Positions 1 to 64,000 of a DNA stretch of 64,000 nucleotides are shown piece by piece (position 1 is the first letter of the stretch; the number at the start of each line of letters is the position of its first letter). The stretch is from contig MU053594.1 in assembly GCA_013239625.1 (NCBI GenBank), positions 1,864,127 through 1,928,126 of the forward strand, read 5' to 3'. The translations under genes were made by a program, and so were the position numbers. The stretch is from Lama guanicoe (taxonomy: Eukaryota). The notes beneath the pieces are model-generated. The model was not told the origin of the DNA. It saw only the letters and a program-made list of their open reading frames with translations, and ran no database searches.

Positions 1-720
1 ATATTTGGAGATTTTCCAGATATTTTTCTGTTATCGCTCTCTTGTTTAATTTCATAATGGTCAGAGAACACTATGTATGATTTCAGTTCTTTTAAATTTG
101 TTGAGTTTTGTCTTATGGTCAAAATATGAGCTATCTCAGTGAATGTTCCAAATGTACTTGAAAAGAATATGTACTCTATTGTCATCGGGTGAATGTTCTC
201 TAAATGTCCATCAGAAGAGTTGGCTGAGAGCGTTGTCCAGATTTTCTATATGCTTACTTGATGTTCTCGCCGCTAGTAGAATCCATTACTGCAAAAAGGA
301 CAACTGGAGAGTCATCTATTCCTTCTTTCTATTGGTCTTTACCTCTTGTATTTTTAAGCTATTATCAGGTACATACATATTTAAGACTGCATGTCTTCTT
401 GGTGAACTGATCATTTTTATCATTATATTATCTCTCTTTATACCTGTAAATATTCCTTGTTCTGAAATACATTTTACCTAATACTAATATAACCACACCA
501 GCTTTCCTTTGGTTAGTGCTTCCATGGTACATCCTTTTCCATCCTTTTACTTTTAATCTACTTATATTATTATATTTAAAGTGGGTTTCTTATAGACAGC
601 ATATAGTTGAATCTTGCTTTTTCATCCAATCTGACCATCTCTAATCTTTTAATTGATATGGTTAGGCCATTTATATTTAAGGTACTTATTATATGTTTTG
701 TTTAAAATCTATCATGTTCC
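1..720 (-). mobile_element. Old L1 (L1M-type) fragment
   Basis: T-rich antisense L1 ORF2-like sequence (e.g. ccagctttcctttggttagtg, gggtttcttatagacagcatatagttg). Confidence 0.75.
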
Positions 721-1196
721 ACAAAATATAATAAAATGATAACGGCCTCTAGGTAAATGTTTTTTAAACTCTGGTCCACAGACCAGCTACTCTGCTGAGA
801 ACTTGAATATGGTACCTCGCTCATCTTTGTAGCATCCATAACTGGGTATCATAACCCACATTTACCAATGAAGAAAAGACGTTAGGGATTAAGTATTTGG
901 CTCCTGAAGTTCCAGAGTTCATGACTGGCAGTACCAGAGTTAAAATACAGCTCTGCTTTACTCCAAAGCTATGTTTTTCCCATCAAACAAGGCCACCTCC
1001 GTATTAATATGATGCTAACAATTTTGTAAGTGGTAAAGAACTATGTAATAAAAACCAAATTGTTTTTAAAAACTCTATCATCTCCTTTATTTCTAATTGT
1101 TCCATACTTTTCTTGGCCCTTTTTTTCTCTTATCCTCTTTTTCACCCTCTTTTTCTCCCTGCCTTTGGATTGAAGGTGTTTGTGTGTGTGCATGGC

Positions 1197-1216
1197 GGGG
1201 GGGGGGGGGGGGGGGG
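1197..1216. repeat. G20 homopolymer
   Basis: Read directly from the sequence. Confidence 0.9.
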
Positions 1217-1519
1217 TTTTTTTATAGATTCTTCATTTGGATACACTGTTTCAACATGTAAATGATATTTTTAATAATGAAATATTTTACTTTTTTGCTA
1301 TTAGATTATTTTATGTTTCCTTTTTATCTCCACTATTAAATTTTTTACTTAACCTTTTAAAAATTTAGTGGTTGCTCTTGGATTTAAGTATATGTCTTTA
1401 ATTAGTCAGCTTTCAAATGATATTACACCACTTTATATGTAATATAAGAATTATAAAAGTTACAACAGTAGAGCACTTACAACAGTAAAGTCCTAATTCC
1501 TCCACCCCAATCTTCGTAC

Positions 1520-2560
1520 TTTGTACTGTGTGTCTGGAATCTTTCACTCAACATTTTCAAGATTCATCCATGTTGTAGGATGTATCAGTACTTCATTATT
1601 TTTATGGCTGAGTAATATTCCATTGTATGGATATAACAGAATTTGTTTATCCATTCATCAATTAAGGGTCATTTGGGTTGTTACCACCTCTTAGCTATTG
1701 TGAATAATACTGCTATGAACATGTGTGTACAAGATTTTTTTTGAACATTTGCTTTTAATTCTTTTGGGTATATACCTAGGAATGGAATTGCTGGGTCATA
1801 TAGTAATTCTATGTTTAACTTTTGGAAGAATCACCAAACTGTTTTCCACAGGAGCTTACCATTTTACATCCTCACCAGCAATGTATGAGAGTTCCAATTT
1901 CCCCACATCTTCACCAACACTTTTTATTTTCCATTTTTTGGAACTACCTAGTAGGCATGAAGTGGTATCTCATGGTGGTTTTGTTTGGCATTTCCCTAAT
2001 AACGAATGAGTTTAAGCATATTTTCATGTGCTTATTGGTCATTTATTTATCTTCTTTGGGGAAATGTCTATTCAAGTTCTTTTGCCCATTTGTTATCAGA
2101 TTTCTCTATCTTTTGTTGTTAAGTTGTAAAAGTTCTTCATAGATTCTTCATCCTAGACCCTTATCAGATACATGATTTTCACAAATTTTCTTTTCTGGTT
2201 GTCTTTTCACTTTCTTGATAATATCCTTCAATGCAAAATAGTTTTTAATTTTAATAAAGTCCAATTTCCCTATTTTTAGTTTTGTTACTCACTCTTCTGA
2301 TGTCTGGAATCCAAGGTCATTTGTATTTTCTCCTGTTTTCTTCTAAGAGTTTTATAGTTTCAACTCTTGTATTTAGGTCAATGATGCATTTTGAGTTAAT
2401 TTTTGTACATGGTGTGAGGTAGGGGTCCAACTCTATTTTGCATGTGGATGTCCAGTTGTCCTGGCAACATTTGCTGAAGATACTGTTAGCTGGTCAAATG
2501 ATCTTAGATGTATGTATGGATTTTATCTGAACTCTCAGTTCTATTCCAATAATCTACTGT
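1520..2560 (-). mobile_element. L1 (L1MA/MB-type) ORF2 end and 3' UTR fragment
   Basis: Typical antisense L1 motifs (ggaattgctgggtcata, caccagcaatgtatgagagttcc); ORFs 1725..2009 and 1822..2142 are its antisense translations. Confidence 0.85.
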
Positions 2561-2939
2561 ATTAATTTTTAATCTGAAATAATTATTGTTGTTGTTTTCC
2601 CTTAAGAGTAAATGGCAAGACAGAAAGTGGGTTCAGAGAGAAGATTACTCTTTCAGGAGATATGGCTGTGAAGAAAATGAGAAAGAAAGGGCATAGCCTT
2701 GCATCTTTCATAGGCCACACACTACATCAGATTATTTGCAAACAATATTTCACTTAATGCTGATAATCCTACAAGATTATCTCCATTTCATAAACACAGA
2801 AACTAAATGCAGGGATATTAATTAACACTCTTGCCCATGGTATACTCTGCTGAGGGCAACAACTGCATCCCAGATCTGTTTGATTCCATACTCTACATTT
2901 TTTCCACATTACTGTTTTGTGTACAGTTTCGGACATGAG

Positions 2940-3570
2940 TTTAAAGTGCCTTCTGACCCTATAGAGAGAGATTATCTAGTTGGTGTTCAAAAATATAGTT
3001 CTGAAGCTCAGGATAGGTTTTGAGTTAGAGATGAAACTTTTAAAATAATTGGCACACAAGAGTAGATGAAGCCATGGGAGTGGAAGAGATCACCTAAAAA
3101 GAATATGAGAAAGCCTAGGTGTAGACTACCAACGGAATGCCAGGGCATATTAACATTCGAGGGTTAGACAGAAAAGGAAAAGAACAGGAGACTGTATCTA
3201 GTTCACAAGACTGAAATCCAGTGAGGGCAGGTACCAGGTCCCTCATGTTCATCCCTACATCTCCAGTGCCTGATAAGGGTGCTACCTCATGGATGCTCAA
3301 TAAATATTTCTTGAATGAATAGCTGGTTGGCCTTGAAGCTAAAGGAGAAGAAGGCTTCCAGAAGGAGACTATTCAAGAATAGTAAATGCTTTTGAAAAGT
3401 CAACGGAAGATAAGGTTTGAGAAGTAACCACTTTGATTGTGGAGTAACTGAGTAAACCCACTCCAACTAGTGGATTAAGACGTGAATGGGAGGTTAAGGA
3501 TGAAAAAAAAAAGCAACTGCAGGCTACTCTTTCAAGAAGTTTGACATAGGAGGATACGAGAAATAAGTCC
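2940..3570. mobile_element. L2 fragments
   Basis: L2 motifs such as gaagccatgggagtggaagagatcacc and the L2 3' end ctcaataaatatttcttgaatgaat. Confidence 0.6.
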
Positions 3571-4757
3571 ATAGCTAGAGGGCTAAGCAAGTTACACGTG
3601 TTTGTGTTTTTAGATGAGAAACATTTCAACTTATTTGTAAATATAAACATTAGACTAACATCCTAGTTTATAAGAAGCTGCAGTATTTTAAATAGGTAAT
3701 TCATATACACAAGAGAATTATTCCAGGGAGGGAGAAATTTATTAGATTTTTGAAAAAGAATTTCCAAATATGTTAGACCTACGTACATTGGCAGTATATA
3801 CAAACTGAAGAAAGTATTGAAGAGGATAACAATAAAATAAAAAGCCTACCAAGAAAACAGAAATGACTGGTTCAAAACATTATGCTAGAAAAAGAAACGG
3901 ACACAAATTCTGGTACTAACATAATCTGTTTCATTCCCAGTGTAAATACCTCATTCAAGAGGAAAAGATATCTGGAGGCTTGAGAATGCTGCTCCCTTTC
4001 ACATCTGTGCAAATGCCTTAAGTGTTTTACTTTAGATTTTCTTTATTAATGTAGGTTTAGAAATTATATATTTAACATACAGAACTGGTTATGGTCAGCT
4101 TTTTACTATTCGGGTTTTTACAAATTATTATTTAGGTACTTTTAGACTAGGCCTGTGTAAACTATAAAAGATTTAAAAAAAAAGTGAATGTTATTAAACC
4201 AAAAAGTAAGATATAAAGTAGAATAGAAATTACCAGGCAGGGTAGATTTCCAACATGTGGGGATTAACAAGGGAAAAAATGTAATGAGAGGGCATACAGC
4301 AGGTTAAAACAAACTGAATGACCTACGCTATGCACTCCAAGTTTTAAGGGAAGTACCCAAAGAAATTAAACTTCCTGCCTCTATGAAGAACTGTAAATTT
4401 TCTGTTATTTGGGACTTTAGGATGATTTGTATGTGAGCTTGTTGTTGTATATCTTGCTTTGTTTGGTATAACTGTTTTGAGCTTGTGTATTTTCCAAACG
4501 TATTTTAGCCTCTCCGAGTTGGTAGCAACCTGCAAATGACTAAATGGTACCTGGAGTAATGGTGGTGGTGGTGATGATGGTATGTGTCTTCAAAGTCTTG
4601 GAAATAACCCAATTCTAGCATTGCTACAGAAATAACATATTCTAAGAGCGAAGTACTACAAGAAAAATTCTATCTCCAAAATAATAGTAGCACAAGAAGC
4701 ACTGAATTTCTGATCTAATATGCTAAGGGTCCTTACTGAGCAATAGCGAGTACTTAC

Positions 4758-4824
4758 TTGAATTTGGGGGCCAGGACTCCCGGTATTCACTACTTGCTTG
4801 AGTTCTGGGGGACTTAACCCGAAC
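4758..4824 (-). CDS. DIXDC1: DIXDC1 exon 17 (VRVKSPRTQASSEYRESWPPNS); the DIX-domain exons lie outside the window
   Basis: 67 nt, acceptor CCCCAG, donor A|GTAAGT; no further DIXDC1 exon recognised in 1-4757. Confidence 0.95.
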
Positions 4825-5342
4825 CTGGGGAGCCACACAAAAATCATAAAAGTTATGATTAATGGGAGAAATTTAACCAAGAAATTTAAATCAGAAAAGT
4901 GTACCTAAAGTATATGCTTTTTGACCACATCTTCTTCCACGGTATGTGAAATTGGTCGTACTTACCCTAACAATAACAATGCACATTTATAAAAAGCTTT
5001 CTAGTTTCCAATGTGTTTTCCTATATATTTCCTCAACCAATGCCAAGCTCATATGAGGGGGAAGAGGACGAGGAACAAGCAGTAAAGAGGGACCTGTGGG
5101 GACAAGAACCACGATTCCTAAGACAGTTACGCAGTTGCTAAGAGCAAGAGTTATGGTGAACTCCCTCCCTGGACTGACTGCCTGACCACGGTAAAGAGTC
5201 AGCTCCCGTGAGACAAAAACCAAAGAGAAAAGCAACTGTCACCTTCGGCAGGGTCTTCCATCTCAGCACTGCCTTCTCCTACACTAAACTTGATAAGACT
5301 AAGCTTCTCCGGGAGGTAAGAGAAACACCATAGAAAGATTAC

Positions 5343-5504
5343 CCTTCTTTCCTGCTTCCTCTGGGTCTCCACGGCGTGCAGGCGCTCCATGAGGCTGGCG
5401 ATGCCCTGCTCCAGGCTGTCGATGGTGTGGTGCTGAGGGTCGTGGCCACTGAAGCTGTTGCGCAAGCTGCGGAGGGCATCACGAACAAGCTGCAGGTCGC
5501 TGGT
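5343..5504 (-). CDS. DIXDC1: DIXDC1 exon 16 ([54 protein letters not shown])
   Basis: 162 nt, acceptor CCGCAG, donor AGG|GTAATC. Confidence 0.97.
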
Positions 5505-5837
5505 CTGCGGGCAAAACCACAGTGCCATTATTACTAACCACGCCCCAACCGCTGCGCTTAAGAAGACACCGGCGAGAGGCTTCCAGGAGAGATCTTTCAT
5601 TTTGGAAGGAGGAGGTGTGAGCTGGAGGAAATGTTCCTCCACAGAAGCAGGCTGTGTGCACTGTTTGCCCACTAATTCTTACCTTTGGATGGCAAGTGTC
5701 CCACATCTTTACACACCCAACAGAAGCAAGAAGTAGGCAGCCGGGATATAAAAGGCCTCATCTCCTGGCAACGGCTAGGGTACTCGTCTGGCTTTAGCTG
5801 GAAGCAGCAGGTTTCTACTCAAATCCTAAGGACCTAC

Positions 5838-5927
5838 CCCTCTGTGAGTGACTGAAGGAGCTCCTTTTCCTGCCGCGGGAAGGAGAAACCCGTTGCTTTG
5901 AGAGTTGTGACTATTGTAGTTGGTCAC
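5838..5927 (-). CDS. DIXDC1: DIXDC1 exon 15 (VTNYNSHNSQSNGFLLPAAGKGAPSVTHRG)
   Basis: 90 nt, acceptor CAATAG, donor GGG|GTAGGT. Confidence 0.94.
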
Positions 5928-6264
5928 CTATTGCGGCAAGAAGAAAGGATGCTTGTTATAAAAGAGAATTCCAACCCAGGGTGTCCGGTCTTATTTTTCT
6001 TCTTTACTTTGATCACCTCCTGCCACAGGATATAATTACGTATTTATTTAATGTCTCTGTTAGAATCTAGGCCTCATGAGTGCAGAGATTTTTTTTTCCC
6101 CTTTTGTTCACTGCTGTATCCCCAGTACTTGACACTCAAAAGGCACTGTTGAGTGCAGAGTGAACAAGATGGAAACCTCAGCCTGGAGGCCCCCACCGAG
6201 CCTCTGCCCGGCTACTGGAGGGTCCAAGGATGCTGCTCCAGCATCTCCTGCCTTTGCTTCAGTA

Positions 6265-6530
6265 ATAGAAGGAAAATAGAACAATGATTAATATTTTCTG
6301 AGCCCAACTCTGCGCCAGGTGGGTCTCCCGGGACTGTGTTTAATTACTTAGCAGACTATCTTATGTATTCTTCATAATGACAGAGAAGGCCACTGTTATT
6401 AACATTTTACAAATGAGCCTTATCTCTCAGTCTCGGAAGCTAATAAGCAAATTAAGGTCACACAATGGCAAGCAAGTGATACAGCTGGCTTCTGAGACCA
6501 GATTTTCTTATCCCGGAACCTATACTCTTA
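6265..6530 (-). mobile_element. MIR SINE
   Basis: MIR-like core (attttacaaatgag...aaggtcacacaa...gcaagtga). Confidence 0.55.
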
Positions 6531-6653
6531 ACGTCCTCACCAAAGGGCCTCCTGACAAACCGACCTGTGGCCTTGGTTCAGCCCTGAGTCAGAAACAGAA
6601 TCTCCCTCTTTGCCCTTGTGACTGTGGGAGGGAGACCCCGACATGTAGGTTAC

Positions 6654-6725
6654 CTCCTCTGCCTCTCTTTTCATACAGTGGGCCAAAAGGACGTCTTTGT
6701 GCTCCAGCTCCCGCTCCAGATCCAC
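6654..6725 (-). CDS. DIXDC1: DIXDC1 exon 14 (VDLERELEHKDVLLAHCMKREAEE)
   Basis: 72 nt, acceptor TTGCAG, donor GAG|GTAACC. Confidence 0.96.
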
Positions 6726-6805
6726 CTGCAAATCAGACACTAGATCAGAAAAGGATTCCTTCAGGTCAGAGGGGCAGGAAAGTTGGCGGCCGAACACGTT
6801 CCCAC

Positions 6806-6898
6806 CCGCTGGTAACTGGCCTCAGAGAGTTTCCGAAGTGCTTCCTCCAGCTTGGCCTGCTGCTGCTGCAGGAGGCGGTCCTTCTGCCCCAGCTCCTT
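6806..6898 (-). CDS. DIXDC1: DIXDC1 exon 13 ([31 protein letters not shown])
   Basis: 93 nt, acceptor TTGCAG, donor CGG|GTGGGA; followed by an 80-nt intron. Confidence 0.94.
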
Positions 6899-7369
6899 CT
6901 GCAACAAGAGACAGAGCTTTCAGATGCAGGGCAAAGCCAAGGACATCCAACAGTTCACCTTCTGTGATGCACTTTCCACCTGAGGAGCATAGAGCCTCAG
7001 AGGGAACAGTCCCTTCCTGGAGCTTCCCGGGAAGACATTACACACTGTAGTGGCTGCACACAGAGCAGGATTCTGGGAAAGGTAAGGAGGAAGGGAACAG
7101 CCTTTTGTAGGAGGACCGCTACGTGCCACCCATGCTGGTTACAGACAGAAGGGAAGACTGAACACAAGGTTCCAGACTCTTAGTTCTGTGTTCCTTCTCC
7201 TAACCATGCTATCTTCAGGATCAGTGAATCAAGGGAACCCAGGAAAGAATTTCCTTACAGAAATCAAGGATGAGGACAGAGTACTTAAGAGCTCTTTGAA
7301 CAACAGCAACAATAGATTGTTCATAAAAGGTCAGGTGGAAATTACTTCCAAACTGATACACAGTCTTAC

Positions 7370-7423
7370 TTTATATTCTCCCAAGAGCCGGTTCCTCTCC
7401 TCAAGCTTTCTCTGCAGATCCAC
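7370..7423 (-). CDS. DIXDC1: DIXDC1 exon 12 (VDLQRKLEERNRLLGEYK)
   Basis: 54 nt, acceptor TTGCAG, donor AAA|GTAAGA. Confidence 0.96.
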
Positions 7424-7835
7424 CTGCAAGGAGCATAAGAAAGCATTCACTGGCATGGAGGGTATCTGCCAACCCGGCTGGAAACCAGCTACTTCGTAAC
7501 TGGAGTTGATGCTGGCAGTTACAGCATACATCACAGAGAGGGTACGGCTATGGTAAAAAAACACACAGCTGCTCTCCGTGTCTTTAGTGAGATAATCAGA
7601 CTGTAGAACCACGATGCAGCCTCAGTGTCTCAGTGTCCTCAAAGCTGGAGGGGTCAAAGCCTTCATCTAGGAACAGAGAGGAGCCTGATGGGGAACAAAA
7701 GAACTGCAGATTCCGAGGGCAGGCATCGCAGAAGTAAGATGAGAGAAAACAGGATGGCAGATCTAACAGGACTTCACGCCATATGCTATTTTGCTACTGG
7801 GCTCAGTGAAGTCCAAGTTCACTCTTTCAACTCAC

Positions 7836-7940
7836 ATTCTGGTTGTGCAGCTCATCTCTGTCCATATTTGCCCTCAGTAGTTCTTGTTTGAGCTGAAGGA
7901 CAGATGTGTCCTGCTGAGTCAGCCTCTGCTGCAAGGCATC
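7836..7940 (-). CDS. DIXDC1: DIXDC1 exon 11 ([35 protein letters not shown]), coiled coil
   Basis: 105 nt, acceptor TCCCAG, donor AAT|GTGAGT. Confidence 0.96.
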
Positions 7941-10143
7941 CTGGGAAGAAAGCACACTCACTACTGGTCCCAACTCATCAATCAGCCAGTTGTTACTAAA
8001 CCCCCTACTGTGTATCTAGCACTGGTTCTGGCAAACTGGGAGACAGATAGAGCGCCACAAGGAGGTGAGCCGGGATTCTTCTGTCCCCTTCCAGGACACC
8101 AAAGGAGAATCCTACCCGCTGTCCTACCGAGCTGACCGAAGCCTGATTTTCCCTCCACCCATTACGCGCCCCTACCTCCTGCTGCGTTGCTGGCAGCATG
8201 GTGGACTAGAGGGAGAATAAGTGGCCTTTGGGATCAGACAGAACAAGACTCAAATTACATGTCTACCACCTGCTTTTGTGACATGACCTTGGACAATGCA
8301 CTTGCCTCCTTCCCTCCCTGGCTTTCTCATCTGTATCTTGGGCCAATAAATACTCAGTCTAGATGAGCATTTCTTCCTTCTTTTCTGCCAAGTCCCTATT
8401 TCCCAGAGGGCTGGGCTCTATCACTGCCTGACACCCAGGTCATATAGGAGCCCTGGAACTGCTCCCACCCCGCCTTCCAGAGCCCTGCTCCTGCCCTGCT
8501 TCCACTGCCTTCCAGTGCCGAGTCTGGACCAGGACTGGGATTCTGCTTCCATGCTCAGAACTGTTCTGAGACTGATGGTTCCTCTTCCCAGTGTCATCGG
8601 GTCTTAATAGCTTTAGGCTCTCTTTCTCTCAGCTTGGACCATCTTGGTTCCTACCAGGCGTAAGAAAAGGCAGGGCTGTACACACTTAAAAGGACTGTAC
8701 ACACAGTCCTCCAGCCATGGCACTTCAAATGGAATGAATGGACTGGAGCTGCATCCCAGCAGGTTTGCCCTGACTTTTCCTTCTTTACAGACTGCAAAGA
8801 AATGAGGGCAGGATCTGGAGAATGTGGGAGCCCATTCTTAAGTATGCTGTCTGCATGACAGTTCATGGTAAGGTGGGCTAAGATGCCCTTGGCATCAGTG
8901 GTTCAGAGGAACATTTCCCAAAGCGTGCTCCACGGGATGTTAACAAGCATTACACAGACAAAGCACTTCTGTGGTTAATACTCCAAATTTTTTTAAGGCC
9001 AACCTCTCTATGACAGACCTTCTCTCATCCTTTAATATGTTTTTGTTCACTGTGACTCTTTAAGCCTGTAGGGCATTTCTCAGATTTACTCATGCATGGA
9101 ACATGCTGTTCTCTGGAGTATCTCAAGAGACTAAGGCTACAGAATAGACTCTGGTAAATGCTGCTGAGTTATATTCTAGTCTTGCCCATGAAATGAGTGT
9201 AGGGAAGAGAGCAAATGCAGCAGCTAAAGAGCATCCTTTTCCACTTCTAGGTATTTATTTAACACATATGCTTCCATTTGGATGAAATAACATATATTCA
9301 AGATTATTAGCTAGATCACTGTTTGTATTAGCAAGAGACTGGAAATAACCCAGAAAACTATCAATAGGAACTGACTAAATAAATGATTATGTATACACAT
9401 ACTGGAATACTATGCAGCCCCAAAAAGACCTAGAAAAGTCTTTATTACTGAAATAGGATGATCTCTAAGATATAATGCTAAGCAAAAAAGGCAACGTGTC
9501 GAGCTGAATTTATAGCATACCATTATTTCGGGGAAAATTGTATACATCCATATTTGATGACAACTGTTGCTTCCAGGAAAAAGAACTAAGTGACTGGGAG
9601 GACAGGGCTGGAAGGCAGACTTCTCAAGGATTATTCTTTGATACTTTTTAAAATATTTTTTAATGAATAGTATCTGTAATTGAGCAGCTTTGAACTCAAG
9701 TAGATGATTCTTTGATACCTTTTTAACTGTAAAACATTTGAATGTTACTAACTATTCAAAAACTAAGTAAATTACAATTTTAAGAGTATATTCTTCTTTA
9801 GAAATGAGGAAAACTGACCAAAAACTGAGAGTGAAGGAAACTGTAAAAACTGACTGTTTTCACATATAGACACAATCAAGGTGGCAGAGGGACATGACCA
9901 TGAGTCATAACCACCAGAAATAAGCCTTAGCAAAACAAAGGTACATTCCTCAACCTCTCTCACTTTCCATCCACAAAGTCCTCTCTTTCCTAGTAGCACA
10001 GAGCCTGTGAAGTGCACATCAAATGTACATCAAATGGATACCAGAAAAGACTGCAGGACCCACCTATTGCACCAGTACCCACTCACCCACTGCTTTACGT
10101 TGTAGAGAGTTTATTTAAAAAGTCAAATGTCTTTCTTTTTTAC

Positions 10144-10194
10144 CTTTATCCCCTGTAAGTTTCTGGCTTCTTGTTTATATTTCAGCAGCTCTTT
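10144..10194 (-). CDS. DIXDC1: DIXDC1 exon 10 (KELLKYKQEARNLQGIK)
   Basis: 51 nt, acceptor TTGCAG, donor AAG|GTAAAA; manual translation. Confidence 0.95.
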
Positions 10195-11049
10195 CTGCAA
10201 ACCAAATATAGTTAGATCAGATGGTAGCAGCTGGGTTGCTTCAGAAGCATTACCTCATCCTGTCAGTACGAACACATAGCTCGGATAAACATTCCAAGAA
10301 AAATCAACCCTCGATGGAGACAGAAGGCAGGTTTGGTCCAACAAACAGTAAAGGCTGATCCGTAGGAACAAATAGGGCCCATTCCATTCTTCCCTGTGGC
10401 CCCCAGACTCAGAGGCCCAGCTGCCCAGCTCAACCACCCATGGTTTTTCTTGCCAAGAAAGAAGACATCATACATTCCCATAGGCTCTCATTCTTATGTT
10501 TAACAATCTTCACGGACAGGAAAACTTAATCGTAATCATCTAAATCCCTCACTGAAATATATGATCATATCCTAATATGCCTACCTCCCAATTTCATGAA
10601 ATAATGATCTTCAGGTTTAATGTTCAGAAAGAGTTTGCGTGCTTTTGTTCTCCAAAAAGGTATTGCTCTTTACGGACCACACGAAAACATATTTAGTCCA
10701 GTAATAAGATACTAGGTAGTTAACCCTCCCTTACAATAGATTAAATATATATATATGATTGTCACTAGGAAAGAGACTTTAGGAGGAACACCCATAACTC
10801 AGACTCCACTTTCTTCTTTTCCTATTGCATCGCATCAAGAGTTTGGAATTAACGTGGCTAAAACGGGGATCCACAGATGGGCTTCAAAGTTACTCCAGTC
10901 AAAACTCAAGTCGGTGAGTGGGTGTGCATGCGTATTTCTGGGGAGAGGATTAGTGGCTTCAGTCATATGCTTATGACTTCAGAAAAACTAAGACCCATTG
11001 ACCTGAAAGACTCCTGAGAAACATTCATTAAAAAAGACCACACTGGACC

Positions 11050-11250
11050 ATAGTTAATAATACTGTACTGTATATTTGCAAGTTGCTGGAAGAGTAGATC
11101 TTAAAAGTTCCAACAAGAAAAAAAAATTGTTAATTACGCATGATGACAGATGTTAACTAGGTTTATTGTGTTTATTTCACAACATACACATATATCAGAT
11201 CAATATGTTGCCTGAAACTAATATGATGTTACGTCAACTATTAAAAAAAG
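11050..11250 (+). mobile_element. L1MA-type 3' end fragment
   Basis: gagagtagatcttaaaagttc-like and gaaactaatatgatgtta...aaaaaa terminal motifs. Confidence 0.7.
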
Positions 11251-11550
11251 ACCGTATTGATATTTGATCCATTTTTATTTTAATTAAAAAAGATAAACAA
11301 TAAAACATTTCAAGCACAGAAAGGTGTAAGCAATAATGACGTAGATACCTATTACTCACCACCAAGATTAAAAAGGTATTACCCTTTTGTCATGTTTAGG
11401 ACCCATCTCTCTTTCAATTAAAGATGTAATACAGATACAGCTGAAGTCTTAAGTCTGCATCCCTTCCCCTCTCCCCACTACCGTCCTGAAGCTGGTGTGT
11501 AACTTTTCCAAAATGTTTTCAAAGGGTAAAATGTGCATTTCCTGACATAC

Positions 11551-11604
11551 CTTGAGGTCCTGATTCTCCTCCACACTCTGATCCAGACGACTTTGGATTA
11601 TAAT
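11551..11604 (-). CDS. DIXDC1: DIXDC1 exon 9 (IIIQSRLDQSVEENQDLK)
   Basis: 54 nt, acceptor ATTCAG, donor AAG|GTATGT; manual translation. Confidence 0.95.
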
Positions 11605-11968
11605 CTGAATATAAAGCAAAAAGAGATGGTTCTGTGCCTACACTGTACAATTCAGAAGTCATTCATTCAACAAATGTTTATTGAGCAGTTACTGCTTGCC
11701 AGCCCTGTACTGTGGCTGCAAAGGACAGGAAACAGTCCCTGGCCCCTAGTGGACACATGCCCAGGGCGGAGCAAGCTGTTGAACGTGGGCAAAGCTGAGA
11801 ATGAGTGTGTGTGTTGTGTGCAGGGGGTTGGGCAAGGGGCTGGGCAATGAGAAAGAGAGATGACAAGAGATGGAGCTGGAGGGGAAATGGAGCAGGGTCA
11901 TGAAGGGCAATGGGGAATTGATGAAAAGTTTTAGGCAAAGGGATGTCAAAACAAAGTTTGCTTTGAAG

Positions 11969-12443
11969 TGCCAACTAAAAATTGGCACTTGCCACCTGCT
12001 GCTACAAGGATTAAATCACGAACCACCGCAGCCACTGACCTTCAACACACCCTGAAAGGGGTGCAGGGCAGAGATGAGGAATGAGGCGCTCTGTGCTCTG
12101 CAAAAAACTGGCAGAACAGGCCTTCAGATAGACATTTTCAGGAGAAGATTTTATGACCCCAAATTCTTGCATCTCCTCATAGCTAGAAAGGCACTAAAAT
12201 CATTCATGGTGACATCTGCTCCTCGTGACCAACAGCAAGCCTCTGCCTAAATGTGTGCGTGACTGCACGTACCTCCCTTCACTAAAATCACATATAATAC
12301 TGACACACACACGCCCCACCACCTCTCCGGAGCAGTTTCTCAGAGCTCTCTGAGATGCCATCTCCCAGGCTACAGCCCTCATTTTGCCCCAAACAAAACT
12401 TAACTCACAACTCTCACATTGTGGGATTTTATTTCATTTGACT
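11969..12443 (+). mobile_element. Solo ERV1-class LTR (MER41-like, cetartiodactyl type) inserted in an L2
   Basis: Starts TG, 4-bp TSD GAAG at 11965-11968 and 12444-12447; 3' part cagtttctcagagct...cctcattttgccccaaa. Confidence 0.8.
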
Positions 12444-12947
12444 GAAGGTACAATATTCTTGCTATTTTATCGAAAATGAATTAGGGGAGGACAGAAGAGG
12501 AACCAGGAAAACCAGTTAGAAGGCCGCTAGAATACTGGATGAAGGTCTGAATGAGGGGAGTGGCTGGAGTAGAGGATGGAGAAAACTGGATGAAGACACT
12601 TGAAAAATAAACGGATAAAGCTTTCTGGTTCAGTGGATATGCAGGGAAGGGTCACAAAGGATTCAAGGATGGAATTCAGACTTGCTTTGGGTATTTGGGT
12701 AGACGGATAGTGATTAAAAAAAAAATAGAACCCTAAAGGACAAGTAGTTTTGGGGGTGGGAAAGACAGAAGGGAGAGAAAGCTGTTTAATTTAGGACTCA
12801 TTGAAACTGAGATGCTTATGGGACGTATAAGTGGAAATAATCAACAGGCAGTTGCATTTACAAATGCAGGACTCCATGGAGAGAGTGAGCTGGAAATAAA
12901 CATTTGAGCGACAACATATGAGACAGGTGGGAAGTGAGTGAAGCCAC

Positions 12948-13471
12948 TATCAACTAAAAAAATACGCACAACCAAAAAGTGGAGAATTATGTTTTATTTG
13001 GTGGACAAAACTGAGGACTTAAGCCTAGAAAACAGTCTCTTTAGACAGCTCTGAGGGACTGCTCCAAAGAGGCAAGGGAGGAGCCAGGATATATAGGAGT
13101 TTAACAACAAAAACCAGGCAGTCAGAACATCGAGGAATTACTGTTAATTAAAGAGAACCTATTCTAGGTTTCTTCATTGATTTCCGCTTGGGGGAAGTAC
13201 CGGGGACTTCTTGGGAGCTGACCATGCGCTCTACCACTTGAGTTATACCCTTCCCCCAATTTAGCGCTATTCTATGTATGGGAAGATGCAAGCGTCTGGG
13301 CTCATTGAAATCATTCCTTTGATCTGCACCTTAACTATCAAGCCCTAGTGTCCTCCTTTTCTTCCACCCTGAGCCCCCTCAGGATGCACAGTTGGGGCTG
13401 CAGTGGCTGCTGTCTTGATGGCCGTAACATCCTTTGTTTACTGCTATGGCAGGGAATATTTTTCATCCACA
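12948..13471 (-). mobile_element. Solo ERV1-class LTR (MER41-like), antisense, interrupted by a degraded SINE at ~13160-13257
   Basis: TSD CCAC/CCAT at 12944-12947 and 13472-13475; reverse complement shares blocks with the 11969 LTR (cttgcatct...tagaa...ctaaa). Confidence 0.8.
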
Positions 13472-13848
13472 CCATGGAAGCAGATAAAACCCAGGTGAAC
13501 ATATAAAATAGAAGAGGGCTCAGAGCAGAACCCTGAGAAGCAGCAGCATTTAAGGCACAGGTAGAAAAAGAGAACCTTCAAAGGGGACCTGAATGTAAAC
13601 TCCACGAGGGTAGGGGCTGAGGTCTGATTTGTCATTAGCGTGTCTCCAGCTCTTTGAAACAGGGTGTGGCACATAGCCAGCATCAAGAAATATTTGTGGA
13701 AGGAAGGAAGAGTAGTCAAAAATAGATGAGGAAGACCAGGAGAGCTGAAGTCAGGAAGCAGAGCGCTTTAAGAAGATGCAGATGAGTGTCAAATGCTAAA
13801 AATAAATGAAATGCACAAACCAGATTATTCACAAAAGAAGGAGCTCAC

Positions 13849-13938
13849 CAATTGTTCCTCAGGATTGACTCCTGGTTCACAGAGGGCCAAGGGCCTCTCC
13901 TGTTCATCTTCGGGTAGGGATCCATTGAGCAGTAAGGC
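13849..13938 (-). CDS. DIXDC1: DIXDC1 exon 8 (ALLLNGSLPEDEQERPLALCEPGVNPEEQL)
   Basis: 90 nt, phase 0-0, acceptor ATTCAG, donor TTG|GTGAGC. Confidence 0.96.
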
Positions 13939-14391
13939 CTGAATGATCACAAAGGCAGAAAAATACTTAATTCCCATCAGATGACAGAGGATAGAGTTGG
14001 GCTTGGTAAGCTGAACCCAGAATGAAACCACAACCAGGCTTCCTCTAGAAATCTCATTGGTAATCTTGGACCCTTAGATACCTGCAGTTGCTCATCTTGG
14101 ATCTATCTGGAGTGCCTTTTGTCAGGCCCATCCTCCAGGCCTCTTTCATCTCTCTGGACACACGTGAATCCTCTGCTCCAAGGCTCCTTGGCCCCATAAA
14201 AAATTCTAAAAATAAGCCTTCCTTTCAGAAGTGACATTTCAAACCAGAGCTATTCAAACTGAATTTTACCAGCTGGAAAGTGAACTGAAAGCAGTGTAGA
14301 ATTATCCGGGCTTAGAAAAATTTATTACAAGGAATTATTTGGAATACAGTTGGAACACTGACTTGGGTTTGTTTGTCCCACCCTCACCCCC

Positions 14392-14520
14392 CTTTTTTTT
14401 CAGGGGAGAGGTAATTAGGTTTGTTTGTTTGTTTGTTTTTTAATGGAGCTACTGGGGATTGAACTCAGGACATCATGCATACTAAGCAGGCATTCTACCA
14501 CTGAGCTATACCCTCTCCTC
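14392..14520 (-). mobile_element. Camelid tRNA-derived SINE (Vic-1-like)
   Basis: Reverse complement of gggtatagctcagtggtaga...gttcaatccccagta... plus the ctaattacctc tail. Confidence 0.85.
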
Positions 14521-14654
14521 TGATTGAAAAATTCTGCATTTTTGCTCCTTAAGGCAACCTGGATAGAACAAGAAGGAAAAAAATATTTGCAGAGAGATGC
14601 CCTCATTCATTTCAACTTCTCACAACAAGCTGTTTCCATTAGAATATGGGGGAG

Positions 14655-14812
14655 AGAGGGTGCAGATTTACCCTGAAGTTAAGGAAGCTCAAACCTCAGG
14701 GCCCTGCCCAGGATCCTGTATCTAACATTGCATTCAGATCTGTAATCTTTTTCTTAAAGAAGGCCCCCCAAATGGTATACTTTAGGACTCACAAAGCTGG
14801 GATCCCCCCCTG
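14655..14812. mobile_element. hAT MITE (MER53-like)
   Basis: cagatttaccctgaag...cagggccc...ggccccccaaat...ggatccccccctg matches the recalled MER53 pattern. Confidence 0.6.
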
Positions 14813-15433
14813 CAGGTATAGGTATCATGAAACCTATTATAAAGCTCAGTGAAAGATTTAAAAATCTATCATTATTCTGTATCACAGTTTTTTTCTCAAT
14901 CCAATCCCAAGGAGAAGAGATACACAGAGGTTAAATCTTATTTCACCAAATATAAAACAAATCACATCAAATGTTGGTATTGAAAACATTTTAAAATCCA
15001 GCCACCGGCTGGTCTACCAAGTACAAATTAACAATAAAATTTTTGTCAATCAGATGAATTTGGTTATCCCATGGAGTCATGGAAAAAGGTACAGACAAGT
15101 ACAGACAAGTGTGAGAAGCCACAGGGCAGCAGGGAGCTAGGGAGAGCAACATTACAGAAATACCAACTAATGGCAATGTGTTCATGGGACTCCAAAAAGG
15201 TGCACTAAACAAATCAGAAAGGCTGAGCATGCAACTCGGTCATCACTGAAAGAGTTAAGAAGCCCAGGGGATGCTGTGAGCCTCATTGTATTCTGTGATG
15301 GAACTGAATTCTCATTGTGATCCTGTGGCTGTGAATTAAAACTCCTCTGTTTGCACGGAGCATTAGGTTGCTGACTTTCTGCCTGTTGATTCTCTCCTTT
15401 TTTTTCTGTCTAAGCTGCCATCGGATTTCTCCC

Positions 15434-15589
15434 ACACTGAAAAATGCAAACCAAACTGATGGATATCTCTGTTCACGTAATGAAAGTATCGTGAAAAAAA
15501 GAAAAAAAAAAAACACTGAAAAATGAAAACCAAACTGTGGATATCTCTGTTCACGTAATGAAAGTATCGTGAAAAAAAGAAAAAAAAAA
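15434..15589. repeat. Tandem duplication, two copies of a ~79-bp unit ending in an A-tract
   Basis: acactgaaaaatg(c/a)aaaccaaactg...gtatcgtgaaaaaaagaaaaaaaaa starting at 15434 and 15513. Confidence 0.95.
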
Positions 15590-16671
15590 TCTAGTTGAGG
15601 GTAATCCCAAAGTTCTCCATGCTTTAATCCTTCCTATTAAAGGACAGCACACAAAAACCATTCCATTAATCAAATCGTTCCTTAATGGAGTGACAGAAAA
15701 GGGAACTAAAAGGGAGACATTTTGAAAACTCAGAGCAAATGGGGGAAGATCGACAACTCCCCTCGGGAATGTTTAGGCAGTAAACATTCCTCCAGCCCTC
15801 CGGGTTCCTGGGGCATACATTATGCAAACTGTTTTACCACAGCACCAACCTCCTCCTTTCTTTAGGAACGCTTTGTGCCCCCACCCTGTTGCTGGCTGGC
15901 TGGGAGCACACCCTCCACCGCCTGCCGGCTGCCAGAGCTACTCACATAATGTGAGCTTTGTTACGTGCCCATAAATATTTGACAATCCAGAAGCAGTGCC
16001 ATTCCCAGCACAAACAGAAAGGAACACTTTTAGGCAATTTCAGGGTCATCAGAACGCTACAAGGGCTCCCCCAAACACGGACAGGCACACAAAGACAGAG
16101 GATCGCGAGGGTCATTCAGGGTAGAAATGAAGTCAAGTGGGTTAGTTGGCCCCTGGGGGAGATGTGCCAGCACTGAAGGCAGAGGGAAAACTGAAGGGCT
16201 TTGTTGCTCAAGGAAAACCTCTTCTACCTGATCGTTATGCCTTGGCATCCGCCTGCAAAGGCATTAAGAGTGAGCTAAATCGCTTGGCTGGACTCAGGCG
16301 GAGACCTGTGGCATTACTGGCACTGACAGCCTTCCTGCTGGAGAATTCCTAGGAGTACATCCCAGACTCCTCACAGTACCATTCTCTGGTGAAAGCTGCA
16401 ACTGCAGGTGTGTAGCTACAGACAGGGGAGAAACCCATCCACGAAGCAGAGAGCCAGGGTCAGGGTCCGGGTCAGGTAGGGCTGGGTACGGCTCCCAAGA
16501 CAAGAGTCCATGAACTCCATCTAAGAGGACTCAGGTGTAAGGAACTTTCTGCTCTTTGGGCCCTACTCCCCATCTAAACTTTGACTGCATAAGAAACTGG
16601 GTCAGTTTATTTTCAACTTAAAAAATAACCAACATTGGCGTACCAATGACAAACTACAGGGAGAAAGCTAC

Positions 16672-16820
16672 CTGTAGTCCAGATATCATTTTCTTGGCTT
16701 CCTCCATTTCTTTTTCCAAATGTTCTTGTTGTTCCAGCAGCTGTTCTTCCCATGAAGTCTCCAGGTAGGTTCCAGGGCTGCCTGGTCGCCAGTCCCGGGA
16801 TAATGGAGAGTCTGTCTCCT
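16672..16820 (-). CDS. DIXDC1: DIXDC1 exon 7 (ETDSPLSRDWRPGSPGTYLETSWEEQLLEQQEHLEKEMEEAKKMISGLQ)
   Basis: 149 nt, acceptor TTCTAG, donor CAG|GTAGCT. Confidence 0.96.
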
Positions 16821-18151
16821 CTAGAAAATGAAAGGGGCTAGTATAGTTCATGTTGAAGAAGATTGAATTTCGGGCACAAAGCGTTCGCAGTCCTCTGTTC
16901 ACAGGTTCAGGTCACCTGCCTTCTGAACCTGCCCTCACTGCACAGCCCGCACTGTCCACCAGGTGGGGCTGTGAGACATATAGAGCTGGCCATTAACTCG
17001 ACTCCGGGCTCAGGGGAGCAACGCTTGCTCTGTTAGGGACATCTAGCCTCTCTGAGAACATTAAGGAAGCAATAAAGCTCCCTCCCTGGGAGTCTTGGTG
17101 TGGGACAGATTTTTTTGGCATTCCGAGAGCTTGATGCTGCCAGGCACAAAGGGGAAGCTGTCAGATGCAATGAAAACAAAACTCCTGGAGCTTCAGAGGG
17201 GAGACCTCTGCTCAAATTCCTCTGACCATTTCATCACACTGAACCCCTTTCACGCATAACACTGTGTGAGTCACAAAGGAAGCAAACCAGCAAAAGGATC
17301 CGTGTGCAAACTGTTTCATCTCTCTCCCCAGTTTTACTTTATATTCCTACTTTTATAGTCTCTTTGCTCTGATTTCACTCATAAGAATGAATGTAATAAG
17401 TATAATCCTCTGGGTTGTTGTGATGATTCAATGAGGTAACCGATGCGCAAGGCCCAGCGGGGCCCGGCCCAGAGCACACACTCCCTCTTCCTCCCCAGGG
17501 TCCCAGGAGCGTCTGACTCAGTGACATGATGGACTCTTCGGTATAATGCCAGGGCTAGATGGGGCGTGCAATAAAGGAAGAATTTAATTCCACTCTTCCT
17601 TCTGAGGGCTTCGGTCTCATCATATCCCTATAGGTGAATAAAACTCTGTCTAAATCACGCACTTTGCTTCTTCCATGCTTTCCTCCGTGTTTATGTAAGA
17701 AAAAGGAGACCGACTGAGACAGAGGAAGATGTCTGAACAAAGGCAACTCTTTGTAGCCCTTCTGTAGCCCTCATACCGAGTCTGATGCAGACCTGCCATC
17801 TGCTGAATGTCCTCACAGACACCTCCACTCCTACTACACATTCCTGGCCCTAATTTAAGTTAGGGAAGTAATGAAATTGTAACACAAACTGTTTACTCGA
17901 GTAAGGCTTCAGACTGTTCCAAAGTCATCTCCTAATTCACAGGTAGCCAGGACTTTTGACAGCTGGGATATCAGAAGTGACAATCTGTGAGAAGATAACC
18001 ACGCGGACTGATTCGAGCCCTCCAGAGCAAAGCCTGCACGCACAGACTACGGAGGGGGAAGGAGGGACTTACAGGCAGATAGTCAGGACCCCCAGCCCTT
18101 CAAGCTGAAGGTTGTTCCTTGAACCAACCCAGGCAGGCTGAGAAACAGTAC

Positions 18152-18264
18152 CTGTTCTGTTCTCTATTCCTTCAGTGGGAATAATCACGAAGTCTGCCTT
18201 CTCCTCCGACTGGGTTATAATGGATTCGCTCTTTGCACTGTGGATAGGACTTGGGGAAGTCAAG
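18152..18264 (-). CDS. DIXDC1: DIXDC1 exon 6 (LTSPSPIHSAKSESIITQSEEKADFVIIPTEGIENRT)
   Basis: 113 nt, acceptor TCACAG, donor G|GTACTG; within ORF 18069..18263. Confidence 0.96.
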
Positions 18265-20749
18265 CTGTGACCAAAGGAAAAGAGAGAGAAACAATTACTA
18301 TGAACCGCTGCTTAGAAGTCAGCTTTCCTAATTTATCTCAGGCACACGTTCTTATATATCTCACTCCTACTGCCTAGCGCAGTGCCTGGCCCACAAGAAC
18401 AAATATTTGTCAAGTGAATAATGAACCTGTTGAATGAATGAAATGAATGTTGAATGAGTGAATGACTCAGTCCTAGGAAGTCTTTTCCACAACGAGGCTG
18501 CCTTTATGCCTAATTCATCGAGAAGAGATTTATCATATGGATGGGTGATCTAGCATTTTAAAGAACTTCAAGTTTGGTTTGGCTTTTTGTTTTTGTTCTT
18601 TTTCACTTCACCACCACCACCACCACCACCTCCTCCACGATCATCCCTGGGCTCAAGTTCAGAGACTGATACAGTATGTGTTCTAGTAGTTTTGGGAGCT
18701 GGAAGGAAAATCTATTTCCAATACATTGATCTTTCACAGACATATGCAATACCAGAAGAGTTATCATGGCAGATTAGCTCTGGGCTGATCCCAAAGGAGG
18801 GGACAGTGTGGAGGGTGCCTCAGTGGGGAGAAACTGCTGGAGTGTGGACAGTGCCAGGCTGGGCAAAGGGGCAGCGACGTATCAACAAAGCTAGGATGTG
18901 ATCCAGAAAAGGGTAATACGTCAAAAGGGGAAAAGACCTGCTAGGGGATGGTAGAAGTTTATTTGATTTGCTGTCATCAAAGAGATTCATATCCTTGCCA
19001 TGCTATTTTCAAATTGTCATCAGAAATCTCACAACAACCCTTAAGTTCTAATATAACTACAAGCCTCAGAAGGAACTGTTTGGATTTTTAGGGAAGTGGA
19101 ATTTTAAATCTCTGGAAGTAAATCTACAAGACATGAAGGGAAAGTGAGGCTGACGCTTCTGTCTGAAGGGCCCTCTTTCTCTGCCCTGCACCTTGAGAAC
19201 ATCAGTGCTGAAACAATCTCAGGGGTTGTGGGGTCTACAGGCCCAGCCCCCTCCCAGGAATTCTTTCCAAATCCATCACCCAGACAACAGTGAAAGTGTC
19301 TAGGATTCACTGACCCACTTAATGTGCCCCTGAAGTCTCCCAGGCTAATCCTCATAGCCATGATCAGGAGTTAACATTTCATCTTCCTAGAAACCAGGAA
19401 AAACAAGAGCCAAGCACAGTGGAGGTAGTCAGAGAATTCAAAATCTCTGATGCAGCCTGAGGACTAAGTGTCTCAACCTCCTCACTGTCCAGTTTAGGGC
19501 TTCGGTGGGAATGACCTCAGCCACTAATACATTCTCATCCTTACTAGAACCACAGCAAAAATGTTAGTTTTTTGCTTCTCCAAATTAAAGAAAGTTGCTT
19601 AAGTCTATCTATAGCTCTAAAACCTGAACAGGCAAGAGGGTGGAGGGAGGCAAGAAGTAGTGTTTAGAAAAGGTAATTGCTTTATAGAACTCTCTTATCC
19701 ACCCTTCACCACGTGGGCACTCTGACTTCCGGGCCAACATGAATTAGCTGCTGGAAAAGTACCAGTCTAAGGGTACTATGTCATTTATAAGAACAGATTT
19801 ATGACTTTTCAGGCCTCAGCATCCGCCTTCTTACAGAAACGGGGATCCGAGTGCAGGAGGAGGCCTGTACCAGCTGCTCCTCATCAAGAAATGATAAGAC
19901 AACACTTTCTCAGCTGACAAGGTGCAATGGCTGACATGTTCCACTGCCTGCGTTTGGCGGGACCACAGTGGGTACGTGTGAGACGGAGCGGGGTTGGGGT
20001 GGGAGGAGCGGTGTGAATCTAGGATGCGGGAAAACCGCTTTCCTGAAAGCAGAGGCGCACGCTCAGCTCCATCGGCTCCCTCCTAAGTGAGCCATCTCCC
20101 ATATAAGGGCAGGAGGAGGCGGACGTCTGCACATATCCAACCCCACTGGGGGAGTGGCACAGCAGGCAAAGGAAAACAACATTTCTTTTTCTTGAACTGG
20201 GGCTGCCAGTGTGTGAGGCCGCAGAGAGGTAAAGCCACTAAACTAACTGGCCAAGTCACAAGAGAAAGGATCTGAGGAAGAAAATTCTGGAGGCGCGTAT
20301 CAGAACAGGCACCTTGCTGCCTCCCCAAAAACCTCGGGATGAGGATGGTACATGAGTCAAAGAAAAGTATTTTGTTGCTAATTAAGTATATGATATACGT
20401 TCTCCCTGACTAGCTTAAAACCCCTATTTTATAAACAAGTAATCCCCTACTTGCCATCATCTCAAGTCAGGGAACAAGTGATTACAAATCAGGTCTGCCT
20501 GATAAATTCTTAATTCCCACAGGTCTAACGTCTCTCCACTCTCAATGTATCAGACAAGCAATCTCCCAACAAAGGTACCTCCAAATTAGAATCAATAAAA
20601 AAAATGGGTAATGGGCAATAAGAAAGACTTCGGTCCCCTCCTGAAGTGCCCTCCTCCAGCAGAGACAAGGCAAGGTAAAGGGCCACTCCTTCCCCTATGC
20701 TGGTTGCAGCTTCCTAAACCTACTGTATTTTATAGTTATAATCCCAGAC

Positions 20750-21850
20750 CAGCAGCCCGTTCTCCCCGCTATAGCGCCCCCACCGATCCCCGTCTGTCTC
20801 TGGTCAACAGCATCCTCCAGTCCTGACCCTGCTCCCACCCGTGCGCCCCACCTCCAAAGCCAAAGTGGCTTCAGCTCACCATTTGACCTGCGTCCCTCCC
20901 ATGGTCTCCCTCCTGGCTCCGGCTTCAGCAAGTCGGCTTCCCTGGGTGAAGTGGGAGGCTGAGGGTCACAGCGCTCCCCAATTCGGGCATGTCTCCCCGC
21001 GCTGGGGCCCGAAGGACGACTCCACGGGCAGGCCAACTACCAGAGCCGCTTGCCCCGGTCCCAGGAGAGAGTCGGGAGCACAGAGAAGCAGGCGTCTCGG
21101 CCCCAGAGACGGGGATGCTGAGGCGCGCTGTCCCGGCAGCTCAGACACTGCCGCAGCCCGGCCTCGGCGGAAGCCGCCTCCCCTCGCAGGCTGCGGGTCC
21201 CTGGCAGCGGCATCGTGGTCTCCGCGGCCGCGCGGCTCCGGGCGCAGGCATCTCAACCCATCTCCAACCCACCGGAGAAACGCTGCCCGCGGCTCCGGCT
21301 GCGCGGTCGAGTCCCGGGCTGGCGGCGATCGCGGCCCCGCACCGCCTCCCCAGGCCCGCCCTCCCGCCGCCCTCCCCCGCTTCCCAGGCTGTCACACGCG
21401 GCCAGGCAGTGCCGGGCTCGAAGGCAGCCAGGCAGTGCCGGGCTCGGACCCAGGCGGGCGCTCGCCCCGCCGACCGAGCTCGGGGCAAAGCAGGGCGGGG
21501 GCAGGGGCGGGGCTGCGGGGCCCAGTGGCAGCCCCCGGCGAGGCAGGGGAGGGGCGGCCGGTCGGCAGAATTACGGGAGGGGTCTGTGGTCCCTGCCCGA
21601 AAAGCCCAGAACTGGAAGGGGTGCCTTCTCTCTGACCCCTGCCTCGGTGGGTACTGGGGTCAGGGTGGATCTAACGCGGCTCCTCGCGGGAGGGGGCTCC
21701 CCCGGAAACCTGCCGAACGCCCGTCTCCCCCCACCTTCCCCTTGGGCGTTTTGTGTGTTCTTTTTTTCCAACTAAGGATCGTTTCGCGGGGATATGCTAA
21801 GAGGTTGGCCCGAGGTGAGGTCTAGGAAGCAACAGGCGGGCAGTCGGACA
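20750..21850 (-). promoter_or_regulatory. Intragenic CpG island / promoter of the short DIXDC1 isoform
   Basis: Very GC/CpG-rich, GGGGCGGGG boxes near 21504, contains the MGGTQVK exon. Confidence 0.88.
20880..20902 (-). CDS. DIXDC1: DIXDC1 short-isoform alternative first coding exon (MGGTQVK+TG, joining exon 6 to give MGGTQVKCLTSPSP)
   Basis: Kozak GAGACC-ATG-G, donor TG|GTGAGC, phase 2 matches exon 6; matches the recalled short-isoform N-terminus; lies at a CpG island edge. Confidence 0.92.
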
Positions 21851-22471
21851 GGGCTTTGCCAGGGTGTCTCTCAAGGAGCTGGGGGAGGGGATTAGACATA
21901 ACAGGCTATCTTTCCTATCTTCTGAGCCACTCCCCGTTTTGAGTCACATCCCGAGGGTCTCCTGGCCTTCATGGGCCACGGAGCCCTTAGGTGGACTCCC
22001 CCTGAGCAGAGGGAGCCGAGCAGAATGTGCCAGAGCCTTCTGGGTCCCAGCGTGCTGACTGAGCATCCCAAAGCGGCGAGTGAGAGGTTGGCTTGGAAGA
22101 CAATCACCAAATCAGGAAGGAGAGAATGAGGAATGCAAACTATTCTCTGATCTCTCTCCTAGAAAACTGTCGCTGTCAGCCCACTGCAGCCCCACTTCCA
22201 GAGGGCCCCTAATTCACAATGCCTCATAATCCTGCCCCCAGTCTGAGCTCTGCCAGACAGGAAGGAAGCAGGTGCTCTCAGGAAAAAAATCCAGACTTTT
22301 TTTCTAACTCTGGCAGGCACTATCAGGCACAGAAGAGTAAAAAGCCTGAAGCCAGGCAGGAAGCAATAGATCTATCTCATTATACAACCAAATATACTTT
22401 GATTCTATACCAAGTGATAATCCAAACAGCAAGCAAGGAAGAAACGGTTTAGATTCTCAATAAAAACACAC

Positions 22472-22640
22472 TTATTGATTAATGGGTACAAAGTACCCTT
22501 TGGGGTGATGAAAATGTTTCTGAACTGGATGGAGGTGATGGTTGCACAACATTATGAAGGTACTAAATACCACGGAATTGTACTTTTTTAAATGATTAAT
22601 GGTTAATTTTATGTTACGTGAATTTTAAAAATTAAAAAAA
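22472..22640 (+). mobile_element. L1MB-type 3' end
   Basis: aatgggtaca...ggggtgatgaaaatgtt...ggtgatggttgcacaac...aattttatgtta terminal motif. Confidence 0.8.
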
Positions 22641-22838
22641 ACACATCTCTTAAGTGTGAAAATTAAAGTTGAGCAAGGTTACCAGTGCATTAAAATGCTG
22701 GAAAGAATATCATGTAACCTCAGCAAATTAGACATTGGTCCATCAAACTAAGATGGAATTTTATGAGAAAAAGAAACAGGAGGAAGAAGGCAAAGACACA
22801 TAAAATATGTGTATATGTAAGACAAAGAACAATTAGAG

Positions 22839-22930
22839 CAGGGAGGGCATAGCTCCCTGGGTTCAATCCTCAGTATCTCTAAATAAATAACTAAACAAAT
22901 AAATCTAATTAACTCCCCTAAAAAAGAACA
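22839..22930 (+). mobile_element. Internally deleted Vic-1-like SINE
   Basis: gggagggcatagctc joined directly to cctgggttcaatcctcagta, then an A-rich tail. Confidence 0.75.
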
Positions 22931-23719
22931 ATTAGTCTTAACTAGAACAGACTTATGGTCATAGAACATAAATTAAATATGATTCAGCAATGAAATGAAG
23001 TTAGTAAATAAGCTAACATGATCTGGGGATGTGTTTATAGGAGCATGATTTACATGAGCCAGGAAAGTAATCTTTTTCTGCCACTATACTTGGCATCGAT
23101 CAGGCTTTTATTAGAGCAGTGTGTCCTGTTTTGGTTTCTGTGTTTGGCTCTAAGGGATATAGACAGCCTTTCAGCTGGAGTCACACACATCGTTAGCCCA
23201 CTCAGATGTGTACTAATCTGCCACAATTCCCAGCCTTATAATATAAATGAAAGCTGGGAACATTTTGAACGCTTTAAGATGACTGTGCTCATTTTCTCTT
23301 GCTGTGAGCTTTGTACAGCCTCTCAGGCCATAGCTTAGAGTTAGACTCAGGCACAAAGACAGTGGAATGGAACTGGCTGTCATAAACACTGGCAGCTGAT
23401 ATGCAAATATCAGAACCATCGGGCTGGGCTCTGACAGGTCCCAGTCATGCCCCCATGTGGACGCAGCTAAGCACTGGCACTGGAGCTCTGCACAAAGCTT
23501 CCATGCGCGGGAAATTCACAAGCATTCCACCCTACTCCTCCTGCCGGCACAAACCCACAAGGCAGTGCTGCGGGTTACCTGTTTAAAGCCAAACATAAAC
23601 GGAGAGGAAGAGAAAGGGCTTAGGTGCCTTATTGCCTATTGTGTTGCAACCCTGAGAATCCCCAAGAATTCAGCTTCTCACTAGGACTGCAATGGTGAAG
23701 AATCTGAGGCCACAGTTAC

Positions 23720-23827
23720 CTGGAGCAGCTGGACTCGGACGGGGACCTCTGCTGTCCTTCATACTGCTGCACCAGGGCTCGCACGCTCCAGTAGGGATTC
23801 TCAATCTCCTCATCCATGCTGCTGTTC
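23720..23827 (-). CDS. DIXDC1: DIXDC1 exon 5 (NSSMDEEIENPYWSVRALVQQYEGQQRSPSESSCS)
   Basis: 108 nt, phase 2-2, acceptor CTTTAG, donor AG|GTAACT. Confidence 0.96.
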
Positions 23828-24427
23828 CTAAAGTCAGGGGGCACCAGCAAAGGAGAGGTGTCAGTCCCTCACGTCAGCCCAGCAAGAACTGGCAGATGCC
23901 ACTCTGTGAGCACTATGGGGGAAAAGATGAATAAGGCAAAGCCGCTGTCTTAAGGACACTTGAAACCTTGCAGGGAAGACAGACACAAAAACAAGTAATT
24001 TCACCAATCCTTGCAACATCTCAGAGTCGCGCTCCCTCTCCACAGACACACAACCCACAAAGCGTTTCCGGCCATGACTCTCCAGGACAGCCTGGCCTTT
24101 AGTCACATGCCAGGGAGAGACTCCGCCCGGAGAACCGGGACGTTGCTCCCACATTATCTCCTGGTGCAGAAAACACAATGTGCCAAAGGCACCAGAGCCA
24201 AAGACTACATATATAGTTCCTTTACTTTCTACTGATGGCAAAATAAACGTCTCTAAAAGAAAGGGCTTTTGTTTTCTTTTGGAGTGCCCTTTCCAACCTC
24301 CACGCCATGCTCTTCTCTGCAATGTGGGCTGTTTAGGTGATATTTCCATCCATCTACTGCACTGTATCACTTAAGGGGAGAAATACCAGAGGAGGCGGAG
24401 TTCCCATCCGCAGATGTCCACCCTTAC

Positions 24428-24659
24428 CTCTGTCTGTAGCGAAAGACATCCCGCCCTGACCGTGACATGTCATGACACACGTCGGCCAGAGCAGCAGCTG
24501 CTCCCTGGGCCACAGCAGTGGCACAGTGTGGCTGGTGACTCTGCACAGGAGCTCTGGCGTCTCGTCCTTGGCTCACCGTCCTGCTGGAGCCAGGTTTGAA
24601 ATGAGCTGCCAAGGCCAGGACAAGCCTCATGATGGACTTCAGGTTTCCTTCCACAATAT
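24428..24659 (-). CDS. DIXDC1: DIXDC1 exon 4 (DIVEGNLKSIMRLVLALAAHF...DVFRYRQR)
   Basis: 232 nt within ORF 24424..24675, acceptor CCTCAG, donor AG|GTAAGG. Confidence 0.97.
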
Positions 24660-25044
24660 CTGAGGGACAGAACAAACAGCCAGAGGTCCTAAGAGGGAGG
24701 CAGAGAGCTGAGGGCTCATTCAGTGACTACGTCTTTGCTAGTGAACAGGTGAGCAAGGCAGCCGAGGTCTCTGTCCTCACAAAGCCATGTTCAAAAGGGA
24801 GACAGACGACTTAAAAGCAGTGACAACAGAGTACAATGAGGGTTCTCTGGGAGCTCAGAGTAGAAACATTTGTCTAGTCTAGAGGGCTCAGGGAAGGTTT
24901 CCCAGAGGAAGTGAGTTCTCAACTGAGACTTGAATGACCAACAGTGGTTCATCAGATGAGGGAAGAGAAGGAAAAGAGTATTCCAAGGAGAGGGAACAGC
25001 AAGCACGAAGGTCCAGAGGTGAGACAGCATGACACACCTGAGCT

Positions 25045-25565
25045 GCGCTGTCCGGTATGGGAGCCACTAGCCACGTGTGGTTACTGAACACTTAAAAGGG
25101 AGCTATAGTCTGAACTGAAATGTGCTGTAAGTGCAGAACTTACTGAGCACACACACAAGCAGAATGAAAGCAGGGAGGGCATAGCTCAAGTGGTAGAGTG
25201 TGTGCTTAGCATACACAAGGTCCTGGGTTCAATCCCCAGTACCTCCTCTATAAATAAATAAATAAATAAACCTAAGTACTATCCCCACAAAAATTTTAAA
25301 AAAAAATTTTTAAAGAGTATAATGTTAAAAAAAAACCCGAATGAAAAACCTCATTAGACTTAGTACAAAAACCAAAATGCAAATGATCTCATTAATAGTT
25401 TTTTAAATTGATTGCTTGTTGAGCAAATAACATTTTGGAAATATTGGGTGAAGTAAAATATATTATTAAAATTAATTTCATCCATTTCTTTTTTTTTAAA
25501 TGGGGCTATTAGAAACATTCATGCTACATATGACTCACGTCGTATTTCTACGGCACAGCACTGCG
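25045..25565. mobile_element. MER33-like hAT-Charlie element interrupted by a SINE
   Basis: gctgtcc...agccactagccacgtgtgg...aaatatattattaaaattaatttca...cagcactg. Confidence 0.75.
25172..25336 (+). mobile_element. Full-length Vic-1-like SINE
   Basis: A box tagctcaagtggtagag, B box ggttcaatcccc, (AAAT)n tail; possible TSD gaatgaaa. Confidence 0.9.
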
Positions 25566-26539
25566 GAAGAGGAAGGGAAAGAAATTCAGCACAGCCAGAG
25601 TTCAGAGTGAGGAGGGAGAGAGTGAAAGATGATGGGGATGTATCCAAGGTCAGGTCGGAAAGGGCATGGTAAGCCAGAGGAATGAATTTGGATTTTACCC
25701 TAAGGGCTCTCTGATGCAGGAGACTGACATGAGCACATGTACCGTTGGAAAGATCATTCTGGCTGCAGTGTGGAGAGCAGACAGGAGGGGAACAAAAATG
25801 GATGCAGTGGGACTAATTAGGAAGCTGCTGCACTTTTCCAGGTAAAAGACAATGATGTCCTGAACGGCAGTGTTCCCTCAAAATAGCCGACTTTAATGGG
25901 CCAGATCCCCAAGCCCACTCCTCATGGGGACCAGATCAGAGATATTATGGCATTCTAAATTTTGTCCTAGAAAAAAAGGTGAATGCAGGGAGAAAATAAT
26001 ATGATAGGTCTGGTGAAAGTTAATGTACAGAAATGAGTTAAATTCTTTTTTTTTTTTTGGTTTCATAGCCTTTTAAATATGTAAGTCTTCCAAAAGGATT
26101 GACTGAAACCTTCTACAGTGCACTCTCACCAGCCAGGATCTGCCTCGCCTGAATGACCCCAACACAGAACACTAATAATACATGAAAGGAGGGCTCCCTC
26201 CTGTCCCCATTCTCATCAAACCACAGGCAATCAGGTCCAGAAACTGAAGCTGAAGTGGAACCAGACTATAATCAGGCCTAGAGAGGCAGTGGGACGACCA
26301 GGGAGCCTGTGCTCGCTGAGGACACCTACACCGTTTCTTCCTTGTAGTCTGGACTCAAAATGGACTGAGAAGTGTCCTCTTCTCGCCACGTGGCTAAAGG
26401 ACAGGGCACGCACAGGGATGACAGAGCCCTTTCTATCCCGCCTCGAAACATTCTGCAATGATCAAATAAATAGGCTATAAGCTATTTTCCTTTTGGAAAA
26501 CTGGATGGAAAAAAAGTAGGCTATTACGATTTTTAAAAA

Positions 26540-26682
26540 CTTTTTTTTGAGGGGGAGGTAATTAGGTTTATTATTTTTAAATTAATTTTTTATTTTATTT
26601 TTTTAGTGGCGGTACTGGGGATTGAACCCAGGACCTGGTGTATGCTAAGCACGCATTCTGCTGCTGAGCTCTACCCTTCCCC
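26540..26682 (-). mobile_element. Vic-1-like SINE
   Basis: gggggaggtaattagg...gtactggggattgaacccaggacc...tgagctctaccct. Confidence 0.88.
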
Positions 26683-27073
26683 TACACTATTACTATTTGA
26701 AATAATTGTCACGAAACCCTAAGAACTTGAAAAACATATCTTCATTTTTGATTACTTAAGTGCAACATTCTAAAATTAATATCCCAATTTTGTAATTTCT
26801 TTTCTATTAGTTTCCTTCACTCAAGCAAATCTTTATTTAATTAAAATGAACAGAGAATGCCTATCTCCACCCAGGTTTACAAAGCACTTAGAGTTTGAGA
26901 ATCACTCCATCCCAAAGGGTGACTTTCTTTTTGGAAAATCACTATGAGGTCTCGGGCCTAATCCTACTCCAGTCCCCTCAGAACCCTCCGCTACACACCG
27001 GATGGATCTCCTGATGGGGGCAATCGCCAGTTAGCGATATGTGTCTCATCCAAGGACATGAGGAAGCACTGAC

Positions 27074-27199
27074 CTTTAGCTGAAGTCTGGTGCATACGAA
27101 TCTTTTTGGAGGCTACAAATTGTAGCACTTTCTCCACATTATTCCTCATCTCCTGTTGGTTACTGGGACTCAGCTGTACCCCACTCAGCTTTTCTCCTG
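27074..27199 (-). CDS. DIXDC1: DIXDC1 exon 3 (AGEKLSGVQLSPSNQQEMRNNVEKVLQFVASKKIRMHQTSAK)
   Basis: 126 nt, phase 1-1, acceptor CTAACAG, donor G|GTCAGT; manual translation continues the CH domain. Confidence 0.96.
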
Positions 27200-27934
27200 C
27201 TGTTAGAAGAGAGAAAATACATGAAGTTACGGGGACAGTACTATCACAGTTTCATAGTAGCCAGACACAGAGAAAGAGAATATTTGATGTAAGATGATGT
27301 ATAAATATGCAAGTGAGTTAGGACTTGGTGTTTGCAATTTGGATGGGGAATTGGAAAACGAAAGCCTTCTGGAGGGCCTCCAAATTTTCAAATCTATCCC
27401 CATGGGCCTGTGAAGTTACTGCGTGTACATTTATTCATTCAGCAAATATTCACCAAGCACCTACTGTTCTGGGCACCAGAGAAACAGCAATGACCAAGAC
27501 CTTGTCTTTCCTTCCCTCATAGAGTTTATATCTGTAGGGATGACAGATGACCGAGTTAACAAATACAATTTGATATAATTTCACGTAGTGATAAGTACTA
27601 CAAGGAAAAACAAACAAGAGTGATCATGGCCTCTCTGACAACACATTTGGGCAGAGATCTGAACAAAGTAAGAAACGTGAAGATTTGAGGAGGAAGCAGT
27701 CAGGTTAAGAGACCCAAAGTGGGCTTGAGCTCAGCTTATCTGAGGACCCGCAACGAAACCAGCATGGCTGGAGTGGAGCGGGTGGGGAGTTGAGTCCTAG
27801 GATAAGGCAGAGGGGTAAGCAGGGCCAGGCCATGTAGGGCTTTGTGGACCAGAGCAAAAGAGCAAAGAGCCTGATTTTATTCTATGTGTGATGAGCAACC
27901 AATGGAGAGTTTGAGGTAAGGGATGTATATGATC

Positions 27935-28200
27935 TTCTTTCTTTTTTATTGAAGCAGTTGATTTACACTGTTGATTCAGTTATTTATATACATGTTTATA
28001 TATATATTCTTTTTCATTATAGTTTATTACAGGATATTGAATATAGTTCCCTGCGCTATACAGTAGGACCTTGCTGTTTATTTTATATATAAACATTTGC
28101 TTAGGACCTTGTATCTGCTAATCCCAAACTCCTAGTTTATCCCTCCCCTACTCCCTTTCCCCTTTGATAACCCTAAGTTTGTTTTCTGTGTCCAGGAGTT
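27935..28200 (-). mobile_element. Cetartiodactyl L1 3' end fragment
   Basis: gaatatagttccctgcgctatacagtaggacc...ctgctaatcccaaactcc. Confidence 0.85.
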
Positions 28201-28357
28201 CCATGATCTGATTTATGTTTTTTAAAGTTGACCCTGTGTGGACACAGATTATGTGAAGAGGAAACAGGGGGATTATTTAGAAAGAAAATGAAAATAGTCA
28301 CCAAAAGATAATGATGGTTTGGGAAGAGGCTGAGAGGTATATACATGTTTTTAATTG

Positions 28358-28476
28358 GGCGGGGAGCTGTTATTAGGTTTTTTTTTTAAATTTTTTAATA
28401 CAGGTACTGAGGATTGAACCTGCCACCTTGTGCATGCTAAGCACGCACTCTATCACTGAGCAACACCCTCCTCCCG
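28358..28476 (-). mobile_element. Vic-1-like SINE
   Basis: ggtactgaggattgaacc...gtgcatgctaagcacgcactcta...tgagcaacaccctc. Confidence 0.85.
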
Positions 28477-30014
28477 AGAGGTACATCTTTAATATAAAGC
28501 AGACAGCACATGCGAAGGACTGGATCCGATATATAAGGAAAAGAGAATCATTCAAGACAATCTCTAACTGTTCTGCTTTAACAGTTGGGGAACTGGTACT
28601 GTGATGTGTTACTCAGATGAAGAATACCGGAGGATACAGGCATCAGTGGGGAGCAGGAGAAGTTCTGATTAGGACATGTGAAGTCAGAGTTGCATTTTAG
28701 ACATCGAAGTAGAGATGCTGAACAGGAAGTTGATATTCGTGTCTAGAACTCAAGGAAAAGCTTAGAGCTAAAGATACAAATTTGGGAAGAGATCATTTAG
28801 GGGATAGAGAATACACAAGGACTGAGGATTGACACTCTAAGAAGAACGTCAACATTTAGAAGCCAGAAAGCAGAAGACAGCCAGCAAAGCAAAGAGGGGA
28901 GGCCAGCGAGCAAGGAGGAAAACTCAAAGTCCACAGGGTTTTGGAGGCCAAGGGAAGAAAGTGTTTGGAGGAGGAGGGAGTGACCCACTGTGTCAAGCTC
29001 CGCTAAGTTGTATAAAATGAGAACTGAGGACTGGCCACCGGATTTGACAAGGCAGAGGCTGTGACCTTGAGGAGAGCAGTTTCAGTGGGGTAGTGGGATC
29101 AAAAGCCCAAAAGGCTGAAGAAAGAATGGGAAACAGAGCAGTGAGTTCAGCGAGTGTTTCTATATAGCCAAGTCACAACAGAATGCAGCATGCAAGAACC
29201 TGGGTTTGGGGAAAACAAGAATACATATTCATACTGCTTGTATATGCACAGAATATCTCTGGGAAGAAAAGCAAGAAATTGCTAACACTGGCTGTCTCCA
29301 GAAAGAGCAGGTTGCTGGCAGGGGGACATGGGTGGAAAAAAGGCTTTTGACTTTCTATCCTCCTGTGCTCTCTGGATTTTCTAACTGATTGTATTTGCAG
29401 TATAACCTATTCAAATGAGTGAAAAATTAAATGTGTAAAATGAGCTTTAGAATTAAAGCAGATGTAGGTTTGTATCTCTGCTTAGCCACTTAAGAGTTAT
29501 GTGACCTTGTCAAGTTGCTTAATCTAAATTCCATAAAATGAGTAAAATAGTAGTGCTTGTATCAGATCCACATCATAAATCAATCAAAGTAACATGCCCA
29601 GCACAGTGCTTGAGATATATGTGTTCGATGAATTTACTTATTTTTATAAATTCTTTTTCAGTTTGTTTCCTGAAAATGGGAATAATATGTTTCTCAAAGG
29701 TTGCTGATTAACTGAAATTAAATGAGATAGGGTGTTTAATAAATGGCAGCTGCTATTACTATGAACGTGGTTATTATCATTGTACGTAAACACTCTGATG
29801 AATTCTGAGCGGTCCGAACGAGGTGTTCATGGGCTGGCTGCCTGTGGCAAGCCTGGCTTCTCATATAACCCCTCCCAAACCCTACACCCCTCAAAGACTC
29901 TAAGCAAAGTAAGCAGACTTAGATGACAACGAATGTTTGAGTACCTATTACGTGTCCGGCACTTGGTTAAGGGTTGCGGAAACAGAAAAAAAAAATTATA
30001 CTGTACCTGCTCTT

Positions 30015-30101
30015 TTTTTTCTATTTTTTAATTTTTAATTGAAAAAAAAAATTTTTTTCAACGGAGGTACTGGGGATTGAACCCAGGACCTCATGCATGC
30101 T
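30015..30101 (-). mobile_element. 5'-truncated Vic-1-like SINE with a 14-bp TSD
   Basis: TSD CTGTACCTGCTCTT at 30001-30014 and 30102-30115. Confidence 0.9.
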
Positions 30102-30754
30102 CTGTACCTGCTCTTAAAGGGCTCAATCTATACAGGGGAGATAGGTAAGCAATTACCATTTGATGAGAGAAATCTGTGCAGGGCTACGGGCAAATGCCAT
30201 GGAAATATGATTATGGCGCAATCTAATAAGAACGACCGGCAGCAACTCCGGGGCTTCAAGGGGACAAACCCTCTCGTGGAGCATCATGGTAGTGAATATC
30301 GTACAGGGCTCCTTTTGCTGGTCACACACCTTCTTTTTGCCTGGCCACCACTTCCTTTCCCAGCCTCCGTTTAGACATCAGTTCTTCTGGCAAGCCATCC
30401 CTGAACCCCTAAGACTGGGCTGGGCCCCCCCACCCCGTGCTCCCATCTGTACTTGTCCCATCAGAGTACTGAGGACATTAATGGAAGTGACTTCACTTTC
30501 CAGGCTTTCCAACTGGATTGGGAGACTTTTGAGAGCACACACCGTGCCCGTATCATCATATTCCCAAAGCTTAATACAGCACCCTCCACTCAGTGTTTAT
30601 TGACCGAAATTAACCTTGGGCGAGTATTTTAAGTCTCCTCTACTTCCATTCCCATATGTATTAAAGGAGAAGACATCTGCTCTGAAGGGCACATGGAGGA
30701 TGAAAGAGGCCACGTGCTGGTTTATGCTAGTAACAGAATCCAGGGCCAACTGAC

Positions 30755-30884
30755 CAACAATCTCGATGAGATACGCCAGGATCACCCCATCCCGGAGGTC
30801 CTGTCTCAGGTCCTGCACAGGCTTCACCGCTGGCCTCTTCTTCAGCTGTGCATTCACCCAGGCCACGTATGCCTGCAGCTGTTG
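30755..30884 (-). CDS. DIXDC1: DIXDC1 exon 2 (QQLQAYVAWVNAQLKKRPAVKPVQDLRQDLRDGVILAYLIEIV), calponin-homology domain
   Basis: 130 nt, acceptor TTCCAG, donor G|GTCAGT, CH motif DLRDGVIL. Confidence 0.97.
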
Positions 30885-33800
30885 CTGGAAAATGAAAGGT
30901 GGAAATTAGGAAAAGGTTACATATTATTCTTACCCTCTGCCCTGCACCCTCTAAGGCAGCATGTGAGATTGGGCCATGGTGGGCGATCTACATCCAGAGG
31001 GAGAAGGAGAAAGTTTTAAGGAAAGAAAGAAAGATGGTCAGACATGCAACATGTTCTCAAATTCTCTAGTTTCACACCAGCCTCCAGGTATGAGCTAACC
31101 TCTAACCTGGGTGGCAGGGTAGACACAGAGACACAGATGAGTGTTTCAGTGATTGTGACTCCTGCTTTGCTTGCATTTTGCTCTGTTGACCAGGATAAGG
31201 GCTGGACCAGAACTGCAGCCAGTTTTCAAATGTAATCACTGCTGCCAGCAACCCACGGTGCTTCCCAGGAACAATCACTCATGTCCTGTATGCATAATGG
31301 ACTGTGATACTGCTAAGAACTGATGTTGGGGAATCAGGAATCCACAGTAAACCATGCTCAGAACCGCCTCTCCCATAGCTGCTTTCTTCATAATGAGACT
31401 TAGCTGAAATCAACCCCAGATTTATTCTCCTGAGCCTATAATCCTGAGATTGCTACAGAATTCGTTTTAATCCACCCTTTACAGTGTCAAAGAGGATCTT
31501 GTTATCTGAAACCTGCACAAGGAAGGGAAAAGAAACGGCTGTGATGAACAGTGTTCCTGAAGACTTGGGGAGAGTGGCTTTCATTTATTTTCAGACAAAG
31601 CTAGGACCCAGTACCATCAGAAGCCTTTCAGACCCAGACACGACATGTAACTCATTCAAACCCTTAGACAACCTTATAGACTCCATTTTACACAGAGCTT
31701 TTATATTCAGGTGTTTTTGTCTGATTATTTGGTCTGAAGATGGGCACTAAATATCAAAATAGCACATGAACAAGGTCACAGTACAGGCAGCAGCTCTGTC
31801 TGGTTTCTGTAGAAGCCCACGACCCAGAACCTAAAAATTAAGTTCAAGGGCTAACGCTATTAAATCATAATTTGGTTAATGTACAGTTGACTTCTAAGCT
31901 TCAAGTACTTCCTTAATGAAATGATACTGGAAATTACTCACTGGCTGCTTCCTGAGCTTAAATTAAATCTTCCCTATTTTCTCTCTCTCTGTCAATCTGT
32001 GGGAATAAATAAAGTCCTTTGGAAACCAGTGCTCAGGCAATAATCCATGAGCTACTGACAAACTGCAGGAAGTGCGATGATCAGCAGGAGGTGGGGGGAG
32101 GAATCTGATGTTTATGGAGTCCTACCACAAACTGAACACTAATTTTGGTGTTTTATAATGTGTTTTAAAGAGTTAATAATGTACCTGGGACACAGCTTGC
32201 CCCTCGATTGATGCTTACTAAATGGTCATTATCTTTTTTATGATCATCGTCTAATTCAGTTCTCACAAAAGCACGAAAGCGAGGTCGCTATCTTATCCAT
32301 TCTATGGATGAGGTTCAGAGAAATTATGTAACTTCTCCAATGTCCCCAAGCTAGGATAGCAGACCTGGTCATGCAGCCCAGAAAAAGTGGTCCAGGCATT
32401 TACCCAGGGCCTCTTGCTATTCAAGTCACCCTGCAGAACAGAGGTAGCTGCACCTTCCGCCTTTACATGGGTCAGACTCCCATCGAGGTCTGCTCCCCCG
32501 GTACAGCCACGACACTGTGTGAGGCAGACCAGGCAAAGGGCACCTCTATAGCAAATCACTCTGCTCCGGGAAAAGCAGTGAAGACCAGAAAGGCATTAAG
32601 GGTAACATGTGGGATCTGATTACTTGGTTTAGGTACAAAACTCCTAACCCATCTCCCTGTATCTCACCCTCCACCCACCCTCCACGCATTCCTGCTTAAA
32701 TTCCTTCACTGCGCTGTCATTATCCTCAAGCAAAATCCAATCTCCTTAGCTGCATCTAAGTCTGTCTTGTGCCAGCCTTTACCTCTTCTCCAGCTTCACT
32801 CATTCCTCCCCACATTCACCACACCATTTTTCAGTTCATCCAAACCATGTGCAGTGCCCCAAACACACCACGTTTTCCAGCCACTCTGCCTCCCTCTGCC
32901 TGCCATCTCCTCTTCAAGCTCATCTCAAGCACCACCTTTTCTAGGAAGCGTTCCCCGACTCTCCCACACACCTCCAACTCTGGTCTCCTCGGGGATGTCC
33001 TGTGTCACACAGTCAGCTCAACAGTAAGTTAAGTGCAGGCACTGGACTGTTGTGGGGCCACGAGGAGCCTCATGCCTTCAAGAATCTTTCAAGAAAAATA
33101 GAGAAGAGAGGAAGAGGAGGAGGAGCTTGCAGGCTGGTAGAGACAGGCGCTACAACAGGGGTGTTCCAGGGGCTGAGTCTTTGCCCAACCTGAAACCCAC
33201 ACTCAGCAGAGTCCTCTGAAGTTAGGAAAGGAGGCAAAGAGGACAGTGGACTTAGGGAGCTAAGGTCTGAACTGCGTTCTATGCAGGGAGTTGTAAGAGT
33301 TCAGAATTGTTGGACTCAGAATAACAGGTGCTCGACAAATACGTTTGAATCAGTACATCATTTGTCACATTTCATCAGGCCAAGACTTAAAATGACTGGA
33401 AAAATTAAATACGCAGGGGCAGATAAGAACAAGTATTTTTCATTAGGCCAACATAATTTTGCTAAAGTAACCGCAACCTTCCTTTGGTCATTAACCTTAA
33501 CTTTGGTGAATAGAAGTTAAGTTGTCTCTGCTGCAAAACTGCTTTGAGGTTCCAAACAGTACTTTACACGCACATTAATCACAGCTCTGGTCTTCCAACA
33601 AAAGAGGATGCTACGGCATAAATGGTAAGAGTACTCACCGCTTTTCTGAACACCTGCTCTGTGTCAAGAGCTATGCTAGGTCCTTTAAATGCATTCTCTC
33701 TAATGGTAATCCGCCAGGGAGATTTTACTGTATCTATTCCACTAACTGGAAACTGAGACTCAAACAGGTGAAATAAATTGTTCAAGGTCACCTAGGTAGT

Positions 33801-34009
33801 AAGCTATGAATATGAAATTCACTCTGACTCCCACGCCAGTGCTCCTTCCTCTCGACCACACTGTCGCCTAAATAAACACACCCCTGAGGTTTAAATGAGC
33901 TCACTTAAAACTTTCAGAATGGAAGTTGCCTTGGTCTAAACCACTTCTTCCACCACGTCCAGCGCTCGAGTCTCCTACCGAACGATCTGCACTCAGTTGC
34001 TGTCTGGCG

Positions 34010-34135
34010 ACTAATCAAAGTTTGGTCGCCGGACCAGTAGCACCAGCATCACCTGGGGGTCTGTCAGAAAAGCAGGCTCTGAAACTCTGCCCCAGCCTCA
34101 CTGAATTCGAACCTGTATTTTGAAAAGATCCCCTC
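34010..34135. mobile_element. MER5A-like hAT fragment
   Basis: ggaccag...cagcatcacctggg...tcagaaa...ctgaattcgaac...ttttgaaaagatcccc. Confidence 0.65.
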
Positions 34136-37100
34136 ATCTTGTATTTTCTCTGCCCTAGCTCTGTAATCAGCTATTTGACAAGTGAATAGAATTCCGGCTA
34201 CTTTAATTGGAGAATGGTTTTTAGAAACCAAAATTTGGGCATAAGGTGTACTCATTCTACGAGGGTAACATTCTAGGCCCCCTGGGCACAGGAGTAGGAA
34301 ATATGTGCGTGTGTACACACATCCACACATATCTGTATCTACTTACCTTGACAGACAGACATAACATGAATTATACTGACCCCTCCTCCAACCCAATTCC
34401 ATAGGGTTCACCTCTCCTTCCTCTTTGCCTTATTTGTAACTCCTTTCTCCCATAGTGAGGAACACGACTCTCTGTCCACATTATATTTACTAATATTTCC
34501 TCAGTCCTAGAAAATACATCAGATATCTCAGACTTGTTAGTCTATACCTTGTGAAAAACACATTTACTAACCAGAATATAATATTTGTATACAGTTCCTT
34601 TTGTCTTTAGCCTTACAGTGTACACTCAAAATACTGATTCCAAAGTGACTCAGGTCAGTTCTTTCCTTTCCACCTGCTCCAGTGTGGTTATTAATCTGTA
34701 ATACAGTGAGGTACAATTCTCATAATTTGTAGTCCATTTTGGGTTCTCCTCATATTTTAGTTGATTTTAATTATTTATTTTGAGGGTAAGTGAAAGATTA
34801 ACATGATTCTAAAAGTCAGGGCTATACAAAAACATATATTCAGGAAAGTGTCACTCCTTCATCATTCTGTCCAGCCCATTCCTATCCACCCAATTGGCAG
34901 GTAACCAATCTCATTAGCTCCATGTTATCTGGGGAAAAAAGATACATGTACATTTTATTTTCCTTTCCTTCTCAGTGTGAAAAATAGCATAGTATTGATT
35001 ATTCTTTTTGGACCTGCACTTTTCACTTCATCTAATGATCACTTAATACATTCTGTAAATCACGCTATATTGGTCAAGAAATCTTCCTTATCTTACATCT
35101 GCATAGCGCTCCATCATGTGGACGTACTATAGTTTATTCAACCATTCTTCTATACACGGGCATTTAGGGTTTTTTCCCAATATTTTGCAATTACAAACAA
35201 TGCAGCAATGAGTAACCTTATGCATGAGTATTTTCATGTTGGTGGAGATCTATCTTCAGGGTAGATTCAAAGATTGCTAGGTAAAAAGGTACGTAAGTGG
35301 GTAACTTTATTAGACATTGCCAAATTCCCTGCCAAAAGGATTGCATCTGTTTGCATTCCCAACAGCAATGCACACGAGTGCATTTTCCCACAGCCTTGCC
35401 AACAGAACATGTTGTCATGCTTTTAAATTTCTGCCAAAGTGATAGGTGAGAAATTGTATCCTAGGCTGTTTTAATCTTCATCTCTTTAATTATGAGTTTG
35501 AACCTCTCTTTGTAGGTTTAAGAATTCATTTTGTATCTTTGTCTTTTATATCTTTTTCATGAATTGTCTAGTCATATCTTTTCCCTATTTTTTAATCAAA
35601 GGACCTATTTTTTTGATCCTTTAGTGCCTCCATTTTTAAGAATTCTTTATATATTAAGAATGTTACCCTTTTGTCTTTCAGATGTGTTGCAGAGATTTCC
35701 CAGTTTGTCAGTCATTTTTTGTCTTGGTTTATGTTTTTTTTGGCCATGAGAAGGTTTTTATTTTTATCTAATGAAATTTATTGATATTTTATTTTACTGC
35801 CTCTGAATTTTGAGTCACGGTTAGAAAGCCTTTCCGTAAACTGAAGTGAAAGGATTCACCTCTGCTTTTTTCTAGTTCTCATATGATTTCAAATTTGTTT
35901 CCCTTTAGATCCCTGATCCACGTGGAATTTATTCTTGTATGTGATGGGAGATATAGATCCAATTTATCTGTCTTCAAATGTCTACCCAGTTGTTCCAGCA
36001 CATTTACTAAAAAGTCACTCTTTACTCCAGGGATTTGAGATGCCACCTTTTTTTCATAGACTAAATTTCCATAGTTCTTGGGTCTACTTCTAGACTTTGC
36101 ATTCTGCATCACTTGTGTATTTGTTTCTGCATGCACCAGGACCAAAATGTTTTATTTGCAGAGGCCTTATAGTATATTTTAATATCTGGTGTGGCTAGTC
36201 CCTCTCCCCTGAAGTTTTTCTTTTTTGTAATGTTTTCTTGAATATTCTTGAATATTTATCACTCCATATGAGCTTCAATATTTATTTACCTAACTTCCAC
36301 CAAAAAAGCCTGTTAGAATTTTTATTGTGATTATATTAAATTTAAAAATTGGCATGGCATGGGGAGAACTGTCATCTTTATGATGTTGAAACATCCTATT
36401 CAAGAATGGGTTGACCAAGTCCAGGAAGTGCAGAGAGTTCAACACAGGATCAATCTAAAGAGGAACACACCAAGGCACATAGTAATCAAAATGACAAAAA
36501 TTAAGTATAAGAAGAAAGTATTAAAATCAGCAAGAGAAAAGCAGCAAATAACATACAAGGAAATTCCCATAAGGTTATCAACTGATTTTTCAGCAGAAAC
36601 TCTACAGGCCAGAAGGGAGTGGCATGATATATTTCAAGTGATGAAAGGGGAAAACTTACAACCAAGAATACTCTATCCAGCAAGGCTCTCATTCAGATTT
36701 GATGGAGAAACCAAAAGCTCCACAGATAAACAAAAGCCAAAAGAATTTAGCACCATGAAACCAGCTTTACAACAAATGTTAAAGCAACATCTCTAGTCAT
36801 CAAACCACAAGAAGAGATACATGCACCCCAATGTTCACAGCAGCATTACTGACAATAGCCAAGACATGGAAGCAAACTAAATGTCCATCCACAGATGACT
36901 GCAAAAAGAAGTTGTGGTATACACACATACACACACACACACTGGAATACTACTCAGCCATAAAAAGAAATAAAATAATGCCATTTGCAGCAACATGGAA
37001 GGACTTGGAGTCATTATACTAAGTAAAGTAAGCCAGAAAGAGAAAGAAAAATATCATATGATATCACTTACATGTGGAATCTAAAAAGGGGGGGGCATAA

Positions 37101-38900
37101 ATGAACTTATTTACAAAATAGAGATAGACTCATAGACATAGAAAACAAACTTATAGTTATAGGAGGTGGGGAGGGGGTGGGGAGGGATAAATTAGGAGTT
37201 TGGGATTTGCAGATACTAACTACTATATATAAAATAGATAAACAACAAGGAACTACTGTATAGCACAGGGAACTGTATTCAATCTTGTAGTAACCTCTAA
37301 TGAGAAAGAATATGAAAACAAATGTGTATATATGTATAAGTAAATCACTCTGCTGTACACCAGAAACTAACACAACATTGTAAATTGACTATACTTCAAT
37401 TTAATTAATTATTTAAAAAGTTTTTTTAAATCTCTTCTTTCTCCTTCCACTTTTACATTTTCAAGAATTTATTTCTCACAGATGTTGATCATGCCTGTGA
37501 ACTGTCTTATCTTATCAACTCCATTTACTGTCTCTTTGCAAGCAAATTGTGTTTTTTGGTAACTGTTGAGAATTTTCGGTCAATTTATTAAATTCTATTA
37601 AAACCTCTAAAGAAAAAATAAAGAATGGGGGCTGGTTTTCCATTGCTGATGAAATGTGTGTTTCAGGGATGTTTTAAAGTTTTCCTCCTGTAGCTTTTAT
37701 ACATTTCATGTTAAGTTCATTTCTAAGTATTCAATACTTCCTTACTGTGATTGTAAATGAGGTTTTCTCTACCATTACTTTCTCTAATTGATTACTCTCT
37801 GTTTTTGTGAAAGCTGTTCGTTTCAGTAGGTTAATTATATATCCTGTTACCTTATCTTTTATTGTTTGAGTTTTATTAATGATTCTCAATTATTTCCAAT
37901 GATATCATATAATCTACAAAAAGAAATCGTTTTACTTCTTTACTAAGCCCTGTGCCTCTAATCAGTTTCCAAATACCTCTGGTGCAAAGTTGGACAGTAG
38001 TGGAGACAGTAGACATCCTTTCCTTGTTCTGGACTTGGAGAAAATACCTGTAGTGTTCCCCAATTTAGAAAGTGACTGCTTTCAGGAAGAAGGTATATAT
38101 ATTTTATCACGTTAAGAAAGACTCCATCAAGTCTTTTTTAGTGATTTTATAAGGAACAGATGTTAAATGTTGATGAAAGTTTTCTCAGCATTTATGAAGA
38201 TAACTCTATGATTATTTTTCCTGAGACCTATTAATATGGTATATGCGGATCTCCTAATAATGAATCTACCTTGCATTCTTGGAGTTAAGTCTACTCGATC
38301 ACAATGAATTATATTTTTAATGTGATGCTGAATTCTGTTCACTAATAAAACATTTCTCAGTGCTGTATTAGTACTATATTTGTTGTCCTTTTCAGGGGCA
38401 TTTATAAATAATATTAGTCTGTAGTTTTCTTTTTTGCACTATCATGTTTAGATATATTATACTTGCTTTATTTTTTTAAAAAAGCAGAAAATTTCTCCTC
38501 ATTCTCAATCCCCTGACATAATCTACAGAGCACTGGGAATATCTGATAAGCGGAGGTTTGGCAGAATTCCTCTGTGAAATAATCTGGGCCTGGAACTTTT
38601 TCTGAGCAATAGTTCCTTCTTGAGGTTCTCCATTTCTTCTACAGAAACTTCTCTGTTTTACATATTCTGTATCTATCAATTTTAGTAATCAGCATTTCCC
38701 TAGGAAATTATCCATTTCATCAAAATTTTTAAGTGTCTTTGCACAAACCTGCAAAGACTCATAGTTTTTCGTGTTTCAGTAGTTACTTCTCCACTGTCAT
38801 TTCTCATTTTGTACATCGGTGCTTTCTCCTTTTTCCTTCTTCATCGTGTTAGCTAGTAGCTTGTCTATTTCCATAATTTTTTCCAAAACTCTTCAAAACA
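34136..38900 (-). mobile_element. Old L1 (L1MC/MD-type), antisense, interrupted by a younger L1 derivative at 36411-37620
   Basis: Continuous antisense 3' UTR and ORF2-like sequence; ORFs 35218..35418 and 35879..36145 read as degenerate ORF2 pieces. Confidence 0.8.
36411..37620 (+). mobile_element. 5'-truncated ORF2-deleted L1 derivative: ORF1 C-terminus + ORF2 tail/3' UTR + ~180-bp extra 3' segment
   Basis: ORF1p motifs (RNTPRHIVIK, PIRLSTDFSAETLQARREW, ILYPARLSF) stop at 36796 and are followed directly by ORF2-end sequence; TSD AAGAATGGG at 36402-36410 and 37621-37629. Confidence 0.88.
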
Positions 38901-40264
38901 AAATGGTTAGGAGCATCATTGCTATTTTGGCCTAAATCCCTCTAAAATCACAGTATCTAGAAACAAACACAGCATTCTAGGTATAAAATCAGGCACTCAG
39001 CTTTCTCATCCAAGATGTTTCACACTCTCTTCTCCTTCTCTTCCTCCTCCCCTTCTTCTCCTTCTTTTTTTGTTACTACCTCACACCACTGACTCACACT
39101 GAACTGTCAACCAAACACTTAAAAATTCTTAACACATTCTGCTGTTGAGCCAATCTCTCCCATTTTCATTCTTGTATAACTGGTCTTCTTGATCCGTATT
39201 TACCTTTAACACATTTCAGCTTGTTAGATCCCATCTCACCAGATCCTTCCAGACCCTGTCATTTCATGTATTCAAATCAACCAGCACTGCCAGGCATTGT
39301 GCCAGGCACAGTGATTATAGGCATATACATAACTATGCCAGAAAGTGATTACTGTGGCAATGGAGAAGTGTTAAAAAGAAACAGTATCTGTGCACAGAAG
39401 AGCAACAGGATGGAAAGATGTGGACCTCAAAGAGGGTCAAGAGGAAGATGATGTTTGTCTGGTTCTTTAAGGATGTTTGCCAGCTGGAGAAGAGGAAAGG
39501 GCATCCGAGGGAGAGATGATTAAAAAAAAAAAAAAGGAAGAGCCTGAAGGCATATGGTATCTTGGAGGAAAAGCCAATTAGCAAATTAGTGTGTTGGCAG
39601 AGCCATCAGTGGCAGGTGATGATGAAGAAATAGGTCATCAAAAGGCCTACCAGCCCTTAGACTTAAGGCTTGAAGTCCTTCAACAGGGAAGTGCGGAGTT
39701 TTGAAACCGGAGAGTGAGACTGGGAGATCTGTATTTTAGAAAGGTCACTCAGGACACAGTGTGGAACATGGGACAGAAAGGAGAGCATCGAGCTGTAAAG
39801 AAGACCAGGCAATAATTCAAGTGAGAGAAGATGAGAGCCTAAACTGAAGCAGTACAGTTAGAAAAGGACAAACTGGAGAGCTGACTGACAGGAGGGAGGC
39901 AGTGACAAAAAGAATCCAAAAAGTCACACCTGAACGGATGGTGATGCTTTAACTGAGATGGAGAACACGTGAAGAGCAAGTACTGCAGAAAAGCAAATAG
40001 TTCAGTTTTGAACAAGAGCCTGAGCCATCTGCAAAACATCAGGGTAGAGATGTTCTGCAGCCAGTGGCGAAAATCAGATCTAGAGCACAGGAGATGGGTG
40101 CGGGGTTGGAGGGTGGATGCCTGAGAGTATCTGTGTGTGATAGGCATAGCCACAGGTGCAAATGAGACAGTACCACCACCTACTGAGCATCTACTGCATG
40201 CCAGGTACCGTGCGAGGCACTTCACCACATCTTTTCATATATATGGAGTGTGTATGTGTGTATA

Positions 40265-40498
40265 CAGTTGATCCTTGGGAACAACGTGCGTTTGAACTGC
40301 GAGGGTCCACTTACACCAGATTTTTTTTCAGTAGCAACTGCTACAGCACCACACGATCCGCAGCTGGTTGAATCCGCTGATGCAGAACCACAGGTGGAGG
40401 CACGTGGCACAGGGGGCCGACCGTAAGTTAGACACAGTTTTTCCACTATGCAGAGGGTTGGCACCCCTAACCCTCCTGTTGTTCAAGGCTCAAATATG
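40265..40498. mobile_element. Tigger-derived MITE (MER8-like)
   Basis: TIR-like ends cagttgatccttg..aacaac / gttgttcaaggctcaa, flanked by TA. Confidence 0.8.
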
Positions 40499-41898
40499 TA
40501 AATATATTACTTCCTCCCATCACATTGATTAGAGATGGGGAACTACTATTCCCATATTACAGATGTGGAAACCAAGGTTCAGAGCAACAACATGCCCAGG
40601 GTCACAGGGCTGGTAAGTGGCAGAACAAGGATCTCAGAACAGTGCTGACTTCAAAATCTGGGTTCCACAACATCCCAAAAGGCAGGTGAACTGTAAGAAG
40701 TTATTTGGCAGGACAGGGAGTGGGGAGAGAGGGCACTGAAGGGAAAGAAGAGAATGAAAATGCAGAGTGCCAGTCCTTGGCAGCCACTGAATGAAGCACT
40801 TTATATGCATCATCTCCTTTAATCCTCATATCCACTCATTAAAATCGATATTATTAGCCTCACTTTTCATACTAGAAACCTTGCTCAAGTGGCGAACCCA
40901 CTCCATCTTACTCTGAAGAATGCATCATTTCTACTATACCAAAGAAAGCATACAATGAGAGAAAAGGAAGGAAAACTCAGGGCAGAGGCTGGGATACATC
41001 AACATTAAAGCGACAGGTGAAGTGAGGTGAGCAACAACAACAAAAAGTGATTTCAGAACATGCAATCAGAGGGACAGAGAAGAATCAGGAGAAAGTGTTA
41101 TGTGGGAATCCAGGAACCAGAGAATGTTAAGACGGGTGGTCAAGAAGGTCAAATGCTGTAGAAAAGTCAGGCTGAGGACTGGAAAGCCCATTTCATCTAC
41201 CATTTAACAGGCTTTGGTGATCTTTTTGAGAGCTGACACTGTAGCACAGTGGGGTGAAAAGTCAGATGGCAGTGAACTGAGACGACCCCAGGAAGTAGGA
41301 AGACAGAAGCAGTGAAGGGAAGAGAAAGGGTCTTAGCTGGAGAGGAAGGTGGGAAGGAATCAGGGCTCTTTAGGATGAGAGGTCATTTGCAGGCTGAGTT
41401 GAGGGGCTGGTGAAGGAGAAACAGACACAAGGGGAGGGGTGTGAATGATGCAGCAAGATTTCAGAGGAGGGGAAGAGGGCCACCTCCTCCACTGACCGGG
41501 AGGAAGGAATAGGTACCTCTGTGGGGAAACGCGGAGGTGGCGAAGAGGGCAGTTGAAGGAGTTCAAATACAATCACTCTTCTATTCGTTATACCTGGTTC
41601 ATCTGTTGACAGTGAAAGGGACAGGGAGAGTGAAGGAGGTTTCAGGAAAAAGGACCCTGTAGGAAGCTAGAAAAAACAGTGACTGCTAAAGATTTCTTGG
41701 CAGCACCAAGACTCAGCTAGGACTGGAAATCATAGCTTTGTAATTGAATCAATCAGCAAGGTTATATGATTTCCTCTAGAAGTGCCCAGCAGGCCCAGAC
41801 CATGAATGGAGGGAAACAGAAATAGTTTAACAGAGGACTGGAAATGGTCAGAGGACAGGGAATGATTAGCAGGGCCAGGGAAATTAGGGTGGTGGTGA

Positions 41899-42413
41899 TG
41901 AGTTGGGAAGCCCCATGAAAAATACGGCAGGACCCCCAGGCAGGGCCACTACCCTCCTGCCAGCACCATTCGGTTCCCTGGACCTGTGGCATTATCTCAC
42001 TTTTTAAACTCTGAAACAGCTTACTTCTAGGAAAGTGGAACTTATCCCTAAGATTCTGTTGGTTCCCTGAGCTAATGCCTGATTGGTCCATTTCCCTCAC
42101 TCCTGATTGGTCAATTTCTCTCACTCCTGATTGGTCCATTTCTACAAAGCTTGTTCCTAATTAGTCACCTTTGTTATGCCTTATTTGCATATGATGTTAC
42201 AAAATGTTGCAAAGTCTAGACTGGTAGCCTATAAAAAGCCTGTGTAAACCTACAGACGGGGTCCACAGCTTGGAGTGTTAACTCCTCTGGACCTGCTGGC
42301 GTAATAAACCTGAGTTCTCCAACCCTCCGAATGCTGCTTGGTCTCTTGCCCAGATCCAGGTTGCTGTCACAACTGAGCTGTAACACTGAGCTGTAACACA
42401 CTTTGCCGCAACA
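41899..42413 (+). mobile_element. Solo ERV1-class LTR (ERV9/LTR12-like architecture), antisense to DIXDC1
   Basis: TG...CA ends, TSD GTGA at 41895-41898 and 42414-42417, three 24-bp ATTGG-containing repeats, TATAAAA at 42230, AATAAA at 42303. Confidence 0.9.
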
Positions 42414-43879
42414 GTGAGAGTGTATTTGAAGGGACTGATCATGGGATCACTGGCACCATCATGTTGATCATGGCATCAGAGAGAAGAAATCAAGAAAAGC
42501 TGATAAAGGAAAGTTGATGAACTGAGATGATGGAGAAGAGAATTTGATGTGACTGAAAATAAGTTTAATGGGAATGGTGGAGTGTGGAAAGTGGGGCATT
42601 GAGCGCACAGTCTCAGAGTTCAAGATCCCAGGGGAAGGGCAATTCTATGGAATAAGTTCCAGGATGTAGCCTCAGTATGTGGCCTTACTGAAGCACAGAG
42701 GGGACAATCATTGCAGTGGGGACCATCATGGAATTGGGGGGCTGTCTTCATCGTGGACCCTGAAGTCATTCCAGGAGAGTGGTTGATGTTAAAATGCTCA
42801 GGATAGTTAGTACTCTGCCCAGATTCATGTGATTTTCAAAACTGATAAGCATGCCTTCAATGAAGTCATTGACAAAAAAATTTTAATTGAAGAAAGGCCT
42901 TTGTCATGTCATTACTACATCTGCATGGTCTATTAAGTGGCATCTAACAAAAGATGCCCAACTGAGTGGGGCTATTCTTGTCCACAGGTTAAGGGTCACA
43001 TTGACTTCAGGTCTCCACCCTTTAAATCTAAGTTGGGAGCCAACCACTAAACTAAGCCTCCGTTTGTCTCCTCTTTGACCTAAAAATACCTACCTACCAA
43101 GGGGTGGGAAATACCTTGTTCTTGCTATAAATGCCTACTGCTGGCTCTGGAAAGAAGTGACTTGAAAGACCAAGTAGGCACTTATGAGGACCAGCCACCC
43201 TACCCGCTCCCCTTCCCCTACAAAGATGTTTATCTTAAAAGAGGCCTGTGGTGCGAGCCCAGGCCCTGAGCAGCTCTGCTACTTGGTTTCACAATTTTCT
43301 AGCGCTGCTCCTGCAGCAAATGAAATAAACACAGTGCTTTCTGCAAGAGGCTGGTACTCTCTGGGGGGTGGACTAGTAGTAATTTTCTTTCTTTTTTTCT
43401 TTTCTTTTTTTTTTTCTTTTCCTTTTTTTTTTTTTTTGGTCTCAATCTTTTTTCAAATTACAACTTCTGTGAAATCTAGATATATAAAATAGGGAAAAGC
43501 AGAACTTCTCTGTTAGGGCTGAGGGGTTATCTGTAGGTCAGTTCACTCACTTTTTCTCTACCTCCATCCACCTCCACCCAGACCCCCCAATCTTCTGAAG
43601 TAACTCCTTGGGGCTTCTTTCAGCAACTGGGGAAAACAAAAACCAAAAACACTGCATTTTGTTTCCTTCTAATGCTGTCTTTTTTAAAGTCTGTTATTCA
43701 GTAAAGACAAGATACAAGTTTCTGAAATAAGAAAATATCTGGGTTGTTAAGAAATATACCTTAAACACGCTGCCAGTTCTTGATCTGTTTCCAACTAGGG
43801 CTGGAGAAGCACAGTAGGGGGACAGTCGGGTTCACATCCGGCCCCTGGGGGTGCTGTAGCTCACAGCTCTTGGGGTAGC

Positions 43880-46800
43880 TGCCCAGCTCACAACGATTCC
43901 CTTTTACAGAAACATGTCCCTCTGCACACACAGTGGAGGGCCCCAGGAACAGCGGGTATCCTATAACCCCCGCCACTGGCCACAGGTGACTGGTCTAGCT
44001 GAACTGATTGGTCAAATCCAGCCAATCCCTGGAATTTTCTGATCTGGCATTTAGGAACAGAATCAGGATTTCCCGTCAAGAGGGCAGAGTTGTACATCCA
44101 CATGTTCGCCTTTCCTCACAACTACAACAAAACCACAACTGACTGCTAAATAAACATTGAAAAATGAAGACTGGAACCTAGCAAAAAAGATCTTCTTCAA
44201 CTGGAAACATAAAGAGGGAACCACAGCAGGACCATAGGAAGGACACACTCATGATATAATTGGGTCCCATACCCCCCAGGTGGGCGATCCACAAGCTGAA
44301 GAACAATTAAGTCACAGAGGCCCTCCCACAGGAGTGAGAGCTCTGAGCCCCACGTTCTGGCACTGGGAGGAGAAGGAGACCCCAGGACATCTGGTTTTGA
44401 AGGTCAGCGGGGCTTAGCTCCAGGAGCCCCATGGGACTGGAGGAAACACAGACTTCGTTCTTTTGGGAAGCATACACAGAACCTTGCGTGCATCAGGTCC
44501 AAGGGCAGAGGCAGTGATTTCATAGGAACCGTGGCCAGACTGCCTGCTAGTTTTGGAAGGTCTCCTGAGGACATAGGGGATGGCTGCGGCTCACCCAAGG
44601 GACATAAAAGCTGGTAGCAGATATTCCAGGAGTGTTCATCTACATGAGCTTTCTTGGAAGCTGACATCTTGATAGGATCATTAGCGCCAAAACCTTGCCT
44701 CTCCCAATAGCCTGTAGGGAAGCCTCAAGCCAAACAACATACTGGGTGGGAACACAGCCCTGCCCATTAGCAGACTTCCTGAGCCACAAATGCCTCTAGA
44801 CACGGTCCTACCCACCAGAGGTCCAGGGCCAACCTTCACCCAGCAGTGGGCAAGCACTGACTCCTCCTGCCAGGAAACCTGCATAAGCCTCTAGTCCAGC
44901 CTCATCCACAAGGGAGCAGATACCAGAAACAAGAACACAACAATGCCAAAGCCTGTGGAAGGAATCCACAAACACAGGCAAGACTCTACACAGGGACCAG
45001 CTGCAACCTGGCCCTTAGGTGACAAGAGAGGAGTGTACTGCTGGGACACACAGAATGTCTCCCACAGAGGGCCACCTCTCCAAGATCGAGAAACATAACC
45101 AAGCTACCTGAAAATACAAATAGAAGGATAGACAATATGAGGCGGCAGAAGAATATTTCCCAGGCCAAGGCACAAGATAAAATCCCAGAAGAAGAAATAA
45201 GTGGTGAGGAGATAGGCAATCTACCTGAGAAAGAGTTTCAAGTAATAATGGTGAAGATGTTCAGAGACCGTGAGGAGCATAGAAGCACAAAGCGAAGTTT
45301 TTAGCAAAGAGCTGGAAAATATAAAGAATACCCAGAGTGTAAGAATAAAATCACTGAAATGACTAACACACTAGAAGGAACCAGGAAGAGACTAAACGAG
45401 GTAGAAGAATAGATGGGTGAGCTAGAAGACAGATTAGTGGAGATCACTACTGCAGAACAAAACGAAACAAGAAAGAAAAGAAAAAAGAATGAAAAGAAAT
45501 GAGGATAGTTTAAGAGAATTCTGGGACAACATGAAGCACACTAACATTCACAGTATAGGGGTCCTAGAAAGAGAAAAGAGAGAGAAAAGACTTGAGAAAA
45601 TTTTTGGAGAGATAATAACCAAAAACTTCCCCAACTTGGGAAAGGAAACAGTCACCCAAGTCCAGGAAGCACAGAGAGTTCCACACAGGATCAACCCAAA
45701 GGCATGCAGGAATCAAACTGACAAAAATTAAGGATAAGCAGAAAATATTAAAATTAGCAAGAGAAAAGCAACAAATAACAGCATACAAGGACTCCCATAA
45801 GGTTATCAGCTCGTTTTTCAGCAGGAACTCTACAGGCCAGAAGGGACTAGCATGATATATTTAAAGTGATGAAAGGGAAAAACTTACAACCAAGGATATT
45901 CTATGTAGCAAGGCTCTCGTTTAGATTTGATGGAGAAATCAAAAGCTTCGCAGATAAACAAAAGCAAAAAGATTTCAGCACCACTAAACCAGCTTTACAA
46001 CAAATGTGAAAGGAACTTCTCTAGTCATCACACCATAAGAAAAGAGAACAAAAAGAAGAAAGAGAGAGAGGAGAAGAAAAAAAAGACTTACAAAAGATTG
46101 CTTTGGCAGTTCAGTCTTTTATGGTTCCATATAAATTTTAGAATTGTTTGTTCTAATTCTGTGGAAAATGTCGTGAGTATTTTGACAGGGGTTGCACTGA
46201 ATCTGTAGACTGCTTTGGGTAGTACGGCCATTTTGATAATGTTGATTCTTCCCATCCAAGAGCACGAGGTATCTTTCCATTTCTTTGTATCATCTTCAAT
46301 TTCCTTCATCAGTGTTTTACAGTTTTCAGAGTATAGGTAACCTCCTTGGTTAAGTTTATTTCCAGGTATGTTGTTGTTCTTGATGCAATGGAAATGTTTA
46401 TGCCAATTATAAAATTCTGGTTTTTGAAGTAAAAAAAAAAGTGAATGAAGGGCCACAAATGGCAAAATATCCTTCTTTTTTGTGGGTGAGTTGTATTCCA
46501 TTACATATGTATGCTGCCTCTTCTTTATCCATTCATCTACTGATGTGCACTTGGGATGCTTCCATATCTTGGCAATTATTAAAAAATGTTGCTGTTAATA
46601 GCGGGGGTGTATGTAACTTTTTAAATTAATTCTTATTTTGTAGTTGGCTCTATTCCGTTGATAATTATGTAAGTTGAAAAAGCTACAGCTTTAAACGTTC
46701 TTAGAAACAATGAACAGTACATATATGTAAATTCTTAAAATATGCGCGGTATATTGTATATATGTATTTACATGCAATATATCGTGTATGTGCCGTCCAA

Positions 46801-47200
46801 TTGTAATAATTCCACCTAATAAAACTGAAAAATGAAAAAGAAAAAGGAATAGAACCAGTCTTCTGTCTCTGTCTTAGTCTCTCCCTGGCAAAGTTGTAAG
46901 ATATAAAAGTTAGACATTGTCATAAGCCATGTTGCCCACCTGAGAGAGAAAAGCCATTTGTATTGAGATGGAATAAAGCCACCTACAGAAACAACCAGAG
47001 ATAAGAGTCAGAGAGCAGAGGGAGAGATCCTACCAGCATTTGAGTTCTTGATTTTCACTGTTTTTGGGTCTCTGCCCCATCCTTGCTCTTTTCCGTGGTT
47101 TAGTTTTTCAGCCTTTCCTTGGATTCCATGAGTCAGTAAATTCCACTTTCTATCTCTGCTAGTTCAAGACGGGTTCTTGGCACTTACAACCAAACTAACA
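43880..47200 (+). mobile_element. MLT1-type (MaLR) LTR split into ~43880-44066 and ~46845-47200 by the L1 derivative
   Basis: MLT1-like motifs on both sides (ggtgactggtc...ccaatc; catgagtcagtaaattcc...gggttcttggcacttacaacc). Confidence 0.55.
44067..46844 (+). mobile_element. L1 derivative with 5' UTR and decayed ORF1 (45137-46024), no sense ORF2, and a composite 3' segment
   Basis: ORF1 begins MRRQKNISQAKAQDKIPEEE...LPEKEF; A-rich tract ~46040-46085; antisense L1 pieces ~46090-46625; AATAAA at 46818 plus A tail; TSD AGGAACAGAATCAG (44053-44066) / AGGAATAGAACCAG (46845-46858). Confidence 0.85.
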
Positions 47201-50200
47201 TAGAAAACATGACAATCAAACAGACAGCGTCAGTGACAGCACTGAGCTCTTCTCAGTCCAGAATCAATCTCTCTAGCTTGTTCTGGGGAAGTGGAAGGAT
47301 GCCTGTGTAATCCAGAGGTCTAAATAGCCTGAGAGTTTTTCACGACAACCCTGAGTCAGACGTCAGAAGAAAAAGTAGATGCAGCAACAGTCAAAGCTGG
47401 GTCAGCAGGATTTTGGCTTGACGAGACTGGACCGCTCTCAGGTTGTGAGCAGTGGTAACACCAAGGAGTGGCTGGAGGCTCCAAGCTCCATCAGCTTCCC
47501 CCAGGTCACTCCCAATAACCGTACAATAATACGAGTTGAAACTCTTTCAGAATAAACAACTCTGTCCACATTCATTTGTGCAAGAAACCTTGACCTTGAA
47601 AGCTTTCTTGCCACCAAATGTAAACTTCTTTCTGTTTCTCTTTGGGATCTCCAGTTCCCTCCAAATAAGTTTGTAAACCCAGCCTCTGCTCTCTACCTCC
47701 TCCAAGTTTCTAGATCAAAGAAAATTCCTGCAGGCGACTTAACTCAGAGTTGCAAAAGCACTTGATTGGGCCTCACCAGGGAAGACTGGGAGACCCAGTG
47801 TTCCAGGGTGAGACATCCAAGAAGCTGGTTCTCTGGCTCCCTGCTGGGGAGCAAGAAAGGCAAACAAGAAGAGCAGCGGGCTCTGGTGGTGCGCTAGAGT
47901 TCAGGAGGCGACCAGGACAGCTCAGGAAGGAAATCAGGTTTACAGTGAAACCGGACACCTGTTGAGAACTCTGAGACCCTCCAGCTGTAGAAGGTGAGAT
48001 GGGGGTGGAGATGCTGCTGAGAAACTGAGAGGAAGGCAGGAGGTTTGGAAACTTTGGGTTATTATTGGCCTACATTCTGCCAGAAAAGGAATGCAATATT
48101 ATATTTCTTTTCTATTAACTCTTCCAAGCCTTTACTGAACTAGGAAAAGCTATTTGTTGAACCTGGTGGGTAATTAGGTAAAAATTTAGTTCAATAAGTA
48201 AAAGTATCATTAAACGTCTTTTTCGCTAGGTGGACAGACTCCTTGTATTCAGCCCAGTGGTCCAGAAAGTGAAGAACTAAAACCTTTCTGAAAGATACCA
48301 TCCTATAACCTTATTCTAAAATTTCCACTAGTTGTGAGTTCCGTAAGCACTCTGTTCCTTAACAAGTACATGTCACAAAGCAAGTGCTCAATAGATGCAC
48401 TGAATGAATGAATGAGGTATCACTCTATGGTCTATGAGTGTCCTTTATCCCAGAAATAGGGCATGGAGCCCACCATTAGGGCCTTTGGGGTTGGTTCCCT
48501 ACCTCCCACCTGACCACCGAAGGCTATGCCCATGACCACGCAAATGGGGCCTGGTCTGGAGGTAACAGATAAGGAAACAGATGCAGGAAATTGTTCGTTT
48601 GAGTCTTTGGTTCTCACAGCCAGGACGACAAGGCCAGTCATGGCTGCTGAAGCCCTTCCAGGGTTCCCCAGACTCTCCAAACTGCCGGGGGAGTGGCACC
48701 TGGCAAACGGTGCCCCATGACTGTCCCACATGCCTGGCCAGGCCATCACTCACCACGAGGAACATAAAACTGCCCGACAGCTTGCTGCCAGGGAGCATCT
48801 GCTCAGCTGGCATTGACGCCTGTGGGAACAAAGCCAAGGCGCCCGGGGGAGGAGAGCAGAAATCAGCCAGGACAGGAAAAAGAAGGTTGGGGAGTGTGGC
48901 GCTTTGTTACATTGCAGACTTAACAGGCCTTTAATTTCTATAGCAAAACACAGAGGAAATCATTGCGGAAATGACTGAGAGCCTCCGGCTGGCCCATGTT
49001 GCAAATCCTCTTCCATGGAAGGCACGAGGCACTTGGAGATGTTCCCTGCAGCTGCTCCACCTGCCAGTCCCCTGCCTCATTCAGTCTATGTCCCCCTGAT
49101 GGGGATGACACCAGACAAAGGCTCTTCCTGTATTTCTCAGGGACTGCCAAGCTGTTGACTCTCAGCGTGGGATTTGAAATTTCTACTTTTCTACTTGGAG
49201 GGAAACTGGTAGGGAAAGTCTTCCAAGTCATCTGTTTAAAAGGTTAAGGCTCAGACAACTGATTTCCCTTCGACCAACATTTTAATAAATCATTCCCACA
49301 ATTTTCAGCCCTTCAGGCCATTCACACGACAGCCAGGTGCAGGCTGGCTCTGGCCGACAGCAAGATTTCTACATCATCACAATTTTCCCAAGTTTCCATT
49401 CTGCCCATTTACTCCACCTTCATTGGCCTGTGAGCTCCACTTGGGCACAGACTCTATGTTATTTGACATCTATTTCCAGGGCCTGGCACCATGCCTGGTA
49501 AACACAGTAATTCAGTGAATGTCTGTCGAATGAGTGCTTGTATGCATGTTTACCAAACCAGCAGAAAAAAAGTCTGGCCTCGGTGAGCACATAGGCTGGT
49601 AAATATTTGGTGCTTTTCGTGATATCATTAAGTAGAAGATCTCTCTATGATCTGCCACAAACATTACCTCTTTTATGACACTTCCCACATTAAGCATTCT
49701 ATCATGGTTTTTTTTTAGTACACCTGTAAATCCCTCCCTATAAATTCCTTGGAAGTAGGAACCAGGTGATTTTCCAATTATTTACCCATCCCCTCTCCCA
49801 ACAGATAAACTAGATAATTAAATGAATGAATGCTTATTGGTCAAACCGTATTATAGTCTCAGGTCTGTCAAAACCTTTCATCATAAGCATCAAAGTCTTT
49901 TTTTAAAGAAAGTTCAGCGCCCCCCCCAGAAAGACACTTGCAGAAATTCATGTTGGCACAGTGATCAAAGACATTCACCTAAAAACATCAATACCAAGGG
50001 GCAGAGAAAACAAGTACACATCTGTGAGACAGATGCAGAAGGAAGAAATTGTGACTGACAGAAAGCCTGGCCAGGCCCAGAGCACAGGACACAGTGGGTG
50101 ACAGCCAGGGTCGGCTACAGAATGTGGCGGCGGCCAAAACTTGTGCGTGATTCACAATGCAGATTCACCACGTCAGTAAGAGGGTTTGCACTGACAGCAC

Positions 50201-51061
50201 TAATGTATATCAGTTCTGTGAGTAACCTGTCAGGTGTGTGGCTTTATTCAAGGAATGTGGTGGAAGAAAATTCCATCGTGCATAGTCATGAAAGACGGCA
50301 AATGGACTGAGAACAGAGGCCAACAACAGCGGGTAGAGGGAAGCCTTGATTCAGAGGACAGGGTTTCTCTGCTGCAGGGTTCCCTTATAATTAACCAATT
50401 AGGGCCACCGCTTCACTTCCCGTGACAGTTTTCTCTGCCCCGGAGAATGAGGTCACAGCCCTAACCACACAAACCTGTAAAGCATCTGGGTGATAAAGAA
50501 CAGCTTCAGAGGTGCTTGGCTCAGACCCAGGAGATGACTGGCTCCATGTGTGGTATTCTTAGCCCCAGGAGGAAGAGTTTCTCAGAGGCACTGAAGTGTA
50601 TCCTGACATTAGTTTTTAAGTCCCTATTTATATCCTTATTATGTGATTCTAACAAAGCAGATTGAACATGACTGGATCTGTTAAGCAACCCCAGAGGCTG
50701 GAATAGGTCAAACCGGGGTCCATCAACGCTGAAATGACCAACTGTACCATTTTTCAGTATACTAGGCGTGATATTGGATGTGCAAAGAATTCTTTAGTGT
50801 AATTTATGATGTATGTGAAAGAACTGTCTCGATTGTAAGGGACTCCTGAGATTAAACATATTACTATTTGTATTGTTTAGATGACATTAATTTCTCAGAG
50901 AAACCAAAGTACTTGTAATCAGGGTTCAAATCTGCCAATAGAAGGGAATAGAATAGACATTAGCCTGTGGAGGGATGCTTACAAGACAGATGGAAAAATC
51001 AAATGTCAGAGAGGGGAAAGAGGCATTACTGCACTATTCTAAAGGTGAATTAATTATGAAG

Positions 51062-51240
51062 TTGGTTTTTTTTCATTGAAGTCTAGTCAGTTTACAATGT
51101 TGTGTCAATTTCTGGTGTACAGCATAAAGTTTCACTCACACAGATACATACATATATTCATCTTTATATTCTTTTTCAATATAGGTTACTATAAGAGATT
51201 GAATATAGTTCCCTGTGCTATACAGAATAAAGTTGTGTGT
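51062..51240 (-). mobile_element. Camelid-type L1 3' terminal fragment
   Basis: attgaagtctagtcagtttacaatgttgtgtcaatttctggtgtacagc...gaatatagttccctgtgctatacag. Confidence 0.85.
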
Positions 51241-53101
51241 CATTTTTATGAAGACTCTCCCACTCTCCTTTTCCCTTATTTTTTTTTATAAGAACTGGAT
51301 GTCAGGGGACATTTATGAAAGCAGCAAAGGGTGAAAAAGAATCAAGCCTCTTGGTTTACTTGGCTTTTAGCTAAAAGGTCTAGAGGTGAAATGAACAGAA
51401 GGCAAAGACTAGGAGTGACTCTGTGCTGGTTTCCTCCTCTTAATAAGACAGTGGAACCTGATACCTGGGGCCTGACTTAGAAAAAGGGGAGGCTATGAGA
51501 AGACCTAAGGAGAGTCTATCACAACTGATGGATGAGTCAGACGAATGATGCTTGAGATCAGGGGAGGCCCAAAGGCAGAGAGTGAGAAAACAGGGGCCAG
51601 GAATACTGGAAGCACCCAAAGAGGTGGCTTCCTGGCTCGTCTGTGTTTCAACTCTCAGACTGTGGCTCTTTGTTAACAATCCCCCTACATGTGTTCAAAG
51701 GGGAATGATGCACAGATGAGGAGCCCTGCTGTGCAGACGGGATGGGAGCTCGGTCCTTCGGTGAAGGCTGTGACCCCCATCCCTGCAGCCAAAGGAAGAC
51801 TCTGACTCCGTTGTTAGGCTGGGACAGCATTTGTGCGGTTTTCCTCTGTGTGTGTGGATCAAGGCTGGGGCGCAGGGGCCAGGACTGGGGAAGGTTCTGA
51901 GGCAGGTCAGGCTGCAGAGCTTCTTAATTAAAAACAGGAATGAAGGAAAGAGCCTGTCGTGCAGATGTAGAAAGAAAACCTCAGACACAAATTCATGAGA
52001 ATGGTTACCTCTAGGCAGAAGGCCAGGACTGCATGGGTGGTCAAGGCAATCAGCCTGTAATGTTCCTATTTAAGAAGAGAATGCAGTCATATGTTAACTG
52101 TTTAACTAAAAACGGGTTTAAAAAAAAAACCTTAAACTTTAGAGAGATGCAAAGGGAAGAGAGCTCCTGAGAGGTGGCAAGAAAAGGAGAGAGAGAGAAA
52201 GGAAGAAAGACACAAACTAAAATCTAGCTCTTCTTGTAGGGGTCCCCCTGGATGCTGGGTAAGGCACCCCAAGAGGTGGGCTTCAGGAGCAGTGGGAGAC
52301 ATATGGAGCAAATCGCAAGGGGGAAAGGTCCTAAACCAGAATTTCCTGAGTCACAAGAGAAGAAAATGGAATGAACAACAAAATTCTGAGAGAAAAAAAG
52401 TGAAGAGAAAAAGACCCCCAGCCAGCCCTAAGCCATACTGTCAGATGGAGGCCCCAGTGTCCGACTCACACTGAAAGAAGCAGACACTGGCTCCCCTGAA
52501 TTAGGCTCAGAAACCCCTCTCTCCTCTAAGGTCCTCTCTACCAATGATGCCCGTGGTTGTGGAGAAACGTACTACCCTGGATTTAGAAAGAGATGCGAAC
52601 AGGAGGAGGGCACTTCCAGTGGGCACCTACTGTTGCTGCACCCGCACCCCACCCCCAGCAAACTTTCTACCAATGCAATGCCACCCCACCCTTCCCTGGG
52701 CTCACCCACTTGGCTCCGGAAATAGAATGAGCACCTCTGCCATGTATTCAGGGCTTCCCTGGGGATTTCCTTTGGGGCAAACCTTGGGGAGGGTAGGGAC
52801 CACCTCTTTTGGAAGGAGATGACCTCTGAATGTATGGTCCTGTCTTCTGGGCTCAGGCAAGCTACCAGGGAAGGTCATCGCCCAGCTTAGCTGGAAGCAG
52901 TCGGCCCTTCTGATCCCTGCGGGTTCACCAGGGTCGTCTGTACCGTGCCCACCACCTTAGCCTCCTTAAGGCTCTGCGGGGGGACTGTTCTGGGGTCCCC
53001 ATGGTCCGCGTGAGGATGGGGGCGGAGGAGGACCCCTTCTAGAGATTAGGCAGGAGGCGCTAGGGGAGGAGAGCTGGGGAGTGGGAGGGGCAGACAGTTA
53101 C

Positions 53102-53161
53102 CTCATTGAAGCCCTCCTGCAGGACGTCCAGTAAGTTCCCCCGGGTCAGGCAGGCTAGCAT
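53102..53161 (-). CDS. DIXDC1: DIXDC1 coding exon 1 of the long, CH-domain isoform (MLACLTRGNLLDVLQEGFNE)
   Basis: ATG at 53161, 20 codons matching the recalled human/mouse N-terminus, donor GAG|GTAACT, phase 0. Confidence 0.97.
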
Positions 53162-53756
53162 TGTTCCTGCCGGGCCTCCCGGACGAGGTCTCCGGGCCCG
53201 GCGGCGTCCGCCGCCGCCTCCTCCCTGTGCGCACAAAGACTCCCGGCTCAGCTCATCGGGAGGGCTCCGGCGTCCCGCACGCCACTTACTGGAAACCCAG
53301 ACCCGGGCCAAACTAGCTGCTTGCACTGGGCATGCTCGCGCCGCGGCTTCTGCAGGAGGGGCCCGGGCGCCGCCGCGGTTCCTATAGAAACTGCTGGGCG
53401 CGCACCGGGCTGGGGGGCGCTGGCGGGGGGCCCCTAGTCCCGCGTGCGTCAGGGAGAGCCCCGCGGCGCGCACAGACACGCACACGCACACGCGCACACA
53501 CCGGGCCGGGGGGCGGGCATGTGTGCGTACGCTGCAGACACACACACACACACACCCGCAGGCTTGCAGGAGGGCGTGCCGGTGTGTGCGCGGCCCCGAT
53601 CATGCACACGAACGCGCGCGCACACACACACACACACATTGATACACACCACACACACTGACACACAGGCGGGCATGCCGGCGTGTGCATACGCGCTGGC
53701 AACCACGCATGCACACACCAGGCCTGCCCGGCATGAGCCCGCGCTGCGCGCGCGCG

Positions 53757-53787
<31 letters not shown>

Positions 53788-53800
53788 AAGCTCTGATGAC
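53160..53800 (-). promoter_or_regulatory. CpG island / main promoter and 5' UTR of long DIXDC1, with CA/CG dinucleotide tracts
   Basis: CpG-dense region directly upstream of the exon 1 ATG. Confidence 0.85.
53745..53788. repeat. (GC)10(AC)11 compound microsatellite, 44 bp of uninterrupted purine/pyrimidine alternation
   Basis: Read directly from the sequence. Confidence 0.95.
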
Positions 53801-54081
53801 CTGAGGCCTCCAGTGCCCCACCACAAGGTGGGCGGGAAGGGGAGAGAATCATGAGGTTTTATTTTTCGCCCCCAGCAACATTTTTCCCCCTGGGGCCTGG
53901 ACTGTGAGATTAGGCTAAAGAAGGGTATATGGAAAGGAGAGACACAAAAAGAGGATAGAGGGGACTTTAGTTATTGATGGTATTAGGGCACATTTAATAA
54001 AATTAAGCTAAACCAATCATACAGGATCACAACGCATCAAGGGTAAACCAAGGATGAGCAAGGCTTTACCAAAAAACTCAC

Positions 54082-54082
<1 letters not shown>

Positions 54083-54121
<39 letters not shown>
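54083..54121. repeat. (CTTT)n tetranucleotide microsatellite
   Basis: About 9-10 perfect units. Confidence 0.95.
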
Positions 54122-55539
54122 AATAACTGCTAAAATGTGCAGCCTGAATTTTAAATGACTTTTAAATTAATTAAATGGGTTTTAATGAAAATAACTGCAG
54201 AATGTCCTGGTGCATTTGGAAGAATTGGGTAAATGCTTCCTCAAGTGAAACAGAGCTATTCCCCTCTGTTTCTAGTTATTCCAATCACGGTCTTAATTAT
54301 TTATTTTTGAAAATAGGAGTCATCTGTACTCTTTTGTTTCTATAGGAAAACTGGAAGCTGAAAGAACACCCATATCGTGTTACACCTCGTGATCTCAGGT
54401 GGGGGGAGGGGTTTACGAGTGTTAGGGCTCAGAGAAGGTCAGGCCTTGCCCAAGGACACAGCTGGTCAGTGACAGAAGCTGTCTGAGTGTAGGACTCTAC
54501 ACTCATGATTTTGCAAAAGGCCCAGATTCACTCCCTCTCCCAAATTAGAATCCTAGCATGAAAAGTCAGTAATGGTTCTTATTCAGCCAAATGACCTCCT
54601 CCACAGGTCACTAGAGAAGAAGAAAATGCTTACCCAGGATGGCCAGAACTAGCCACATTGTGCTTGAATGTCTAAAGCTGCCAAACTGAAAGATGCTTCT
54701 GAGAAAAGACACACCTCCTTCTGACCACAGCAAGCAGGAAGCAGCAGTCAGCTGAGGTGTTAAGTGGCTGCCACTGGTTGAATGCTGTGGGTTAGAGCTG
54801 GGGAAAAGCCGCGACACCAAATCAAACTGAAGCTGAGCAGCCCACGAGTCAGAAGACCAACATCCTTCACCATCTACCTGGGGAATTTAGTTGCCAAGAA
54901 CTCCCCTCTCCACCACCACAGCTGATGGTGCGATACACTCAGATGAGTCACTAACCCATGTTAACACAACAAGGCCCTTTGCAAAGAGAAGTGAGAAACT
55001 TCCAAGAGCATAAAATTGTATGCAATACGTCTACATTCATAGTGCTGTAAAACCAGAGCACCCAGTTGGTGGTCCGTGGATAGGGGATTTTGATTGGTTG
55101 ACAGCCCATCATGCTTTGCACTTAACAGAAAATATTGAGACATCAGAGGGAGGTCCTGCTGACAGTTATCTACACAAAGAGGTCACTGTTTCTCAAACAA
55201 GTTATTTGTCCAAGTAGGACCTGTGAGTTCAGTGTTCCTAAGAAAAGACTCATTAAATCACTGAATTTTAATGCTCCAAAAAAAGATCTCATCTGGCCCA
55301 ACTCTCTCATCTCATAGATGAAGGAACTAAGGTTAGCAGAGGTGCTCAAAGTCACTAAAGTCAATATGGGAGCTAAGAGCTGAACCAAAGGCCTCTGAGG
55401 CCCAGTCCTGTGCTGTTTGCCCTGTGCTGGAGGAATTAGAGAGAATCATGTTAAATAGACACAAGATTCATTACAGGGCATATGGTCCAAGAATATACTA
55501 TTCTTTGGAAGTCTATAATAGTACCTACCACATAACCTA

Positions 55540-55715
55540 CAGCCATAGTGTCCAACAGAATCTTTCTGTACTGATAGAAATACTCCATATCTATGCCATC
55601 CAATCCATTGGCCACTGACCACACGTGGCTAATGAGAACTTAAAATGTGGCAAATGCAAGTATGGAACTAAAATTTAAATTGCATTTAATATTAATTCAT
55701 TTAAATTTAGATAGT
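55540..55715. mobile_element. MER3-like hAT-Charlie element
   Basis: gtgtccaacagaa...ccactgaccacacgtggcta...aaatgtggc...ttaattcatttaaattt. Confidence 0.7.
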
Positions 55716-57770
55716 ACAATTTCAAAATATTCTGTTCCATTGTCCCCACACAACTACCGAAATGTCCCAAAAATAATAATATGTTCACGTATAGTCTGCC
55801 TCTTACGCTTGGAAAAAGCACAAAATTCTTGTTGGACCAGATAATTCCATTTTTTTTTCTTTTTTGCTCAAAAAATATGTTCACCATACCTATCATGGTC
55901 TGACTTAGAAAGGGATCAAGGTAAAGAACTGAGCTTTAGTTCAAAGCAGCACTAACATTTACTGTGCCTTCCATCCTCCCTACTGTGGTACCCGCTACTG
56001 TGATGCCAGCACAGCAGCTGGGGGAGTAAGTGGGTTAGCTAAATGAAACAGGGACAGTGATCCGCTTTCCCAAACATGGGAAAGCTGCAAGCCGGTCTGG
56101 GTAGCTGGAACCAGTCCCACCGCTGCAGGTCTGTTATTCACTCCGCCTGGAGGAGAGGCAGAGAGTCCAAGCAAGCTGCTGTCTGCATATCTCTGCCATG
56201 CTGCCTGATTTCCGAAATTATAGGCTTCCTCATTTCTGCGTTACTTTAACAACAAAGGCAGATACTTCCCTCACCAACTAAAAGCTACCCAACTATCTAC
56301 GTACAACAGTAACAATAGCAAAATTGTGCTTTTACTATGTACCAAGCCCTGTACTAAGCATTTATATACCTGAGCTCATTTGATGGTCACAATTACCGTA
56401 ATCAGTAGGTTTTTAAAAAATTATCCCCACTTTACATATGTTGAAGGAGAATTTTGAAGGATAATTTGCCCCAACTCCATAGTTACTAAGTGGTGAAGCC
56501 GAAGTCCAGGTTATTAACCATTATGCAATTCTTTTATATGATGCTTATGGCAGAGAAGGAACTCAGTATATGTTTTTAGTTGAATGAATGAATGAGCCAG
56601 TGGCGGAAACATTGGCAAACTCATTCATCACTTCTATTAATACAGATGATAACATGTTAGCCTAAGTGAGACTTTGAACCTTCAACAAAACTGTCATTTG
56701 GTGAAAATATCGACTGTGACTTCTCCCTGCAGAGAAGTGTGAAATTCATACCTATGTAAAATTTGACACATCTGTTACTGGAATCATTAATGACTATCAA
56801 GAAGCAGAAAGGCAGTTGGAATAAACAAATAATTAAAATTGTCAATGGAAGTATTTTAAATGACTCTATGAAATAATTTCTTATTTTTTTTCTGGTTTTT
56901 GTTTTTTTTACGTTTGCAAGTTCCTTGGCAGGAACATATGTTTACAATTTCTATTGCATTTATCTTCAGAGTAGTCAACATAAATACATACACACAAAAG
57001 GGCTCGTGTCTACAGTCAGAGGTCCCCAAAGTATCCTGGCTCCTAAACTGCTCTCTTTGTCTCCAGGTTTTTCTGCCAGTCTGTACCCCTTCATCTTCCT
57101 TAGACAACACACTCATCTTGCTGCTCAAATGTCTTCAAATGCTCCCTTTTCCTAGCATGTCCGATATACATTCCTTGTGTCCAGCTTTCAGGGCTCCCGC
57201 CCTCACTGCCTATGCTCAGTTTGCAATTTCCTCACTGTCTCACAGACTTAAAGGCTCATTCTCACCTCCATACATTCATGACTGTCCCTCTGCCTAGAAT
57301 GTCCCATGCTTCCTCTACTCAAACCTTCACTATGCCTAGCTCAAGTTCTGACCACTCCTGATTTTGTTAAAATCAAGACAGAGCCGATCACAATCCCAGT
57401 CTGGAACACTCACCTCCCAGATAACCCATGGTGCATTCCTGCTCGTCTTTCAGGTCTCTGCTCAAATGTTTCTCTGTTTGGCCTCCTCTGCTACTCTGTT
57501 CAAAATGACAACACCGCCTCACCTCAGCACTTCCAATCCTCTTTGCCTGATTTATTTTTCTTTTTTGTCCTAACAGTCATCAGCATATTTACTTTTTAAT
57601 TTCTTTATTGTCAGTCTCTCTTCTGCCCAAAATGAAGCTCCAAGGGGGCAGGAAATTTTGCGTTTTGTTGCTGATTTATTTCCAGAACCAAGACTATTTC
57701 ATGGCACATAGTTGATACACAATAAATATTAGCTGGATGAATGAATCTTCTCTTTAAAATTCAAAAGTGA

Positions 57771-57905
57771 GGGGAAGGGTATAGCTCAGCGGTAGAGTGC
57801 GTATTTAGCATGCACCGCCACTAAAAAATAAAATAAAATAAAAAATTAATTTAAAAATACATAAGTAAACCTAATTCCCCCCCAAAAAACAAAAACAAAA
57901 ACAAA
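57771..57905 (+). mobile_element. Vic-1-like SINE lacking the B-box segment
   Basis: ggggaagggtatagctcagcggtagagtgcg...cttagcatgca-like head plus A-rich tail; TSD-like aaaattcaaa(a)gt on both sides. Confidence 0.8.
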
Positions 57906-59466
57906 AAAATTCAAAGTTTATAGCATGCTCTATATACTATGTCATTTAGCACTTAATTATAGTTAATTTAGGAATGTGGATTTTTGTCTCTTTTACTGTA
58001 TTTCCAAGACAAATATAAATAATTTCTGTTTTCTTTCTATATTTTCCTCTCCTTCATCAATGCAGTCTTTCATTAAACTGTAATTAAATATATATTGAGC
58101 ACCTAATATACATCATTATATGCCAGGTCCTATTCTTTTAGCAAAAACTTCAAGAACTCAGAGTTACATGTAAATAAATACACACACACACACTCATATA
58201 GAGGCAAGAAACAGTACCCAAAAAAAAGAATAGTAAAAGGAAGACTAGTAAAACTGAGAATCCAATATTAGTATGTGGGGACACTGTTCAGGGTGATTGT
58301 GACAGACTGAGTGTGTAGAAAAAGGAAAAAAGAGACAGAATGGTGTCAGACTAGAGTAGGATGTTGCCAAAGTAATCACCAGATGCTAGTGCTTAATATA
58401 AACTGTACCAAAGCAGATATGCAAATATATTCTACATGAGTTCTTTTAATTCACATTTCAAAAGTTATCTGCCAACTATCCTGTGGGTAAAAATTAAATT
58501 AAGACTAGCGACACCTGGTGGATATTTTGCAAATGACCCTGAGTTTCTCAAAACACTGTAAATGCCACCATGTCCCCCCACCAGCTATTCATAATGTGTT
58601 AGGGCTCTGCACAACTAATTATATACTATTGGGAAATAATTTTTCTGCAAGATGTAGCCATATTTCTACCAAGACTTTTCCATCTCCCAACTGATGTCCC
58701 TCTGCCTTCTGAAAGACGTATACAAAATCTGACAGGGCCATTCTTCTTTTAAAAGGTAACTTATTACTTAAAAGGTTCACATCCTTTGACCTAGCATTCT
58801 ACTTCTGGAACTCTATCCTAAGGAAATAAGTCTTAAATGAGGAAATCAATGAGTTATTTACAATGTAGGGGGGTGGAATCTAAAAGTCCAACGACAGAGG
58901 AATGGTCAAGAAAATCACAGCCATTATAATGTTTACCAAACATTTGTTTTCACATTAAAACAAACATTTTAACAATTCCGTATGAGCAAACATTACGTTT
59001 AAAAAAGCAGAAGTCAAAAAGTGTGTGCATAACATGCTCTCAAACATGTAAATAATATACACTGAAAAAAAAGACTAGAAGAAAATATTCTAAAATATTA
59101 ACAGGATTGCTTCTAGATGGGAGGGTTATGGTTTTTTAAATCATGGTTTGCAGTATTTCCCAAATGCTCTATAATTCACGTGCATTATTTCTATAGCAAA
59201 CATTATTAAAATATTTTAAACAACTCAAATGCTCTAATTAATTGCTAGAAATTTTCAAACTCTGCTTGATTTTATTAATTTTGGAAAAAGATACAAATCA
59301 AGTAAGCTAGAATTTCCACAAGAAGGGGAAGCTAGAAAAGAAAGCAAATACATTACAGTTTTGTTCCAGGATCTAAGTTCTGATGGAGAAATCCCCTAGC
59401 TGTAGCATTGTACTGAAATTCCATTACCGTCATCATACTCCTCTCAATAGTACACCAGAAACTTAC

Positions 59467-59523
59467 AGAGGGCTCTGCTGGCAGCAGGGAGTTACAGAGT
59501 CTCATAGCCACTTGGGTCCCCAT
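59467..59523 (-). CDS. DIXDC1: DIXDC1 distal alternative coding exon (MGTQVAMRLCNSLLPAEPS; whole exon 59467-59558), phase 0 into exon 2
   Basis: Polypyrimidine acceptor TTCTTTCTCTTCCTATTTTAAG, ATG at 59523, 19 codons, donor TCT|GTAAGT; resembles a recalled human alternative N-terminus (MGTQVVMRF...PTEPS). Confidence 0.82.
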
Positions 59524-59864
59524 CTTCAGAGTCCCTAGAAGAGCCGGATCAGGGCTACCTTAAAATAGGAAGAGAAAGAAATGTGCAAAAATACAGGCCA
59601 GGAAAAACTTCCAAAAGCTAAGCCAATTTAGTGGGGTCAGGTCCCAGCCCCAAACCTACCCATTTAAGTCATCTGGAAGTATAAAAAATTGGATCCTGGT
59701 TAACAGGAAATCCGGGCCAAGATATTATAATTACAATAGAACTATTCCAACAACATTTTTAATACTAATAACTTAAGTTTTAATAGTACTGAAGTAAAGA
59801 GAAATATTTCCCTATCATTAGTCAAGCAAGAATGCATTTTCCCTCCTCCCTATATTTATCAGTC

Positions 59865-60371
59865 TGTTGATGGAAATAATAAATAGACAATCTATAATAG
59901 GCAGAGAAAAAAAGTTTTATTTGAGCCAAATTGAGGACCATAGTCTGGAAAGAGCCTCTCAAAATACTCTGAGGAACTGCTTCCGAGAAGCATGGTTTTC
60001 AGCACAGTTTTAAGTCTTGTCAGAACAAAGAACATTGAACAAGTGAGGGATACATTCCTTCAAGGTTTAAAAAAATAGATCAGCATGTATACAGGGAGCC
60101 AGTACAGCCTTGGCACCTGGGAAGGTAGTTATCATTGAGGGAATACCAGTATTGGTGTCCCAGGAAAGGAGACGTTTAATCTTTACTTTTAACATGGACA
60201 TTATTTACTTCTAGTCAATGTACCCTTTTCAATAATGATTAAAGCAGATGTACAATGTATGTTTCATAGGCCACAAACAGGCTTTTATTGTTAGCACAAA
60301 ATTCAAGTTAAATCATGCATAAGCCAGAATGACCTCTCCATATCTCAGTACGTGAAAAATTTCTTCCATTA
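59865..60371 (-). mobile_element. Solo ERV1-class LTR (MER41-like), in the first intron of the distal DIXDC1 transcript
   Basis: TSD AGTC at 59861-59864 and 60372-60375; gttttatttg...tgaggac...ctctgagg(a/g)actgct block shared with the 12948 LTR. Confidence 0.8.
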
Positions 60372-61166
60372 AGTCAAAGACCTCAGGAAGGATTCTGAAG
60401 ACAACGAGAAGAAATAACCAGGAGCTCTGCTTTTGGCTCACTCTTCCCTTCATCCTCAGGAATTAAGTTTTAACCTAGAAAGGCAGAACTTATATCCCAA
60501 GGCAGAAATTTTTATCAAGCACTTGAAGTTTACAAAGTGCTATCACCCATATGGTCTTATTTGACCACCATAGTAAACAACTCTTGGAAATAGGGTTCAT
60601 TTTATTACTCCCCAGCTGATAGGAAACAGCCTAGTGAGTTGTTCTGCCAATTAGCAATGCAGGCATTGTTCTCGCCACCTTTTCTGCCTCTTCTGAATCC
60701 ACTTGCACCAGTTCTGTGCCAGAGAACAGGCCCAGAAAATAATGGTAGCGATGATGATGGTGATCGCGGTGGCCAACATTTGCCCACATACCATGAACTG
60801 TTCCAAGTGCTTTCATCTCACACTCTAAGAAGTACTATTATTTCAAACTTTTTTGTACTGTGATTCTATTTTCAGTACTCTATCTATCTTAAGAAATCTT
60901 CCCTCTCAGGGACAAACCCAGTGGCGGCGGTATTTGGGGAGGATGGTGCACAGATTGAGAAAGAGAAATCCCCAAGCTCTGAAAGTCTGAATCAGGAACT
61001 GCACACTAGGAACCTGCAAAGCTCGGAGAGAGTTCTGAACCTGAAATCTCCACCTCTTTGTTCCCACTATACCTTCGCCCCATTCGTGTGTCCCCAGTTC
61101 TGGTCTAGACGGTACAACCGGTGGTAAATAATACTTCCCAGGTACCCGCCACCTTTTAGCACCTAC

Positions 61167-61290
61167 CTCTTAAATCATCTGTGCGTCTGGTTCCGCATCT
61201 CGGTTCCCAGCCCTTCTGAGCATGGCCTGCTTCTGCTACAGTGTCGCCTCTGCGTTCCCGCTGCCATGGTGACGCGGGGGCCGGCCCTTG
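61167..61290 (-). other. DIXDC1: Putative non-coding first exon of the distal DIXDC1 transcript (5' end uncertain)
   Basis: Donor GAG|GTAGGT at 61167/61166, just downstream of a GC-box-rich CpG island; nearest strong donor upstream of the 59558 acceptor. Confidence 0.6.
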
Positions 61291-61660
61291 CCAGACCGGG
61301 CCCCGCCCCCTGCCGGCTCGGGCCCCGCCCCCTGCGCATCCAGACTCTCCTCCTAATGGCTAAGACCGCAACGCCTGCCGGCCTTCACCCCGCCTCTTGC
61401 CGGCCCTGACCCCGCCTCCTGATTGCCAAGACTCCGCCCCCTGCCTGTCCAGACCTGCCCCTTGCCGGCCCCGACCCCGCCTCCTGCCCGTCCGGACCCC
61501 ACCCAGGGAGCTCCGCCTGCTGCAGATGGGAGCCTGCCTCTCGCGGGGCCAAATCACACCCCGGCCTCTACTCTGGCCTTCGCCGGTAGTGGGGCGGAAA
61601 GTGGCTGGCCTTCCGCCCTGCCCTGAGGCCGCGTGAGATCCGATGCGCTTAGTAGAGCCC
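61190..61660 (-). promoter_or_regulatory. CpG island / distal DIXDC1 promoter with many Sp/KLF GC boxes and an RFX X-box-like near-palindrome
   Basis: High CpG density; repeated CCCCGCCCC/CCCCGCCTC motifs; GCTGCCATGGTGAC at 61260-61273. Confidence 0.75.
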
Positions 61661-61706
61661 GCAGACCTCTACCCCAGAAAAGGCACCAGGCACGTTCCTT
61701 ATGTGA

Positions 61707-61712
61707 TTTATT
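61707..61712 (-). terminator. Likely C11orf52 polyadenylation signal AATAAA
   Basis: TTTATT on the + strand about 650 nt after the stop codon. Confidence 0.6.
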
Positions 61713-62363
61713 GATCCTAATGGCTCTGCACCCGCAAGAGAAAACAGTCCAATCAAGAGGAGTTTCTGGGCCTCTCAGTGCTGCTGATATGAGTGGTGAT
61801 TTGACGTCCTTGTACCTGATGGTCAGAACACGCTTCCTCAGCCCCTGCCCTCATTTGTCTGTTTAGGGCTGGGACCCTTGACCCAGCCACTGAGGAAACT
61901 GCCCTGGCCAGCCCTAGAAGCTTTCCAGAGCACCTCTTCTTCTTCAGCCTTGGAGTTTAAGGTGTGTAAAAGGGATACTATCAAATTAACTCCAATAAAA
62001 TTAGCTCAAGTGCAGGTGCTTCAAGGGTAACCTGTTCTTTCTGCGCTTTTCTTGAGAGCAGGAGCAAAGGTAGGGGGGTCAGAACCCTACCTTCCTGCAA
62101 ACTCAACCTAGCCCCCTCATTTTGTGGAACTCCATCCACCCCCAGGTAACTCAAATACAGCTCCAAGCTAATGGTAGCAGATAAGAGACAGGCCCAGAGA
62201 AAACAGCAAGACTTGGGCCACTCACAATTCCAGGGACTCTGGACTTCTTTAAGCTTAAAACACGTCCGCCATCTCTGGGCTGCCAGCCAGTCCCCCAAAG
62301 CAGTAGATTCTCCCCCATAGCCCTAGTGATGAGATGATGAAACAGGTCCTCCCTCCCCAGGGC

Positions 62364-62612
62364 TCACACTAGGGTCCCATTCTTGTTATCATAGCGGGGT
62401 GTGGCCTGGGGGAAGCAAAGGATCGCATACTCTGTGGCATTTTCCATTTGCAGGTGCTTCACCTCCTGGGCAGAGCGTGGCTGGGTACTGCTGCACACTT
62501 GAATGTCTGCGTAATGTAAGCTGCTGTCCTCAGACCTGAGACCTTGACTCCTCTCCCGAGACGCAGGCTGCTTTAACACTTGCTCATACGTATGTCCCGC
62601 TGTGGCATGGCC
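62364..62612 (-). CDS. C11orf52: C11orf52 orthologue last coding exon (GHATAGHTYEQVL...LHYADIQVC...ENATEYA...YDNKNGTLV*)
   Basis: Acceptor CTCTCAG, TGA at 62364-62366; characteristic LHYADIQV, ENATEYA and NGTLV C-terminus; synteny upstream of DIXDC1. Confidence 0.93.
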   Translation of the reverse strand, partial: GHATAGHTYEQVLKQPASRERSQGLRSEDSSLHYADIQVCSSTQPRSAQEVKHLQMENATEYAILCFPQATPRYDNKNGTLV

Positions 62613-62848
62613 CTGAGAGGAATGGACAACATTAAGGGAGATTCTTGGCTTGATTTTGCCCCTCACCTCCAATGCAGGGTCAATTACACTGATGTTTCTT
62701 TGCTTTGCTCCATTGAGGGAATAGAGGAAACTGGGTAGAACCAGCAAGGTTATAGATGACTGAGAAGTGTCTGTCCCAGGATGGAAAAGCTGAGTCCTAG
62801 GATCCCATGTCTGAGCATCCCCTAAAAGGGACTGAGGCCTGTCTTTAC

Positions 62849-62907
62849 CTTTGTGTAACTCTGTTGCTGTTGCTGCTGCTGCTTTGGTGTCCAACTTGTG
62901 TCGTTCC
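62849..62907 (-). CDS. C11orf52: C11orf52 orthologue penultimate exon ((G)NDTSWTPKQQQQQQQSYTK)
   Basis: 59 nt, acceptor TCCCAG, donor AAG|GTAAAG, phases 1-0 consistent with neighbours. Confidence 0.85.
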
Positions 62908-63888
62908 CTGGGAGGAAGAAATATGACTTAAATCCATTTTCTCTTCCTGCTCTCTTTGAAGACTGCCCTCTTCAAATCTCTATTAAAGTATCATGGTGGG
63001 CTTCTAACTAATCTCCCTGTGTCTCCTCTCATCTCTCACTCCTTTGCAGAGTATCCAACCTGGCCCTTGCACAATCTGCCCATAACATCTTCCATCCTAA
63101 GTTTTCACTGGCCCCTCACATAGTTCAACAAATGTATGTTGAGAGCCGACTGTATGCCGGGCTCTGTACCACATTCTGGGGACAGAAGGATAAGTAAGCT
63201 GTTTTCTTCGCTTCTGGGAGTTTATAGTCTGTTCAGGGAGTCACATAAGAGTATACACACTATTACAGGGCAACGTGGTTAGAGCTCAGCTACGCCAAAC
63301 ATTCGGTCACTTTCCGTCAAGTCACTCTCTTTCTTCCTTCCTTCCTTTCTTTTTTTCTTTCTTTCATATTTCTCTCTCTCTTTCTTTCTTTTTTTTTTTC
63401 TTTCTCCATGAGATAATTCCCCTGCCTAAAATATCCCCTCCTCTCTGCTCCTCTTCTAACGTGTGACCTTGCTTCACTGGTGTTTTCGGAAGCACTAGTA
63501 GACGGAATTACAATTACTTGCTTACATGTATCTCTCTCTCAAATTTGGTTTTCAGCTCTTTTAGGGCCGAGACCACGTGCCCTTCCTCTTGGGCCTCTCT
63601 GCCTCCTTGGGGCCCTGCAGAGTGCCTCACATACAGTATAAGTATTCAGTAAATTTTTGCTGGATGAATGAAAGAATGAGCAACAACCTTGCCACTCTGA
63701 GATGATGGAAAGGATGAGACTCTGAGTTTCAGAACTGGTCTTGAACCCAGCAACTTAAAGATTAATTTTGGTGATCTGTCTCCTTTTAGTCCTTGCCCGT
63801 TAGGCCCTTTCTAAAGACATTGGTTCTATTCTCTTCTCTAATTTGCACCCCCACTCCAGAATCCCCCCACCCTCCCAACTTCCGTTAC

Positions 63889-63926
63889 CCATTTTCTTTT
63901 TCCTCTGGAAAGTTGATGGGCATCTC
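63889..63926 (-). CDS. C11orf52: C11orf52 orthologue internal coding exon ((W)RCPSTFQRKKKM(G))
   Basis: 38 nt, acceptor TCACAG, donor G|GTAACG; similar to recalled human WSCPSTFQKKKKT. Confidence 0.88.
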
Positions 63927-64000
63927 CTGTGAAGGGAAAAACAAATCACTCACATGTGAGAACCTGGGCTCTACCTTCCCTCTACATCATTTGCTGTGTA

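Follow-up and report, generated by a model that had tools for sequence, protein, structure and literature searches.

A 5'-truncated L1 copy with an internal deletion and a probable 3' transduction in an intron of Lama guanicoe

In a 64,000-nucleotide stretch of the Lama guanicoe genome (contig MU053594.1; the whole stretch is referred to here as the window), an L1-derived insert of ~1.2 kb displays an endonuclease-type target site, a 9-bp duplication, 5' truncation inside ORF1, a tail located inside the duplication, and neutral decay. A 178-bp segment near its 3' end is not L1 sequence and is best read as a 3' transduction, a reading that we consider probable. The account of the whole insert that we favor, with moderate confidence, is a single L1 insertion by target-primed reverse transcription (TPRT) with a 3' transduction, in which the loss of ~3.6 kb was a one-off event (a template jump or a later deletion) with no family behind it.

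Genomic setting and target site

The window contains minus-strand exons of a CH-domain gene (30597-30905, matching PF00307, with the first exon near 53060-53130) and a DUF4578 exon at 62364-62927; judging by the peptides, these are presumably DIXDC1 and C11orf52, respectively. An ESM Atlas look-up for the name of the host gene returned only CH-domain leads, all of them <0.9. The insert is intronic, being located between the two CH-domain gene exons and antisense to the gene, and it interrupts the ORF2 of an older L1 in antisense orientation. This older ORF2 around the insert is absent from the description in a previous sequence-only reading of the same DNA.

As claimed in that reading, the insert is bracketed by a 9-bp TSD, AAGAATGGG, which has only one other occurrence on the + strand of the window, at 29122. 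Chance sharing of a 9-mer was observed in 20 of 5000 random 30-nt pairs from the 35-39 kb region (skipped draws <100 bp apart are counted within the 5000). The bottom-strand sequence at the nick, TCTT/GA, fits the endonuclease site 5'-YYYY/RR-3' and is found among the L1 endonuclease sites in Table 1 of PMC4859970. The empty site was tested internally, against host L1 within the window. When the two flanks were joined with one AAGAATGGG and aligned to a younger antisense ORF2 (46085-46420), the score was 91 (the maximum of 200 shuffles was 55), with a single ungapped alignment block running across the join; the left and right flanks aligned singly scored 65 and 39, respectively. Residues 606-908 of the host ORF2 (human ORF2p numbering) require 906 bp, and this span measures 868 bp with the whole insert excised and 1067 bp with only the L1 part excised and the tail kept. 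On the strength of the empty-site alignment, the host ORF2 spacing, and the TCTT/GA site, the sequence indicates that the 9-bp duplication is genuine and that the non-L1 tail arrived with the insert. A coincidental TSD, which the sequence-only reading had allowed for, does not agree with the score of the rebuilt join. A further possibility, that the tail belongs to the old host L1, was rejected: the tail scores 34 (shuffle mean, 28; maximum, 44), and the ORF2 spacing contradicts it as well.

Table 1. Features of the insert and of the older L1 that it interrupts (window coordinates)
Feature	Position	Strand	Evidence or remark
Older host L1 ORF2, left of insert	35879..36410	-	ORF2p ~908-968 at 35.9-36.1 kb, E 0.08-0.36 (weak alone)
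TSD left copy, 9 bp, AAGAATGGG	36402..36410	+	Bottom strand at nick, TCTT/GA
Four bases, untemplated or diverged, that match no L1 where the copy is truncated	36411..36414	+	Match to the second element (44053-46858) begins at 36415
L1 ORF1, 3' ~40% (end of RRM and CTD), open frame, neutrally decayed	36415..36796	+	Pfam PF02994, PF17490
Inter-ORF spacer, first 21 bp	36797..36817	+	18/21 identical to spacer of 44053-46858; overlap of at least 2 bp with start of ORF2 match
ORF2, last ~85 codons, frameshifted, with CA expansion	36816..37084	+	Human ORF2p 1191-1253, E 7.9e-17
L1 3' UTR, polyA signal mutated to AATTTA at 37398-37403	37085..37400	+	77% and 81% identity to L1 ends 27972-28199 and 51075-51225
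First A/T tract, decayed (putative end of source L1)	37401..37430	+	Sequence
Non-L1 tail, 178 bp, probable 3' transduction, ATTAAA at 37587 and 37597	37431..37608	+	Sequence; runs comparison
Second A-tail, short (10 A in 12 nt, adjoining the TSD)	37609..37620	+	Sequence
TSD right copy, 9 bp, AAGAATGGG	37621..37629	+	Sequence match to left copy
Older host L1 ORF2, right of insert	37630..38435	-	ORF2p 540-606 at 38.2-38.4 kb, E 3e-10

The ORF1 part and a related element in the window

The copy begins inside ORF1, so that the 5' UTR promoter and a whole ORF1 are missing, which carries no implication for the structure of its source. The ORF1 piece matches the Pfam domains Transposase_22 and Tnp_22_dsRBD and is open over 126 codons up to a TAG stop at 36794-36796. 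A related 2.8-kb element in the window, located 8 kb away at 44053-46858, consists of an L1 5' UTR, a whole decayed ORF1, a spacer of about 65 bp, and two antisense scraps of ORF2 (one corresponding to ORF2p 780-858), after which come an unrelated tail that includes AATAAA and, finally, an A-rich stretch. The edges of this element carry a candidate 14-bp TSD with 2 mismatches; the best score obtained there is equalled by as many as 13 of 300 pairs drawn at random from the window, so that it is weak alone. The layout of this element fits HAL1 better than that of the insert, making it the better candidate.

Searches with the last 76 ORF1 residues were evaluated on the best 120 of 3682 and the best 120 of 1337 protein matches. 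Compared with the majority residue among these 240 relatives, 8 of the 76 residues are private to the insert, 9 are private to 44053-46858, and 1 differs in both, while 4 minority residues are common to the two elements. In the final 228 nt of ORF1, 25 positions (11%) differ between the two elements. The sequence comparisons therefore point to a single lineage with equal decay of about 5.5% in each element. At the average mammalian rate, 5.5% corresponds to about 25 million years. The camel rate quoted in PMC8605555 gives about 11 million years, and the age of the insert is thus roughly 11-25 million years.

The 25 differences comprise 4 synonymous ones over 45.7 sites and 21 non-synonymous ones over 182.3 sites, so that pN (0.115) is not below pS (0.088) and purifying selection on ORF1 is not seen in these 228 nt of two window elements. 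Bao and Jurka are said to have reported in 2010 that the ORF1 of HAL1 is kept under purifying selection. Any dead copy, though, acquires such a ratio once it has been inserted, and here the reading frame remains open. In simulations of neutral decay (4000 per setting), the 126-codon frame stayed open in only 5-17% of cases, which hints weakly that the usefulness of ORF1 outlasted that of the ORF2 remnant. Under every reading the insert itself, which lacks a promoter and keeps just the final ~40% of ORF1, is dead.

The ORF1/ORF2 junction

The match to ORF2 begins at 36816, 20 bp past the ORF1 stop, at residue 1191 of the 1275 residues of human ORF2p. The sequence-only reading had correctly joined the ORF1 C-terminus to the end of ORF2 within ~20 bp of the stop; the remnant, which it put at ~60 codons, is actually about 85 codons long. 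This remnant has a CA expansion (36921-36943), a frameshift near 37010, and a stop at 37082-37084. Between it and the end of ORF1, ~3.6 kb are missing. The insert has no functional ORF2 and only the 3' part of ORF1.

Among the internally deleted L1 copies with TPRT hallmarks are SpIREs, the products of retrotransposed spliced L1 RNAs. The SpIREs described in PMC5860796, though, use GT-AG sites, with splicing confined to the 5' UTR or leading into ORF1. The spacer comparable to that of the insert (46027-46092, which belongs to the related element and not to the true parent) contains no GT donor, so splicing as the origin of the ORF2 loss is unsupported.

Other copies of the junction near 36815, which the sequence-only reading had proposed to look for, number zero in the rest of the 64-kb window. 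Among the best 240 of 5019 ORF1 matches, the best identity is 85%, pig is the species in each of the 3 rows that give one, and none of the proteins is a recognizable member of the lineage of the insert; the 33 relatives of these 240 that run at least 8 residues past the ORF1 end lack this spacer or junction. The junction motif had no hits in the JGI metagenomes, nor did a control spacer motif, and the spacer motif was also absent from viral contigs. Since the control motif is absent as well and the lineage is not visibly present in these data, the zero counts are not evidence.

The L1 3' end and the non-L1 tail

The 3' UTR of the insert resembles two other L1 ends of the window as far as about 37400 and is followed by the decayed tract at ~37400-37430, as had been described. 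The L1 end at 27972 has AATAAA where the insert has AATTTA; this mutated polyA signal is absent from the sequence-only reading. The AT-rich segment that follows, given there as ~180 bp of non-L1 sequence at 37431-37608, was confirmed as such: its GC content is 31%, it has no blastn match elsewhere in the window at E<=1, and neither of the two other L1 3' ends compared carries it. A second, short A-tail is likewise present. The window holds no donor locus for the tail.

The final A-tail is 16 nt away from the end of the first ATTAAA and 6 nt away from that of the second. Of 2013 AT-rich points picked arbitrarily in the window, 128 (6%) also have such a hexamer 10-30 nt upstream, so that ATTAAA supports a polyadenylated end only modestly. 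The label "mRNA-like" that had been given to the tail rests only on this hexamer and the short A-tail, and the suggestion that the tail could be the end of a gene's 3' UTR is unsupported, since any downstream DNA with a cryptic hexamer gives the same layout. The tail showed no sign of structured RNA (fold z, 0.65), the best Rfam match (E 4.2) lies outside it, and the 2 of its 6 frames that were tried had no Pfam matches.

All 18 sampled words of the tail are contained in 15 of the 24 public runs listed (DNA runs with 4 organism labels from 6 studies), each of these 15 being flagged as a possible source of this DNA. Partial matches were seen in X16-X18 (0.56-0.61 of the words), X19 (0.39), and X20 (0.22), and 4 of the 24 rows had none. 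The RNA-labelled runs have only 0.39 and 0.22 of the words, which intronic or contaminating DNA would explain; the partial matches do not count as evidence of expression. The tail is not an assembly error and appears to be shared among related species, which is not independent support for any mechanism. The full matches include run X1, which has only 22 million letters; a multi-copy or transcribed sequence would explain this, as would luck.

Origin of the insert

Two A-tracts with a polyA signal downstream make up the layout described for 3' transduction in PMC4859970 and PMC13756887. The insert shares with L1 partnered 3' transductions, as presented in these sources and in 10.1101/2024.08.27.596794, an L1 3' end, a first A-tract, a short unique sequence, a downstream hexamer, a second A-tail, and one TSD, as well as a source signal that is weak or absent. 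According to the last of these sources, a human source L1 without its own signal produced only transductions, which ended 234 bp downstream. Unlike them, the insert lacks about 3.6 kb inside its L1 part and has no candidate donor in the window. The claim of 3' transduction made in the sequence-only reading therefore stands as far as the single insertion, the true TSD, the position of the tail inside it, and the two-A-tract layout are concerned, and is not backed by a donor locus from the window. The shortness of the final A-tail and the frequency with which the hexamer placement arises by chance also count against it.

In the favored account, a source L1 with a weak or dead polyA signal would have been transcribed about 180 nt into its own flank, with the transcript ending at ATTAAA. 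After copying about 800 nt of this RNA, the reverse transcriptase may have switched, guided by short homology, to the A-rich spacer that follows ORF1, either in the same RNA or in a second one from the same lineage, and gone on copying for a further 400 nt; the RNA of the 44053-46858 element could have been such a second template. Alternatively, the middle of a full-length copy might have been deleted later in the genome. Either event would make the ~3.6-kb loss a one-off without a family. Same-orientation template switches with microhomology are described in L1 insertions in PMC11702581, and such insertions resemble this one in having two same-orientation pieces, a short-homology join, and a normal TSD and A-tail. 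They differ in that both pieces of the insert are L1-derived and old, because of which a later genomic deletion is indistinguishable from a template switch. The single observed copy, the absence of selection on ORF1, the short homology at the A-rich spacer, and the described template switches together tip the judgment toward a one-off event. Against it stand the position of the break, 21 bp past the ORF1 stop, which an ORF1-only family would also show, the open ORF1 frame, and the ORF1-only element of the same lineage nearby.

The same observations would fit an ORF2 loss that was already present in the source. The source would then be a HAL1-like ORF1-only element with a dead polyA signal, read through and copied in trans by the ORF2p of another L1, and the insert would be its 5'-truncated offspring; we hold this to be possible, if somewhat improbable. 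The break lies directly behind the ORF1 stop, the ORF1 frame is open while the ORF2 remnant is frameshifted, the window contains an ORF1-only element that is full-length and shares both lineage and age with the insert, and a multi-copy or transcribed tail would account for its full presence in the very small run X1. HAL1 arose several times in mammals, as reported in PMC5753468. The insert resembles the HAL1 elements of that source and of PMC13756887 in that ORF1 is followed almost directly by the L1 3' end, without endonuclease or reverse transcriptase. It differs from them in being a single observed copy, in having no 5' UTR and only the last ~40% of ORF1, in showing no purifying selection, and in keeping ~85 ORF2 codons. 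No second junction was found in the 64-kb window or among the 240 ORF1 relatives examined (the best 240 of 5019), ORF1 pN is not lower than pS, and the neighboring ORF1-only element has a different 3' half. If the source did lack ORF2, the insert might be one of only a few offspring, which we regard as unlikely, or one of a real family, which is more doubtful still. In the fullest version of the latter, the insert would descend, in truncated form, from an ORF1-only retrotransposon family of camelids that is still undescribed; its master would have lost the polyA signal and taken ~180 bp of flank as a fixed 3' end, and 44053-46858 would represent a second such family in the same L1 lineage. This version seems quite improbable. 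Neither a camelid HAL1 family nor any report on this locus came up in the literature searched; Repbase and Dfam were outside this search, and a named family may exist. One alpaca fragment carries the name of a bat HAL1 in PMC6726744.

The tail might also not be a transduction at all. An unrelated cellular RNA, at whose poly(A) end reverse transcription started, could have been the first template, and an L1 RNA, entered at its 3' end, the second. In that case the tail could be a genuine mRNA end, in line with the suggestion of the sequence-only reading. Two-RNA insertions are described in PMC11702581, and an ATTAAA 16 nt before the A-tail agrees with such an origin. However, the L1 3' end is complete, is followed by its own A/T tract, and has the mutated signal that read-through predicts, and the RNA-labelled runs, with their low share of tail words, give no RNA evidence for it. 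This origin is very improbable.

The least credible history involves two insertions at one site: an L1 piece with the TSD TTCAAGAAT (36399 and 37460) and a later 150-bp orphan insert (37469-37620) with the TSD AAGAAT. This second shared 9-mer, absent from the sequence-only reading, is uncommon (a 9-mer shared with the left boundary was found in 3 of 117 AT-rich 190-nt segments and in 118 of 20000 shuffles), but the first insert would have no A-tail beside its TSD, the start of that TSD would precede the endonuclease nick by 3 bp, and the two AAGAATGGG copies would have GGG in common only by coincidence; with the A-tail missing and the nick site off, this history is rated as extremely unlikely.

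Implications

Internal loss of ORF2 and a carried tail are both known outcomes of L1 copying, and the insert is most likely an ordinary one: a new instance of known processes, in which a dead L1 copy, truncated at its 5' end and deleted internally, carries a probable 3' transduction. A camelid genome contains roughly 350,000-400,000 L1 fragments (Table 1 of PMC8605555), and the insert is one of these; it runs antisense to its host gene and shows no sign of function. Its importance would rise only if the junction were multi-copy. Were the idea of two ORF1-only families true, half-L1 parasites would have arisen on two occasions from one L1 lineage, and a built-in tag would be at hand by which the master locus could be traced. 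In any case, the tail is a marker for locating the source L1, which would tell whether the ORF2 loss preceded or followed copying, and comparison with that source would be a direct test of how half-L1 elements arise.

Sequence of the insert tail

The 178-bp non-L1 tail (37431-37608, + strand) of the L1-derived insert at 36402-37629, a probable 3' transduction, begins with a run rich in pyrimidines, after which comes TTTCTCACAG; on its sequence, this stretch (37431-37481) looks like the end of an intron, a likeness that may be due to chance. All 18 tail words sampled were present in X1, a public sequencing run of only 22 million letters, which could reflect multi-copy sequence, transcribed sequence, or luck. 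A second 9-mer, TTCAAGAAT, is common to the left boundary of the insert (36399-36407) and the inside of the tail (37460-37468); such sharing is uncommon by chance (∼0.6-2.5%).

Other repeats in the window

One short interspersed repeat, probably the camelid tRNA-derived SINE, occurs seven times in the window. At 15441-15589, a 71-nt unit occurs twice, head to tail; the copies are 87% alike, each is closed by an A-run, and together they look like the duplicated end of a short retrocopy. Three 24-bp tandem units containing the CCAAT-box-like CTGATTGGTC (42079-42151) are presumably LTR-like, and a GC-rich tandem array of a 22-bp unit lies at 61280-61504.

Repeat features in the window
Feature	Position	Strand
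ORF1-only element, apparently full-length	44053-46858	+
L1 5' UTR	5' part of element	
ORF1, decayed	45137-46026	
Spacer, ∼65 bp	after ORF1	
ORF2 scraps	46090-46410, 46456-46621	antisense
Unrelated tail with AATAAA, A-rich end	3' part of element	
Short interspersed repeat	14394-14519, 22825-22902, 25157-25293, 26541-26683, 28352-28474, 30052-30114, 57770-57867	both

The ORF1-only element is edged by a candidate 14-bp TSD with two mismatches. This element and the insert at 36402-37629 are of one L1 lineage and of equal age, the element being the better candidate for a HAL1 (half-L1, an ORF1-only L1 derivative).
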